NCBI GenBank assembly: GCA_904063045.1
Contig: CAJFCJ010000007.1
Coordinates: 492,819 to 556,818, forward strand
Reading direction: 5' to 3'
Length of the DNA stretch: 64,000 nt
From: Dimorphilus gyrociliatus
Lineage: Eukaryota; Animalia; Annelida
The translations under genes and the position numbers were made by a program. Of this stretch, positions 1 through 64,000 are shown in pieces (position 1 is the stretch's first letter; the number at the start of each line of letters is the position of its first letter). The notes below the pieces were generated by a model. That model did no database searches and was not told where the DNA came from. It saw only the letters and a list, made by a program, of their open reading frames with translations.

Positions 1-302
1 TTAATAATTCTTGCCGAATTTCGGAGAAGGTCTCCCTATGTTGAGAAAATTTTTAAGTCAAATACATTCATTCTAATTTTGTGTGTTTTCCTTTACCTTT
101 CTGATAAATAATAAAACATATAAGCAACTCCTGCGCAACCTGTATAGATTCCTCCCTTGCAATTGTCAAAAATAGGAGGCATTTGTTCAATAATTTCTTT
201 AAAATGGCTTATAATCTGCGATTTCCAATAGTTTTTATCCAACATAAGAGAAGTTCTATCTGATGGATCATAATCTCTCATTTTATTTAGAAAAAATCTC
301 AT
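1..302 (-). CDS. LANCL3: LanC-like protein 3 homolog, 5' part (runs off window start)
   Basis: ATG at 302. Exon 302-97 encodes CKGGIYTGCAGVAYMFYYLS, matching the LANCL3 motif CQGGLYGGVAGVAYMLY. A 61-nt GT-AG intron (96-36) keeps the frame into ETFSEIRQELL. Confidence 0.8.
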
Positions 303-441
303 AACTACTTTAGTTGAGAGTATTTGACCTTTTAATAGGGAAAAATGCGAATAATTTAATACAGTTTTCCTGTTTTCAATTAGACTTTTTTTGCCTGCTT
401 TCGGTCTCTAATGGTTTCAAAGAAAACCAAAAGCTTTTCAT

Positions 442-457
442 CCAGGAGATGGCGCTA
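442..457 (+). promoter_or_regulatory. CTCF-like (also YY1-like) motif in the divergent LANCL3/C22orf39 promoter
   Basis: CCAGGAGATGGCGCTA resembles the CTCF core CCASYAGRKGGCRS and lies between two divergent start codons (302 and 688). Confidence 0.4.
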
Positions 458-687
458 TATACAACCAGTTAAATTAGCTTCGCACCAAATGATTTCCTCT
501 ACCCAATACCCTTTTAAAAAGTCGCATAAATGGCGTAATTGGATTTACTATAAATAGTAAAGTTGAAAGAAAAAATAAGTTGCCCGAAAGTAAAATAATA
601 ACAGATTTAATCGCAACTGAATATTTCGCTAATAAGAAAACACATTTAAACTTGAGGTTATAACTTCAATATCATTATATTCCAAGA

Positions 688-1469
688 ATGGTTGAATCAA
701 ATTCAGAGATCGATATCTTGTCAGTTCGTATAATCTTAGAATATTCAATATTTTAAAAACATGATAAAAAACTTAAATTGTAACAGATTATTGGCAGATG
801 TTGTTAAACGATAATATGAGAAAAATATTTATCCTTTGACAATATTTTATTAAATAATTACGTAACGGCTATTTAAATACATAATAATCAATTATATAAT
901 CTGAAGGTCGTGTATTAAAAAGTTGTTATTCTGCTCCGAATGTGTGACATGAGTGATATGAATAAAAATGAATGTTTTTCTAGATAAGGTCTTGCGAAGC
1001 GTATTTGGATGAATATAAGGAATGCCGAAGTAAGTTTTTCTCTTTTAATATAAGAAATTAACGATTAACAAACAAATTATAGGTTTAAGGGCAAGATTTC
1101 ATCAATATTATATATACGGCAAAACGATTGACTGTCTAGAATGGAAAAAGAATTACGAGAACTGCAAAAAATTTCAAGATACGGGAAAATATGAATTCTT
1201 CGTAAGTAACACGTAACATAAATTATAACAACCAATCATATATTTATATCAATCTATTTTAAAAAAAGGAGAGTCTAGTTGATAATGAAAGAGAACGATA
1301 TCGTAAAAAAATAGAAGAATATAAGAAAAATGACATATGGCAATATAGGAAAGATGCCCCCTCAGACTGGGAATCTCCTCTTCCTGCATCATTAGAGAAA
1401 AATAAACTACCATTATTACCTAAGTCTAATTTACAGAAATACTCTGGAAGTAGCTGTAATATTTTGTAG
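688..1469 (+). CDS. C22orf39: UPF0545 / C22orf39 homolog, 4 exons
   Basis: Spliced exons at 984, 1083 and 1269 give IRSCEAYLDEYKECRSLRARFHQYYIYGKTIDCLEWKKNYENC...DIWQYRKDAPSDWESPLP, the family Cys/Trp pattern. Stop TAG at 1467-1469. The first exon (ATG 688) is less certain. Confidence 0.8.
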
Positions 1470-1652
1470 ATTACAAAGAGGTGTTTTTATATATATATGT
1501 CAACACACACACATATATATATATATTTATATATATATAGATCATTTTAAATTTCGTATATATTAATTTTCAAAGACAAATTTATATATACATTCAGTAC
1601 GAGTCACATATAAGTATACCTTGACAAGTTTAAAAAGTTGCCTTTTTAAAAG

Positions 1653-4359
1653 TTATTGCGACGAACCAGATACCGGCGGAAATTCCTCATGGTCATCCAA
1701 TTTTAGAACGTTTTCTGATGTTCCTTCTGCAGTATTCCCTTTTTGATTCTCTGGAGAAGATAATAATTCAGCATGGCTAACTATTTTCAAAAGTAATTTT
1801 TGTTTTTCATGCAAATGTTTTTAACCGCAGAAAATTTTTAAACATTCGACAATCGTTTCAAAAGAAAGATAATTAAAATTGAAACCAAAGTTCGACACAC
1901 CTCTCACTCAAGAAAACATTCACACATCCTTCTTTAAGTAATCCTCATCTATATTATAATCTCCGCACAAATTTTCCATTGAACAAACTACTTTCGGACT
2001 TAAAATACGCTGTTCGCAATCCATAACTATCTTAGCTGGCTGCTGACTAATAGAAGATGGTTGAGCAATGATAGATTTTTCATCCGAATTAGCAGGAGGA
2101 ATTTCAATTGGTTCACTCTTAGTTGCAATTTCATTCGTATTAACTATATTCTGTTGGTCACCTTTAGTCTTTTTTTCGCAAACTTCCATAAATCCGCATT
2201 CGAGTTCACTCTCAGCTGTAGTATTGATATATCATTCTTTAAATAAAAAGAAAACGTTGCTTTTTTTTTGTGTTAAAATAATTTTCATCGTCATCGTCGC
2301 CGTCATTATCATCATCATCGTTATCATCAAAACATATTTTTTTAATGGAAGGGAGGAGAAAGGAAATAAGAGTAGGACTGACAAAACTTTTGTCTTCCTT
2401 TTCTTTTTGTTTTTTTTTCGGCAGTAGTTAAAATTTTAAGCCAACTATTATATTTCAAACAATTCAACAATAACAAAAAAACACGGCTAAGCGTCATCTT
2501 TGTTTCGTTCATTTTCCGAATAAATGATAATAATTTTTTAAGGATAAATATAGAAAAGCAAACTTTTAAAAGTTATTTTATCTTAAAGAGTATATAGTGT
2601 GAGAAAATCATTTAACGATTACAGCGTTATGTAATAATTTGTTATCACTTAGCAAAATATGAAATATTATATAAATAACAAGTTCCGACCTGTGCTTCTT
2701 GATGCGTATAATAATAAATACTAATTGATTTTTTATAGTTTGCTTACTAAAAATATATTACGTCATTCATACGAAATTGTTATCATCATTCATACGAAGA
2801 TGAAAAAACAGAAAAAGCCAATGGGAAACAATACCATTCTATAAGGAAGTAACGCGTTAATTGCTCTAAAGCGGGTGAACTTGATTAAATTCAGTTAGAG
2901 GGGGTGTTAAAAAAAAAAATTTAACTGGAAGTGATCAAAAGGACGACATACTCTTACGATTCTCGAATGCTAAAACCTCAATGAGGATGAAAACATTCTG
3001 CTAACAATGTTTTACCTTTCCTTTTACCTTCCATACGCGTTTTACCGACCACTTGAGCATAACTCATAGTCGTTCGATTTTTCGAATCAATCTCCTTACC
3101 TGTCAATGTCTCCTCCTCCTTTTTGCCATCGATGCGGTGTTGCTTGACCAGTGAACATTCTATAGATCCCTTATCTGCAAGGGGAACCCTATAGACGTAT
3201 AGGTAGCCGTCCTGACTGGCAGCCAAAACTGAAGGTTCGCCAGAAATTGTTGCAAGACAAGCTACATTTCTTCTCCCGTAAGTGGGCAGTTTAGCTGTGT
3301 ACACAGAACGTTTCTGATGCATCATATCACCAACTTGCCCTGGAAGCATTGTAGAGGCGCTATTCGCCATTTGACCAAACCATGCCATCCAACCGGAACC
3401 ATGTTCTTCCTCTGGCCTAGGCTCGGTTTCCTGTTCGTCTGGGTTCAATTTGAACACGTGTATAGTTTCTGTGTTAGAGCTACAGCATAACAACATGGAA
3501 TCGTTGGAAAAACTTAGTGAGTTAATGTCAGCACATCTAGCTACGCCACGTCTTAATTCGTATTGTCTTGAACCGTCAGGGATTTTGAAAACCCGAATCA
3601 AGGTACCTTTTTCAGAAGCAGTAGCTAGGAGGCATCCAGAAGAGTTAAATGCTAGTTGAGCTATAGTCGAATTGTGGGCAGGGATCATTGTTAAATTTCT
3701 TATATTAATAGTATCGAATACGTGTATTTCTCCGGACTGATTATTACCAGGATAAGCTAAATAAGAACATTCGTTATCAACGCATAAAGCAATAATTCCT
3801 TTTGGATTTCGTGGCGTTTCAGTTATGGTATGTAAGACTTTCATATCCCTGATATTGTGAATGTAGATTGAGTCCTCTAGACAGACAACCAATCTCTAAA
3901 ATCCGAACAGAAATTGAAAAAATACCTCTGAAGTAAACAGCTGAAAAATAGACTTACAACTCGATTCAACCGTACACTCAATACCGTATTCGAATATGAA
4001 TAATTGCATATTTCAGTTCCTTTCTTAAAATGATTTATCTTTAGTTTTCTTGGTGAATGAAGAGTTACTAAAGCGACTAGTGAAGATGAAAATAGACGTT
4101 CTACTATATAGACTTCTTCCTCAGCTGTAATCAATGAGTCACCTTAGTCCACATCAACAGATTACACAATTCTTACCTTCCTCGTATATACATTCCAATT
4201 TGTCCCCGTTGAAAGCATACAATCGATAACCATTTTTCATACCAACACCAAGTGACCTAAAAATACAGAACATATAAATCAAAACAAAGAAAAATTCAAG
4301 GAAATTTCATACGTCGAATCTTGATTAAAATTCATATATAAGAGTGGAGTTTCAGACAT
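1653..4359 (-). CDS. WIPI2: WD-repeat phosphoinositide-interacting protein (PROPPIN), WIPI1/2-Atg18 type
   Basis: Spliced N-terminus [21 protein letters not shown], then [22 protein letters not shown] and the LRRG lipid-binding motif. The last exon [12 protein letters not shown] resembles the WIPI2 C-terminus. Stop at 1653-1655. Boundaries of the exon near 1923-2215 are ambiguous. Confidence 0.92.
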
Positions 4360-4613
4360 CTTGAAAATACACAGTGTTGTACTTTTGTAATGATAAAATT
4401 TTATGTAAAAATCAAAGCCTTCGAAGAGAAAAACGCCAATAATATTAAACCATTGAATTTCGTTTTATTTTTATTTTTGTTGGACAGCTGTAACGCGGGC
4501 GTTAATTGGTCAGTTATTCACCTCAGAATAAACTGTTATAGCTTCAGTAAAATAGTCAAAGGCTATTTAAATCAATTTTTTTCCTACTCTTAGATAGAAA
4601 ATATAAAATTATC

Positions 4614-5971
4614 ATGAGCATTTCTAATTGTAAAGAGAACCAATCTAAAATAGTATTTTTTTCTTCAGAGAGTGTTGGAGAAGGAAATCCAGGTTGTTTA
4701 TTACTGTGAAATTTTATTTTTCCATATTATCGCCCTCTCCTAATTTTTTGCTTACAGATAAAATCTGCGATCAAATAAGTGACGCTGTGTTAGATGCCCA
4801 CCTTGAAAGAGACCCAAATGCAAAAGTAGCGTGCGGTATAAGTCATTTTTAGGTTTTTTTATTTTTGTCAAAATAAAAGTACACAAATTGTTTTTTTTTT
4901 TCAGAAACTGTTATGCAAAATAGTATGGTGTTCTTATTAGGTGAAATATCAAGCACCGCTCGGGTTGACTATGAACAGTTGGTTCGACAAACTATTAAAA
5001 AGATCGGTTACACACACAGTGATCAGGGTTGCGACTATAAACTACTTAACGTAATTACTGCGCTCGAAGAACAAAGCCCCGACATTGCCGAGAGTGTTCA
5101 TCTAGGTAAAGAAGAGGAAAGCATTGGAGCAGGAGACCAAGGAATAATGTTTGGTTACGCAACTGATGAAACCGATGAATGTATGCCGTTGACAATTGTT
5201 ATAGCTCATAAGTTAAATATGAGAATTGCGCAGTTGAGAAAAACGGGAGAGTTGAAATGGGCACTACCGGATTCAAAAACTCAAGTTACTGTCGAATACT
5301 GCATGAACGGTGGATACTGCGTACCAAAGCGAGTATCGGCGGTTGTTGTCAATGTTCAACAAAGAGGCGGAGACAAAAATTCGATCAAAAACGATATTAT
5401 TAAAATTGTTAAAGAGACAATTCCTAATCAATTTTACGACGAAAATACAGTTCTTCATCTACAACAGGACAATGCAGCCACTAGAGGTCCTTTTAGATCA
5501 TGCGGCCTTACAGGACGCAAGATTATTGTCGATACATATGGTGGATGGGGGGCACATGGCGGTGGAGCCTTTTCAGGCAAAGATTTTTCGAAGGTAGACA
5601 GAAGCGCTGCCTATGCCGCAAGATGGATTGCCAAATCACTGGTTAAAGCTGGTCTATGTAGAAGAGTACTTGTTCAACTTTCTTATGCCATTGGTATTGC
5701 AGAACCTCTTTCAGTATTCGTAAATTCATATGGAACTGGAATTAAATCAGATAATGACTTGATTAACATTGTGAAACGAAACTTTGATTTACGTCCTGGA
5801 ATAATCGTCAGGTAAGTCTGGAAGAGTTAAAATTTCTTTTGTTTGTAATGAAATATTGCTCATTACAGAGATTTAAACCTTAAGGCAGCAATTTATAAGA
5901 GAACGGCCTGTTATGGTCACTTTGGTCGGAAGGAATTTACCTGGGAGCAACCAAAGAATTTAATTTACTGA
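4614..5971 (+). CDS. MAT: S-adenosylmethionine synthetase (MAT) family protein with degenerate active site, 4 exons
   Basis: ESVGEG(N)[47 protein letters not shown] and C-terminal YGHFGR are present. The frame is intact across three GT-AG introns, with stop TGA at 5969-5971. The start at 4614 is likely, but TTCTTCAG at 4661-4668 could alternatively be a splice acceptor. Confidence 0.93.
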
Positions 5972-6225
5972 TATTATTTAATGCTTTTTTCTCTATCCGC
6001 AAACTAGATCTGTTAAACAAAACAATCTGAATTTCATATTATGTGTTTAAGTCTATAGACTGTAAATATATTGGAAAAATTTATAAAATTAAGTGTATTT
6101 TAATTCATGACATATGAGTAACGAATTAACTGAATATTTATCAAACAGCCTTAGATATGAACCCACTCAAGCCTATGAAAAAGAATGGACAATTGACTTA
6201 ATTGTTATTACTAACTTCTGTGAAT

Positions 6226-8327
6226 TTATAGTTCAGTCTTCTTCTTCAACTTCTTTCCATTACGATCATATCCGACTAAAGGATCAGTAGATTCCTTAGC
6301 TAGATATTTAAGGAAGTCTTTAACTTCTCTTCCTCCTTCGTACTTGCGTGGACTATCTTTTTGACCTTTAGGGGCAAAGTAGATAGTTGGGAATCCGTGC
6401 ACTTCATATGGTTTCGGCACATCGTTTGCTGTGGCATCCATTTTGGCAATAGTTATGGAAGGTTCATTTTCTAATTTGCCGGCGAGTTCATCGTATTTGG
6501 GAGCAAGGCTCTTGCAATGTCCGCACCATGGGGCATAGAATTCGATGAGCACGTCCTTCGAGTCATCATTAACAATCTAGAGAAAGATGTAAAATTAATA
6601 AAAAAGCCATATAAATGAATGAAAAATTTAAGTTAACCTTATCAAATTCTTTAGCAACAACAACTTTAACTGGTTCTTCATTAGTTTCTGGAATAGCTTC
6701 AGATTTTAAATAAGGAGTCAATTTATCATCAACCAAATCGACAACAAATTGTTTCAATCTATCCATGGAAAATTCGCCTTCCATAATGAATTTTTGATCC
6801 TTATCGTTTCTTCCAGCAACAACTGGTTTATCGGAAGGAGCCTCAATTCCGAATTCGCTGAGCTCTTGAGAGAAATCGTCTCTATTGGAGATAGCGTAGT
6901 TGACTTTCTTCCCAGCTGCATTCAATTCTTTAGCTATCTTCATAACTCTGTTTCTCCAATAGTTGGTTCCTTTAGTGTTTTTAACATAGTCAACGTCATA
7001 ATAAGCAACAACCAGAGGGTTCTTAAATTGATCGGTGTTTCCAGTTGTACGGTGGCCGCACAAACCGTGGACATTATCTCTAACCCACTCCTTCATGGCA
7101 GGTATGGTAGCAGATCCCTCGTACTTAACTTGGGCATCTTCAAATTTGCTTTGAAGTCTTTTTGGTCTGAATAAAACGATATTGTTGCTGAAGCTGTATT
7201 TCTCAGAAACACTACTTTCGAAAGAGTGACCAAAACGGAAGTCTTCGCTCATTGCATCGGCCAATTTGGAGAATTGTTTGGCCAATTCGTTTTCATTAGA
7301 ATCGAAAAATCCAACAATAGTAACATCTTGAGTTTTCAAGAAACTTTCCATACCGTCAACTGATTCAACATTTTTTGAACTTGGTCCAGCCTTGGAGCGC
7401 ATGTATTTGAAGATACCATCTGTTCAAGAGAATAATTGTATTTAAGATCAATAATATGCTTTTTTTAGTATTTGCTAATAGCTAGAGATAGACAAAAGGG
7501 GATATAAAAATAATGAATAGAACAGAAAAAAGCTGCCTAGTCCAAAATCAAATAAAAGTTGGTTAAATTATATCAATCTATTCCTCCCGCATTTTTTTGT
7601 CTCACCAGACGTTCTCGGCCCCTTGTAGTCATCTGAGAGTTGACCGCGTTTGAATATTTTCATAGTGGGAAAACCCCTTATATCAAACTTAGAGCAAATT
7701 TTCTTTCCCATACTCGTACAATCAACCTACAATTAGTGCAATTTTGTTGATATACTAAACAAGAATTAGTGAACTAGAATATAATGTAAAAAACAAGCAA
7801 GAATGATTAGCATAATTAAAAAAGAGAAGCAGCGAACAACAGCAAACTACAGCAAAGTTGACAGCAAACTGACCATGTTCTCTTGGTCCATTATAATCTT
7901 CAGAGTTCTCAGGATCTGATCGGAAAATCTTCAAGGTTGGATATCCGGATACTCCGTATTTGCCACAAGTTTTTGTTTCAACGGTACAATCAAGCTTTTA
8001 TACCCCAAAAAATGTTATTTTATACTTTTTATGTCATTTTAATATTTACCTTTGCCAAAGTAACTGGTGGATCGTTAGCTGACAAGAGTGAAGCTGCTTT
8101 ATCAAATTCGGGTGCAAGTCTCTTACAATGTCCGCACCTGATCAATTAACAGAGTTTATATTTGTATAAATTATTAATTATACTAATGCAGACCATGGAG
8201 CATAGAATTTTACAAGCATTATACCATGCTGTTTTACTTTGTCGGCGAAGTCAGCATCGGTCAAGTCGAGGACCTCTGAGGCTTGAAGAAAGCCGATCGT
8301 GCTAAGTAGAACTAAATACTTCAACAT
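6226..8327 (-). CDS. PDIA3: Protein disulfide-isomerase A3 (ERp57/ERp60) with a mutually exclusive exon pair
   Basis: Signal peptide [16 protein letters not shown], two WCGHC thioredoxin motifs, [13 protein letters not shown] in the b' region and C-terminal ER-retention KTEL. Alternative exons at 7874-7994 and 7606-7726. Confidence 0.96.
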
Positions 8328-8429
8328 AATGTCGGAAACTACAATTGACTGTAGTAAATTGTTCGAGATTTAAGTGAAATCTTTTGGGGCACCGCTTGAA
8401 AAACGTGGACGGTCGAGTGTGTCGCGAGC

Positions 8430-8481
8430 TGATTGGTTAGCCAGTGTCAACCAATAAGAAACTACCGTCTGTATGACGTCA
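8430..8481. promoter_or_regulatory. PDIA3 promoter: two CCAAT boxes and a perfect CRE
   Basis: GATTGG at about 8432, CCAAT at about 8452 and TGACGTCA at 8474-8481, within 160 bp of the ATG. ACGTGG lies at about 8404. There is no exact ERSE (CCAAT-N9-CCACG). Confidence 0.5.
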
Positions 8482-10048
8482 TTTCTTGTTTGCTGAAGTA
8501 CTCTGTTTGGCGGGTGTTAGTAACTGGTAATTTATAATTTGAAAGTAAAATATATATCTATATATTTAAAACTGAACTAATATTTATAATATACAATTAG
8601 TATCACTGAAGAATAATTAAATAATAGTAGTGATAATATAGCAAAAGAGGAACGAAGCTATGAATCGTGATGTATTGGTCTTACATGATTGAAAAGAAAA
8701 CTAATGACTAAATTTGTCTTAGTAATATATTATTGGAGTACAAGCCGATATCTTATTTTATCATCAAATAAAAAGCGTTAATGACAAAAAAAAATGTGTT
8801 TTGCAAGTTTTTAGGCCTAGTCTAGTCGGCATCTGCTTATGTTTGATCGCATACAAAGCGATACAATTATTAAGCAGAGTTTAAATTATATACAAAATCA
8901 TTAGCAAACTTATTTATTTAGTTTTTATCTTATTTTACTTGGATGATTTCAGCCATGTTGTTTTTTTGTTATCTTTGTCGTGTGAGCAAAGATGTCTATA
9001 AAAAATAAGTATTTTAATATGGCAACTAACTAACTTGTTTTTGAGATATACAATTCTTATGTTTAAAAGCCTTATATAAGCTTCCCCATCGTGTGCTAAC
9101 AATATTAAGTTAGTCCTATATGGTCTATTTACTTAATATGGTGTATAAAATCAATGAGTTGCTATGTGCAAAAATCTAGACTGAAAATGAATTCTCGATT
9201 CAAACAGACAGACTTCAACGTTTACCCATTTTGCTTACTTATTCGATGAAATGGAAGATAAGATACTGGGACCACAATCACCTTCACTGGTAAACGCTAC
9301 CATTTCAAATTAAAAGTAGAGTTAACTAGCAAACTGATGTGGTCTCAGAACAAATTCTACTCCCGCCCCTTGCGTGCATATTGCTCGATTGCGGAGCTGC
9401 TTAGGGGAGTAGAACTATTCATCGACCGGGACCTAAAACTAATTCAAAAGCTCTTTTTCTCTTGAAAAAGAGATAGGCCCGACACTACCTCATAATTGAA
9501 ATTACAGGTAAATGAAGTAAGCAATTCAAGTGAACGGGAAGTCTTGCTGGTTTAAACCAAGGATCCATTGCCAGTCTGCCATCCATTCAACTGCTCGGAG
9601 TTGATCTGGATTACCAATCTGCCAATGTTCACCCGCTGATTATACTGACATATGCAGCTCCTTATATACGCTATTTTGCAGAATATAGGCCTTGTTATAT
9701 CTAAAAAAAATAGCTTCTGCAAGAAAGATTTATGCCATATAATTGCTTAGAAAAACTTGTTTTACATTTGCTCCGGACCTTGTGAGTCAATTTTAACTAT
9801 CTACATATGTCATTCGACAATTCAAAACTAACATCGTATTATATCGCATAGCATTATCTCTCTCTGGCTCTTAACTGCTATCTATGATATATAGAACTAA
9901 ATGCATTTAACTAGTAGTATTCTTAAACTTATTTGCCTCAGAGGGTGTGACTATAACAACCACAATCAAACAGTCTTGCACAACTGATAGCAATGTATTG
10001 CTGATTTTGAAATATTATGAAAGTGCTTTATAAGCTTATAATCTACTT

Positions 10049-10463
10049 TCAGTTGTATCCTTTCCAGGCATAGGAATGAACGATTCCCATTTTCTTATAG
10101 TCAGAATCTTTTTGAGTTCTTCGAGAGTCTGTTACTTTATCCTTATCTATTTTGGAAAGTCTTTCTACCTATGTTGAAAAAGAATTTGTTTAGACGAATC
10201 TTTGATTTATTGATTAGCAGTATTAAATGGATATTTTACAGATATGTTACCATATCACTTATTTCTGTACTATTCATTTCTTTTTGTTCCTTTCTTTCGT
10301 CTATCCTCTTCTTTTGATCAGGAAGTTTATTTAGTCTCGAAACGGTTTGATCAATTTCGTAATCAGTCATTTTCTGGAAGCCTAAACCAAATTCTGGCTC
10401 GAGAATCGTGCCCCAGGCCTGTTTGCTAGACTTTGGCCGAACGGAAGAGCGTATTGAAGTCAT
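10049..10463 (-). CDS. Uncharacterised 110-aa protein with two EIxxxVxRL repeats, 2 exons
   Basis: ORF 10463-10248 spliced (donor GTAACA, acceptor CATAG) to VERLSKIDKDKVTDSRRTQKDSDYKKMGIVHSYAWKGYN with stop TGA at 10049-10051. The frame is preserved across the intron. Confidence 0.7.
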
Positions 10464-10737
10464 TTTAATCCGTGAGTTATTATCCCTAACTCATAAACAC
10501 AGAGATTGTTCTGTTGGCAAGTTGATTACCTTATCAGCCTAAATTAGATGCAAGTGAAGGAAGGTCTCCCGGCAACATTAAGAGTAATTGATTAAAATCA
10601 ATCAATAAATACCGCAATAATCGAACATTAAACTCCCTAACCGCATGTTTATTTTTTTCAATCGAACTTTATATAAAGGGAAAAAGCAATATAAAAGTCC
10701 ATTAACGAAGTAAATTAGGTGGAATCGTAGTAGCCGA

Positions 10738-12960
10738 CTACTCATCGTCTTCATCAAGTACGATTTCTTCAACTTTAACCAAAAATTCGACTGTCTCTTC
10801 CTCGAATTCAACGTCATCAGAGCGTTCATCGGTGTCAAATCCTAAAGAGAAACAAAACAATTATAGTTTTTTCAAATTAACATTTAAGCATTACACACCT
10901 TTACGTAAGTCCCGTCTCCTTTGGTAATCTTTCTGCAATTTAGCTTCCGTCTGTTTGCAGAAATTAGTCCATTCCTGCATAGCCTTTTTCCTCTTTTCAA
11001 TTTGTTCCGAGCTCACTTGCTCTTCTCGCTGAATATCGATTAACTTGAATTTGCTATGATATTTTTTCATATTTTTCTTGATATCTTTCAAGGCCTTGTC
11101 GCTCAGCAAACATTTGGGTCTTGGTCTCCAGAAAAATTGACAGAAACGATCGAGAGGCGACTTCTGTAGCAGCTTCCCTTGGAAATTCCATATCCAAAAA
11201 GCATTGTCAACCTTGTGACTCCAATAGGATACAGATGAAGTAACATATCGGCCAGTTGGATCCCATTCAACATCAGTTGCCATAAAATGTTCTACTTGTG
11301 ACATAATTGTCATATCAGATGTATCTATAAACTCTAGGATGCCATTCATCTGTTTTAAACCTGCCAGTACCACAAATTGACCCTGGGGAGACCAAAATAT
11401 GAGATTGGCTGATTTCTTTTCAAACATTTTCATTAATTCAACAGATCCAGCTTTCTTTACATTATAGAAAGAGACATTTATTCTTGGGGCTTCACCATGA
11501 ATAAAAGAGAATTTTGTTCCAACTGGTTCCCAAGCAAATGCTTTTATATTTTCTTTTACCTCAACAGTATCAATAGGAACTTGTTTTTCCCTTATTCGGA
11601 AAACATTCAAATTATGGTAAATGGCAGAATATTTAACTTCCTTTCCCTCTATTTTACGCCCCTTATATCTATCAACTTTAACGCACAAATAATCTCCTGA
11701 CTTTTGCCAATACATTTTACAATCAGCAACTGTAAATAAGTTTTTCGTACAGAGTTGCTGTTTGCTAGGAATTTCCATAAGGACGACACGAGCAGGGGTA
11801 TTCTCTTCCTCAGGAGTCCAGTAACTAATTATGTTATCAGTTGGAGACCAATTAAAATCTCGAATACCTTTGATTCGAATACTCTTTTTGTCAACTAGGC
11901 CAAATGAAGGTGTTTCGTAAACTTGCAATAGGTCGTCTCGGATTCTGGCAAAATAGCGGCCGTCGTAACTCCATTTAAACACAGGCCAGACGGTGGCATT
12001 ATCACAGAGGAATCCACGTCTACGTTTGCCTGTCAGAATATCCCAAATAATAATGTCTTGGGGCTCATCTTTTGATTTATTTTCTGCTATGGGACAATAG
12101 GTAGACAGGTAGCGTTCACAAGGTGAAAAATCTATCAATTGAACGCCCTCGTGAGGAAATTTCTGAATTTGTTTGAAATTGGTTCCTCCCCACAAAGCAA
12201 CACCTTTAGGATGAAATGTTGCCAAGTAAGATCCACTTGGAGACCAACGAATTTCAGTTTCTGTCCAATTGAATCTTTCTTCTAGAAGTTTTGGTTTTCC
12301 ATGGGAGTTCCAGTAGACAGCTGTTTGGCGACCAGCTTCATAAATTACACTAAATTGATCTAAACAATCTTTGTCCATAAGAAAGTCGTATAGGTTGCCA
12401 GTATCCTTAAATGGCTGAGGCTCTGGGGGTTCCCATTCATCAGGAACAGAAGCATACTTATCAAGATCTGATAAGTGATTTACTAGGAAAATGTGCTGCT
12501 TATCTAGACGGTAGTTGTTGAATTCGTTAATAGCTGACGTAGCTTGCTCTCGATTTTCGTATTCAACAAAAATGTAACTGTTTGAGAAAATTTTCAAGAT
12601 GAACAAAATAATCTCAATACGTGTATATTACTAACCCTTTCGTTTTGCCATTTTCCATTGGGTAATGCTGATTGACAATATTTCCTATTTTAGCAAATTT
12701 CTTGGTGAGAACATTTCTTAGCTTCTCCAACCGGTCATCTTCAACAATAGGTACATTATCTACTACAATTACTGAATCAATTCCATCAATTTCTTTTGGC
12801 TTCCTTCTGAGTACATCATCAAGTAACTCTGAAAATATGGTGAGTACATTTTAATATTACGGTATATAGCACAGCAACAGATCCTACCATTGTCCGTAAT
12901 GTCGTCTATATAGTCTTCTGGATCACTAAAGTTAGGATCCTCTTCTGTGAGATGCACCAT
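10738..12960 (-). CDS. EIF3B: Eukaryotic translation initiation factor 3 subunit B
   Basis: [16 protein letters not shown]-terminus, RRM ([12 protein letters not shown]...KGYIFVEY), WD propeller ([21 protein letters not shown]) and C-terminal [13 protein letters not shown]. Stop TAG at 10738-10740. Confidence 0.97.
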
Positions 12961-13520
12961 ACTACAGCGGCAGTATTAAGTATATCTCAAACCATCTACA
13001 GACAAAAAAGATTTTAGCTTTGAGAAAAAGAGAGACACAACTAGTAACAGTCCAAGGGAGTTTATAGTGAAGTAGACTATGATTACACTTACCAAATAGT
13101 GAAAACTTGGATTTCGTTCAGTAGTCTCACTGAATAACCGAATTAGGCTTTTAATAAATACTTAAAGGCTGACAAATAAGCAAAATGCCTAGGAAAACTT
13201 GTCGAACCACGTTGCCGGTCACCGGAAATAAGTTCTATCACGTGCAGACACGCATGCGCACTAGTTGTAAATTACAAGCTTTTAAATAGATGCTTTATAG
13301 ATTTTAATGATGAGGTTAATAAATGACGTCAACTATTTCAAACAAATTTACAATTAAAATTTCTAAATTATATTTGTAGTTTGTCAACAAGATTACTATT
13401 GGCTATGATCAAGTGAATCAGCCAATCAAAAAATTTGTTTCAGAAATATTGAAGCGTTTTTTTGACCTTCAACTTCCTGTTCAAAGTTGCCGCGATTTTA
13501 CTTTTTTATATAACATAACT

Positions 13521-16500
13521 ATGTCTTTTTACAATAGAAGTAGGAGTGAATCTAATGTAAGTCCATTGGCAAGAGAAAATCCATCTTATTCTGCTAAACG
13601 CGCACAATATGCCCGAAGATTCTCAAGATCACCTGGACCAAAACATTCTTTGGAACATCGAGCGGCAATAAGACGAGCAACACTATCTTCTAGAAGCGTT
13701 AAATCTGTATCAGGCTATGAAAGATCTCCCCTTAAAAGTATTCAGAGTGAGGAAGAGGATAGCGATGACAGACAAAGGAGAATTTCTTATGCGAATAGAA
13801 AAATGAATGATGAAGATGATGATGATGATGATGATGATGATGAAAGTGATGACGAAATTCAACGACCAAATACTAGCCCTTTTTTTAAGGTTGGGCGTCA
13901 GTATATTCCTCCTGGTTTGGAATTGCAGGAAGAAGACAATGAAAATGATAGTGATATTGAAAATGATGTTGATTTAGAATTGCTTCAAACTTCCCCGGAG
14001 GGTAGAGAAGTTAAGTCGAGGATTTTGCAAAGAACTAATCCAATCATATCTATGTCAGAGTCTGATTCAGATATAGAGGAGAGAAGAGCAGCAGAAAGTA
14101 AATTTAGGATTGGTAGAGGACCTTTATCCCAAAGGGATTTTATCAGTAATGAAAGTTCAATAACCCCTGTAATAAGTCGAAGTGATCATTCTCACAGAAA
14201 GTCGACAGCAAACAGTATCTATTCTCGTAAATCATTTAATGCTAGATCAGCATCTATCAGCAGCCCTTCGAGGTCACTAAAAGAGACCCTTGTTAAAAGT
14301 ACTGGCATATCGCCAAAATCCATGATATCGGCACCATCTAGAGTACGACAAGAGGAATTGGAGCCCTATGAGAGACGTGTACCGAATGCCTTTGCCAGTA
14401 CCAATAATCTTCGCAAAACTAGATCTGTTTCGGTTGGTGCCAGAACTCCCCCCAAAGCTTCCGTTTCAAGTAGAAAATCAGATATTTTACATACTCGTCA
14501 AAGAAGATTATCAAAGATGTCCGTGCGTTCACATCCGCTTAGAGAAAGTATGGGACATGTGTCAAGGCGATACTCACCACGTAAAGAAGATTTCGCAGTT
14601 CAAGATGAAAATCAACCACCCATTTACAACGAAAAGTGGGATGAAAGAGATCCCAGCAGAAATAAAACTAAAGAAGTAGAAACAAATTTTGCAAGCAATG
14701 AAAGTCAATCATCTCCTGAAAGTCGTCCTGTTTTTTCTGAAAAACCAAAGGATAGTTCAAAAAGACTAAGCAGAGTTAGTAGAAAAAGAGCAGAAGCAAT
14801 CTCTGAAATTAGTGATGATGAATCTTCACCGGAAAGTCGTCCCCATGCAGCTGAAGGTCTTAGACCGGGTTTAACAGGAACTACGAACAGATTTATTGAA
14901 AAAGATCAGATTGAAGAAAATAGTTCTGAAAGTAGTGATGAGGAATATTCGCCAGCTTATCAACCAGTAATTACTGAAAAGAGAAGAAGTAGTAAAAGAG
15001 TTTCCAATAGATTGAGTAATAAACCGGAAGAATTAAACCCAAAAAGTAATGATGAACAGTATACTCTGTCAACCAAATCTCCAAGTAAGAATAAGAGAAA
15101 GAGTATTAAAAGAGCTGTCGGTAGATCGAGTAATAAATCTGAGGAATTAGATTCCAAAAGTAGTGATGAAGAATATCAACCAGCAAATAAGTCTACTACA
15201 AACAAGAAAAAGAGTGTTAAAAAAGCCACTAATAGGCAAAGTCATAAACCGGAACAGATAGATTTGAAAAGTAGTGATGAAGAATATTCTCCAACAAACA
15301 ATTATTCAACAAGTAAGAAACGAAAGAGCATGAAGAGAGCTTCAAGCAAATTAAGTAACAAACCAGAACAAATAGACTCAATCAGCAGCGGAGAGGATAA
15401 CTCAGCGGTTAACCAAAGAAGGAGTATGACAAGATCCTCATCTAGGATAAACAATAAATCAGAAGAAGTATCCTCTAAAAGTCATGACGAGGAATCGCTG
15501 GAAGACCAAAATCAGATATCAAGTAAGAAAAGAAAAAGGCAACGAACTTCCAGCAAAACTAGTAACAGGGCAGAAATACACCCTAAAGATGACGACGAGC
15601 AATCATCTTCCGAAAGTCAACCTTTTGCTTCTAATGATCGTAGACGCAGTTCCCGGAAATCCAAAGGAGGACTTAGCGCTAAACCTACAGAAATAGACTC
15701 CGATAACGATGATAGTCAGCCTTCTAGCGAGCAGTCACCAGATTATGCGAAGAGAAAACGAAGCTCAATGAGAACTTCAGGTAGCTCTGGCACGAAGCCT
15801 ATTGAACCATCGTCCAAAAGGAGTGATAATCAATCTGAACATGCAAATATTCCTAACCGTTCTGTTAGTGAAAGTGAGCCCTCAGGAACTCAAAATATTG
15901 TTCAAAGATTTGAGGTTACGCCAGCCGTCTTGCAAGAACCATTGCAAGAAACAGAGAAGGAAGTTGAAAATAGTATTACAAATAAGCATAGACGAATAAA
16001 CGTTATTGAGGAAGAAGAATCTAATGAAGGTGGATCCCCTTTTAGACCTGTGAGTTTTATTTTATTTTGCTCTTAAATATACAGAACTTATTTCAAATTA
16101 CAGAAACCAAACTTTTTCTCGAGCACACAAATAGAAGATGCTTACGGTATGGAGCTGAATTTGGCTCTGTCTCCTATAATTAAGCATACACCAAGAAGGG
16201 TGATTACGGTAGCCGTTTAAAAGTGCATATCTTTTCCCTATTATAAATAATTATTCTTTTTAAGGAACCTTCCCCTTTAGTTGATGTCACTCCTAAGGCA
16301 AAAGTTATATCTTCAAAACCTATGGAACATGATGATGAAGAAAATATTAAAAAGAATGATAAAGTACAAAAAAAGAAACAAAATAGAGACGTTGAAAGTG
16401 AAGATAAAGAAAAGCAGAATGCAAATCAAGAAAATGAAAGCGAAGATGAGGTAAAGGAAAAAGAAACTCAAGCGAAAGGGGAAGAAGAAAAAGAACAAGA

Positions 16501-17543
16501 AAAAAGTGATGAACAAAAGAAATCAAAGTAAGCATAATTTCTAACTTGTTGATATATGTATATGTTCATTAATATGTCTTTCAGGAAAGTTCAAAGAACA
16601 CTACAGCTTCCTCTCTTTTGGCCGCAAAGTAAAGATACTGATGAAACACCTACCTTCCTGAATACGTATGCAATTTAAATACATATAAATATTTTCAATA
16701 TTGTGCAATTCTTTTTTTTAACAGATCCTCACCTAAAAATAACGCCAGATCAAAGATGTTTCGACGAACGCTTACAGGGAAAAAGCTTAAACATAGAGAC
16801 AGTGTAAAATCCCCTGAGGTAGATATTTAAATATTTTCATGAATATTACTAACAGCTCTTTTTAGCCAAAGAAAAGAAAACTGGAAAAAAATCTCTCTTC
16901 CACTTCCCTTAAAGTACATTTTATAGTTGTTTTAGTCAGAAAAGTAATAGAATTTTATTTTTTTCAGAACAAGAAACGATTATCAGGCATGAAACAAAGG
17001 AATAAAAGTGAATCATTAACACCTGAAAAGAAGACTTTAACTCGACGGGTAGGTTTTGATGAATTGTTTTCGTGCTAAATATTATATCTTGCTCTTTTTT
17101 CAGGCTCCAAACAATGGTGCTCTTTATACACTCTTACCAAGATCACAAATTTCATGGATCTGTCAGCAGCATTTAGGAGTTCGTGTGCCTAAGGAATGCT
17201 TAGAAGAGTGTGCTGATTTGTATGAATTTTTAAATTATCTATCCATAATCAATGCTCTCTAAATATTTTAATTATAGTGCCGAAAAAGCTTATCAGCAGT
17301 TACTGAACGATGTGGAAGACTATGCTCAGCATGCTGGTCGAAAGAAAGTTACAGTAGCAGATCACTTTCTTCTATTTAAAAGGTTTGCTTATTGTCTATA
17401 AACTATCATCATTATAGTTAGATATTTATAGGTTACGGCTAATCAATGACCGGGTATCTAAGCTGGCATTCTGTCAACAACGATTATCAAAAGAATTAGT
17501 TCACGAAGTTCTTTCAACTGATAAAACGAAGAATCAGAAATAA
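13521..17543 (+). CDS. CENPT: Centromere protein T-like: very long disordered N-terminus plus C-terminal histone fold (about 1180 aa, 10 exons)
   Basis: All introns splice in frame. The C-terminal exons give QQLLNDVEDYAQHAGRKKVTVADHFLLFKRLRLINDRVS...LSKELVHEVL, matching the CENP-T histone fold (DLEVFAAHAGRKTV..D..LL.RR). ATG at 13521 is preferred over the GTG-started ORF at 13413. Confidence 0.75.
13815..13841 (+). repeat. (GAT)9 coding microsatellite (poly-Asp)
   Basis: Direct reading; in frame within the CENP-T-like exon 1. Confidence 0.9.
14900..15830 (+). repeat. Degenerate coding tandem repeat of about 111-114 bp (37-38 aa), about 8-9 copies
   Basis: Units start at 15015, 15129, 15240, 15354, 15450, 15561, 15675 and 15789. 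Approximate consensus SNKPEEIDxKSSDEEY...KKRKSxKR. Confidence 0.85.
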
Positions 17544-18153
17544 AAGCCATCATTTACTCAGAATTTTAGACTCAGAAAATTATAAATAATCGAAACGAAA
17601 TTGTCTACCTAGAGTGGTTTAACGTGTCATAAAATATGAATTTGAAAAAACTATTGACACTCAAGTTTAAGCTTCAATATATGTGAAGGCGCTACTGTTC
17701 AGTCTATGTTGATCATTTTATACTAAGAATGTACAAAGTTACTTAATTTTTGACTACCACGTTTTTTATGAACGAAATAAAGTTCTGTCTAGTTAAAATA
17801 TATACTGTTTTCATGATTAATAAGAAAACTACGTGGTTATAATTGGATACTATAATTATTGCATCCTCTAAAAATATTAACTTATGTTTTCATTTAGACT
17901 TAAATCCTTTGCTATTTTATAACATAAAGCTAAAAAAGCTGATAGTTTATATATATAATTATTCATTCGTGGTGGGAAATTCATTCATAAATATTATTTT
18001 CTTGACAGTGTTTCATGATAAAAACTAAATAATTTTGAAATAAAACTATTTTTAAATTACGATTTTTCTGCGGTAAACTGGTTTTTTTATTATTATACTA
18101 AACTGGTTCCCCGGAACTGTCAGGCAACGTTTCCCATAATTCGCATGAAAATT

Positions 18154-18161
18154 TCCTTTTC
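18154..18161 (+). promoter_or_regulatory. TCT / 5'TOP-type polypyrimidine initiator of RPS15A
   Basis: TCCTTTTC fits YYCTTTYY. It is followed by a short non-coding exon and a GTATGT donor at about 18182, as is typical of ribosomal protein genes. Confidence 0.5.
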
Positions 18162-18355
18162 CGGTTTGCGTCCCGTGTGTGGTATGTAGGAAATTTTTTT
18201 CTAGAAAATCTTCGGATATCTTTGTGCCTTTTCAGTATTTATTGCTAATTTTCGCTTCCAAAGATATACCAAGATATTGATTATCATATTTGAGCAATAT
18301 ATTTTCGTTAAAACTAATACTTTATATGTATGGGCAGGTGCAATAACATCTCGTC

Positions 18356-18979
<624 letters not shown>

Positions 18980-19095
18980 AAACAATTTTTTTCCTTGATA
19001 TGGAATAAAAACAATCGGATTTTTGAAACTTAAAAATTGTAGCGGTGCACACTGATGTCAGAAATGTGCTCACTGTATGAATGTTAATCTAGCAC

Positions 19096-21258
19096 TCAAT
19101 CTGAATCTGAGCGTCCATCAAATAGTTCTAGACGAAGCTCTTTTAACAAACCTTTAGTTTGCGCGTAGTATAGAAGAGCCGTGTGACAAAAAACATATTG
19201 ATCAGGCATTTGGATAGAGTGAGCTCTTTGAGTTCGTATCCTTCTAACAGTCTCTCGAACGTCAACATATCCGGTATGATCTAATTTGCTAGTCCCGATG
19301 TCCATACATATAAATGTTCCAGTTCGTCCTATTCCAGCAGAACAATGCACAACTATAGGTTTCCTACTATCTCCTTGAGCCGCTCGAACTTGATACATAA
19401 AATTAAGAAAGGCACCAGCCGGAGGTGTTCCATAATCAGGCCAAGACGTAAATTGAAAATGCGTTATCAGCCGTTCTTCTTGACTTGGCAGATACTTTAA
19501 CCTCAACTTCGTAATTGAAAAGTCTTTCTCTCTCTCAGCATCTTCATTTTGTATTTCAAACTGATCATGAACAACAGAACCAGATAGGGGCCAATACTGA
19601 CCACATTTCATTCTACCCCTTTCAACTACTTTTGTGGTCATTACAATCACATGACTACCTTGTTCCCAGATCATTCTCCAAAAGTGCCCAAAAGTCTGAT
19701 TGAGAGGTCCTTGTGTGCTTATGTACATAGCAGATTTTAGATAACCATCCACAAAATTAGCATTTATATAATCGTCGTCATAGCTGCATGTTTTAAGTTT
19801 AACTCTTGTGGAATCTAGACAATGAACATCGGTGTAACGATTTTTTGAAATGTTAGCGGCCTGCTTGGAAATTTCAAAAGTCCCCTCCATACGTTCCATT
19901 CTTATTTGTGAATATTGCTCATGAAGCCCAGCCTCTTTTAGTTTATTTACATGGTCGAGCAGTTCGCGTGGCGACATTCCTTCTTTATTGGCAGTATGAA
20001 TACTATCCTCTTCGAATAATTCATCCTTCTCCAGTTCTTCATTGGATTGTTTTTCAGTTAATGAAGAAACAGAGCTAACTGAAGGTGTCCTGACACCAAA
20101 CTTTTCTAATTTCTCATTTATTAAAAGAGCGTCAGCTTCCGGAGAATGTATTCTAAAGCAATCCATTAGCCATTGCATGTGATCAATAGTATGTTCACCT
20201 CCCAAACGAGTGGGCAGTGCATTTACTGGAACGTGTTGATTTAAATCCTTTATATCAACAGTGTGAACTCGATCTCGTAGTTTTTCCCTTACGAAGAGTC
20301 GCAGAAATTTAAAAGGAGCCCGAAACCATAATGGGGCTTTAACAATCAATATCTTTTTTAATCGAGCAGGAAAGGAGCCCTAACAAAGTATAAAATATAT
20401 TCATACAATAATGCTAAATATATAAGTGGGCCTAAGCAGTTTCCAAGAATCACTTATACCCCAGGAATAATTCTATATAAATGCATATGTGCTAATTCTT
20501 CGAAACGAACTCCTGAATACCACAATTTATATTTGTTATACAAACCTTTAAAATCATTAATATCTTGACGCTTAAATCGTAATCGAAATTTGGAAATTTC
20601 GCTGAAGTCATATCATATATGAAAATAAGACCGTTTCGTTGAGCGTCCAAAGATCGCATGGCAGCGTCTAACTGATAAACTAATGCATGAATGACTGCCG
20701 TTCTGGTTGTTTCTTTCGGATAATGTAGGCGAGCCGTAAATAAACCAACTACAGAACCGTCTTCACTTCTTTCAGGCTTAATTGTTAAAGAGAAAAGGAA
20801 GTTAAATGATATTATAAAAAAAAATTATTGGATATTATAAAGAATATATTAACACATAAATTTGACCAAATAATATTATTTTTTATATTTATACTAAAAG
20901 AAAAAACAATTTTTTACCAATATTGTTAGTTTGCCGGTAGTCAGCTCTTTCAGCACAGAGTCGTCTTTTAACGGATCGATTTTTTCTAATTGTTCTAATT
21001 TACGAACTTTCTGCAATACTCTGTCTGTTAGAAGAATTATAAAAGGTTAATAAGTATTACCTGATATTCCAGATATAAGTTAAAAGCTCTATCAACGTCC
21101 AATTTTCTAGCCATTATACATTGTTGGGCAACATTACGTTCAATTTTTGTTAGTCCATCATATTTCGTTAAACGTTGAATTAATTCCTCAGTAGCCTTCT
21201 CTTCGTCAACTTTAAGACCTAATTTTACGTTGTTTTCCACCATCTTATGTCTTAGCAC
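19096..21258 (-). CDS. PTPN9: Sec14/CRAL-TRIO plus protein tyrosine phosphatase (PTP-MEG2)
   Basis: ARKLDVDRA, ELTTGKLTIL, LFTARLH and QRNGLIFIYDM (Sec14). KNRY, WPDYG, VHCSAGIGRTG and QY motifs are intact. The start is at 21258 or 21243. Confidence 0.95.
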
Positions 21259-21879
21259 ATTTCAAGCTTTTTCTAGAAAATAATCTACAGCTGAATGTCA
21301 TTCCCCAGTCTAAAAGAATTATGCAGAAATTATAATTAAGCATTTCTTTGCGAAGAATTGTTCGTCAGACACAATTATATAAGGGATTTCTTATAATCAA
21401 ATAAAAAACAATAAAACACATGACTTTAAGCGAATTATTCACTTGATTTCTTTAAATAAGGTAATATTAAAAACTTTAGCAACAAAAAATAAGAATCATT
21501 TCAATCTTTTTTAATTTAGAAATTTTTTAAATGTGAAAAGCCTTAGAATAGTAAAATTCAAGTCAATTGCTTACGATTAATGCTTCTGTAATCTTCTCTC
21601 ACGAGTAAAAAGTTTAAAAATAGATAAAATACGATGATTAATATGTGGATAAAAAATGTACTTCCGGTTTATTTTCGTAGATTTCTTAAAATTATGCGTT
21701 TTTATTAGGGTATTTCAAATATATTAAATTATTGCGTCTCAGTGAAATTACAAGCAAATTTTAGAGAATTCACTTTCATGTAAAAAAAATGACGTCACTT
21801 ATGATGATTAATTGTCATTAGAAAATCCCCTGCAGTCGTTAAAACTCGAAGTCATTCAAATATTTCATTTTAACTCGAA

Positions 21880-24652
21880 ATGTTCGGCTCAAAGGCAACA
21901 TTTGAGAAATTAGTTGGTATGTAAATAAACTTTTATTTGACATTGATCATTTGATTGCATAAAATTTAGCATATAACAATGTTCTAAAGCTTCCAATGAA
22001 ATTTTCAAAGCGATTGTAATTTAAAATTTTTTTTTAAATAGACAAAGCAACAAGTCAGTTAAACTTGGATCCAGATTGGGATTCCATACTGCAAGTATGC
22101 GACACTATAAGAAAAAACGAAGTCTCGTTAGTTTCAATCTATTATTTTTAAATCAAGTTTGATGACTTATTTTCATCCCTTCGATGAATCATTCTTTTTC
22201 TTATGTAGGGCTAAGAATGCTTTAACGTCCATAAAGAAGCGTATAAATAGTGACAACCCTCGCACAGCAATGTATGCCCTCCAAGTAAGAATATTTATAC
22301 ATTGCTTAACTTTTATCTTTGTTATTAACTAAAATAATCTTTAAAGGTGCTTGAATCAGCAGTGAAAAATTGTGGCTCGAATTTTCATCAAGAAGTGGCA
22401 AATAAAGATTTTATGGAATTTATGAAAACACAGATACGCGTAATGACGATTTAATTCTGTTTTTGTTATAAAAGTAATTGTATAAAATATTATTGTAGGA
22501 TCGACCAGAAGTTATCCGAAACAAGCTACTTGAACTAATTCAAGTTTGGTCTCATGCTTTTCGAAATGATACTGAACTAAAGGCTATTCAAGATACATTT
22601 AACGTTCTTAAGATAGAAGGATATTCATTTCCAGAATTTGCAGAATCCGATGCTATGTATAGATCGGAAGTACCACCAGAATGGAAAGATGGAGATAATT
22701 GTTTTAGATGTCGAACTCCTTTCAGCCTTACTGTAAGGAAGCATCACTGTCGTCATTGTGGACAGGTAAGATTGATTTGTCTCAAAAGAGATAGAAATTG
22801 TATTAATTTGCTATTTTTTTCTGCTTTTTCCCTAGGTATTTTGCAATAAATGTTCATCAAAACAATGCCCAATACCGAAATTTGGATTTGATAAGGATGT
22901 TAGAGTTTGTGAACCTTGTCATGATGTTCTTACAAAGTAAGTGTTAGCAGAACATTAATTATTTATTTATTCTCGATAATTTTTCGCTCTCTCCGCTTTA
23001 TCGTCTTTAACAGTTTATTCCAAAACATTTTGAATGTTTTGCGTTATTCACTGCCTAAAACTGGTTGTTGAAAATGTATTTTTTTCTCTGTCTTTTAAAT
23101 CTAATATTAGCCTCATTATATTTCCAAGTATCATTTTAATTTGTAGATATAAACTTAAAGATTTAAAAGAACGGAAAATTACGTAAATCTTAGGGATAAT
23201 TAACTTATTATTTTTTCTCTTTGTTGAGACGGATATAATATAGTATTAATTTCGGTTTACAGAGGCTCCTCCTCAAAATATTCTGAAAACCAGACGGATT
23301 TACCAGCTGAATATATATCTTCTGCGTTGTTTAAAGAGTCGCAAAAACCTCAGGTTGACCAAACCGCAATTGATCGAAAATTCGATGAGGAAACAGAATT
23401 GGCAATAGCTTTAAGCAAGTCTTTGGAGGAATCAGCAGCAAAATTGAACGTCACGATTCCACAAAATAGTACAACTTCTAAAATTCCATCAGCTGAGACA
23501 AGCGAAATGGACCCTGAACTTAGAAGATACTTAGACACTGATTATTGGAAGGAAAAAGCAAAGCAGACTGTGAATTATGAAACTAAAGGTAGTAATAGTG
23601 CGGTAAATGGAGAATCAGCAACTCTTGCACCTAGTACTTCCCAACCCTCCGCCCCAGAAGTTATATTAACTGGTGCTACGAGTGAGGAGGAGGAAGAATT
23701 TTTGAAAGCTTTACGAAGATCTGTTGAAATTTTTGTCAACAGAATGAAGTCGGATGCTGCAAGAGGACGCTCGATTGCTCATGACTCGTCTGTGCAAACT
23801 CTTTTCTCTACAATCGCTGCGATGCATCCGAGACTTATGGCCCTTATGGCTGAACAAGAAGAACGAAGAGCATACATGGAAAGTTTACAAGATAGATTAA
23901 TGCAAATGAAGGATGCAAGAGAAGCCCTTGACGGTCTAAGAGAAGAAGAGAAAGAGAAACGTAGGAAGGCTGCTGAAGAAGCTCAAAAACAGAGACAGTT
24001 AGCAATGAATGCTAAGTTAGCAGAATACAGGGCAAGAAAATATGACTATTTAGAAATGCAAAGACAGCAATTCCACCAACGAATGATGGAACAAGAGAGA
24101 GAATTGGCTGCAAGAATACAACAACATAGGGAGATGCAACAAGTTAGAAATATGCAATGGATTCCAGGAGCTCCTGTACCCGCAAACATCCCTCAAAATA
24201 TGGCACCAGCGAATTATGGAATGCCACCTAACGTGAGGCCTAATGCGCAAAATGTTTCGCAACCGCAAATGATGCCACCCAACAATCAAATGTATGCTCC
24301 GACTGATCCACAAATGATGCAGAGTCAAGTTCCTGGTAATCAGTATCCTCCTCCGGGATCAGCTGTTCCCAACATGGTTCCTGCATCAGAAACTTCTCCA
24401 ATGCATCAGCCAGGGTTTACTCATATGCCTCCTCAGAATATGGTTCCACCTGGTGGCATGGGACCACCACAGGGTCAATACGTTCCTCAAATGGGAGTCG
24501 ATCCAAATCAGGTCTATCAGTTCCAGCAACCCCATCCCCAACAACAGCAACAACTCCCTCAACAGCATCCTAACCCTGTTAACCAGATGAGTTCAGGTCC
24601 TCAGCAAGCTCCGCCACCACAAGATAATCAGCAATTAATTTCTTTCGATTAA
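21880..24652 (+). CDS. HGS: Hepatocyte growth factor-regulated tyrosine kinase substrate (Hrs/Vps27, ESCRT-0)
   Basis: VHS (FEKLVDKATSQLNLDPDWDSILQVCD), FYVE (RKHHCRHCG), UIM (EETELAIALSKSLEE), GAT coiled coil, P/Q-rich tail and terminal clathrin box LISFD. Confidence 0.96.
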
Positions 24653-24995
24653 CTAAGCTTTATGTCATTTATATTTTACTAATTAATAAATTTAACTTTT
24701 ATTTAGTAATTTTCTTAAATTTACAAGGTCATGTGTGATAATATAAGTAAATAGACAGCGGAAAATTCCCAGTTTGATAAAGTATTGTACTTCAATGGGA
24801 AGATAATTGTTTGAATGAAGTACTGGCTATTGTCATTTGATATGGAAGGTTTGGATAACTCTTAAGATTCGGACTCGTAATTGGTGAATCTTTATCTGTT
24901 TCTATCAAGGACAATATATAAAGCAGGGAACAGTTTTAAATTTACGATAGTCTTTTTTCGCAAACCCAACCACGCCACTTCCGGCCTCGTTTTCA

Positions 24996-27328
24996 ATGCA
25001 ACGTGTTTCTACGACTATTCGTCGCGCAAGCGCACTATTTTCCTTTCGGTCGACGTTGAAAGGCAACACTCGAGCTCCTCCGCATTTGGTGTTTAATACT
25101 GCTTTCTTCACTCAAAACCGAAGCATGTCTTATTCAATAATTGAGAGAGGAAAACCAAATACCTTGGACTACAGAGTATATTTCTGTAAGTTTTTGCGAC
25201 CACGTTTTATGACAACCCGTAATGTTTGTTAAATGTTACATTAAATTTTCTTTTTTTTTTTCAACAGCCGGTCCAAATGGAGTCGTTTCGTCCTTTCACG
25301 ACATACCATTATTCGCCAACAAAGATGCAGGAGAAATGAACATGATAGTTGAAGTGCCGAGATGGACCAACGCCAAGATGGAGGTTAGTTTGAAAAAATT
25401 TCAGTTGAACACGTGGTATAATAAATTTTGGTGAAATTTTGGGACTACTATGTTAGAATGATTTTAATATGCTTAAGCATTTATGAGCAATTTCTTAAGA
25501 CAGAAATTATCTAATCAAAACTACTTATTTTAACGAGTAGCATGTAAACGTGGCTAAACAGCAGTTAGTCGAGAAATAGTCCCAAATTTAATGATGAAAC
25601 GTGTTTTTTTGTAGAATTCGTTCTACGCATAGCTTTTTTCGTTCTTTGACACATTACACCAGAGTATAAATTTTTCTTTGCAGAAGAACTTAACCTAAGG
25701 GCGCCCTTTTATTTTTATAGCTAGATAAACTATATCAACAATCTAAAATATCTATAGAGATAACATGGAAGTAGATGACTGGTAACTGAGTATCATTAAG
25801 CCAATTATATAGGTAATTCCTTTAACGCAGGTGAGCCTACAAGCCGATCTATATTAGTATTTGCTCTGGTCTGCGTAATCGTCACTCATTTAATAGAATG
25901 CAAATAGAACAGTTCTTGTGAAATTAAAATTTTAGTTCAATTGTTTGTTTTCCGAAAATAACATGTTCATCATTATGTGGGCAAATTATAAAATGCTAAA
26001 ATAAATCGATAATGCCGCCATCAATGTCGGCACGTTCACTTGATCGATCAGTCAGAAAAGGTCTCAGTGATTAAATATTATTCTTCAGATCGATACAAAG
26101 AGTAAAATGAACCCGATAAAACAAGACGTAAAGAAAGGTGCTCTTCGATATGTGAAGAATTGCTTTCCTCACCATGGCTACATTTGGAATTATGGTGCTT
26201 TACCTCAGGTATATAGAATCCCTTTTTCTTTGAGGCATTATTAGCTAATTAATATTCTTTAAGACTTGGGAAGACCCTAATCACTTTGATGAGAGAACCA
26301 ATGCTAACGGTGACGGAGATCCATTAGATATATGTGAAATCGGTTCCAAGGTCAGAAAACTTGGAGATGTTGTTACAGTTAAAATCTTAGGAACTTTAGC
26401 TATGATTGACGAAAGTAAGTGAATTTTTTTAATCCAATAACAATTGCTTCTGTGTTACCCGCTTAAAACACGTAACATTTTAAGAGGGCGTCAAGAGAAG
26501 CATAGATTAAATTGAGAGATAGGCAGGAGTAGTTAATTTTATAATTATTTACTCGTATTTTCATTCAAACAAATGTTATTCCTTCAGATGAGACCGATTG
26601 GAAAATAATAGCGATTGACGTAACAGATGAGCTAGCACCAAAATTGAACGGTATTAATGTGTACTCAGATTATAGCTGTAAATGCTAACTATATATGTCT
26701 TTGCAGATATATCAGACGTAGACAAATATATGCCAGGATTTTTGAAGGCCACCTATGAATGGTTCATGATTTACAAAGTACCTGACGGTAAACCAAGAAA
26801 CACATTCGCATTTGAAGGAGAATTCAAAAATAAGGTATTTCTTTTAAGCTAAAATTGCTCTGCCTGGCTTTTTGATTTAGACTTACCAAACTTCATAGGA
26901 ATTTGCTTTAGAAATAATTAAGGAAACACATGTTCAATGGCAAAAGCTCCTAGCTCAGCAATGTGATGCATGTGGATTGGCCTGGTTAGTAATTACAGCA
27001 AAGGTGTTTATTAAGTCTTGACTTAGATAATTTATGATTTCAGCGAAAATGTATCAGTAGCCGGAAGTCCATATAGGGTGTCCCATGAAGAAGCAAAGCA
27101 AGTTGTTGAGAGCGTAAGTTTTCATAAGTTTTTGTTAATAAAATATTGAAAATTTATGGAATATTCTAGCAACCAGAGTTAGGCTCACCCGAGGCTCTTC
27201 CACAAAGTAGTAAGTTTTGAGATTAGTAATAGTTTAAATGAAGTCCTTGTAATCAAATAATATATTTTTCAGTGCATAAATGGTACTACATCCCAAGAGT
27301 GGAGGAAAATGACAAGAAAGATGAGTAG
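24996..27328 (+). CDS. PPA1: Family I inorganic pyrophosphatase with an N-terminal mitochondrial-type presequence
   Basis: [60 protein letters not shown] and YKVPDGKP. Second in-frame ATG at 25125. Stop TAG at 27326-27328. Confidence 0.96.
26444..26574 (+). ncRNA. Intronic box H/ACA snoRNA, SNORA13/snR35-like (guide for 18S psi1248/psi1191-equivalent)
   Basis: Hairpin 1 has lower stem TGCTTCT/AGAAGCA and upper stem CCCGCTTAAAA/TTTTAAGAGGG. H box AGATTA at 26504-26509. Hairpin 2 has GAGTAG/TTACTC and TTGAG/TTCAA stems, then ACA at 26569-26571. Pocket strands GTGTT and GTCAAG pair around 18S UUUGAC-U-C-AACAC at 14 nt from the H box. Confidence 0.85.
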
Positions 27329-27678
27329 ACGTAGTGCCAATAACATTTTTTTTGACTTGTTATCAGAACTAAATTTTTTTTGGATATTAATAATATTAGA
27401 TTTTCTATAATTCATTAATGTAATTGGCAATACGGAGTAGCAAATTATAAGCAACGAATCTCTCGCTCTGTTCTTGATGTTGTTTTTGATTAGCGAAGAA
27501 AGTAAAAACACTGATTACTTCATCTGTGATATATCGGCCATAATAGAATTATATATTCTGAATAATATTCCGCTTGAAATGTTTCTTAATTATATTTATG
27601 AACTTGGATATAAAAATGATTATTCTAATTTATATTTAATTATAACAGTTTGATAAAATCTTGAAATTAATGAGTTGT

Positions 27679-30600
27679 TTAAACATCTACCTCTTTAGTT
27701 CCCTTCATATCATTAAATAGAACATTATCAAAACTCATGGAAGCTTTCGATTCATCCTTGGGTTTCTCTTTGTACTTATCTTTATCCTTTGATTTTTTTT
27801 CCATCTTCTCTGGATAAGTAGGTTCAGTTACGATTTCTGGGGGCACGCTTTTATCAACTATCTTGGGGGCTAGGGAGGGATCATCTGCAATAGGATTAGA
27901 GAAAGATTGAGGTGGTGGAGCGGCAAGTCTCTTTTTCGGTTTCGGTTCCGATTCTGTTTCTTGGGAAGGTCCTGCGGGGGCTTCGCGAATTTCGGATGAC
28001 GGAGGAGCTTCCATAAATCTCTGAAGCTGTTCAGGTGGTCTGAAGATAACAAAAACAAATCCGCAGAAGATCGCAATAGCTATTAAGAAACCAATTGCTA
28101 ATCCTGCTTTTTGTCCGCCAGTCATTCCATTTCCAGAATCAGAATTGCCTTTGCCGCCTTTAAAGTCTAAAATTACGGAAAGAGAAATGTTTATGAGAAA
28201 TAGTAAAATTATTGGATTACAGACCGTTATACAGCATTAGACGTAAATTGCCTTTCTGACCTGACCCAGTGGTAAAACCGGCCGCATTAACTCTAAAAGG
28301 CTTTAAGTCGACAAAACTCAAAATTACCCCTCGTCCCAGTTCTAAACCTTGCCCAATCGCAATATTGCCATTTATCCAGGACACCCAAAACGTTCTTTCT
28401 TGCGTACAAGAGAGAATTCCGGGGGTTCTTGCTGTGGCAAGTCGGCCCGCCCACTGTCTGCCTACTATAAAAGATTCATCGTTTCTGAGACCTAAACGAA
28501 TTTCATATGAATAGCTAGGTTCTCTAGAATGTAAAACGGCCGATAAAATAATTGAGACGTCAGCGCACGCCTTAACTGAGAAAAATATTCCTCTTCTATA
28601 TTTGGTCGTTATCCAAAGTTGATCGTAGGAGTATGTAGGAAGAGTATTATAGGTGATTTCTGCAGGAAATGGATCTCTAAACATAAGAGTTGGCCTATCC
28701 TTATCTTGTCCAGTAGTGGCACTCGATCGGAAGGAAAGAGCCTCAAACTGTAAATTTTTACTAAAGACCTTTTCAACAATACCGTCATCGTCAAAGTCAC
28801 TTATATGCAATCCTTTGCCAAATCTAAATTTCCCGTTATTCCACGCAACATAAAAGTTTCTCGTGTCACAGCTTATTAAATTAGGTTTATCCTGGTTTGC
28901 ACCTTCTCCGCTCAGCTGTCCTAACCCCTCCAATGTGGCTTTGTTCTTTGTAATTTTTATTCTTATAGCGTAAGGGTCAGTTTGACGGAATTTATTGGAG
29001 AGTGTTAAATCTACACTATCACATGCAGAGAGAGAAAAGAAAACCCGATCGTTACGATATAAGAAACGAATCCACTTATCTTCATTTTCATTATTAAATG
29101 GCGCTTGCATGCTTACTACATCGGCTCTTTCACCAATTAAATACCAATGTCCAGTGGTTCCGTTGTTAGAAGAAAACCCTAATGCGGCAACTGGGTGAGG
29201 TTTTATTTGTTTCGTTGCTATTTTCATGTTCTGATTGAATCTATCACCTAAACCAACTTTTATATAACCGTCCAACCAGGAAACCCAAAATGTTCTAATG
29301 TTATCACAATCTAATAGTTTGCCCGTATTTTCCCTCTCAATTATCAAACCATCATCTCCAACTGGTTCTTTAATAACCAATTCATTACCATTATTATCAA
29401 TGATAATCTCGTAGGATCTTTGCTTAACTTGAACGTCGGCTGCTAATAAAAGCTTAGCTCCGTTACACGATTTTACATTGAAAATTTGCCAATAAGCGTC
29501 GTTGTCTTTCAACCAGGCATAATTGTAACCTTTAGCTTTTTCCGTACGAAAGTAGACGGCTTCTACGTCCGTTCTTTTCATTCTCCAGAATGATCCCCAG
29601 TGCTTATTGACTTTTGTATTGAAAATGGCTACGTTAAATCTTAAATCTTTAGGTATTTTCATATTGACAATTTCATTGAGATATGGTAAAGAACTCCTCC
29701 CAACTCGAAGGGTTCCATTCCACCACGAAATCCAAAATGGACGATCGTGATCACAATTAAGTATTTTAGACGTTTGAGCCTGCGCGTTTTGGCCGGCGGG
29801 ATTGATTATAGAGGTTATAGAATTTTCACTCTCACCTATTAGTACGAAATAGGAAGTTTCTGGTTTAGTAATTTCGGGAATGAGCATAATTTCAGCTCCT
29901 TCGCAAGTTTGAACTCTAAATGATATATGATATTGTCTTGATATAACGACTCTTTGATTTTTTCGATTATTATTATTCTGAGAGTCGACTATGAAATTAT
30001 ATTCGCTGTACAATTCCTCGTCAAAAAACCAATCGGCGTCGACTGCGAATTGAGTAAATCCAAGAACGCTAACACCTCTAAAATCTTTATCATATAATTC
30101 CACTTCGGTATTCCTTCCGTAGACTGATCCTCTACCAACAGAGATTGTTCCATTTCTCCAAGAAATCCAAAATGCTCGAAAATCAATACAATGAACAACA
30201 CCATTCTGATTAACAACGTCCTTTTGAACGTATCTTCCGCGGTATTTACGTAAAGAAAACTTTGTATTGTAATAGCTACCAAGAACGACCTCGTAATCCC
30301 TTTCTCCTTGATTTAAGGCGAGAGATATATGAGCATCTTGACAAGACCTAACTCTAAAGGCAAAAAATCCATCCCTTCTTTCTACTGTTTTCCATATGTA
30401 ATTGTAGCGCATGTTAAAAGGACTACTCGGCGTAAATAATCTTAAACTATGAGCTAAGGTAGAAAAGGTAGGAAAGAAATAATGTTATATTTTTTATAAT
30501 ACGAAGAAAAAGTAGAGAAGATTAACACTCTCACCCATTCCTTCCTGCACTTGCCATAATCCCGTATTGCCGTACATTGTTGTTAAAACTGCTTCAACAA

Positions 30601-31254
30601 CCTCAAATCTATAATCTTTTGGATAACGCGGTAAAGTGGTTGTCATTAAAAGTTGTTCATTTCTAATAGGACCTTGACCAACTGCAAATTCCTCGTGTCG
30701 CCAAGAAATCCAGAATGTTCTTGTGATTATTAAAGGGTATTAATAGCGGAGACGCATTTTACAAAGAGGTAGGATAATCTTTGGCTTACCTGTAATCCGA
30801 ACAGTCGATAATTCCTGGACTATTTACGTCTTTTTTCGTCTGTTCGGTTATGGCTGACCCTTCTCTTTTGTATACATCCAGAAAGCTCCATGTATTGTCC
30901 TGGACACCTAGGCCTAGATGTACTTCATAGAGAGGTCCACCCGGCTAAGAGATCAAAAGTATTAATTAGAAAAGATTAAATTTCCATGAAAGGCAGAGAA
31001 GAAAAAATTGAGGAAAACTCATTTATTCAACTTACGAAGTACTCAAACAAGTAAATATGGGCTTCAGAACAGGCTTTAACTTTAAAAACGAATGTGTGTC
31101 TGTTGTTTAATCTTAGCCTGATTCTTTGCAAATCCCTATAAGCTGGCGTCCAAATGGTTGTTATATCACCTTGAACGAGGTTCGTTGGCGTCTCTGCAGC
31201 AAAATTTAATTGAAAGAGACTTAAAAGACAGAGAGTTTTTGTAAAATCTTTCAT
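27679..31254 (-). CDS. Type I membrane protein with six tandem Methyltransf_FA (FAMeT-like) domains
   Basis: Signal peptide MKDFTKTLCLLSLFQLNFAA, then six repeats of F.V(K/R)(A/S)C..A.I.L ... L.C...R.FW(I/V)SW..G...VG.G. TM helix AGLAIGFLIAIAIFCGFVFVIF, then a charged P-rich cytoplasmic tail of about 120 aa. Five exons splice in frame. Confidence 0.85.
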
Positions 31255-31918
31255 GTTTCTCCTCCCCTTCGCTTCAGTGATGAATATGAGAAAGTTTTAC
31301 GTTCGAGAGAGAGAAAAAATAACAAATACATTCGTTTATCTCTATTTTAAAAAGCACGCCCATTTTTTATCTTTCTATTTTGTTGTAATTATTATTACTC
31401 TGAATAGCTCATCTAATTAGCTAAAAAGTTTTCTTTTATGGACATTATTTAATACTCATGAATATTAATGAGATGAATTTTCTCCTTCTATCTATAATTT
31501 TGATTATATTTGTGTCTTCTCTTTTCATAGAATTTGAAACGCCCACTCGCTTTTATTTTATGAGTATTTTAGGGATTGGTTGGGGGGGGGAGAAAGTAGA
31601 GAGAACAAATTTTAAATAAACATAGAATACATTTGCAATTACTAGAAGAAGAAGACGCTACCGTTACTTTGCTTATTGAAGCATGTATCGGAATGCTACA
31701 CCATCAAAAGAACGTCAGCGGCACGCGAAGAAAATGAAAATCACGATTTCGTTTTCCTTAACCATCGATCGGACGTTCAAATTCTTAATTATAGAATTAA
31801 GGTGAGCGTTTAGTCAAGAAAAACGTTCAATAAGACGATTGAATTCCCTTCCGGTAATATAATTGAAAGAAAAGGCGGAGAAGTGAAGTAGGAGTAGGTA
31901 GCCCGACCAAAAAGGAAA

Positions 31919-31986
31919 GGGGCGGAGTTTCCAACTATTATGAGAACACAGGCGAGAGTGACGTCAGCGCTCGCTTTGGATATAAG
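31919..31986 (+). promoter_or_regulatory. Kinin gene promoter: GC box, CRE, TATA
   Basis: GGGGCGGAG 31919-31927, TGACGTCA 31959-31966 and TATAAG 31981-31986, 51 nt before the ATG. Confidence 0.7.
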
Positions 31987-32031
31987 GAACGCAGGCGACG
32001 AAAAGTGAATTGAGAAGATTCTGCCTTAGTA

Positions 32032-32316
32032 ATGCTTAACTATATTCAACTTTTCGCCCTCCTCTCGGCGGTTCTGCTATGCAGCTGCTTATCTCTTCCC
32101 GAGAGCGAGGAGAAGAGAGCCTTCCAATCTTGGGCAGGAAAAAGGGCGTTTAACGCCTGGGCCGGAAAAAGAGCGATGAATTCAATTTCCGACCAACTAC
32201 CGCAGAAGAGGCAACCGTTTCAAGCTTGGGCTGGTAAAAGAGGAGTAGGACTTCAATCTTTGGACGCACTCGATGAAGAACGGAAGAGAGCATTTAGTTC
32301 CTGGGCCGGAAAGTGA
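32032..32316 (+). CDS. Kinin (leucokinin/lymnokinin family) neuropeptide precursor, intronless
   Basis: Signal peptide, then four KR-flanked, Gly-extended peptides: AFQSWAG, AFNAWAG, QPFQAWAG and AFSSWAG. These give FxxWA-amide, the kinin FxxW(G/S/A)-amide signature. Confidence 0.9.
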   Translation: MLNYIQLFALLSAVLLCSCLSLPESEEKRAFQSWAGKRAFNAWAGKRAMNSISDQLPQKRQPFQAWAGKRGVGLQSLDALDEERKRAFSSWAGK

Positions 32317-32876
32317 TTGGGTGAATAGAGGATAACGTTCGTCTCGTGGGAGCTTATTCTTTTGCCAATTTCTTCTCTTACATAAAAAAATACATGAAAG
32401 GAATGCGGCCTTCGCCGCACAGTCAATTTGAATATCGGAAACTAAGTTGACAGCCTAGTCGCTTCTTTTCGCCTTCCTTCGCCCCTTAACGGGTTCCGTA
32501 TGTTCTATTTTTATAGTAACGCATGACACAACCGATTCATCGGAATAATGCAGTGGTGTCTAATTTCAAAAGACGTAAAAAGCCGTCTTTTCATTTGATG
32601 TTGTCGTGACAAAACTTGAAAATTTTCTTTTCCGTAGTTTGCCTCCAACGATGATTCTTTCTTTCTAATTAACATTTAATAAGCAGAAAACTAGTAGACT
32701 TTATTTTCTATATCATGGCACGCAGGTATAAAAAAATAAAGAGAACATTTAGAGACAGAAATTATCAAGCAGGAGATAGATAGAATCTTATGAATATATA
32801 TATATATATGATGCAAAAAGTTTAAAGTGAAAAAGATATCAAAAATAATCCGTCTTTTCTTATATCTTTATATCTC

Positions 32877-35800
32877 CTAAGAGTCAGCAGCGGTCGCCAT
32901 TGTTTCTTTAATTTTCTTGATGACGATTTTGGCTAATCTATCGTCTATCACTTCCACTTTTTTCCCAACGCTTGGTGGACTAAAGAATGTACCCTTTTTC
33001 TTTACCTAATTTTTTTTTATTTACAAAGAAACAAAAGTGATGATTAATAGATATCTTCTTATCCGATAAATTTCTAGATAAATGCTGATTTACCTTAAAG
33101 ACCACTTGTATTCTCTTCGAAACGTAACTTACTTCCTTCAGTTCATTCCAGGGATATTGCCATTCGCATTTCCAAACCCCAAAGATATCATCCTTCCTTA
33201 CAAAGAGTATCCTCTTGTCTGTAGCTAGCAGGATGGTTTTTAAGTCCTTTGTCACCAATAAATGCGTAACGTACACGTCTGTTTGGTACATTCCTTTTTC
33301 AACTTCACTTAGTATATCGTTACCTTCCGCTTCTATTTTGTTAAACGGTCGAACGATTCCGTCTCTATGCAAGAATCTGTAGGCAAGATATAAGTACAAA
33401 GAAGCAAGGCTTTTAAACTTAATAGGCCTACCGGGGCGGACGGAGTCTCCTTACTTCCTTCGATACGTCCGTTGCCCTTCTTATACTTTCGAAAGCCGTT
33501 CCGGCAAAGTCGACAACACCACTTGCTGGTCGGGTTATCACTCCTACAACGCCAATACCGACGCCTTTGAAAAAGCCCTCGACTCCTTCTGACTTAGCTC
33601 CTTCAACAGGCTTCCTGACAATGCCCGTAACTCCGTCGAAAAGACCCATTACCAAGCTTTTTCCTCCTCTAGCCAAGCCGGTTGAAACGTCAGCTGGTCT
33701 CTTCGAGCGTTCCTCTCTTCTCTTTCGTTGATAGTCTTGATCCAATGTAAGGAAAGCGATACCTTTACCCAGCGTACCCGTAATTCTTGAGGCAGCACCG
33801 GCTGTACCGCTAACAGCATGTCCAAATAGACTTTTCACGCCATTGGCAAGACCTTCGGCAAACTCTTCTGGGCCCTGAATAGCACCTTGATACGGCTCGT
33901 AGAAGAGGTCTTCTAATCCTGTTGCAATACCCCTTATGACACCAACAGGATTTCCGATAACATCCAAGCCAAAGACTAGAACGTATAATGATCTAATAGC
34001 TTGCTGAGTGTAGTGCCTTCGAATCTCGTCAATTAATTTTGATTTAGAATAGAATCGATATCTTCTTTCGAAATAGTTCAATCTAGATGATGAGATATAA
34101 CAGAATAAACAATATTTATAATTAATTATAGTAATTAACTTACTTTAATACAACATCTTGTATGTCACTAAATACCATTCCAACACTTTGCACAAATATT
34201 TTAAGAACGTCCGAAGCGGCCTTTGATGATTTTGTTTCTGTTTCGTTACCACTTGAACCCGACAGTGAAAAACTTAAATGAACTTTTAAAGGTGAAAAGT
34301 GTATATTATCGAAAAAGTTCTTATTTTCGTCTTCAGTCGATCGGAGGGCATCTTCTAACAAATCGTTTTCAATTTGTTTACAGTCTTCTTCAAAGCGTTT
34401 CCTTTCTTCGTCGTCTAACATCTCTTCGTCAGATGAGAAGAATATTACCATACTACTTATAAATCCTTGATCAATCTTCAAATCCATCTCTTGAACAAGT
34501 AGTTTACAGTATCTAGCAATTTATATTACATAGTATTAATATTCAAATAGATAAACAAACATTTCGCGTACGGTATCGGTCACCTACCTGATCTGTTTAA
34601 CGGTTGTATAGTCTCTACTACGAAGCAAAACACACAATTCGGCAAATGGTTTTGTAACTGAACAATCAGAAATAGTTTTATAATGATGAAATTTCCAAAA
34701 AAGTAAATAAATATAATTAAATATTATATATCTAAATACTTACTGGCTTCGGCGGCAACCGATTTTGGAAGAGGAACAGGTGAGAGAACAATTGGGAACA
34801 TACAACCCGGTAATTGATTGTCGATCTTTTAAAGGAACAAAGAAAAGACATTCGTTAAATTAACATTGAAATAAAAGATTACAAAGAGACAAAAAAACCT
34901 GAATATAGTGCAGTTTAGCGTGTATTTGCGTTTGATGTTCAGAATATCTATATTGTAGCCAAAGACCATCTCGAAAGTTTCTTCTTAAGTCCGATTCATA
35001 AGGTTTTAATAGTTTAACTGGATCTTGACCAAAATCAACTTCCGCTTTATTAGATAATTGAATTCTATGACAATCAGTTTTACCAACACGCACATATTTA
35101 GCATAGTGCTGGTAAGCATCTTCTACTAAATCTGTCATTTTAATTGACTTCCAAGTCTTCTTTTTCTTCTTCCTTTCCTCCCATACAACACCGGAATTAG
35201 TTAGCGCTATATAGGCTATTTCTTTTTGGATTGAGTTGTTAACAAGTGAAAGTCCAACGGCACTTAGAGCAAAAGTTATGTCCATATTGATTCTTTCTAA
35301 TTCACTAGCTTGCTGCGCTTGTGTTGCAAGTATTAAATCTTCAGTAAACATAAGCGTTCTCTGCATTCCATCCAAAAACGATATCCAATATAATTTCTCA
35401 TCAGAATTTAAGAAAAACTCTTTTAAATTATCCTTTTAAATAAAAAAGAATAAATAAAACAGTGTATTAAACTGTTAATAAATGAATGAAACCTTTGTTA
35501 AGTCATCTTTCTCTTCTTTATTACCGCTAGACCAGTGTAGTAAATATTTTCCGGACGGATTTTCCCAAGTATACAGTATTGTTTCGCCAGGCGATAAAGT
35601 CTCCTTTCGAGTATTTCTAGAGAAATTATACGAAATAAAAATATACTATTTGTTCTTTTTAACTAAAATTAAACGTACTCTTGCCAATATTCTATTGAAT
35701 GAACTTCCGAACGATTGATTAATCTTACTGGAGCCTGTCCAGGTTGATATTGTTGAAAAGCAATGTGTACATTCGACTCAAACGCTTCACATTGAACATA

Positions 35801-37797
35801 CATTCCACCTAATTTATTTCCTTTAAATGGAAATAAATAAGTATTTTCCTTCTTGTATGAAAATTTTACGGATGTTATATCCAAATCTTTTACTCTGGCT
35901 ATTAAGGTCATTTCCTTCTTATTTTTTGGCCAAAAAGATTTACACTAAATAAAGAATGAGAGGGAAAGGGAAAGAGAGGAGAGAGAGAGAGAAAGAGAAA
36001 AAAAAAACAATGACCTTGATTTTATCTTTAAAAAAAGAAATGCCTTTTACTTACTTCTTCCGGTTGAATAACGTCCCAATTCGTACTACCTTCTTCTTTG
36101 AACTCGATATACAACTGAAAAAGAGCGAGTAAAGCTCGTTTGTTAATGACAAAATGATTATATTACAATACCATGGATTTATTAATAATAATATAAAATG
36201 GTATTAGAGTGATCATTCTTGTAAGACCTTGATTTAGCAACGTTATTTTAACTCCCATCTGAAAGCAAAAGAATAAAGTTTATTAATGAAAAAAGATAAA
36301 GAAGAGCAAAGAAGAGTTAAATTCCTGAGGTATTAAAAATTAAAACTAATAAAGGGAAACATAGTAATAAATTATTTACATTTGCAGAAGCTTGCTTAGA
36401 TGATTTACATGTAACAGTTCCTAAACTTCCGACAGCATCCAAAGAAAATTTATCGGACCAATCGAATTCATCGGTTTTCACTGAGAGCTGTTAAAAAGAT
36501 AAAAATACAAATAGATAAAATTCAAGATAAAAGGAAAATACTAGAAAAAGGAACGGTTGCATACCTTATTTTTACCAGTAAAAACTTTCTTCTTTGGGGC
36601 AAACATCAAAAGAGAATATCTAGGATCGTGTTGAATAATATTATCATCGCTATCCTGTTAGTGAGATTATTACTTAGTTTATAAATATTAATTTTATTCA
36701 TATATTCTTACCTTGTAATTAAGTAAAAGTCCAGTTTTATTTATTATCCAATAAGGAGAAACGACAGAAACTTCATAGTTGCCTTTAAATAAGGTGGAAT
36801 GAATTCCTAAATTCTAATTGGAGAGAGAAAAAATACAACTTTCCTAAATATATATATGTATATAAATTATATAATTCAATCATACCAATGTTGCTTTCGA
36901 ATCGCTATCGTTATTCTCAAAATTCCAAATTACTATTTGATCAACTTTAATATTTAACGGTTGGGCAGTTGTCCAAGTTTTCTCGTGATAACCTTCAATC
37001 TATTTATAGTAATTTATATATATATATATATATGTATAATTGTTCTAAATTCAGAAATAAAAAATATATTAGCTACTTTTAGTTTAATCTTTCCATCGTT
37101 TAATTTAATATTAAACAAGGCTTGTTTATCCCCAGGTTTCATTTCAATCCAGTCGCATTCTTGCTCCTTTTTTAAATATAAAATAGGAAAATCAGTTGTT
37201 GATTATAATTTAGATAGATTTTATATTATAATCTATATATATACTTACACTCGAAGAGTAAAACAGCGAAACTGGTAATGTATTTTTCATTATACAAGAA
37301 GGGTGAAGATTTATTGTATATAGATTAGTTTTTTCTGTCATACTATATTCCAAGTTGACTTGTCGTACCTCAACAACTGCCTGAAATAAGACAACAATAT
37401 ACAATATATGATATATCATTATTGTATATATAGAATTAAACCAACGTGAAAGTATATCTTCGATCCATCGTCTTTAATACAGCATTGACTTATATCTGAG
37501 CCATTCTTTAAATTTAACCAGTTTAATCGAAGACTATCTGAACTTTTGCTACAAAATAATTTACGAATAAATTATTTAAATGAACTAATCTAGTAAAAAT
37601 GTGAAAGGTTAACAGTTACCATGACTCTGGATAGAAATATAGTTCATTTGAAACGTCATATAGGTCGTCTAAAGTCACATGGAATGTTGAATTTTTCGCC
37701 AAGTCAGCAATGTTTTTCATCCTTTTGTCCGATGTTGTACGATTTACCCTCATTGTTAGAGGTAAGTGGTTATTTATCTATACAAGGTATCAAAGAA

Positions 37798-37828
<31 letters not shown>

Positions 37829-39274
37829 ATATACATTAACTATTTATATGAATATTTATCTATTTACTTGAAGAACAGAGCGTAGAGTTATAATCTCGCA
37901 ACCGCCTTCAAATTTTCTCTCGCATAACAATTCGCAATTTTTTCCAGGGAAATGGCTTCGAGACAACTTAAAAACCATATCACCCATCCAATCTAGACGC
38001 ATTTCTCTTGTAGAATTATATCGATCGGCCTATAGTTTTACAAAGATTTATACTAGCGAAAAAAAGAGAGAGAGAGAGAGAGAGAAATAAAAAAAAAGCA
38101 CGTACGATCAATATGAATTTAAAATCGTCCGATTCGCTTTTTTCATCTTGTTTTCGTTTAACTAACGAATAGAATTTATTCTTATCTTTTCTGTCTTGCA
38201 AAACGTTTGAAATGATTTTAGGAGAAATTGGTAGACTTTCACCATTCTTCAAAACAGAAACAGGATTGTCTACATTCTCTTCAAATATTAATTGGATGTC
38301 AAAACCAAGATGATTTTTAACCATTCTTCCAGATTCATTTGCTATCGTATTTTTCAATTCTGGCTTTTCCATTTGGTTATATGCTTCGCCGAACGAATTT
38401 GCTAATATATTTAAAACGTCTAAAGAGCATTTAGTTACAGTCAACTGAAGGGGATCTAAAGATGATATGGCAACAGCCAATTTTGGTGGGGGTATAACTA
38501 AACCATCTTCTTCGTCAAAATCTGAAACGTCATTACCTTGAACCTATAAATAGACAAATATTTTTCACCAAAATAAAGAAAAATTATAATCAACAAACAT
38601 CAATGGTTAAATTCCATTGTTGATAGTCATTATATCCTTTTTGAACAGGTTCTACAAGAGGTTCCCATACAGATAATTCTTGATTAAAGCAGGCAACTTC
38701 TAACGACAGTGTACAGGAAGCTTGTAAATTTGAAGACCAATTTTCAACTTGCGCGTCGAAGCAAAGTTCATTTACCAATAATGGTTGACTACTCTTTCCA
38801 GGTGTATTACTTGAATCAAGTTTAAAGAGTATTCTTTCACTTTTAACCATCAACTATATCATTATTAAATAACATAATTTCATTAAAACTATTATAAATC
38901 ATAAATTATTTATTGGTACATACCATTTCTTGTTTAATAACTATTTCTTTTTCAGCATCTTCTTTATCATCTAGAGCAAGATGTAAAAGAATTATAAGAT
39001 ATATCTTGTATTGTATATTGAAAGGTTTTTGTCTATAGATAGGTATTAAAAGCTTTAATTGTATAGGATTATATAAAGAAGGAAGAAAAAAATACCAAAT
39101 AAACAAAGAGGGTCTAAATGACAAAAAAGCATATATACTAGATTCTAGCAGAAGACTAAAATAGAGGTAAAATAAACTAGGGACAAGAATACCTTTTACC
39201 ACATTAATAAAAAAATATTTTCTTACATTCAATCTCCTGTATATATTCTTTAAAATGAGATAGATAAGGAGAGC

Positions 39275-39306
<32 letters not shown>

Positions 39307-42300
39307 TAAGAAAAAAGAGATATAATGATGTATGTTAATATATAAGCGTACAATATATAGTATAAATACAGTATAATATACTGATTGAAGTTTTAAGTAT
39401 TATTATGTTTTTTGATAAATTTGACATAAATTTCTAATTACCTGAAGCGTCAGTTCCATCATCTATTTTAAAAATTTGTTAAATAAAGTATAATAGTAAA
39501 GAGATAATTAATGAAATGAATGTAGGCCTATACCTATTTTCAAAAACCAAAAATTAAAATCCGACCAATATTTTACATTCCACAATTCTGTATCATAATC
39601 GGTCGGTTCTTTTAATTTATTATCGACGATTTCCGTTGTTTTAATTGTTGATAAAGTATTCACTAATTGACGTATAAGAGGTGGAGTAATGTTTATAATC
39701 ATTTCGGTCATTTCAACATTAAAATGCGTATTGTTCTCTTTTAAACTTCCATGTATGTAAAAATTTATTTGATCCAGTATCTGAAAACGAATTTAGTAAA
39801 ATTAATAGTTAATTTTTACAATATTAATAATTAGTTAACCTGTAATTTAAAGAGATTCCTTTTCTCTATTGCATAATAGGAAGCAAAAAGTTCCATATTT
39901 GTTAAACACATTGATATATTGGTGTTATCTCCCAAAATCATTATATTCATGCCAATTTCTGACTGTAAAATATGTATAGAAATCATTATGTTATATTATT
40001 TATTAATTTATATTTTCTAATCACCTCAACAATTAAAGCGGAAGTTTCAACACTCTTAGGATTTTCAACTAATAAGATTTCCGGTTTATATATTTTTATT
40101 GAAACGGACAATTTTTGTAGTTGTGGTTGAATTTCATCATCTTCTGGTATGGTGATCATTGGTTGCGATTCAATAGTTTGTTTCCTTGCTGCTTTAATCG
40201 AAATAATAAATATATATATATATAGATGATATATGTTGTCTTGATCTATTTAAATATTTACCAGTTTCTAATCGAACTGATTTATTATTCGATTTAACAT
40301 CAATAGAATTCATTATCATAACATTCAATGCCAATAGATATTCAAGATTAATACATAAATGCAAATTGTTCAAGTCCAAATTGACTGTTAAAAGTAAAAT
40401 ATATATTATATTAATAGTACTGTGTAGTTTTAAAAAGCTAAATCTATTCATACTTTGTTGGCTATTCTCAGTTTTCTCGTAATTCATTTCAACCATATAC
40501 TGAAGGGTGTTTGTTCTATCAAATTTCTGCATTAATCTAATGAAAGTTTCATTATTAATAATTATAAAACATTAAGTTAAAAAAAAAACAACCTAGTAAT
40601 TTTATTGCCAGTGTCTGTTCTAATATCATCCAAAGTAATAGAAGCCAGTTTAATTATAACACGCATGTCTGGAATGGGGTTTAACTGATGACCGTCAACG
40701 TAAAGTCTCTCAAGGGAAAATTTTCCGTAAAGTTTCGAATTATCTCTTTTAATTAGTCCCGAATTCTAACAATTAGCAGAATTTCATAATATTAAATATA
40801 TAAATATATATACACAGTATATATTAGTATCTACTTTGTCTAATGGAACTTTTCCTTCGTATAATGTGGCGGACACTTCCTCCAAAACAAAGCTAAATTG
40901 TAAACTTTTCGTTGTCTGTCCACCTTTTTGAGCTTGTTCTAATTTGGAGGATGACGATACAGAAGTAGAATGACTCCTGCCATAGCCAACCGTCAAGTTG
41001 GAATTTTTACGTTTTTTAGGCGTTAAATTTTCGGGAATGTGTAATTTTTCGGCTTGTTCGGCAAAATTAACAGTTAAAACTGTCATTATACAAAGTAAAT
41101 CTCTTTGATCGGTATTCAACTAAAAAGAAAAAGAAATAATCTTTAGTTAAGAAATAGGAAAATCCTTAAGAGATTTTCGCTTTTTTCTTCTTTCTCTTAC
41201 CAAAATATATGGTATTTCCCCTTGGACATCAATGTTAGGAATATCAATGAAGGTTTGGCTAAGATTTCTTCGAAGCGTTAATGACATATTAATAGGGGGA
41301 ATAATAAGAATTTCTGACAGGATTTTTGCGTCTTCAATGAAAACCCTGTTAATTTATGAAAAGAGAAGGTTATCACTCTATGTATATAAACAGTATATAA
41401 ATATTTATATACCTGGATACTTGGACATCGGATAGATCAATATTTATTTTATCAATCATACAAATTTTCTGTAAAATTATAATAAATATGATTTAATGAA
41501 AAGAAAGAGATAATTCTTGTCTGTTTTTATTTTTTGCATGTAAAAAAAAAACAACTTTACCATCTTTTTAGTATCATTTTTAGTTTCCATCTTATTTTCT
41601 ATTCTTAGAGTACCTAAATCAAGTTTCAAAGCATCGTCAGAACATGAATTTTCTGGTACAATGATAATAGGTGCTTTCAAGTTGATATTTAATCTAATTC
41701 TAGTTGTATCTTCTTGTATCTATTAGAAAACGAGAAGAAAGAGAGAGAAAAACACTAGAGATATGTTATATCAAAAAGTTGGTATGTTCTAACTTTATGT
41801 GCGGTAGATGCTGCGGAAGAGGCTACAGCATGTTTAGCATTTTGTATAGCTTCTTTTACATTAGATATTGATTCGAGAAAGTTCTATAATAAAAAACAAT
41901 GAAAAAAATAGCACAAATATGTTAAATAATTATTTATACATACCAGCAAAAATGCTATATGTTGATATAAGAATACTAAATGCATTCGTCCAGTGTTTAA
42001 TGAAACAGATATATTAACTTTTTGTAAATCTGATTTTGGTACATTATCGTAAAAGCATAAATTCAAGCTGAATACTTCTCCTTCACAACTAAGAATCTAT
42101 TGTGTATAATGTTATCGAAAGAATATATCAATTAATAAAAATTATATATTTAATTAATGATAAGTGTACCTTTTTATATCTGCTCTTAGGAACAGTATTA
42201 TAAATTTGAACATCAGCTAATGATAAAAATACAGCTGTTTCTAATTTATGAACATCAACGTTTGTTTTTAAGCCTATTGTATAAAATAAAATTTTAATTA

Positions 42301-42493
42301 ATAAATATTTCAAATATACTATATATATAAAAAAGAAATATAAATTATCTTTACCAGTCATGCGAATGTCAAAGAATGAATTAACAGATGAACAAACATT
42401 TACGGCAAATTTATCAAATTTTGCTGTAAGTTTTATTTTAGATTTATCAACTGCAAAAGAAAAAATAAGAATTTTAAGAATTTTAAATATCTT

Positions 42494-42540
<47 letters not shown>

Positions 42541-45500
42541 TATGTACGTATATTACGGAATGGAAAATGAGCTTTTTGCAACTTACCGGTTGTCGTTGTA
42601 GCTTTAGGATTATTAGCGGGAACTTTAAGTTCAAGATTAGAAGACTTTTGTTGTATCGGCTTACTTTCAGGTTGTAAATTGGAGAGAATCTAAATAATAT
42701 AAAAGTTCAAACGAAATATAGAAATATATATATGTAAATGATATAAAGCAGTTGTTGATTTTCTCAACGTATATACTGTTTCAGTCAACGTTTTTTAATT
42801 GTTTAATTAGTGTGTAAAATTGAAAATCTATTCATACCGATAATAGTTTACAAAGTATTTCAAAGTGTAAAACAACTTCAAGATCTCTAAAGTGTACATC
42901 AACTTCTATTTCGGGAATTTCCGTAGAAGAAACAGTTTGTTTTCTCTGATAAAACGTACAAAAAATTATTAATTCATTTATATGAATATCTTCTATACTG
43001 TAATTTACATGTATTTTATTATTAACTTACTCTTAATAATTTAACGTGAAGTAAATATTCATTAGCATCAGGAGAAGGTGTATTAATGAGATTAGTCATA
43101 GAACCTCTATCATCTTTAGCAGCTAAGAGAAAAATATTTCAAAATTGCATAGAGTTCATAATAACTGAGAAAACGTTTACTTTCATGATGTTGCATATAT
43201 AATCCTCCTAAATAACTTGTTAGCTCCATATCTAACGTTCTCGTGTATACTTTCAGACCCACTGTATCCACTACAAACTTAAAAAATGAGGAATCTTTTT
43301 CTCCTGATAATTTAACAATAATCTAAACGGCAGAAATAATTAGCTAAATAATTTTAATGATTATTATAAAACAAACCTCTTTAATAATAAATTGAACTTC
43401 AAGGTCAAGTTTGTTAATTTCTGTTATAGAATCCTAAAGAATGAAAGAGGTTTTCGTTGAATTTCTCAATTGCAAACAATATGAAGTATAGTAGAATTTA
43501 TTACCTTTTTCGATTTAACAAATTTTGCATCACTAGGCCTTAATTGAGTTTGGTCATCCCTTAGCAGCTGTTTTTTTTTTATTTTTATAAATAATGAATA
43601 TTCAGTAATTTTATATATTTAAATAATGAAATTGTAATTACGAATTGAGAAGATGATCTTCGTCTTTCTAATTTTTCATCTTGATCAAACGTGTCATCAT
43701 CTTCGGGCAGAGGTATACTCTCAGTCAATGCCAAAAGTTGTTCTAATTTCTTATCAGAAGTTGAAATTGTAACTTGAGGGAGATTACCTTCAATTCTCAG
43801 ACTAAAATGTTTGTCAATGAATAATAATAGATATATCAAATATATTAAAATTGTAAACAAACTTTGGAATATCTAATCGATTAACAGCGGATTTGTATAA
43901 AGCTAATTCTAGCGTAAGAGGTTGTAAGATATGATGTGCAGTTTTTATCAATTCATTGCCAGTTTTCCATTTTTCACCAGAATTTATAAGCAAAATTTGA
44001 ACATCTTCCAAATGTAATTTGTACTTATCAGACACCAATCCTTTTAATTCTTCCAATTTCTAATAAAAAATTCAACATATGCGTAAAAATCCGGATTAAA
44101 TGAATAATTTTAATATTAAATACCATAGAACTATCAATAGATTGTTTATTCTTTTCGCTTATAATTTTAAGGTGGCCCAATTGGACGATAATTAAAGATA
44201 CTTTACTGTATAAATGTAAAAGAAAGAAATTTAAATAAGTAATATACAAATGTTTATAAATAGAATATACTCTTTATAAATTCCTGAGTGTGGTAGAAGA
44301 ATTCTAGAAGGTTTTAGATCTATATTAACTTGCATATATTTTCTTTCATTCATCACATGTTTCATTGTTGTAGCTGTTTGCTCTTTTATCTCTTCATACT
44401 TTTCCCAAGCCGCTGCTTGTAATCTGTAAACATTGAAAAGTTTATTTTATTATCTTAATAAAAGTATAACTGGTAGAATATATATGTACAGTATATACAT
44501 GTATAAACAAACAAGTAAAAGACGCCCCAAAGGTAATAATTAGTGGATAGTATCAGTGATTGGTTTTATCTTTTTAAAAAAAAGAAATAATTCAAACCTT
44601 TCTAAATAAACATCTTTAGGTAGCTTGAAGAATTTCATTAATTGTAGTACGGTTGGCTGTTAATCATAACGAGAAAAATCATGTTTATTTTAATATTAAA
44701 AAAAAAGAAAAAACAACGAAGAAAACTATATTAAGACGTTTGTATTCGAATAGCCTTACCGAATCATACATAAATTCCTCTGGCATACTTTTAACTGTAA
44801 GTAATTGATCACAATCCTCGTCTAGGGGATGAGTTTCAAATAGTACGTAAAGTAATTGGTGAGAAGTCACAGGATTATAAACAAGCTGAGGTTGAGTTCT
44901 CTTGTTATCGGATAATCCAAAAACAACCATTTGATTAATCCAGGCTTCAACTTTTAATCCATTTGATGCTGGTCTTTGATTTAATTCGACTTTCATGTCA
45001 TTTACTTCTATTCTTGCTAATTCATTTTGGCTACAATAAAAAATAATTATTATATAAGCTAAAACATGCACCTAAACGTATATTTATCATATAAATAGTA
45101 TAAATCATCTAAGACTTACGTTTTATCAGAATTATTCTCCTTCAAAGCAAAAGATACTTGCTTAAAAGCTACTTTTAATTTATAGGCCACGTACTATTGA
45201 AAAAATTAATAGTTATTAATAATTAATATTTTAATCCGATTTAAAAAAAGAAAATACATTTGGCGGTAAAGTTGGATCAACGCCGTCCTCATCATAACCG
45301 ATGGCATCGTATAGTTTTGCTTTTTCTTTTGGAGTCATAGCCGCTTGAAATTTTCCAGCTAGAAATAAAACCGAATAATAAGACAAACAAATAAAATAGA
45401 TAAATAAAAAGAGACATACCTATTTCTGAACTTTCATCCTTACTTCCTCTAAAGAAGGAAAACCACGAACCTTTACTACTAGCTTTAGATTTTAATTCTT

Positions 45501-48500
45501 TATTTCTTGAATACTGCAAATCAATTAAATAAATTATATCTAGCGGATCTTTAACGTTTTTCTTCTACCTCTAATTCCGCTTGTTGTCTCAATCTAACAA
45601 TATTAAAAACTGATAGGAATTTTTCAATTTCTTGCAGACTATTTAACAATTTTGCAGTTGCCTTTTTTCCACTTTCCAATTTATTGTTGTATAAGTTTAA
45701 ATACCTTTTTTTTTAATTAATAAAACAAGGTATTATTCAAATGTTTAAAATATACTTTTTAACTAGTACTTTCTACACTTATCTCCGTGATCTTTAATAT
45801 AATTCCAAGACCAAACTTTTCTCTTATATTCAACGTGTTCACCTAAAATACATCTATAGGCGAATCTCCACCTAAAGATTGGAAAGAAAAGAAAATTGTA
45901 AAAAGTTTTAAAACAATAGATATTTAAAATAGAATATTAAATATATTTCTACCATTCTTTTGCTTCTTTTGAAATAGATTCTTTAGGTTTGAAATATTTT
46001 CTAAATTTTGAAGATAGTACCATACGATCAACCGAATCGACCAGTTTAATAAATAGACGATACTAAAATGAAGGGTAAAAAAACAAATTCTATTGAAAGA
46101 TGTATATTTGCATAAGAAGAATAATTTTCAAAGCAATTAGTTGTTCAAAATATATATATACATAAAAAAGCAATATTATGTATTAAAATTACACTCAGGG
46201 GAGATGGAAAAATCATCTATGGAAAAGTATCATTATAAATATATTTGTTTACATCTATCCTCTATTATATTTTTAATAATATTTATTCATATTTCAATCA
46301 ATTATCTAGAATAACATATATTTTAAAATTGATAAATACTATTATATATTATTTAATTAAAACGTTTAATTAATTATCAATTTTATCAATTAAAAATATA
46401 GTTTTTACCTTATATTTTTAACGAATTGATCCTATGTTTAAATTAGTACAAAGAAAAGAAAAAAAAAATGGTTTTATATTGTAGCCATTGCAGTTGTATG
46501 TTATCTTTTGATATTTTTTAAATAGCTAATAAAAGGAAACAGATTAATCATTTGTTGTTTTGCTATTATACCTATTACACCCACTCCTATCATAAACTGT
46601 AGAGATATTCTCCTAAAAAGTTACTAAAACCCCGTTTGTATTATGATAGTGAGAAAAAAAATTTTCGCAGAAAATAGGTCAGGTTAATAGCACGTATCAT
46701 TCAAAAAAAAATAAAAACTTTTTTTTTAAATACCTGATCGTTGTTAACGTTAACCGAAATTTTTTCAAATACAACATCAACGGATACTTTGGGTTGTTGA
46801 AATCCATCTTTTTCTGGTCTTGTAACAATTTTTAAATGACCAGTAAAGGAAATTGGCTCACAAACTAAAATATAATAAAAATAGCTCTAATTTGCCAAAT
46901 GGTTTTCTTAATCAGTATTTTATTGTTCATACCATAATCAAAATTTGGTGATAACGATACCAAAGTTGAGATATTATTGTATAAAAGTTCCTTTTTAAAA
47001 AAGAATAAGCATAATACAATAGTAATATTAAATTATAGTAAAATACAAACTTTTCTCTTTTGTCTTCCAACTGAGAGGTATGAATCTTTTTGATAATTGA
47101 AATATAATGATAAACTATCTAATTTCGCTAATTTATGAAAAGTCGATACAGCTTCCTTTAAAACTGTTCTTTGCCAATTTTCATCGGTTGTCTACAAAGT
47201 AAAAAGTAAAGAAAATATTCAATGGAATGTATTATAATAATTTATTGTTTTTTATAAAAGTTTGAACTTACGACGAAATGTATTCCTTTTAATGTAATAC
47301 CAATACAAAAAGGATTCTTAGGATTCGTAAAAGAATCTTCGTATCTTATATGAACATCTTCAATTTGAACTTCAATATTTTTTGTAATATTGGCCGCTAA
47401 CTTTTCAGTAAAGCTATCTTCTTTATCTAATTCAAAAAATTGTTTATTATACTATATAATAGTAATAGTAATATAGGAATTACCTGATTGAATGCCTTCT
47501 TTATTAAATTTTTTTGTTTCTTCTATCCATGCTAATTGTTTTTCTTTCTTTTCCCAATCTTGTTTTTTTTCCTTCTCCTCATCGTATTCCGCAGCTTAGA
47601 ATAACAAAAATATATAAATAACTATAAATAATATAATAAAAATTAAAACCAACCGGAAGTTGGTACAGCAACTATATACAATCCGCTCAATTTAGCAACT
47701 AGCGGTTCTGTATATAAATTCTTCCATGGAATTTTTAGTACAAGTTTACCTGAAGAAGATAGAAAAAAAAATGTTACCATCTCAATATAAACGTTTCGGA
47801 GGAAAACGTGTATAAACAAAAAGTAGAAAGATATTAATAAACAAACAAAAGAAAGAAAAGAGAAATTCCACTAAAAATAGATTCATACCTATATTTCCGT
47901 GAACAACTTCAACCGGTAAATTTAATTCTTTCTGCAATTGGTCATAAATAAGGAAATTCTCTATTGAAATGTTAATTGTTTACGACTAAACATCTGTGAT
48001 ATTTGTTCCATTTTACTCCGGAACAAATAATAAAATTATGACTATAATTAATAGAATTATAATATATACATATATATAGTATAATTTTATTATATAATAA
48101 TCAAAATTAATAATAATTTCGATGTTAAAAAAAGAAATAAATAAATAAAAATAGCTTACCAAAGCTGTTTCTTTAATATAAAGATCGTTGAGGACAACAT
48201 CACCTATTATTTTTAAAATAATTAAAACATTATTATTCTCATTTTTAACATCAATAATGATTTTTATTTCTTTTTAATTATCATATAATATAGGTTTTGT
48301 ATGGAATCAATGAATGAAGACTTAAAATAGCTGTACAATGTATACTATCGTGTTTTGTAGTTATTTCCTTCTTGCTTATCTCTGTACGCCTTCTTTTATC
48401 TTGCAAAAATAACTAAAAGGCTAATTGATATATTAAAAGTTTCAACGATTTCTTATTAAAAAGAAGATTTTGCAAGAATATCTATAACTGCATTTTAATC

Positions 48501-48713
48501 AGTCAATAAACTCCTTTATATAAGTAGTCTATTTACATTCGATCGTATACAAATTAATTATTTACTTACGAATATACTATTGAATTTTAAAAAAATATTA
48601 TCAAGTTTTTACAAACCTGCCCATAAGCCAATATGTAATTGGGATTTATCAAGATCTTCCACAAAACTTCCAAGGTATTTATTTACCAAATCGACTACCA
48701 TAGATTCAAACAT
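32877..48713 (-). CDS. VPS13: VPS13A/C-type bulk lipid transfer protein, many short exons
   Basis: Chorein-N start [37 protein letters not shown] (ATG 48713), repeat [10 protein letters not shown]...[10 protein letters not shown], and ATG2_C-like [24 protein letters not shown]...[17 protein letters not shown]. The last exon [19 protein letters not shown] ends at TAG 32877-32879. Not every internal exon junction was verified. Confidence 0.95.
39275..39300. repeat. (GA)n microsatellite in a VPS13 intron
   Basis: Direct reading. Confidence 0.9.
42498..42537. repeat. (TA)20 microsatellite in a VPS13 intron
   Basis: Direct reading. Shorter TA runs occur at about 37015, 37799 and 40208. Confidence 0.9.
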
Positions 48714-49231
48714 CCTTTTTGTTTGAATAGTTTGTCAAATCAAAGCTTGACAACGGTATATTGAAAATTTTTTCGCTTTTTCATCACATTCAAGAGGAAT
48801 AGTCACGTGCTGAACAATATGTCAAGTGGCGACATCTGCAAACAACATTGACATTTTTGACACTGTTAATCGAAAACAGCACCCAGTTTATTTTGCAAAG
48901 TGGAAAATTTAAAAATCACCGTACTCAATCTTATAGATAAGCGTTTCGTACGTAACATAAACAATAAACCATTCGGACACAATTAACTTAGGGCATTTAA
49001 GACAATCAGTATAAAATACATAGTATATTTCTTTCGAAAATGAATAACTTTAAACGATAGATATAAAACATCCATAAAACGTATACGTTTTTGTTGTCAT
49101 TTTTATCTGTACCAATATCATCAACATTATCATTATCATCATCATTACTTTTCTTCTTTTGGATTAACAACTATTTTACAAAAGTCAAGAATGTACATTT
49201 ACAAAAAAAAGAAAATAAGAACTATTAACGT

Positions 49232-49751
49232 TTATCTCTTCTTAAATCCATATTTCTTTCGTTCATAAAATAAATCTGTTTTAGCACTTCCTAAGTTCAC
49301 TATTTTCGGGCAGCCGTCTCTCTGAAAACAAGTTAAAATTAAAATCTCAATTTTTAGATCATTTGTTGTAAGTTATATATAATTATGACTTACATCTCTC
49401 TCGAGAATTGTACATTCTTTACAATAGTAGGCATCTGATACTCCTGGTCCACCGCAAATTACGCATCGTCCCTGGTAGGATCCGTAGTTACATTCATCGC
49501 ATATTCTAACTAGGGAACAGGGTCTAACGTACGAATCGCAAATAACGCATTTCCCATCGCACTTCTCGCACAAACGTCCCAAAGCTGAAATTAACAATTA
49601 AGTCAAATGAACCACACGAAGTTAAATAGACATTTTATCGTGAACTGTTCTTAGCGTTTCTCTTCAATATTAAATAATCTATTAAAAGACTATACTAACC
49701 GACACCTGGTTGTTTACGACAGAAAATTAAATCTGGATGATGCTTGGCCAT
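49232..49751 (-). CDS. PHF5A: PHD finger-like domain protein 5A (SF3B14b), 3 exons
   Basis: [17 protein letters not shown] / [23 protein letters not shown]... / [29 protein letters not shown] is near-invariant. Confidence 0.99.
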
Positions 49752-51975
49752 AATTGGAATAGATTAGTTTTGCAGCCTTATAAATTCGTTGCAAGTGCGA
49801 TAGAAAACGTACCGGTTTCGTGCAACGAAATAGTACAAAACAGGAAACGGAAATGATCCTTGTTCCCGTCAAAATTTAAATTGATGCTTTTCAAATTCTG
49901 TACGTAAAAACATTACATTTACTGATTTATGAGTTGTATTTAAATAAAAGCAATAAAGGTAGGTAAAAAGATTGAAACTAATTTATATAATTTATAAAAA
50001 TGAAACATTTCGACGTAATAAGCTTTACGTAAATATAAACCAAAGATATATGTTGTGTTAGTGGATACGTCTGCTTTTTTCTGCTCAAGCAAATGATAAT
50101 CTCTTTAGAACTTGCATAGAGGCGCCGTTAGAAATGAGCCACTTAGCGCCAAACGTGCGCAATAAAACTAAAAGAGTGTTAGCCAGTAGAAAAGTCGACA
50201 AGGTGCAAGTCGTTGAGTGCGCCTGATTCATTTCATTTATTTACCGATAGCGGCTATGTGAAAGTTTCGGTATAAAGAAGAGTTATTTTCACAAAAAAGA
50301 AAAAATAATATAACAAAAGATAAAAGGAAAACTATCGTTAATTTTTTACGTCAACACCGAAGAAGTTAAATTAAGAGAGGAAAACTATGCATTTTTTAAA
50401 AAGGACTATATCCCTTCCATCCTTAGTTAAACGTTCTTTTCTTCAGAAGAATGAGGATTCGGATGCGAAGGAATATACAAGTTTGAGATCTAGCTTTCGC
50501 CGAAAGGTTCGTAGATACGACTGTTTGTATATTCTAGATCTCTTTTCAAAACTCTGATACTTACTATCAATGAGTTTTCTTTTCGTTGGTACCATACTCT
50601 TTTTTTTCTATCCCGATTGGAACGAATACGAACGTTCCGAATCCTGTTTTATTCGCTGCTATATCAAACAAACAAACAGAATAGAATAGGTCTATTGTTT
50701 TAGCGATACGTTCATGCGTTCATTGACTACAAGATTAGATTAACAAGTCTTTTTTTAATATAGTGCCTTCTTTTCTTATTAGTTGTTAAAAGCGAGATTT
50801 TTAACTCATGACGTCACTTCCTAATGTTCTTCTCATTCGAAAGTTGATTTATCTTTTTGAACTGACCGAGAGTGTTGCGGTTCATTCTGCTTGCTTTTGC
50901 CAGTCTAAACAAACAAAAGAAATCTAGTCGTGTTTTATCATGGTTTTCAGTATTAGTTCAAAATTATTCTTCAAGTCTCTTTGTCCTCTTTTTTATTGTT
51001 ATTATTCAATTCATATCGTTGTGAATAATCAATTTTTCTTAATTAATTGTCTTTTGGGGAATTATGCAATAAATCCAACAATAAAAACAGACATTCATCT
51101 TCATTGTAATTTCCTGTTTCCCCTCTCCTCCACTTTGTCAAATGCATCTATTACCGAATTAAGTTCATTCACGCTTCCTTCCTTTGATGTTGATATTCCT
51201 CACGTTTCAAGCAACTAAGCAAATATAGGGGGAAAAAAAATTTTTAGTTCGTCGGTATCTTCAAAACAAGCACCTGCCATAACATTCTAAAGCCCTTTGG
51301 ACTTTATCAGCTTAGGCTTAACGAACAAGTTTCCATAAGGATAGAGTTATATTTCCTACCTCAAGTCAGGAAAATTCATTTGGGCGTTAAAAGGAAAAAC
51401 GATTAGGTGGCGACGGATAGTAAACAGACCTCTCGTTTCTTAACATTATTATCTTGTTTATAACTTGTTAAACTCTAAAACGAAATTAAAATCAAATGAA
51501 AGAAATACTAATCCAGTGGAAGATATTCTCCTAAGAGATTAAAAGTCATTTAATCATGGAAAACTAATCGCATAAGGCGACTTGCGGGAACCTTCAATTA
51601 AGATACTATATAATTAAAGTATCATCTTTCAAAGGATTGCTGAATTCTGACGCAGATCCATCAAAATAAAAAACATGGTTGATAATTTCGGGCGCGTGTC
51701 GTTGATCCTTTGTTCTTATTCTTCTCCATTTTATCTTTATCTCTGTATGCGTGTACACGTCGATGATTTTCTTAATAGTCATATTGAAAAATTCTGCCCG
51801 CATAACGTTTATTTTTATGTTTAAGAGGTGTACAGAGAGAGCGGCGGGGTGCAGAAGGGTTATATAACCTAACCAATTTATGATATTCTATACGGTCGTG
51901 TTTTTTTCCCCTCTATTTTCTTTTTTAAACAGTAGTTTTTCTGTTTCTAGTGTTCAATAACCTGTTGGAGTTGCG

Positions 51976-54900
51976 ATGGCAATCATGAACTGTTGTCGTT
52001 GCTGCCCTAGAATCTCTCCTAATGATGATACTATTATTGTTTTGCAGTGGCGTAAACTTACTGAAAGTACATCTAACTTGACGACGGTGCCATCTAGCGG
52101 TTATAATCCTACGGACGATTCTTCGCCACCATCCCGTAAGTATTTCGGTTACTTCCCTTCGTCGTTCTTTACACACAATTATCTTATAACCTAGTTTACG
52201 TGGGGTAATATTAGTGATTTTGCGAAAAATTCTAACGCCCCTTACCACCACCGCTATACCACCACCTCTATTTACTTGTTCAAGTGTTATTTGGAAGTTT
52301 ATATAACACAAAAAAAAGAATAGGGAAAAAAAATCACGCGATCCCTTTGAGCGGTGAGGATAAAATTGATTACGCAATAATTTATACAAGTTGAGTTTAT
52401 CTCTTGATAAACTATTTTTATCTATTCCTTGGAAACGCTTATCTGATTATGTTTATAGGCGTGATGAAAAAGTTTACCCTTACGTATTAGGTATTTCCTA
52501 ACAGATCTATATGATTTTGACAATGTTTTTCCTTCTTTTGCCTTTACCGCCCCTTCCACTACACCTGGGGGCGACTCTCCAGAACAAACATAGTGAGAAA
52601 TATCAAATAAACGCCTTACTGAAATATGATATTGTTGTGTGAGCCAGTAATTCTCGCCTGAACTGTCTTTAACCTGACAGGAGGGTCACGTGATATAAAA
52701 ACTAAAGAGGTGCTCTGCGATCTTTCAACTCTTCTTAGAGTAAAAGAATTTATGGGTGGATGTGCGTTTGTGTATGAGCGTGTGTTTCTTATTTATATAA
52801 ACAAGGGCAATAATGAAAATTTTTGTCTATAAACTATCTAAACAAATATCAGATAAATATAAGAGAATAATTTCCAAATTACACTTAATTAGACGAAACT
52901 AAACCATATCTATAAAATCAGTGACTCACCTAACGAGGGTTTCTCTCTACAATTGAATATTTATGCATTAGATCCCACATTTCTTGTTCAATTAACTAGA
53001 TTAACCACTCTCATAAAATACAACATATCTAAGTGAGAGAGAGGAATAAAATATGTTCATAGTCGACTAAGTTATTCGCATATTGAATATATAAAAAGCT
53101 CTATTTTCACGGACATATAAAGCGAGTAAGTATGCTTTTTTCTAATTAGACTCGCTACGGCTATTCAATCGGTTGACACCAAAAAAAAGAAAGCTATGCG
53201 TGTGGAGGGTAAAATAATTCGGACCCTTCAAATTAAGTTGACTAATTAGGCGGAGGGGTTTTTTACAACTGTTAGACTATTTGAGTAGAGAAGAGGGAAA
53301 TGAATAAAATCTGTTGTAGAATCTTGAAAAGTAAAGCGTTTACATACGCTCTTCAAATTTGTTTGATCTCGATAAATCAGGGATAGCAAAGAATTTATTA
53401 AATATTATCTAGACGTATCCTTTCGTAAAGCGCAGGTGTAAAAGCAATACAAGCTTTTTCCCTGTAAGCCAACCAAAAGTTTCGAGTCATATGGCGGGCA
53501 GCTGTTGGAGCTGCTTTCAATTTCATAAATCCTTAGTTAGATAACTGATTTCCCTCAACATGTTACACCTTGTAATTAGTGTTAAATTATCGTATTTGAA
53601 TTAGTCTGCCAGGAGGAATAGACCTAATAGTTTTACGTTTTGGAAAGAGCCCAAAAGTAATAAAATATATTTTTAACAACGTTATGTTATTTAGCTGACG
53701 AAATTGTTTACATACACAGCTGTTGTACATCTTTACGGCCGAAAAAAGTTCTTTTTGTTAACCCTAACCCCAATTGTTGTCGTGCTGACAAGGAGAAATT
53801 TGTAAAAAAAAAAATATACGGAAAAAAGAGATCGTTTTTAATTTCCTTAGTAATGTAGAAAAAGAAGGAATAGAGCATAAACATATATTAACATATATAT
53901 TTAAAGAAAAGATATACAGAATGAGAAGAGAGAAAGACACACACATATACCACACAGGAAAAGATAGAAAGTAGAAAAGTTTATAGACATTTAAACTCTC
54001 TTACACGCGCGCAAATAACTTATATATATATGCATACACACACACACACACAAACTCCGACTCTCCAAACACTTGTTAGTAATACTAGGCCTTCGTTCTT
54101 ATAAAGATGAACTTCCATCAAGTGGGCGTGGCGGAGTTTCTTTACTAAACTGTTGACGTATTGTACGGTCTATTAAAAATAATTAGTAAATAGTTTTTTT
54201 TTACCATTTCCTTCTTTTGGAAATGTTTAGCATTGTAACTTTTATTGAACTAAGAGTACAAAGTTACAAAGATTAAACAGTTTGTCTTCTATAGTTTATT
54301 CATATGTAAAGCTATATAATAAATTACCCAATGTTTGTAATATGTACAGTACGTGCTCGTTTCTCGATCCATAATGTTCTTGATAGGAACATGAAAAGAA
54401 AAAAAGGAGTCAAACGGCAACAGCTGCCCGCTTCTCTTTCTTTTTTACGCCCTCGAAAAGAGCAGTTTTATTGACTCAGTCGGTTCCCTCGGCTACTGTA
54501 CACAGACGCGGCAGACGTACGCGCATATAGAAAGAAAAAAGGCGCGAATTTTAGATAAAAACCTAATCGGTAGGTTTTAAAGGAAAATATTTTGAAAAGC
54601 ATTAAGGGATAGGATTATTTACAATCAGGAAAAAGGTTGATGGAAGCTGAAGGCAAAGGGATTATTTTGTATTTTTAGACGCCTCCGGTTGTATTTTTAC
54701 AAGGGATTAAAAACATCCCGAGTCGCCGTCAACAATTCTAACGATTCCTTCAAGCTTCCCTTCGCAATAAACACAAAAAGTGTTTGATTGCACGCGCATG
54801 CACGTGACCCTTACCCTGCGTCACCTAGTGGTGAATAGATGAAACTTGCACAGCAAGCGGGCTGAGAAGAGCTTGCCGACTGGGGCGAGAGAAGGTTAGA

Positions 54901-57900
54901 GGAATGCTTTTCAGCCGAAAAAAGTTCGATATATTTATATTTATAGCCCTTCGACCTAATACTGACTAATTGGAGAATGATTGTATAAGGCAGGTCAGTA
55001 TTTATATATGATCAATAGCTAATTTACGGTTGACAATGAATACAACGAAATGCTGAGAGAGAGTAGAAAGAGATTTAGCGAGAAAGACAGAGGCGGAGAG
55101 AAAGAGAGAAATAAGAGAATACAGTATTAAATAGCTGCGCTTTTCTTTATGATTCGGCTGTCCAAAGTCTAAAGTGGTAACCTACTGGCATACGAAATTA
55201 TCAATCGACTTTTAGACTAATTATTGCCCGTGTTGGCGAAAATGAACTTATACAAATCGATGAAGCGACTGCGTTAAAGATTACGCAATTTGCCCTCAAT
55301 TGCATCCAGCGTTTCGCTACTCAATAGATACCCTTGACCAGTAAGTGACCATTGACCGAGTAGGCTTGTTTATATAGATTATTATACAGCATTCTTCTTA
55401 TCGATAAACACCCTTAAACGTCTCTCTTGTAGAGATAAAATACAAGGGCCATCATTTCTTGTTAAAACAGCCTTAAGTGAAGTGTACGAGGCCCCGCGAA
55501 ATAATTGCGTAACCAGTTTAAACAAAACTTTTCCTTTTCCCTCCAGTGTATGGATTTTTCTCTGTGCTCTTACTATTAACCTTTTAACAGCTTTAGCTGC
55601 CATTTATTGTATGTTTTCATTTGTTTACAACTTGTCAAATACAGTCGCCATCGTCCGGGAAAATGACGAGGTAGACCGCAGAATGGAGACAAATATAGAT
55701 TCTTGTAAAAAGAGGCCATTGAGTATTACATCGACGACGTCTTCCACTACGTCATCACTTCCTCGGCATCAGAAGAAGAAGTTAGCGCCTTTCGACTTGT
55801 CAATGACTTCCTATATTCAGAATATCTCCTCTGAAATCGTTCGCACAGAAGAGACGTTCGCTAACGATTTGAAGCAGATTATCGACGTAAGTCATCTGTT
55901 ATGGATTAACTTCACTCCATTTCTACCTAATCTCTATCTATCTGAATTTTTTCTTGTTTTTATCTGATTAGGCTTACCTAATACCCCTTCGCTCGACATG
56001 TGATCTTTCAAATGAATTGACGGATTCAATGTTTTGCAATATTGAAGAACTATACGACTTTAGTCAATCGTTATTAGCTGAAATGAAAGATGTTATATCG
56101 GAACCTGCCGAATTGGCTGACATTTTCGTAAGAAGGTGCCAAGAATTCGATGACATCTACTTTCCTTATTGCTCAAACTTTCAAAGAGCTTCTGCTGCTT
56201 GGAATAGGTGCCTTTGTAATCCGACTCATAACAGAACATTAATGAGTTTAAAAGTTCAACATGGTCATACGTTCAATTTACACGATTACTTATTGAAACC
56301 AGTGCAAAGGATCCTCAAATATCCTTTATTGCTTTCTAATATGAGTCAGAAGGCTGATGAAGATTTAAAGCCAAGGATTATGGCTGCTCACTTAGCTATG
56401 CAAAACGTCGCTGCCAAATTAAACAATTTCAATAGCCAATTGAATTTATACAGTCAGATACCGGAAGCTTACAAGTATGGAAAAATCATTAATTTCGGTT
56501 TGTTAAGAGTACTAGATGTCAAGGGTCAACGAAGCGTGTATCTCTTTGAGAAAGCGTTACTTGTTGCAAAAAAGAAGGACGATGAATTCTTAAATGATAA
56601 ACTTATTATTGAATTTAGAAATTTAACTATGTGCGAAGTCGTACCGGAAGGAAATTTGTTCTTTCGTGTCTTTCATTTTCAAAAACCGGAAGTATCAATA
56701 ACATTTAAAGCATCTTCAAAGTGTGAAAAGAAAAAATGGTGCGATCAGATAAAAGAACGAATGATGGTAACGTTCGAAAAGAAATTACCAGACCATGTTC
56801 TAAGTCTAGTAATGAACATGGGTCCAATCGAAAAAGAAAATCGATCATCAACAGCCAACTCTTCGTCATCCAAAAGGTTGACTCTACGCCGAATGAGTAC
56901 TACTTTACTACCTGGTAAAGTTTTTATTACACGCACTAAAATACTTTACTTTTTTCGCTCTTTTTTTTTTTTATTTTATTTATTGCTATTGTTTGTTTTA
57001 GACGGGCTATTTCGTAATTTTCGTTCACCTACAACTGGTAGTTTAAAACGCGATGTTAACGTTGATATAACGGTAGGCCTAGTTTATTAATCTTTTTCAA
57101 ATCTGTGCCTTATCTCTAACCAGACGTAAATAACTTCCAGTCTCCGATGCCTCAAGGGCGAGCGTTCTTGAAGAGTCACTGGTCAGAGAGTGGATTAATA
57201 ACTTTACAAAAAAAGCCTGGTCTGAGGAGAAGCAAAAGTTTTGAAAGCATAGAAAATTTATGTAATTTTTCTAGGCCTGATAGGGCAACTGGAGAAGGAG
57301 AAAAAAAAACGATAGAGGATACGGTCACGTTGTTTGCCGACGATTGTTTAACAGATGAAGAGCAGGCAAATGATACCGATCAAACTGATAACACTAATAC
57401 TCATTTAGCTGTTTCGGAAGATTTAGACGAAGAGGAGAGTCGAAGTGATGAAGAAGTAAAGAAGAATGAAGATCAATTACGAAGAAAATCGTGGACGTGT
57501 AAGGATAGTAGTAAAGAATGCAATGGAAAAGCCGAACGACGGAGAAGTACAATTGCCGATTCTAACTCTTCTCTATCGAAAAAGGAAGAAAGTGGAAAGC
57601 CTAATAGGAAAAACCGTCTCTTCAAAAAAGTAACCTCAAGACCAGCCGTTATGGGCGAGTCTCGCGTAGGAGAAAGGATGGCTGTTAACGATCCTCCTTC
57701 CTATGGACCTTATACTTTGGAACGGCGTCGAAAAGATAAAGTTCCTGATTCAGAATGCTCTTCTAGTCAACCACTCAAAATTGACAAGCCTAGTTCCCAG
57801 TCAATAGAAAAGAATAAGGAAAAGGCTTACGAGATTCCTTTCGTCGAAACATCCCATTTGCAACTTGAAGAGAAGTCTAAAGTTCCGCAGGATACGGAAG

Positions 57901-58364
57901 AAACGTCTGGGCAATCTCTCTTTTCAAATGAAACTCCAGACAAAGGAGAAAATAGCTGCAGTTCTACATTCGATATATACGAAAAGTGCCTCGTAGCCGC
58001 TTTAGAATCAAGCGATTCCGGCTATAATATTCACGAAGATAATGAAGAAACGGACACGGTTCAGAAGACTCGGAGTCAAAACCCATCTCGTGTTAAAAGG
58101 GCATTGAGCGTTTTCGAAACTAGGCCATCGCGAAACGGAATTCCTCTGTGTCAAGGTTGGGCGGGATCCAGTGATGATTCTGCCATTTCAGTAAAGAGTC
58201 TAACCGATAGGAAAAAAGAATTTGAACTTGCAACCTTCCCTTTTGACGGAAAGAGGGAAAACAATTTTGTTGAGGAAACTCGCAAAGGGTGGGTTAGGCA
58301 TGTCGTTGATAGAATAGAATTATTAGAGTGTGGTGAAGTGACTAACTCTGATTCTGAAGTGTAA
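51976..58364 (+). CDS. PLEKHG1: DH-PH RhoGEF of the PLEKHG1/2/3 family
   Basis: RPLSITSTTSS N-terminal motif, DH (EIVRTEETFANDL...YLLKPVQRILKYPLLL), PH (RSVYLFEKALLVAKK...KKKWCDQIK) and a long low-complexity tail. The first exon 51976-52135 is inferred from phase-1 compatibility with the exon at 55645. Paralog assignment is uncertain. Confidence 0.85.
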
Positions 58365-58690
58365 AAAAAAAAAAAATAATACTAAATGAAATGAGAAAGA
58401 AATTCTCCTTTAGTCCAATTTAATTCCTTTCATTTTTGTTTATTCTGCCGTGCTTGCTTTAACAATTTTCTGGAGAAAAAAAAATATACTATGTTCTACT
58501 GATTATCTCGTTTCAGGGCCAACAAATGTTGCAACCTCAAAAGTCATGAGAAACATCTCTAAAACAACCCCTCCCTTTAAAAAAAGAAAGAAAAAAAGGT
58601 GCTAAAAACAATTGAGTGATTGTAAAGAAAAAAAACTAGCAAAAATAATAAAAAAAAACGGTTAATACTGAGTAAAGATTGGTTGGGAAG

Positions 58691-58714
58691 AAGAGAGAGA
58701 GAGAGAGAGAGAGA
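58691..58714. repeat. (GA)n microsatellite in the RhoGEF 3' region
   Basis: Direct reading. Confidence 0.85.
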
Positions 58715-60153
58715 GCATGGAGAAAAAAGGAAAGGAGGGGTGGGGGGTGATAAAGAGTATGCATGGGGTAGAAGAAAGAGTGTTTAAGTACGTGAGTGAA
58801 AAAAAATAAGAGAGAACGAGAGAGGAAGAAGGGGAGATTTTTTTTACCAGAATAAGAAAGTTTACAGCCATTTTAAAAGTTTCCTATACAGAGAAGTGAA
58901 TAGTATTATTGAAGAATTAAACGTATAGTTGTTTAGTTGCTTTTTTTTTTTGGTGAGTGATTCTCTCTGCTATATGTTTTTTTTTACGACATTTTTAAAT
59001 AAAGTCATTTCCTTTAAATTTCTACTTTTCCCAGTTTAATTGGTAACTATTCAGGGTAATAAAAATTTCAATTTGTTAGGTTTTTATTGTTATAGAGATA
59101 TATATATGAATATATATAGGGTAATGGAAAGGAAAAAATTAGTTTTTTTGAGGTGGAGGAGGGGGGTGTAGGCTAAACTGGGCGGTGAGTGAGAGATAGG
59201 CGGTATAATGTTATATTATATAGAATAATAAGATATAATATAAAAATACAAGGATTTTCCTTCCTGTCTTCGATACTCGATAAAAAATGTGTTAGATTTG
59301 CGGTAAGGGAACAATTCGTTCGTAAACCGATACGGTCGGTAGTTTGTTTAGATATACGTGCGTGTAGGGTAGCCTTATACTATTGATAAATATGTATAAT
59401 GTATTATATGTACAAGCAGTGTATAAAATAACAGCTATAAATTTATATATGGCATGGGATGTTTTACGGGTGGGCCATTGAAAATAGAGTTGTTTCTTCG
59501 GGTCGATAGTCACGACACGGACAAATAATCGTCTATTTTCATTCTCTATCACGGTTCCACGACCCCTTTCCAATAGCTTTTAGCATAGGGTGCAATTGAT
59601 AGAGATTTTAATACGGGCTCAATCGCACTTTAACAATATATCAATCATCCTTGGTCAACCGATCGGATAATTTCAATTGTCAGAGTGTTAGAGGTGTTGT
59701 ATTCCCTTTTCTTATCATTCCGACTATATACGCCTAACCATTTACATAGCTGCTCTGAATACCGCATTCTTATAAGATTTCCTTTCACTTAGCTCTACAG
59801 GAACTCGTTGCAGCTATGTTTACCTTAATTAACAAAGCTTGAAGAGAACAACGCCAGATGGAGTTGTAGTCCAAAAAACAAGACAAAATTTAAAAGCTCC
59901 ATCTAGCGATAAAACAATAAAAAACTTGAAAATTCAATGGCACATTTCAACAGAAAATGTTTGCTTTGTTTTTAAATATTTTTTTTATTTTTTATAATTT
60001 TATTTTTACCTAAACAATCTATAAACTCAAACAATTAACCATTTATGAATAGTTTGTCTTTTTTGTGTTTTTAAAGGTGTTTGTTTTCTCTTAAATTACT
60101 TGTAAATTATTTTTTGTCTTAAATATTAATTATTATATCTTCCTCTTTGCTTT

Positions 60154-60795
60154 TTAATTCTTCTTTGTCTTGATCTGTTCGTACTTCGACTTTGAATTAT
60201 ACCAGAGCATAAATGGAATGGCCAAGGACGGTAAGCACATAACAGTAAACGCCAACCAATCTAGGTAGTGAGGCGAGTATTTTCGGTCATAATCTTGGAA
60301 GGCGATGATCCTTCCTAGACCTGGAGCCGACGTACTACCCAGGGTTTCTTTTGTATCTTTTTCAGATGCCAAATAACTAACTTCAGCCGATGTAAAGTTG
60401 AACATGCCGTCACTTTTAGGTTTAAGTATAACTACGTGAGTTACATTTGATCCTGGGGCGATACGAGCCCAAGAAACCTGTAAGCTACCGCTAACAACTT
60501 CGAATTGATCGGCGGGGAAAGTATTATCTGTCAACTGAACTTTCAAAGCCGAGCTGTTGGGAAGACGTTACGCATGGTTAGAAGAATCGATTGTTGAAAT
60601 GCCAGATTTATTTTTGTTAATTTCTTCTTACCTTTTGCCCATATTAAATAGAACATATTCAACAGTAACCTCCCTGCTCTCAACAAGCATGTTATTCAAA
60701 ACGGATTTCGATGCAAGGATTCGACCTCTGGATTCTTCCAACTCTTCGGAGTAAACGATTGCCACCAAAGCGGCCAAAAACAAAATTGACTTCAT
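60154..60795 (-). CDS. SSR2: Translocon-associated protein subunit beta (TRAP-beta), 2 coding exons
   Basis: Signal peptide, RILASKSVLNNMLVESREVTVEYVLFN, WARIAPGSNVTHVVIL, TSAPG, DRKYSPHYLDW and a TM helix followed by YNSKSKYE. Confidence 0.97.
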
Positions 60796-63625
60796 CTGTG
60801 AAAAGTATATTCTATAAATAAGAAAGCTTTTCGGAATTTAAATTTATTGGTTTTATGAAATGTATGTCACTACTTTGAAAGTATGAAAATGAATCGACTA
60901 CCTTCCAGCAATCTCTTCTAAATTGAGGATGATCGACACGCGTCAAGTCGTCAGCAGGAAACGGAAAAATAGAAATAGACGTGTTATTTTACAAAACTGG
61001 TAGTACTTGGACATCGTCTTTTATTGAGAATACAATTCGATAATAGAAATATTGTGCACCAAAAATATAAAAGTTGGTTATCTATTAAACTAGAATTTTT
61101 TCAAGTACATATCTCATAGATCTCATACCATCAACGCATCGACTGAATAATAAATGACCACTTGGTAAGCTATTTGGAACGAGTTTGAAGATATAAAATA
61201 TTTTCTGATGTTATAATAAAAAGATGTATTAAATTAGTAGAAACTTAATATTCTATATGTCACTTATTTCTTGATTCATAAATTGAAAATACTTAGTGTA
61301 GTATTCTAGTTACCTAATCTGTTTAAACAGAGACAGACACTGTTCTAGTATAAACATTCAATTACTCTCTCTCTCTTTTTTAGTCTCTCTTATAAGATTA
61401 TTCAAAAGATATATATATATATATATAGTTATATACAATATAACTGTTCATATTTCATTAAGTGTGTTTCGTAAATTATTACATTTTTTAAAAATATAAC
61501 AGAAATAATAAGTAATTCGATCATCAATTAAAATGCTCAATGAAAAGGGGAACACTATACGTCGTAAAGTTAATTTAAATTAGAAACAACGTAGAATTAA
61601 TAAAATATATATTATTACTATCCTACGTAGTTAAATCATAACGTACTTGTATAATTTTTATTTACATTTTAAAACAAAAGGCTAAGGTCGATTGTTTGAT
61701 GATTTACAACTTCAATTGTTATTGAAAACTCCTTGAATTTTCTTTTTTTTTAAATGTTTCCAAACTTTGTTTTTTATTTCACAATGTTTAATTAGTGTAT
61801 GCTGATAAAAAAGAAGGAAAAATGTTCTATTTTTTAATCCTCTACTACTTTTAAATCTTATCTCTCTTTTTGCTACATAAGATACTCTAAAAGAAGTACT
61901 AAAAATATTTACGAAATATTTCATGAGTCATACTTATAATACTTGTAATATTAAATATTATAAGTATATATTTTATCAATTATTAAACTTATGTATGAGA
62001 TTTTAAATAATTCAAAAGATATTCACAAGATAAAGTAAATATCAGGTTTATACAATTAAAGAACTAAAGGTTTTCTCAAACTATGATAAATACTAGGGAT
62101 TGCATATTCTATTAACATATATATTGCTGAGCAGCTTAGCTTAAGAGGAAACTAATATTCTTTTGTTGATATGAAATACAGCATCGAATAGGCAAAGCGT
62201 TCCTAAGGGCTGGCGAAAACGGGTATTAATTGCGAACTCTACATTACATTTTAAAGCCTAAGTCTAACGTCTAATCAGCAAATGTTATAAGAAATATCTT
62301 TTATTAAAAGGAGATAATAAGTTTGTTTATTAGAAGAGGCCATGACATGTGAATATTAGTGTAAGTTGCTCATTTTTTATATGAGATTTATTGTACAGAG
62401 AGCGGAGTTTGGCTGTAGTTTGTATGAGTTTGCCATAATGTTTATTATAAACATACTCTGTTTTTGAAATATTAAACATCGAGATTTTCATTTTGCACTT
62501 GTACGATAAAAATCTATTATTTCATACTTTTCACCTGGTTTAATGATGTACAACGATTTATTGTCATTGATAGAATCAATGTTTTCTATTCTCCTTGAAC
62601 CAATTTCTTTTAATGCATATAATTTGTCCGTGTGTTTTATTTTAATTATAATACGTACATGTAATATTGCATTTATTTTTTATTTTGTAATTTTAAATTA
62701 TATTTTTATTAATAATGAATAGGTTAAAAACCTAAAACTCCTTACATATGCCATAATCGATCAATAAAACCCGCTGCCACCCCCTTGGACTAGTCCATAA
62801 GGGTAGAACAGATTCATGTTCTATACAATTGCAAAGATATGATACACTGATTGCTGGATATTAAATACTGCTCAATTTTATAACAGTTAGTTTTTATTTA
62901 ATGTCGATTAGGAATTGTGTTATCTGAAAATGTTTGTCATATAAAATGATGCTTGCGTGGGCGTGGATTTATAGGAAAAGCGTAGCTGAATGAGAAGGAT
63001 ATAGCATATGTAATATGTTTTTACCTGAGTTAAGCGGACTGCAAACAACTACTCCACACTTTGGATAAGGGATATTGTTTGTGTTAACTTTTCCTTGTTT
63101 TTAATCCCGAAAACAACGATTTTACTAAACTCATAGCCGTTGTAAAACAGACGGCATATGTTTTTGTATGCAACAGCATGTTATAGCTGGATTCTTGATT
63201 AATAATTATATTTTGTATATGAAATATCACGAAAATAGCGAAAATTTTCTTAAAATTTATTCAAACTTGCTTTTGGCATATGCGTATATAAGTCAACAAA
63301 TGTATGCAGTAAATATATATATATATATATATACTGTATATATTACAATTGCTGCTGTATAGAATAGCAATGATAACTATTAAAATTATACATATATCTC
63401 CTGAATATTTACTGTACTGCATTTTTATTTATTCAATATGCATATGCAACTGCAAATTTATGATATAATGATAAAATATTAATAGTACTTTATTTTTTTT
63501 TTCACCTCTTTTTACAGACGTTTAGAATGGTCTTGCATAACTGACTGGCTTGAATTTAAATTAATAAATAAATAAAAATAATCGTAAAAAGTTATTAGGG
63601 AACGAAAGTATAAACATAAAAAATC

Positions 63626-64000
63626 ATGCAAAGGATATTATTCATAATCTTTTACGCAACTTGGATTCTTTTACATAATGTTTACGGTACTATAACTGGT
63701 AGAAAAGGTACTCAATTTTCAACAGCTGAATCTGAAGAGAAAATTTTAATGCCTGGTGTCCATCCATCAGTTGTAAGCCGAGATTGTTATTAATGATATT
63801 ACTTTTTCTAATATTTTATTTATTCTCCTAGGAAGATGAATATTTTTGCATCGGAAAAAAACTACACAATTATGAACAATATATAAGTTAGTTTTTGTGT
63901 TTGACTACATTATTTCATAGTCTCAACTGTTTTTAATCTTATCTTTTACATTTAGCATCGTTCGAAGCTTTGGGAAATTCAACGTCTATCCATCATCTAC
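63626..64000 (+). CDS. PAM: Peptidylglycine alpha-hydroxylating monooxygenase (PHM/PAM), 5' part
   Basis: Signal peptide MQRILFIIFYATWILLHNVYG. Three exons splice in frame to ILMPGVHPSVEDEYFCIGKKLHNYEQYITSFEALGNSTSIHHL, matching PHM MPGVTP..SDTYFC...VHHMLLFGC with the CuH His-His pair. It is truncated by the window end, so monofunctional PHM versus bifunctional PAM is unknown. Confidence 0.85.

What the first reader, a model, noticed from the sequence alone, without database searches (positions are those of the whole stretch)
4614..5971. SAM synthetase paralog with catalytic His to Asn and a rewritten adenine/Met-binding loop: candidate pseudoenzyme
Seen: the invariant GHPDK motif reads GNPDK (AAT at 4686-4688). 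The loop that is QPSGRFVIGGPQGDAG in human MAT2A reads [15 protein letters not shown] (5462-5506), one residue shorter and lacking the Phe and Asp. ISVQH has become VNVQQ. The rest, including GAGDQG and GGGAFSGKD, is highly conserved, and the frame and splice sites are intact. Established: this His (E. coli H14, human H29) is the catalytic acid, the Phe (F230/F250) stacks on adenine, and the Asp (D238/D258) binds substrate. MATs form active sites at dimer interfaces. Inference: a selected, catalytically dead or re-purposed MAT that could act as a regulatory subunit by heterodimerising with a normal MAT (analogous to trypanosome AdoMetDC prozyme) or as a SAM/ATP sensor. Several independent changes argue against a single sequencing error.
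Basis: partly seen in the sequence, partly recalled or inferred. Interest (0 to 1): 0.78.

Follow-up and report, generated by a model that had tools for sequence, protein, structure and literature searches.

The report
Conserved disabled SAM-synthetase paralog in worm
The tiny marine worm Dimorphilus gyrociliatus carries, beside a normal SAM synthetase gene, a second copy whose ATP/adenosine-binding half of the active site has been rewritten. A distantly related species keeps the same rewritten copy under selection, so it is probably a non-catalytic or re-purposed subunit, a type not yet described for this enzyme family.

Summary
Window 4614-5971 (+) is an intact 4-exon gene of 388 aa, identical to DgyrCDS5702 of Dimorphilus gyrociliatus. 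It reads GNPDK (AAT at 4686-4688), VNVQQ, and a loop one residue shorter that lacks Ser247, Arg249, Phe250 and Asp258 (human MAT2A numbering).

The same genome has a canonical MAT, DgyrCDS11846, 66% identical with all motifs intact.

A syntenic ortholog in another species was assembled identically in 5 independent runs. It keeps Asn (also AAT), VQQ, the one-residue deletion and the motif DN..RGP[FY][RK]SCG. Synonymous sites are near saturation (62% of 4-fold sites differ) while dN is 0.16, so omega is about 0.1. This is not an error and not a decaying pseudogene.

All disabling changes sit on the adenosine-side half of the active site. The methionine-side residues, the triphosphate/Mg ligands and the Glu57-Arg264 dimer salt bridge are kept. 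Three tetramer-contact residues (K61, T62, Q80) are replaced.

The duplication looks specific to the dinophilid lineage. None of about 268 other MATs inspected combines these changes, and I found no paper on a MAT pseudoenzyme.

The function is inferred, not shown. Most likely it is a subunit that cannot make SAM by itself and may pair with the canonical MAT.

The parts
4614..4692 (+). Exon 1 (ATG at 4614; ends in phase 1 after GNP)
   Evidence: matches P0001. The ortholog exon has the same length and the same phase.
4686..4688 (+). AAT = Asn25, in place of the catalytic His (human His29, E. coli His14)
   Evidence: Also AAT in ortholog L001. His in 114 of the other 119 first-search hits; the other 5 lack the motif region.
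4758..4835 (+). Exon 2 ((D)KICDQ...KVAC); 100% amino-acid identity with the ortholog
4905..5811 (+). Exon 3, 301 full codons, carrying most of the three MAT domains
4916..4924 (+). Gln57-Asn58-Ser59, replacing the invariant Lys61-Thr62-Gly63 (B1-B2 loop, a tetramer contact)
   Evidence: The same QNS is in the ortholog. Role of rat K62/T63 from PMC8703375.
5336..5362 (+). [11 protein letters not shown]: Ser197 (human His201) at 5336-5338 and Gln205 (human His209) at 5360-5362
   Evidence: Both are shared with the ortholog.
5462..5506 (+). Rewritten adenosine-binding loop [15 protein letters not shown] (human 245-260): S247D, G248N, R249A, F250 deleted, G253R, Q256F, G257R, D258S, A259C
   Evidence: The ortholog reads QPDNSVIRGPYKSCG with the same deletion.
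5869..5971 (+). Exon 4 with stop TGA at 5969-5971
4404..4523 (.). About 120 nt of non-coding DNA between the divergently oriented PROPPIN gene and this gene. It has 4 mismatches to the other species and carries two opposed CCAAT boxes. Probably a shared bidirectional promoter.
   Evidence: No Rfam family and no stable RNA fold on either strand.

Best explanation
A DNA-level duplicate of the MAT (SAM synthetase) gene arose in the dinophilid annelid lineage. It has been kept by selection for a role other than making SAM on its own. Its adenosine-side half-site was rewritten: the catalytic acid His29 became Asn, Ser247/Arg249/Phe250 were lost, and Asp258 became Ser. From published mutant and structural data, a homodimer should therefore be unable to bind adenine or catalyse adenosyl transfer. 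It keeps the methionine-side residues (Glu70, Gln113, Ile117, Lys289), all triphosphate/Mg ligands (Asp31, Asp134, Lys181, Arg264, Lys265, Lys285, Asp291) and the Glu57-Arg264 dimer salt bridge. Its tetramer-contact loop is changed. The most likely mechanism (inferred) is that it works as a non-catalytic partner subunit. Paired with the canonical MAT it would give a dimer with one complete site (canonical adenosine half plus the paralog's methionine/gating half) and one dead site, changing activity or regulation. Tripolyphosphate binding or hydrolysis is probably retained.
For: Intact 4-exon gene equal to DgyrCDS5702. A canonical paralog, DgyrCDS11846, with all motifs is in the same genome. 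The syntenic ortholog (PROPPIN - MAT - PDI) has the same intron positions, Asn, QNS, VQQ and the loop deletion, and is identical in 5 runs. Exon 3 shows dN 0.16 with 62% of 4-fold sites different, so omega is about 0.1. 41 shared-derived substitutions, 18 of them at columns invariant among the annelid-like canonical MATs. All ligand residues of the methionine/PPPi side are invariant in alignment A4. Literature: His29 is the acid/base catalyst (PMC3793261). S247, R249, F250 and D258 bind adenine and ribose on one subunit, and E70 and Q113 sit on the partner (PMC6850014; PMC3853416). MAT1A R249W, I252T, G257R, D258G and A259V lose SAM synthesis but keep PPPase. A259V, R249Q and R264H are inherited dominantly and are thought to act through hetero-oligomers with wild-type subunits (shown for R264H/R265H only). 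The fold is preserved (TM 0.9 to human MAT1A/2A, pLDDT 86.6 against 86.7 for the canonical control).
Against: The rewritten loop is itself at the dimer interface, so pairing with the canonical subunit is not assured. Retention of the paralog's own Asp31/Lys181/Arg264/Lys265 is not required by the partner-subunit model and hints at a ligand in its own site. It evolves about 6 times faster than the canonical MAT (71 against 12 differences in 295 columns), and gating-loop Ser114/Pro115 are lost in the ortholog.
Confidence: 0.5

Rival explanations
1. A neofunctionalised stand-alone protein. The remodelled pocket (new Asp-Asn, Arg, Phe/Tyr, Arg/Lys, Ser-Cys) binds a different ligand or nucleotide next to the intact triphosphate/Mg site. 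It could be a dedicated tripolyphosphatase, a polyphosphate or NTP binder, or an enzyme with a new substrate.
For: The derived loop residues are themselves conserved between the two species (DN, RGP[FY][RK]SCG), which suggests a used pocket rather than an abandoned one. All PPPi/Mg ligands, including those of the paralog's own half-site, are kept. Loop mutants of MAT1A and the monomeric R265H mutant keep PPPase activity. The tetramer-contact loop is changed, which fits a separate oligomeric state.
Against: No MAT-family member with another activity is known to me, and I found none in the papers searched. The N-terminal half of the loop (AAT against SVI) is not conserved. Without the His, group-transfer chemistry of the MAT type is unlikely.
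Confidence: 0.27
2. It is still a working SAM synthetase with an unusual active site. Another residue would replace His29, and Phe/Tyr249 would replace Phe250 as the adenine stack.
For: Met-side and PPPi residues are intact. A new aromatic residue appears in the loop. Other natural MATs carry Ser-Cys at positions 258/259 with His and Phe intact (P0236 and P0259).
Against: The His is invariant across bacteria, archaea and eukaryotes and is assigned as the catalytic acid. From memory and not verified here, E. coli H14N lowers kcat for SAM synthesis by 10^3-10^4-fold (Taylor and Markham 2000). Four ligand positions are lost together. A fully canonical MAT is present in the genome.
Confidence: 0.08
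3. It is a decaying or unexpressed duplicate that merely still looks intact.
For: It evolves faster than the canonical copy. No transcript is on record.
Against: The ORF, splice sites and length are preserved in two species whose 4-fold sites differ by 62%, with omega about 0.1. The derived residues are conserved. The upstream promoter-like block is nearly identical between species.
Confidence: 0.04
4. It is a sequencing or assembly artefact.
For: None found.
Against: The same substitutions, including the AAT codon and the 3-nt deletion, are in an independent species assembled identically from 5 runs.
Confidence: 0.01

Closest known systems
Canonical eukaryotic methionine adenosyltransferase (human MAT2A/MAT1A; Dimorphilus DgyrCDS11846)
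   Same: Same three Pfam domains and fold (TM about 0.9, roughly 60-66% identity). Same Met-side, K+, Mg and triphosphate ligands, the same dimer salt bridge, and two shared intron positions with the Dimorphilus canonical gene.
   Different: His29 is Asn; Ser247, Gly248 and Arg249 are replaced; Phe250 is deleted; Asp258-Ala259 became Ser-Cys; Lys61-Thr62-Gly63 became Gln-Asn-Ser; Gln80 became Glu/Asp; His201 became Ser; His209 became Gln. It has one extra intron and evolves about 6 times faster at the protein level.
Trypanosomatid AdoMetDC prozyme (a catalytically dead paralog that activates its enzyme by heterodimerising; PMC6221367)
   Same: It is a lineage-specific duplicate of an enzyme of SAM and polyamine metabolism, has lost catalytic residues, is kept by selection, and belongs to a parent enzyme whose active sites form at subunit interfaces.
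   Different: It is an unrelated fold. Here heterodimerisation and any effect on activity are untested, and the direction (activator or inhibitor) is unknown.
Dominant MAT1A variants of hypermethioninaemia (R264H, A259V, R249Q)
   Same: The changes lie in the same 245-264 loop at the dimer interface. SAM synthesis is lost with PPPase kept, and the variants act through hetero-oligomers with wild-type subunits.
   Different: Those are single deleterious alleles. Here a whole remodelled loop plus the His loss is fixed and conserved in a separate gene, and Arg264 itself is kept.
MAT2B (MAT beta), the known regulatory subunit of animal MAT
   Same: It would play the same kind of role, as a non-catalytic modulator of MAT alpha.
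   Different: MAT beta has an SDR fold and docks onto the alpha dimer interface (PMC3793261). This protein is a MAT alpha homolog that would take the place of a catalytic subunit.

Membership tests
S-adenosylmethionine synthetase family (Pfam PF00438/PF02772/PF02773 fold) | Three MAT domains and the MAT fold | tested here: met
   Pfam E-values of 6e-14, 1e-35 and 9e-51 on exon 3. Foldseek TM 0.89-0.92 to human MAT1A/2A.
Active MAT enzyme (EC 2.5.1.6) | Catalytic His of the GHPDK motif | tested here: not met
   Asn (AAT 4686-4688) in the window and in the ortholog.
Active MAT enzyme (EC 2.5.1.6) | Adenine/ribose ligands Ser247, Arg249, Phe250 and Asp258 | tested here: not met
   They read D, A/S, deleted and S in both orthologs.
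Active MAT enzyme (EC 2.5.1.6) | Methionine-side ligands Glu70, Gln113, Ile117 and Lys289 | tested here: met
   Conserved in both orthologs.
Active MAT enzyme (EC 2.5.1.6) | Triphosphate/Mg/K ligands Asp31, Glu57, Asp134, Lys181, Arg264, Lys265, Lys285 and Asp291 | tested here: met
   All are present. Lys265 is Arg in the ortholog.
Active MAT enzyme (EC 2.5.1.6) | SAM synthesis activity | not testable with these tools
   Needs an enzyme assay.
Pseudoenzyme partner subunit ('prozyme'-type) | A paralog of an active enzyme that is present in the same genome | tested here: met
   DgyrCDS11846 is canonical. Holding the divergent pair together with the dinophilid canonical pair gives a better likelihood than the free tree (AU p 0.69).
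Pseudoenzyme partner subunit ('prozyme'-type) | Catalytic residues lost, yet the gene is under purifying selection | tested here: met
   Omega about 0.1, with the derived residues shared across species.
Pseudoenzyme partner subunit ('prozyme'-type) | [quoted passage not shown] | not testable with these tools
   Only indirect support: Glu57 and Arg264 are kept and the trans-donated half-site is intact.
Pseudoenzyme partner subunit ('prozyme'-type) | Expressed | not tested
No transcript-derived protein is on record.

The most novel reading that the evidence does not exclude
A 'MAT prozyme'. The paralog replaces one catalytic subunit in the MAT dimer and donates its intact methionine/gating-loop half to the canonical subunit's adenosine half. 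The result is an asymmetric enzyme with one live site and one dead site that still binds triphosphate. This would be a new, homolog-based way for an animal to tune SAM synthesis, distinct from MAT beta.
Probability: 0.3. Interest if true: 0.8.

Novelty: new variant of a known kind. Interest (0 to 1): 0.6.

Why it matters
MAT is among the most conserved enzymes known and supplies nearly all cellular methyl groups. Its regulation (MAT beta, the allosteric pocket) is a drug target. I found no description of a MAT-fold pseudoenzyme or re-purposed MAT. A natural, selected subunit lacking exactly the adenosine half-site would be a ready-made probe of several questions. These are how the two half-sites cooperate, whether tripolyphosphatase activity has a life of its own, and how hetero-oligomers (as in dominant MAT1A disease alleles) alter activity. 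Its known spread is narrow, only two dinophilid species, which limits its generality.

Tried and rejected

(2) An exact look-up of the window's 300-aa exon-3 ORF in public assemblies found nothing, so there is no independent assembly of this strain.

(3) AlphaFold confidence of the rewritten loop was low (pLDDT 34-62). The canonical control is equally low there, so this is uninformative.

(4) Rfam search and RNA folding of the conserved flanks gave no family and no stable structure.

(5) The METTL16-type UACAGARAA site known from MAT2A and sams regulation is absent from the gene region. UACAG-type acceptors are not conserved between the orthologs.

(6) GC3 as an expression proxy showed no difference from the canonical MAT or PDI.

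(7) Paper searches for H14N data, for DgyrCDS5702 and for an inactive MAT paralog found nothing usable. The H14N kinetics are quoted from memory only.

(8) P0161, the second-best hit of the region-limited search, is a canonical MAT whose gene model carries a duplicated segment.

(9) The free tree could not place the long branch.

(10) The joined spliced model was not typed or searched. Exons were used by reference, and the identical stored protein P0001 was used where a full length was needed.

Full report
**What is there**

Window 4614-5971 (+) holds a 4-exon gene: 4614-4692, 4758-4835, 4905-5811 and 5869-5971. All three introns are GT-AG and there is no internal stop. Its 388-aa product is identical to DgyrCDS5702 of Dimorphilus gyrociliatus. 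This agrees with an earlier scan note that names the organism. Pfam finds the three S-AdoMet synthetase domains, and the best solved relatives are rat and human MAT1A/MAT2A at E about 1e-121.

Exons were used by reference. Where a full length was needed I used the identical stored protein P0001.

**The observation**

- The codon at 4686-4688 is AAT, giving GNPDK.
- Codons 5462-5506 read [15 protein letters not shown], where canonical MATs read PSGRFVIGGPQ[GS]DAG. The loop is one residue shorter.
- VNVQQ replaces ISVQH.

The HMMER alignment to full-length human MAT2A gives the following in human numbering:

| Position (human MAT2A) | Paralog |
|---|---|
| His29 | Asn |
| Ser247 | Asp |
| Gly248 | Asn |
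| Arg249 | Ala |
| Phe250 | deleted |
| Gly253 | Arg |
| Gln256 | Phe |
| Gly257 | Arg |
| Asp258 | Ser |
| Ala259 | Cys |
| His201 | Ser |
| His209 | Gln |

Among the other top hits, 114 have GHPDK and 5 lack the motif region. All 118 besides the paralog and its ortholog have G-x-F-[VI]-I-G-G-P-x-x-D-A-G. Of 224 columns that are at least 97% conserved in about 100 canonical MATs, the paralog departs at 38; 48 columns differ in it or in its ortholog.

**Canonical copy**

The same genome encodes DgyrCDS11846 (394 aa). It has GHPDK, ISTQH and PSGRFVIGGPQSDAG, is 66% identical to the paralog, and lies on another scaffold. Its first and last introns sit at the same positions as introns 1 and 3 of the paralog. 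The duplication was therefore DNA-based, not a retrocopy. The paralog has one extra intron (4836-4904).

**Ortholog and selection**

The only close relative found is P0002 (76% identity). It lies on genomic Logan contigs from five runs (SRR23372216, SRR23372228, SRR23372229, SRR23372231, SRR31984834) that are identical to each other apart from one base. The locus is syntenic: a PROPPIN gene upstream on the minus strand and the PDI gene downstream on the minus strand, as in the window. Reading L001 shows all four exons with the same intron positions. Exons 1, 2 and 4 have the same lengths; exon 3 carries one extra codon. Features of the ortholog:

- GNPDK, again with AAT
- I-Q-N-S-M in place of A-K-T-G-M
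- VQQ
- the loop QPDNSVIRGPYKSCG with the same one-residue deletion

Over exon 3, 62% of 4-fold degenerate sites differ, which is close to saturation and corresponds to dS of roughly 1.3-1.5. dN is 0.16, so omega is about 0.1. The neighbouring PDI exons show 42% and 68% difference at 4-fold sites. The gene is therefore under clear purifying selection, and its odd residues predate the split of two well-separated species. This also removes sequencing error as an explanation.

**Rate**

A canonical MAT cDNA from a species at similar synonymous distance is 95.9% identical to the Dimorphilus canonical protein. This is P0009 on locus L006, with 48% difference at 4-fold sites. I could not prove that it comes from the same species as L001.

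| Measure over 295 shared columns | Count |
|---|---|
| Differences between the two divergent orthologs | 71 |
| Differences between the canonical pair | 12 |
| Substitutions shared by both divergent orthologs (stem) | 41 |
| Of those, at columns invariant among the annelid-like canonical MATs | 18 |

The paralog is relaxed relative to the canonical enzyme (omega about 0.1 against roughly 0.02). It is still constrained like an ordinary gene.

**Origin**

- The two divergent proteins form a 100%-supported clade on a very long stem.
- The free trees cannot place it precisely, but it nests among annelid-like MATs (SH-aLRT 93).
- A tree that holds it together with the dinophilid canonical pair has a log-likelihood 10.5 units better than the quick free tree, and the AU test does not reject it (p 0.69).
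- The four dinophilid proteins also share rare residues: Ile133, Val182 and Leu311 in P0001 numbering.
- I read this as a duplication within the dinophilid lineage. Long-branch effects and the many unnamed sequences are caveats.

**Where the changes fall**

Published structures put the adenine and ribose of SAM in one subunit and the methionine moiety in the other (PMC3793261).

- His14/29, Asp163/179, Arg229/249, Phe230/250 and Asp238/258 come from one chain.
- Glu55/70, Gln98/113, Ile102/117 and Lys269/289 come from the partner (PMC3853416; PMC6850014).

Every disabling change in the paralog lies in the first group. Every residue of the second group is kept in both orthologs. Also kept are all triphosphate/Mg/K ligands (Asp31, Glu57, Asp134, Lys181, Arg264, Lys265 or Arg, Lys285, Asp291) and the Glu57-Arg264 inter-subunit salt bridge.

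A second cluster of conserved changes hits the dimer-dimer contact. Rat K62, T63 and Q81 (human K61, T62, Q80) are three of the seven polar tetramer-contact residues, and T63V shifts the enzyme to dimers (PMC8703375). Here they read Gln, Asn and Glu/Asp in both species. The D93-F99 changes lie in a solvent-exposed flexible loop (PMC7271947).

**Consequences (inferred)**

His29 is the acid/base catalyst of the SAM-forming step. MAT1A patient variants R249W, I252T, G257R, D258G and A259V lose SAM synthesis but keep tripolyphosphatase activity. From memory only, E. coli H14N lowers kcat for SAM synthesis by 10^3-10^4-fold with less effect on PPPi hydrolysis. I could not retrieve that paper.

A homodimer of the paralog should therefore not make SAM, but may still bind or hydrolyse PPPi. 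A heterodimer with the canonical subunit would have two different sites:

- one complete site, formed by the canonical adenosine half plus the paralog's methionine/gating half
- one dead site

Dominant MAT1A alleles in the same loop (A259V, R249Q, R264H) are thought to interfere with wild-type subunits through hetero-oligomers; mixing experiments showed this for R264H/R265H. The conserved new loop residues and the retained triphosphate ligands of the paralog's own half-site fit equally well with a stand-alone new ligand-binding or PPPase role. A SAM or ATP sensor of the usual kind is unlikely, because the adenine contacts are gone.

**Structure**

AlphaFold2 gives the MAT fold: pLDDT 86.6, TM about 0.9 to human MAT1A/2A. 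The loop region has low confidence. The canonical control has the same low confidence there, with mean pLDDT 86.7. Nothing can be concluded about the loop.

**How unusual**

A search restricted to the loop region found no further members. It did reveal an unrelated lineage (P0236 and P0259, organism unknown) with Ser-Cys at positions 258/259 while His29 and Phe250 are intact. This is convergent according to the tree.

An exhaustive HMMER search of 1.84 billion cluster representatives listed 150 diverse MATs.

- 132 have GHPDK. Of the remaining 16 with no GxPDK match, most are fragments and the four whose motif region was shown keep a His or are misaligned.
- Two carry another residue at the His position: P0329 has Gln and P0299 has Tyr.
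- A few have aberrant loops: P0344, P0279, P0278 and P0396.
- None combines both kinds of change.

Paper searches found no MAT pseudoenzyme.

**Limits**

- No transcript-derived copy of the paralog is on record.
- A nearly identical promoter-like block lies upstream of the gene in both species.
- No contig looked human, and none was set aside.

**Verdict**

This is a real, selected MAT paralog that is almost certainly impaired in SAM synthesis, and it is new for this family. Its role as a partner subunit is plausible but unproven.

Noticed in passing
window 4404-4523 (weaker conservation to about 4574): A non-coding block of about 120 nt lies between the divergent PROPPIN gene and the MAT paralog. 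It has only 4 mismatches to the other species, although 4-fold sites there differ by 42-68%. It carries two CCAAT boxes in opposite orientation, has no Rfam match, no stable RNA fold, and the overlapping ORF is not conserved. It is probably a bidirectional promoter.
   Followed up: partly
window 6074-6214: A block of about 141 nt between the MAT stop (5971) and the PDI stop (6226, minus strand) is about 95% identical to the other species. This is far more conserved than the synonymous sites of either gene. It is presumably a constrained 3' UTR element of PDIA3 and/or the MAT paralog. No Rfam match.
   Followed up: partly
proteins P0236 (JGI) and P0259 (Logan), organism unknown: A separate long-branch MAT lineage has GGPKSSCG, with Asp258-Ala259 replaced by Ser-Cys as in the Dimorphilus paralog, but with GHPDK and Phe250 intact. 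The tree places it elsewhere, so the Ser-Cys pair looks convergent.
   Followed up: partly
cluster representatives P0329, P0299, P0344, P0279, P0278, P0396: Among 150 diverse MAT representatives, two lack the catalytic His (GQPDK and GYPDK) and four have loops without the Phe and/or Asp258. Other undescribed MAT-like proteins with lost catalytic residues may exist, mostly of bacterial type. Errors were not excluded.
   Followed up: no
window 4836-4904: Intron 2 of the paralog has no counterpart in the canonical Dimorphilus MAT gene, whose long exon spans it. This is either an intron gain in the paralog or a loss in the canonical copy. The intron is present in both divergent orthologs.
   Followed up: partly
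proteins P0003 (Lamellibrachia satsuma), P0161, P0121: These MAT gene models carry a duplicated C-terminal or internal segment. That inflates their scores, and they look like annotation or assembly artefacts.
   Followed up: no
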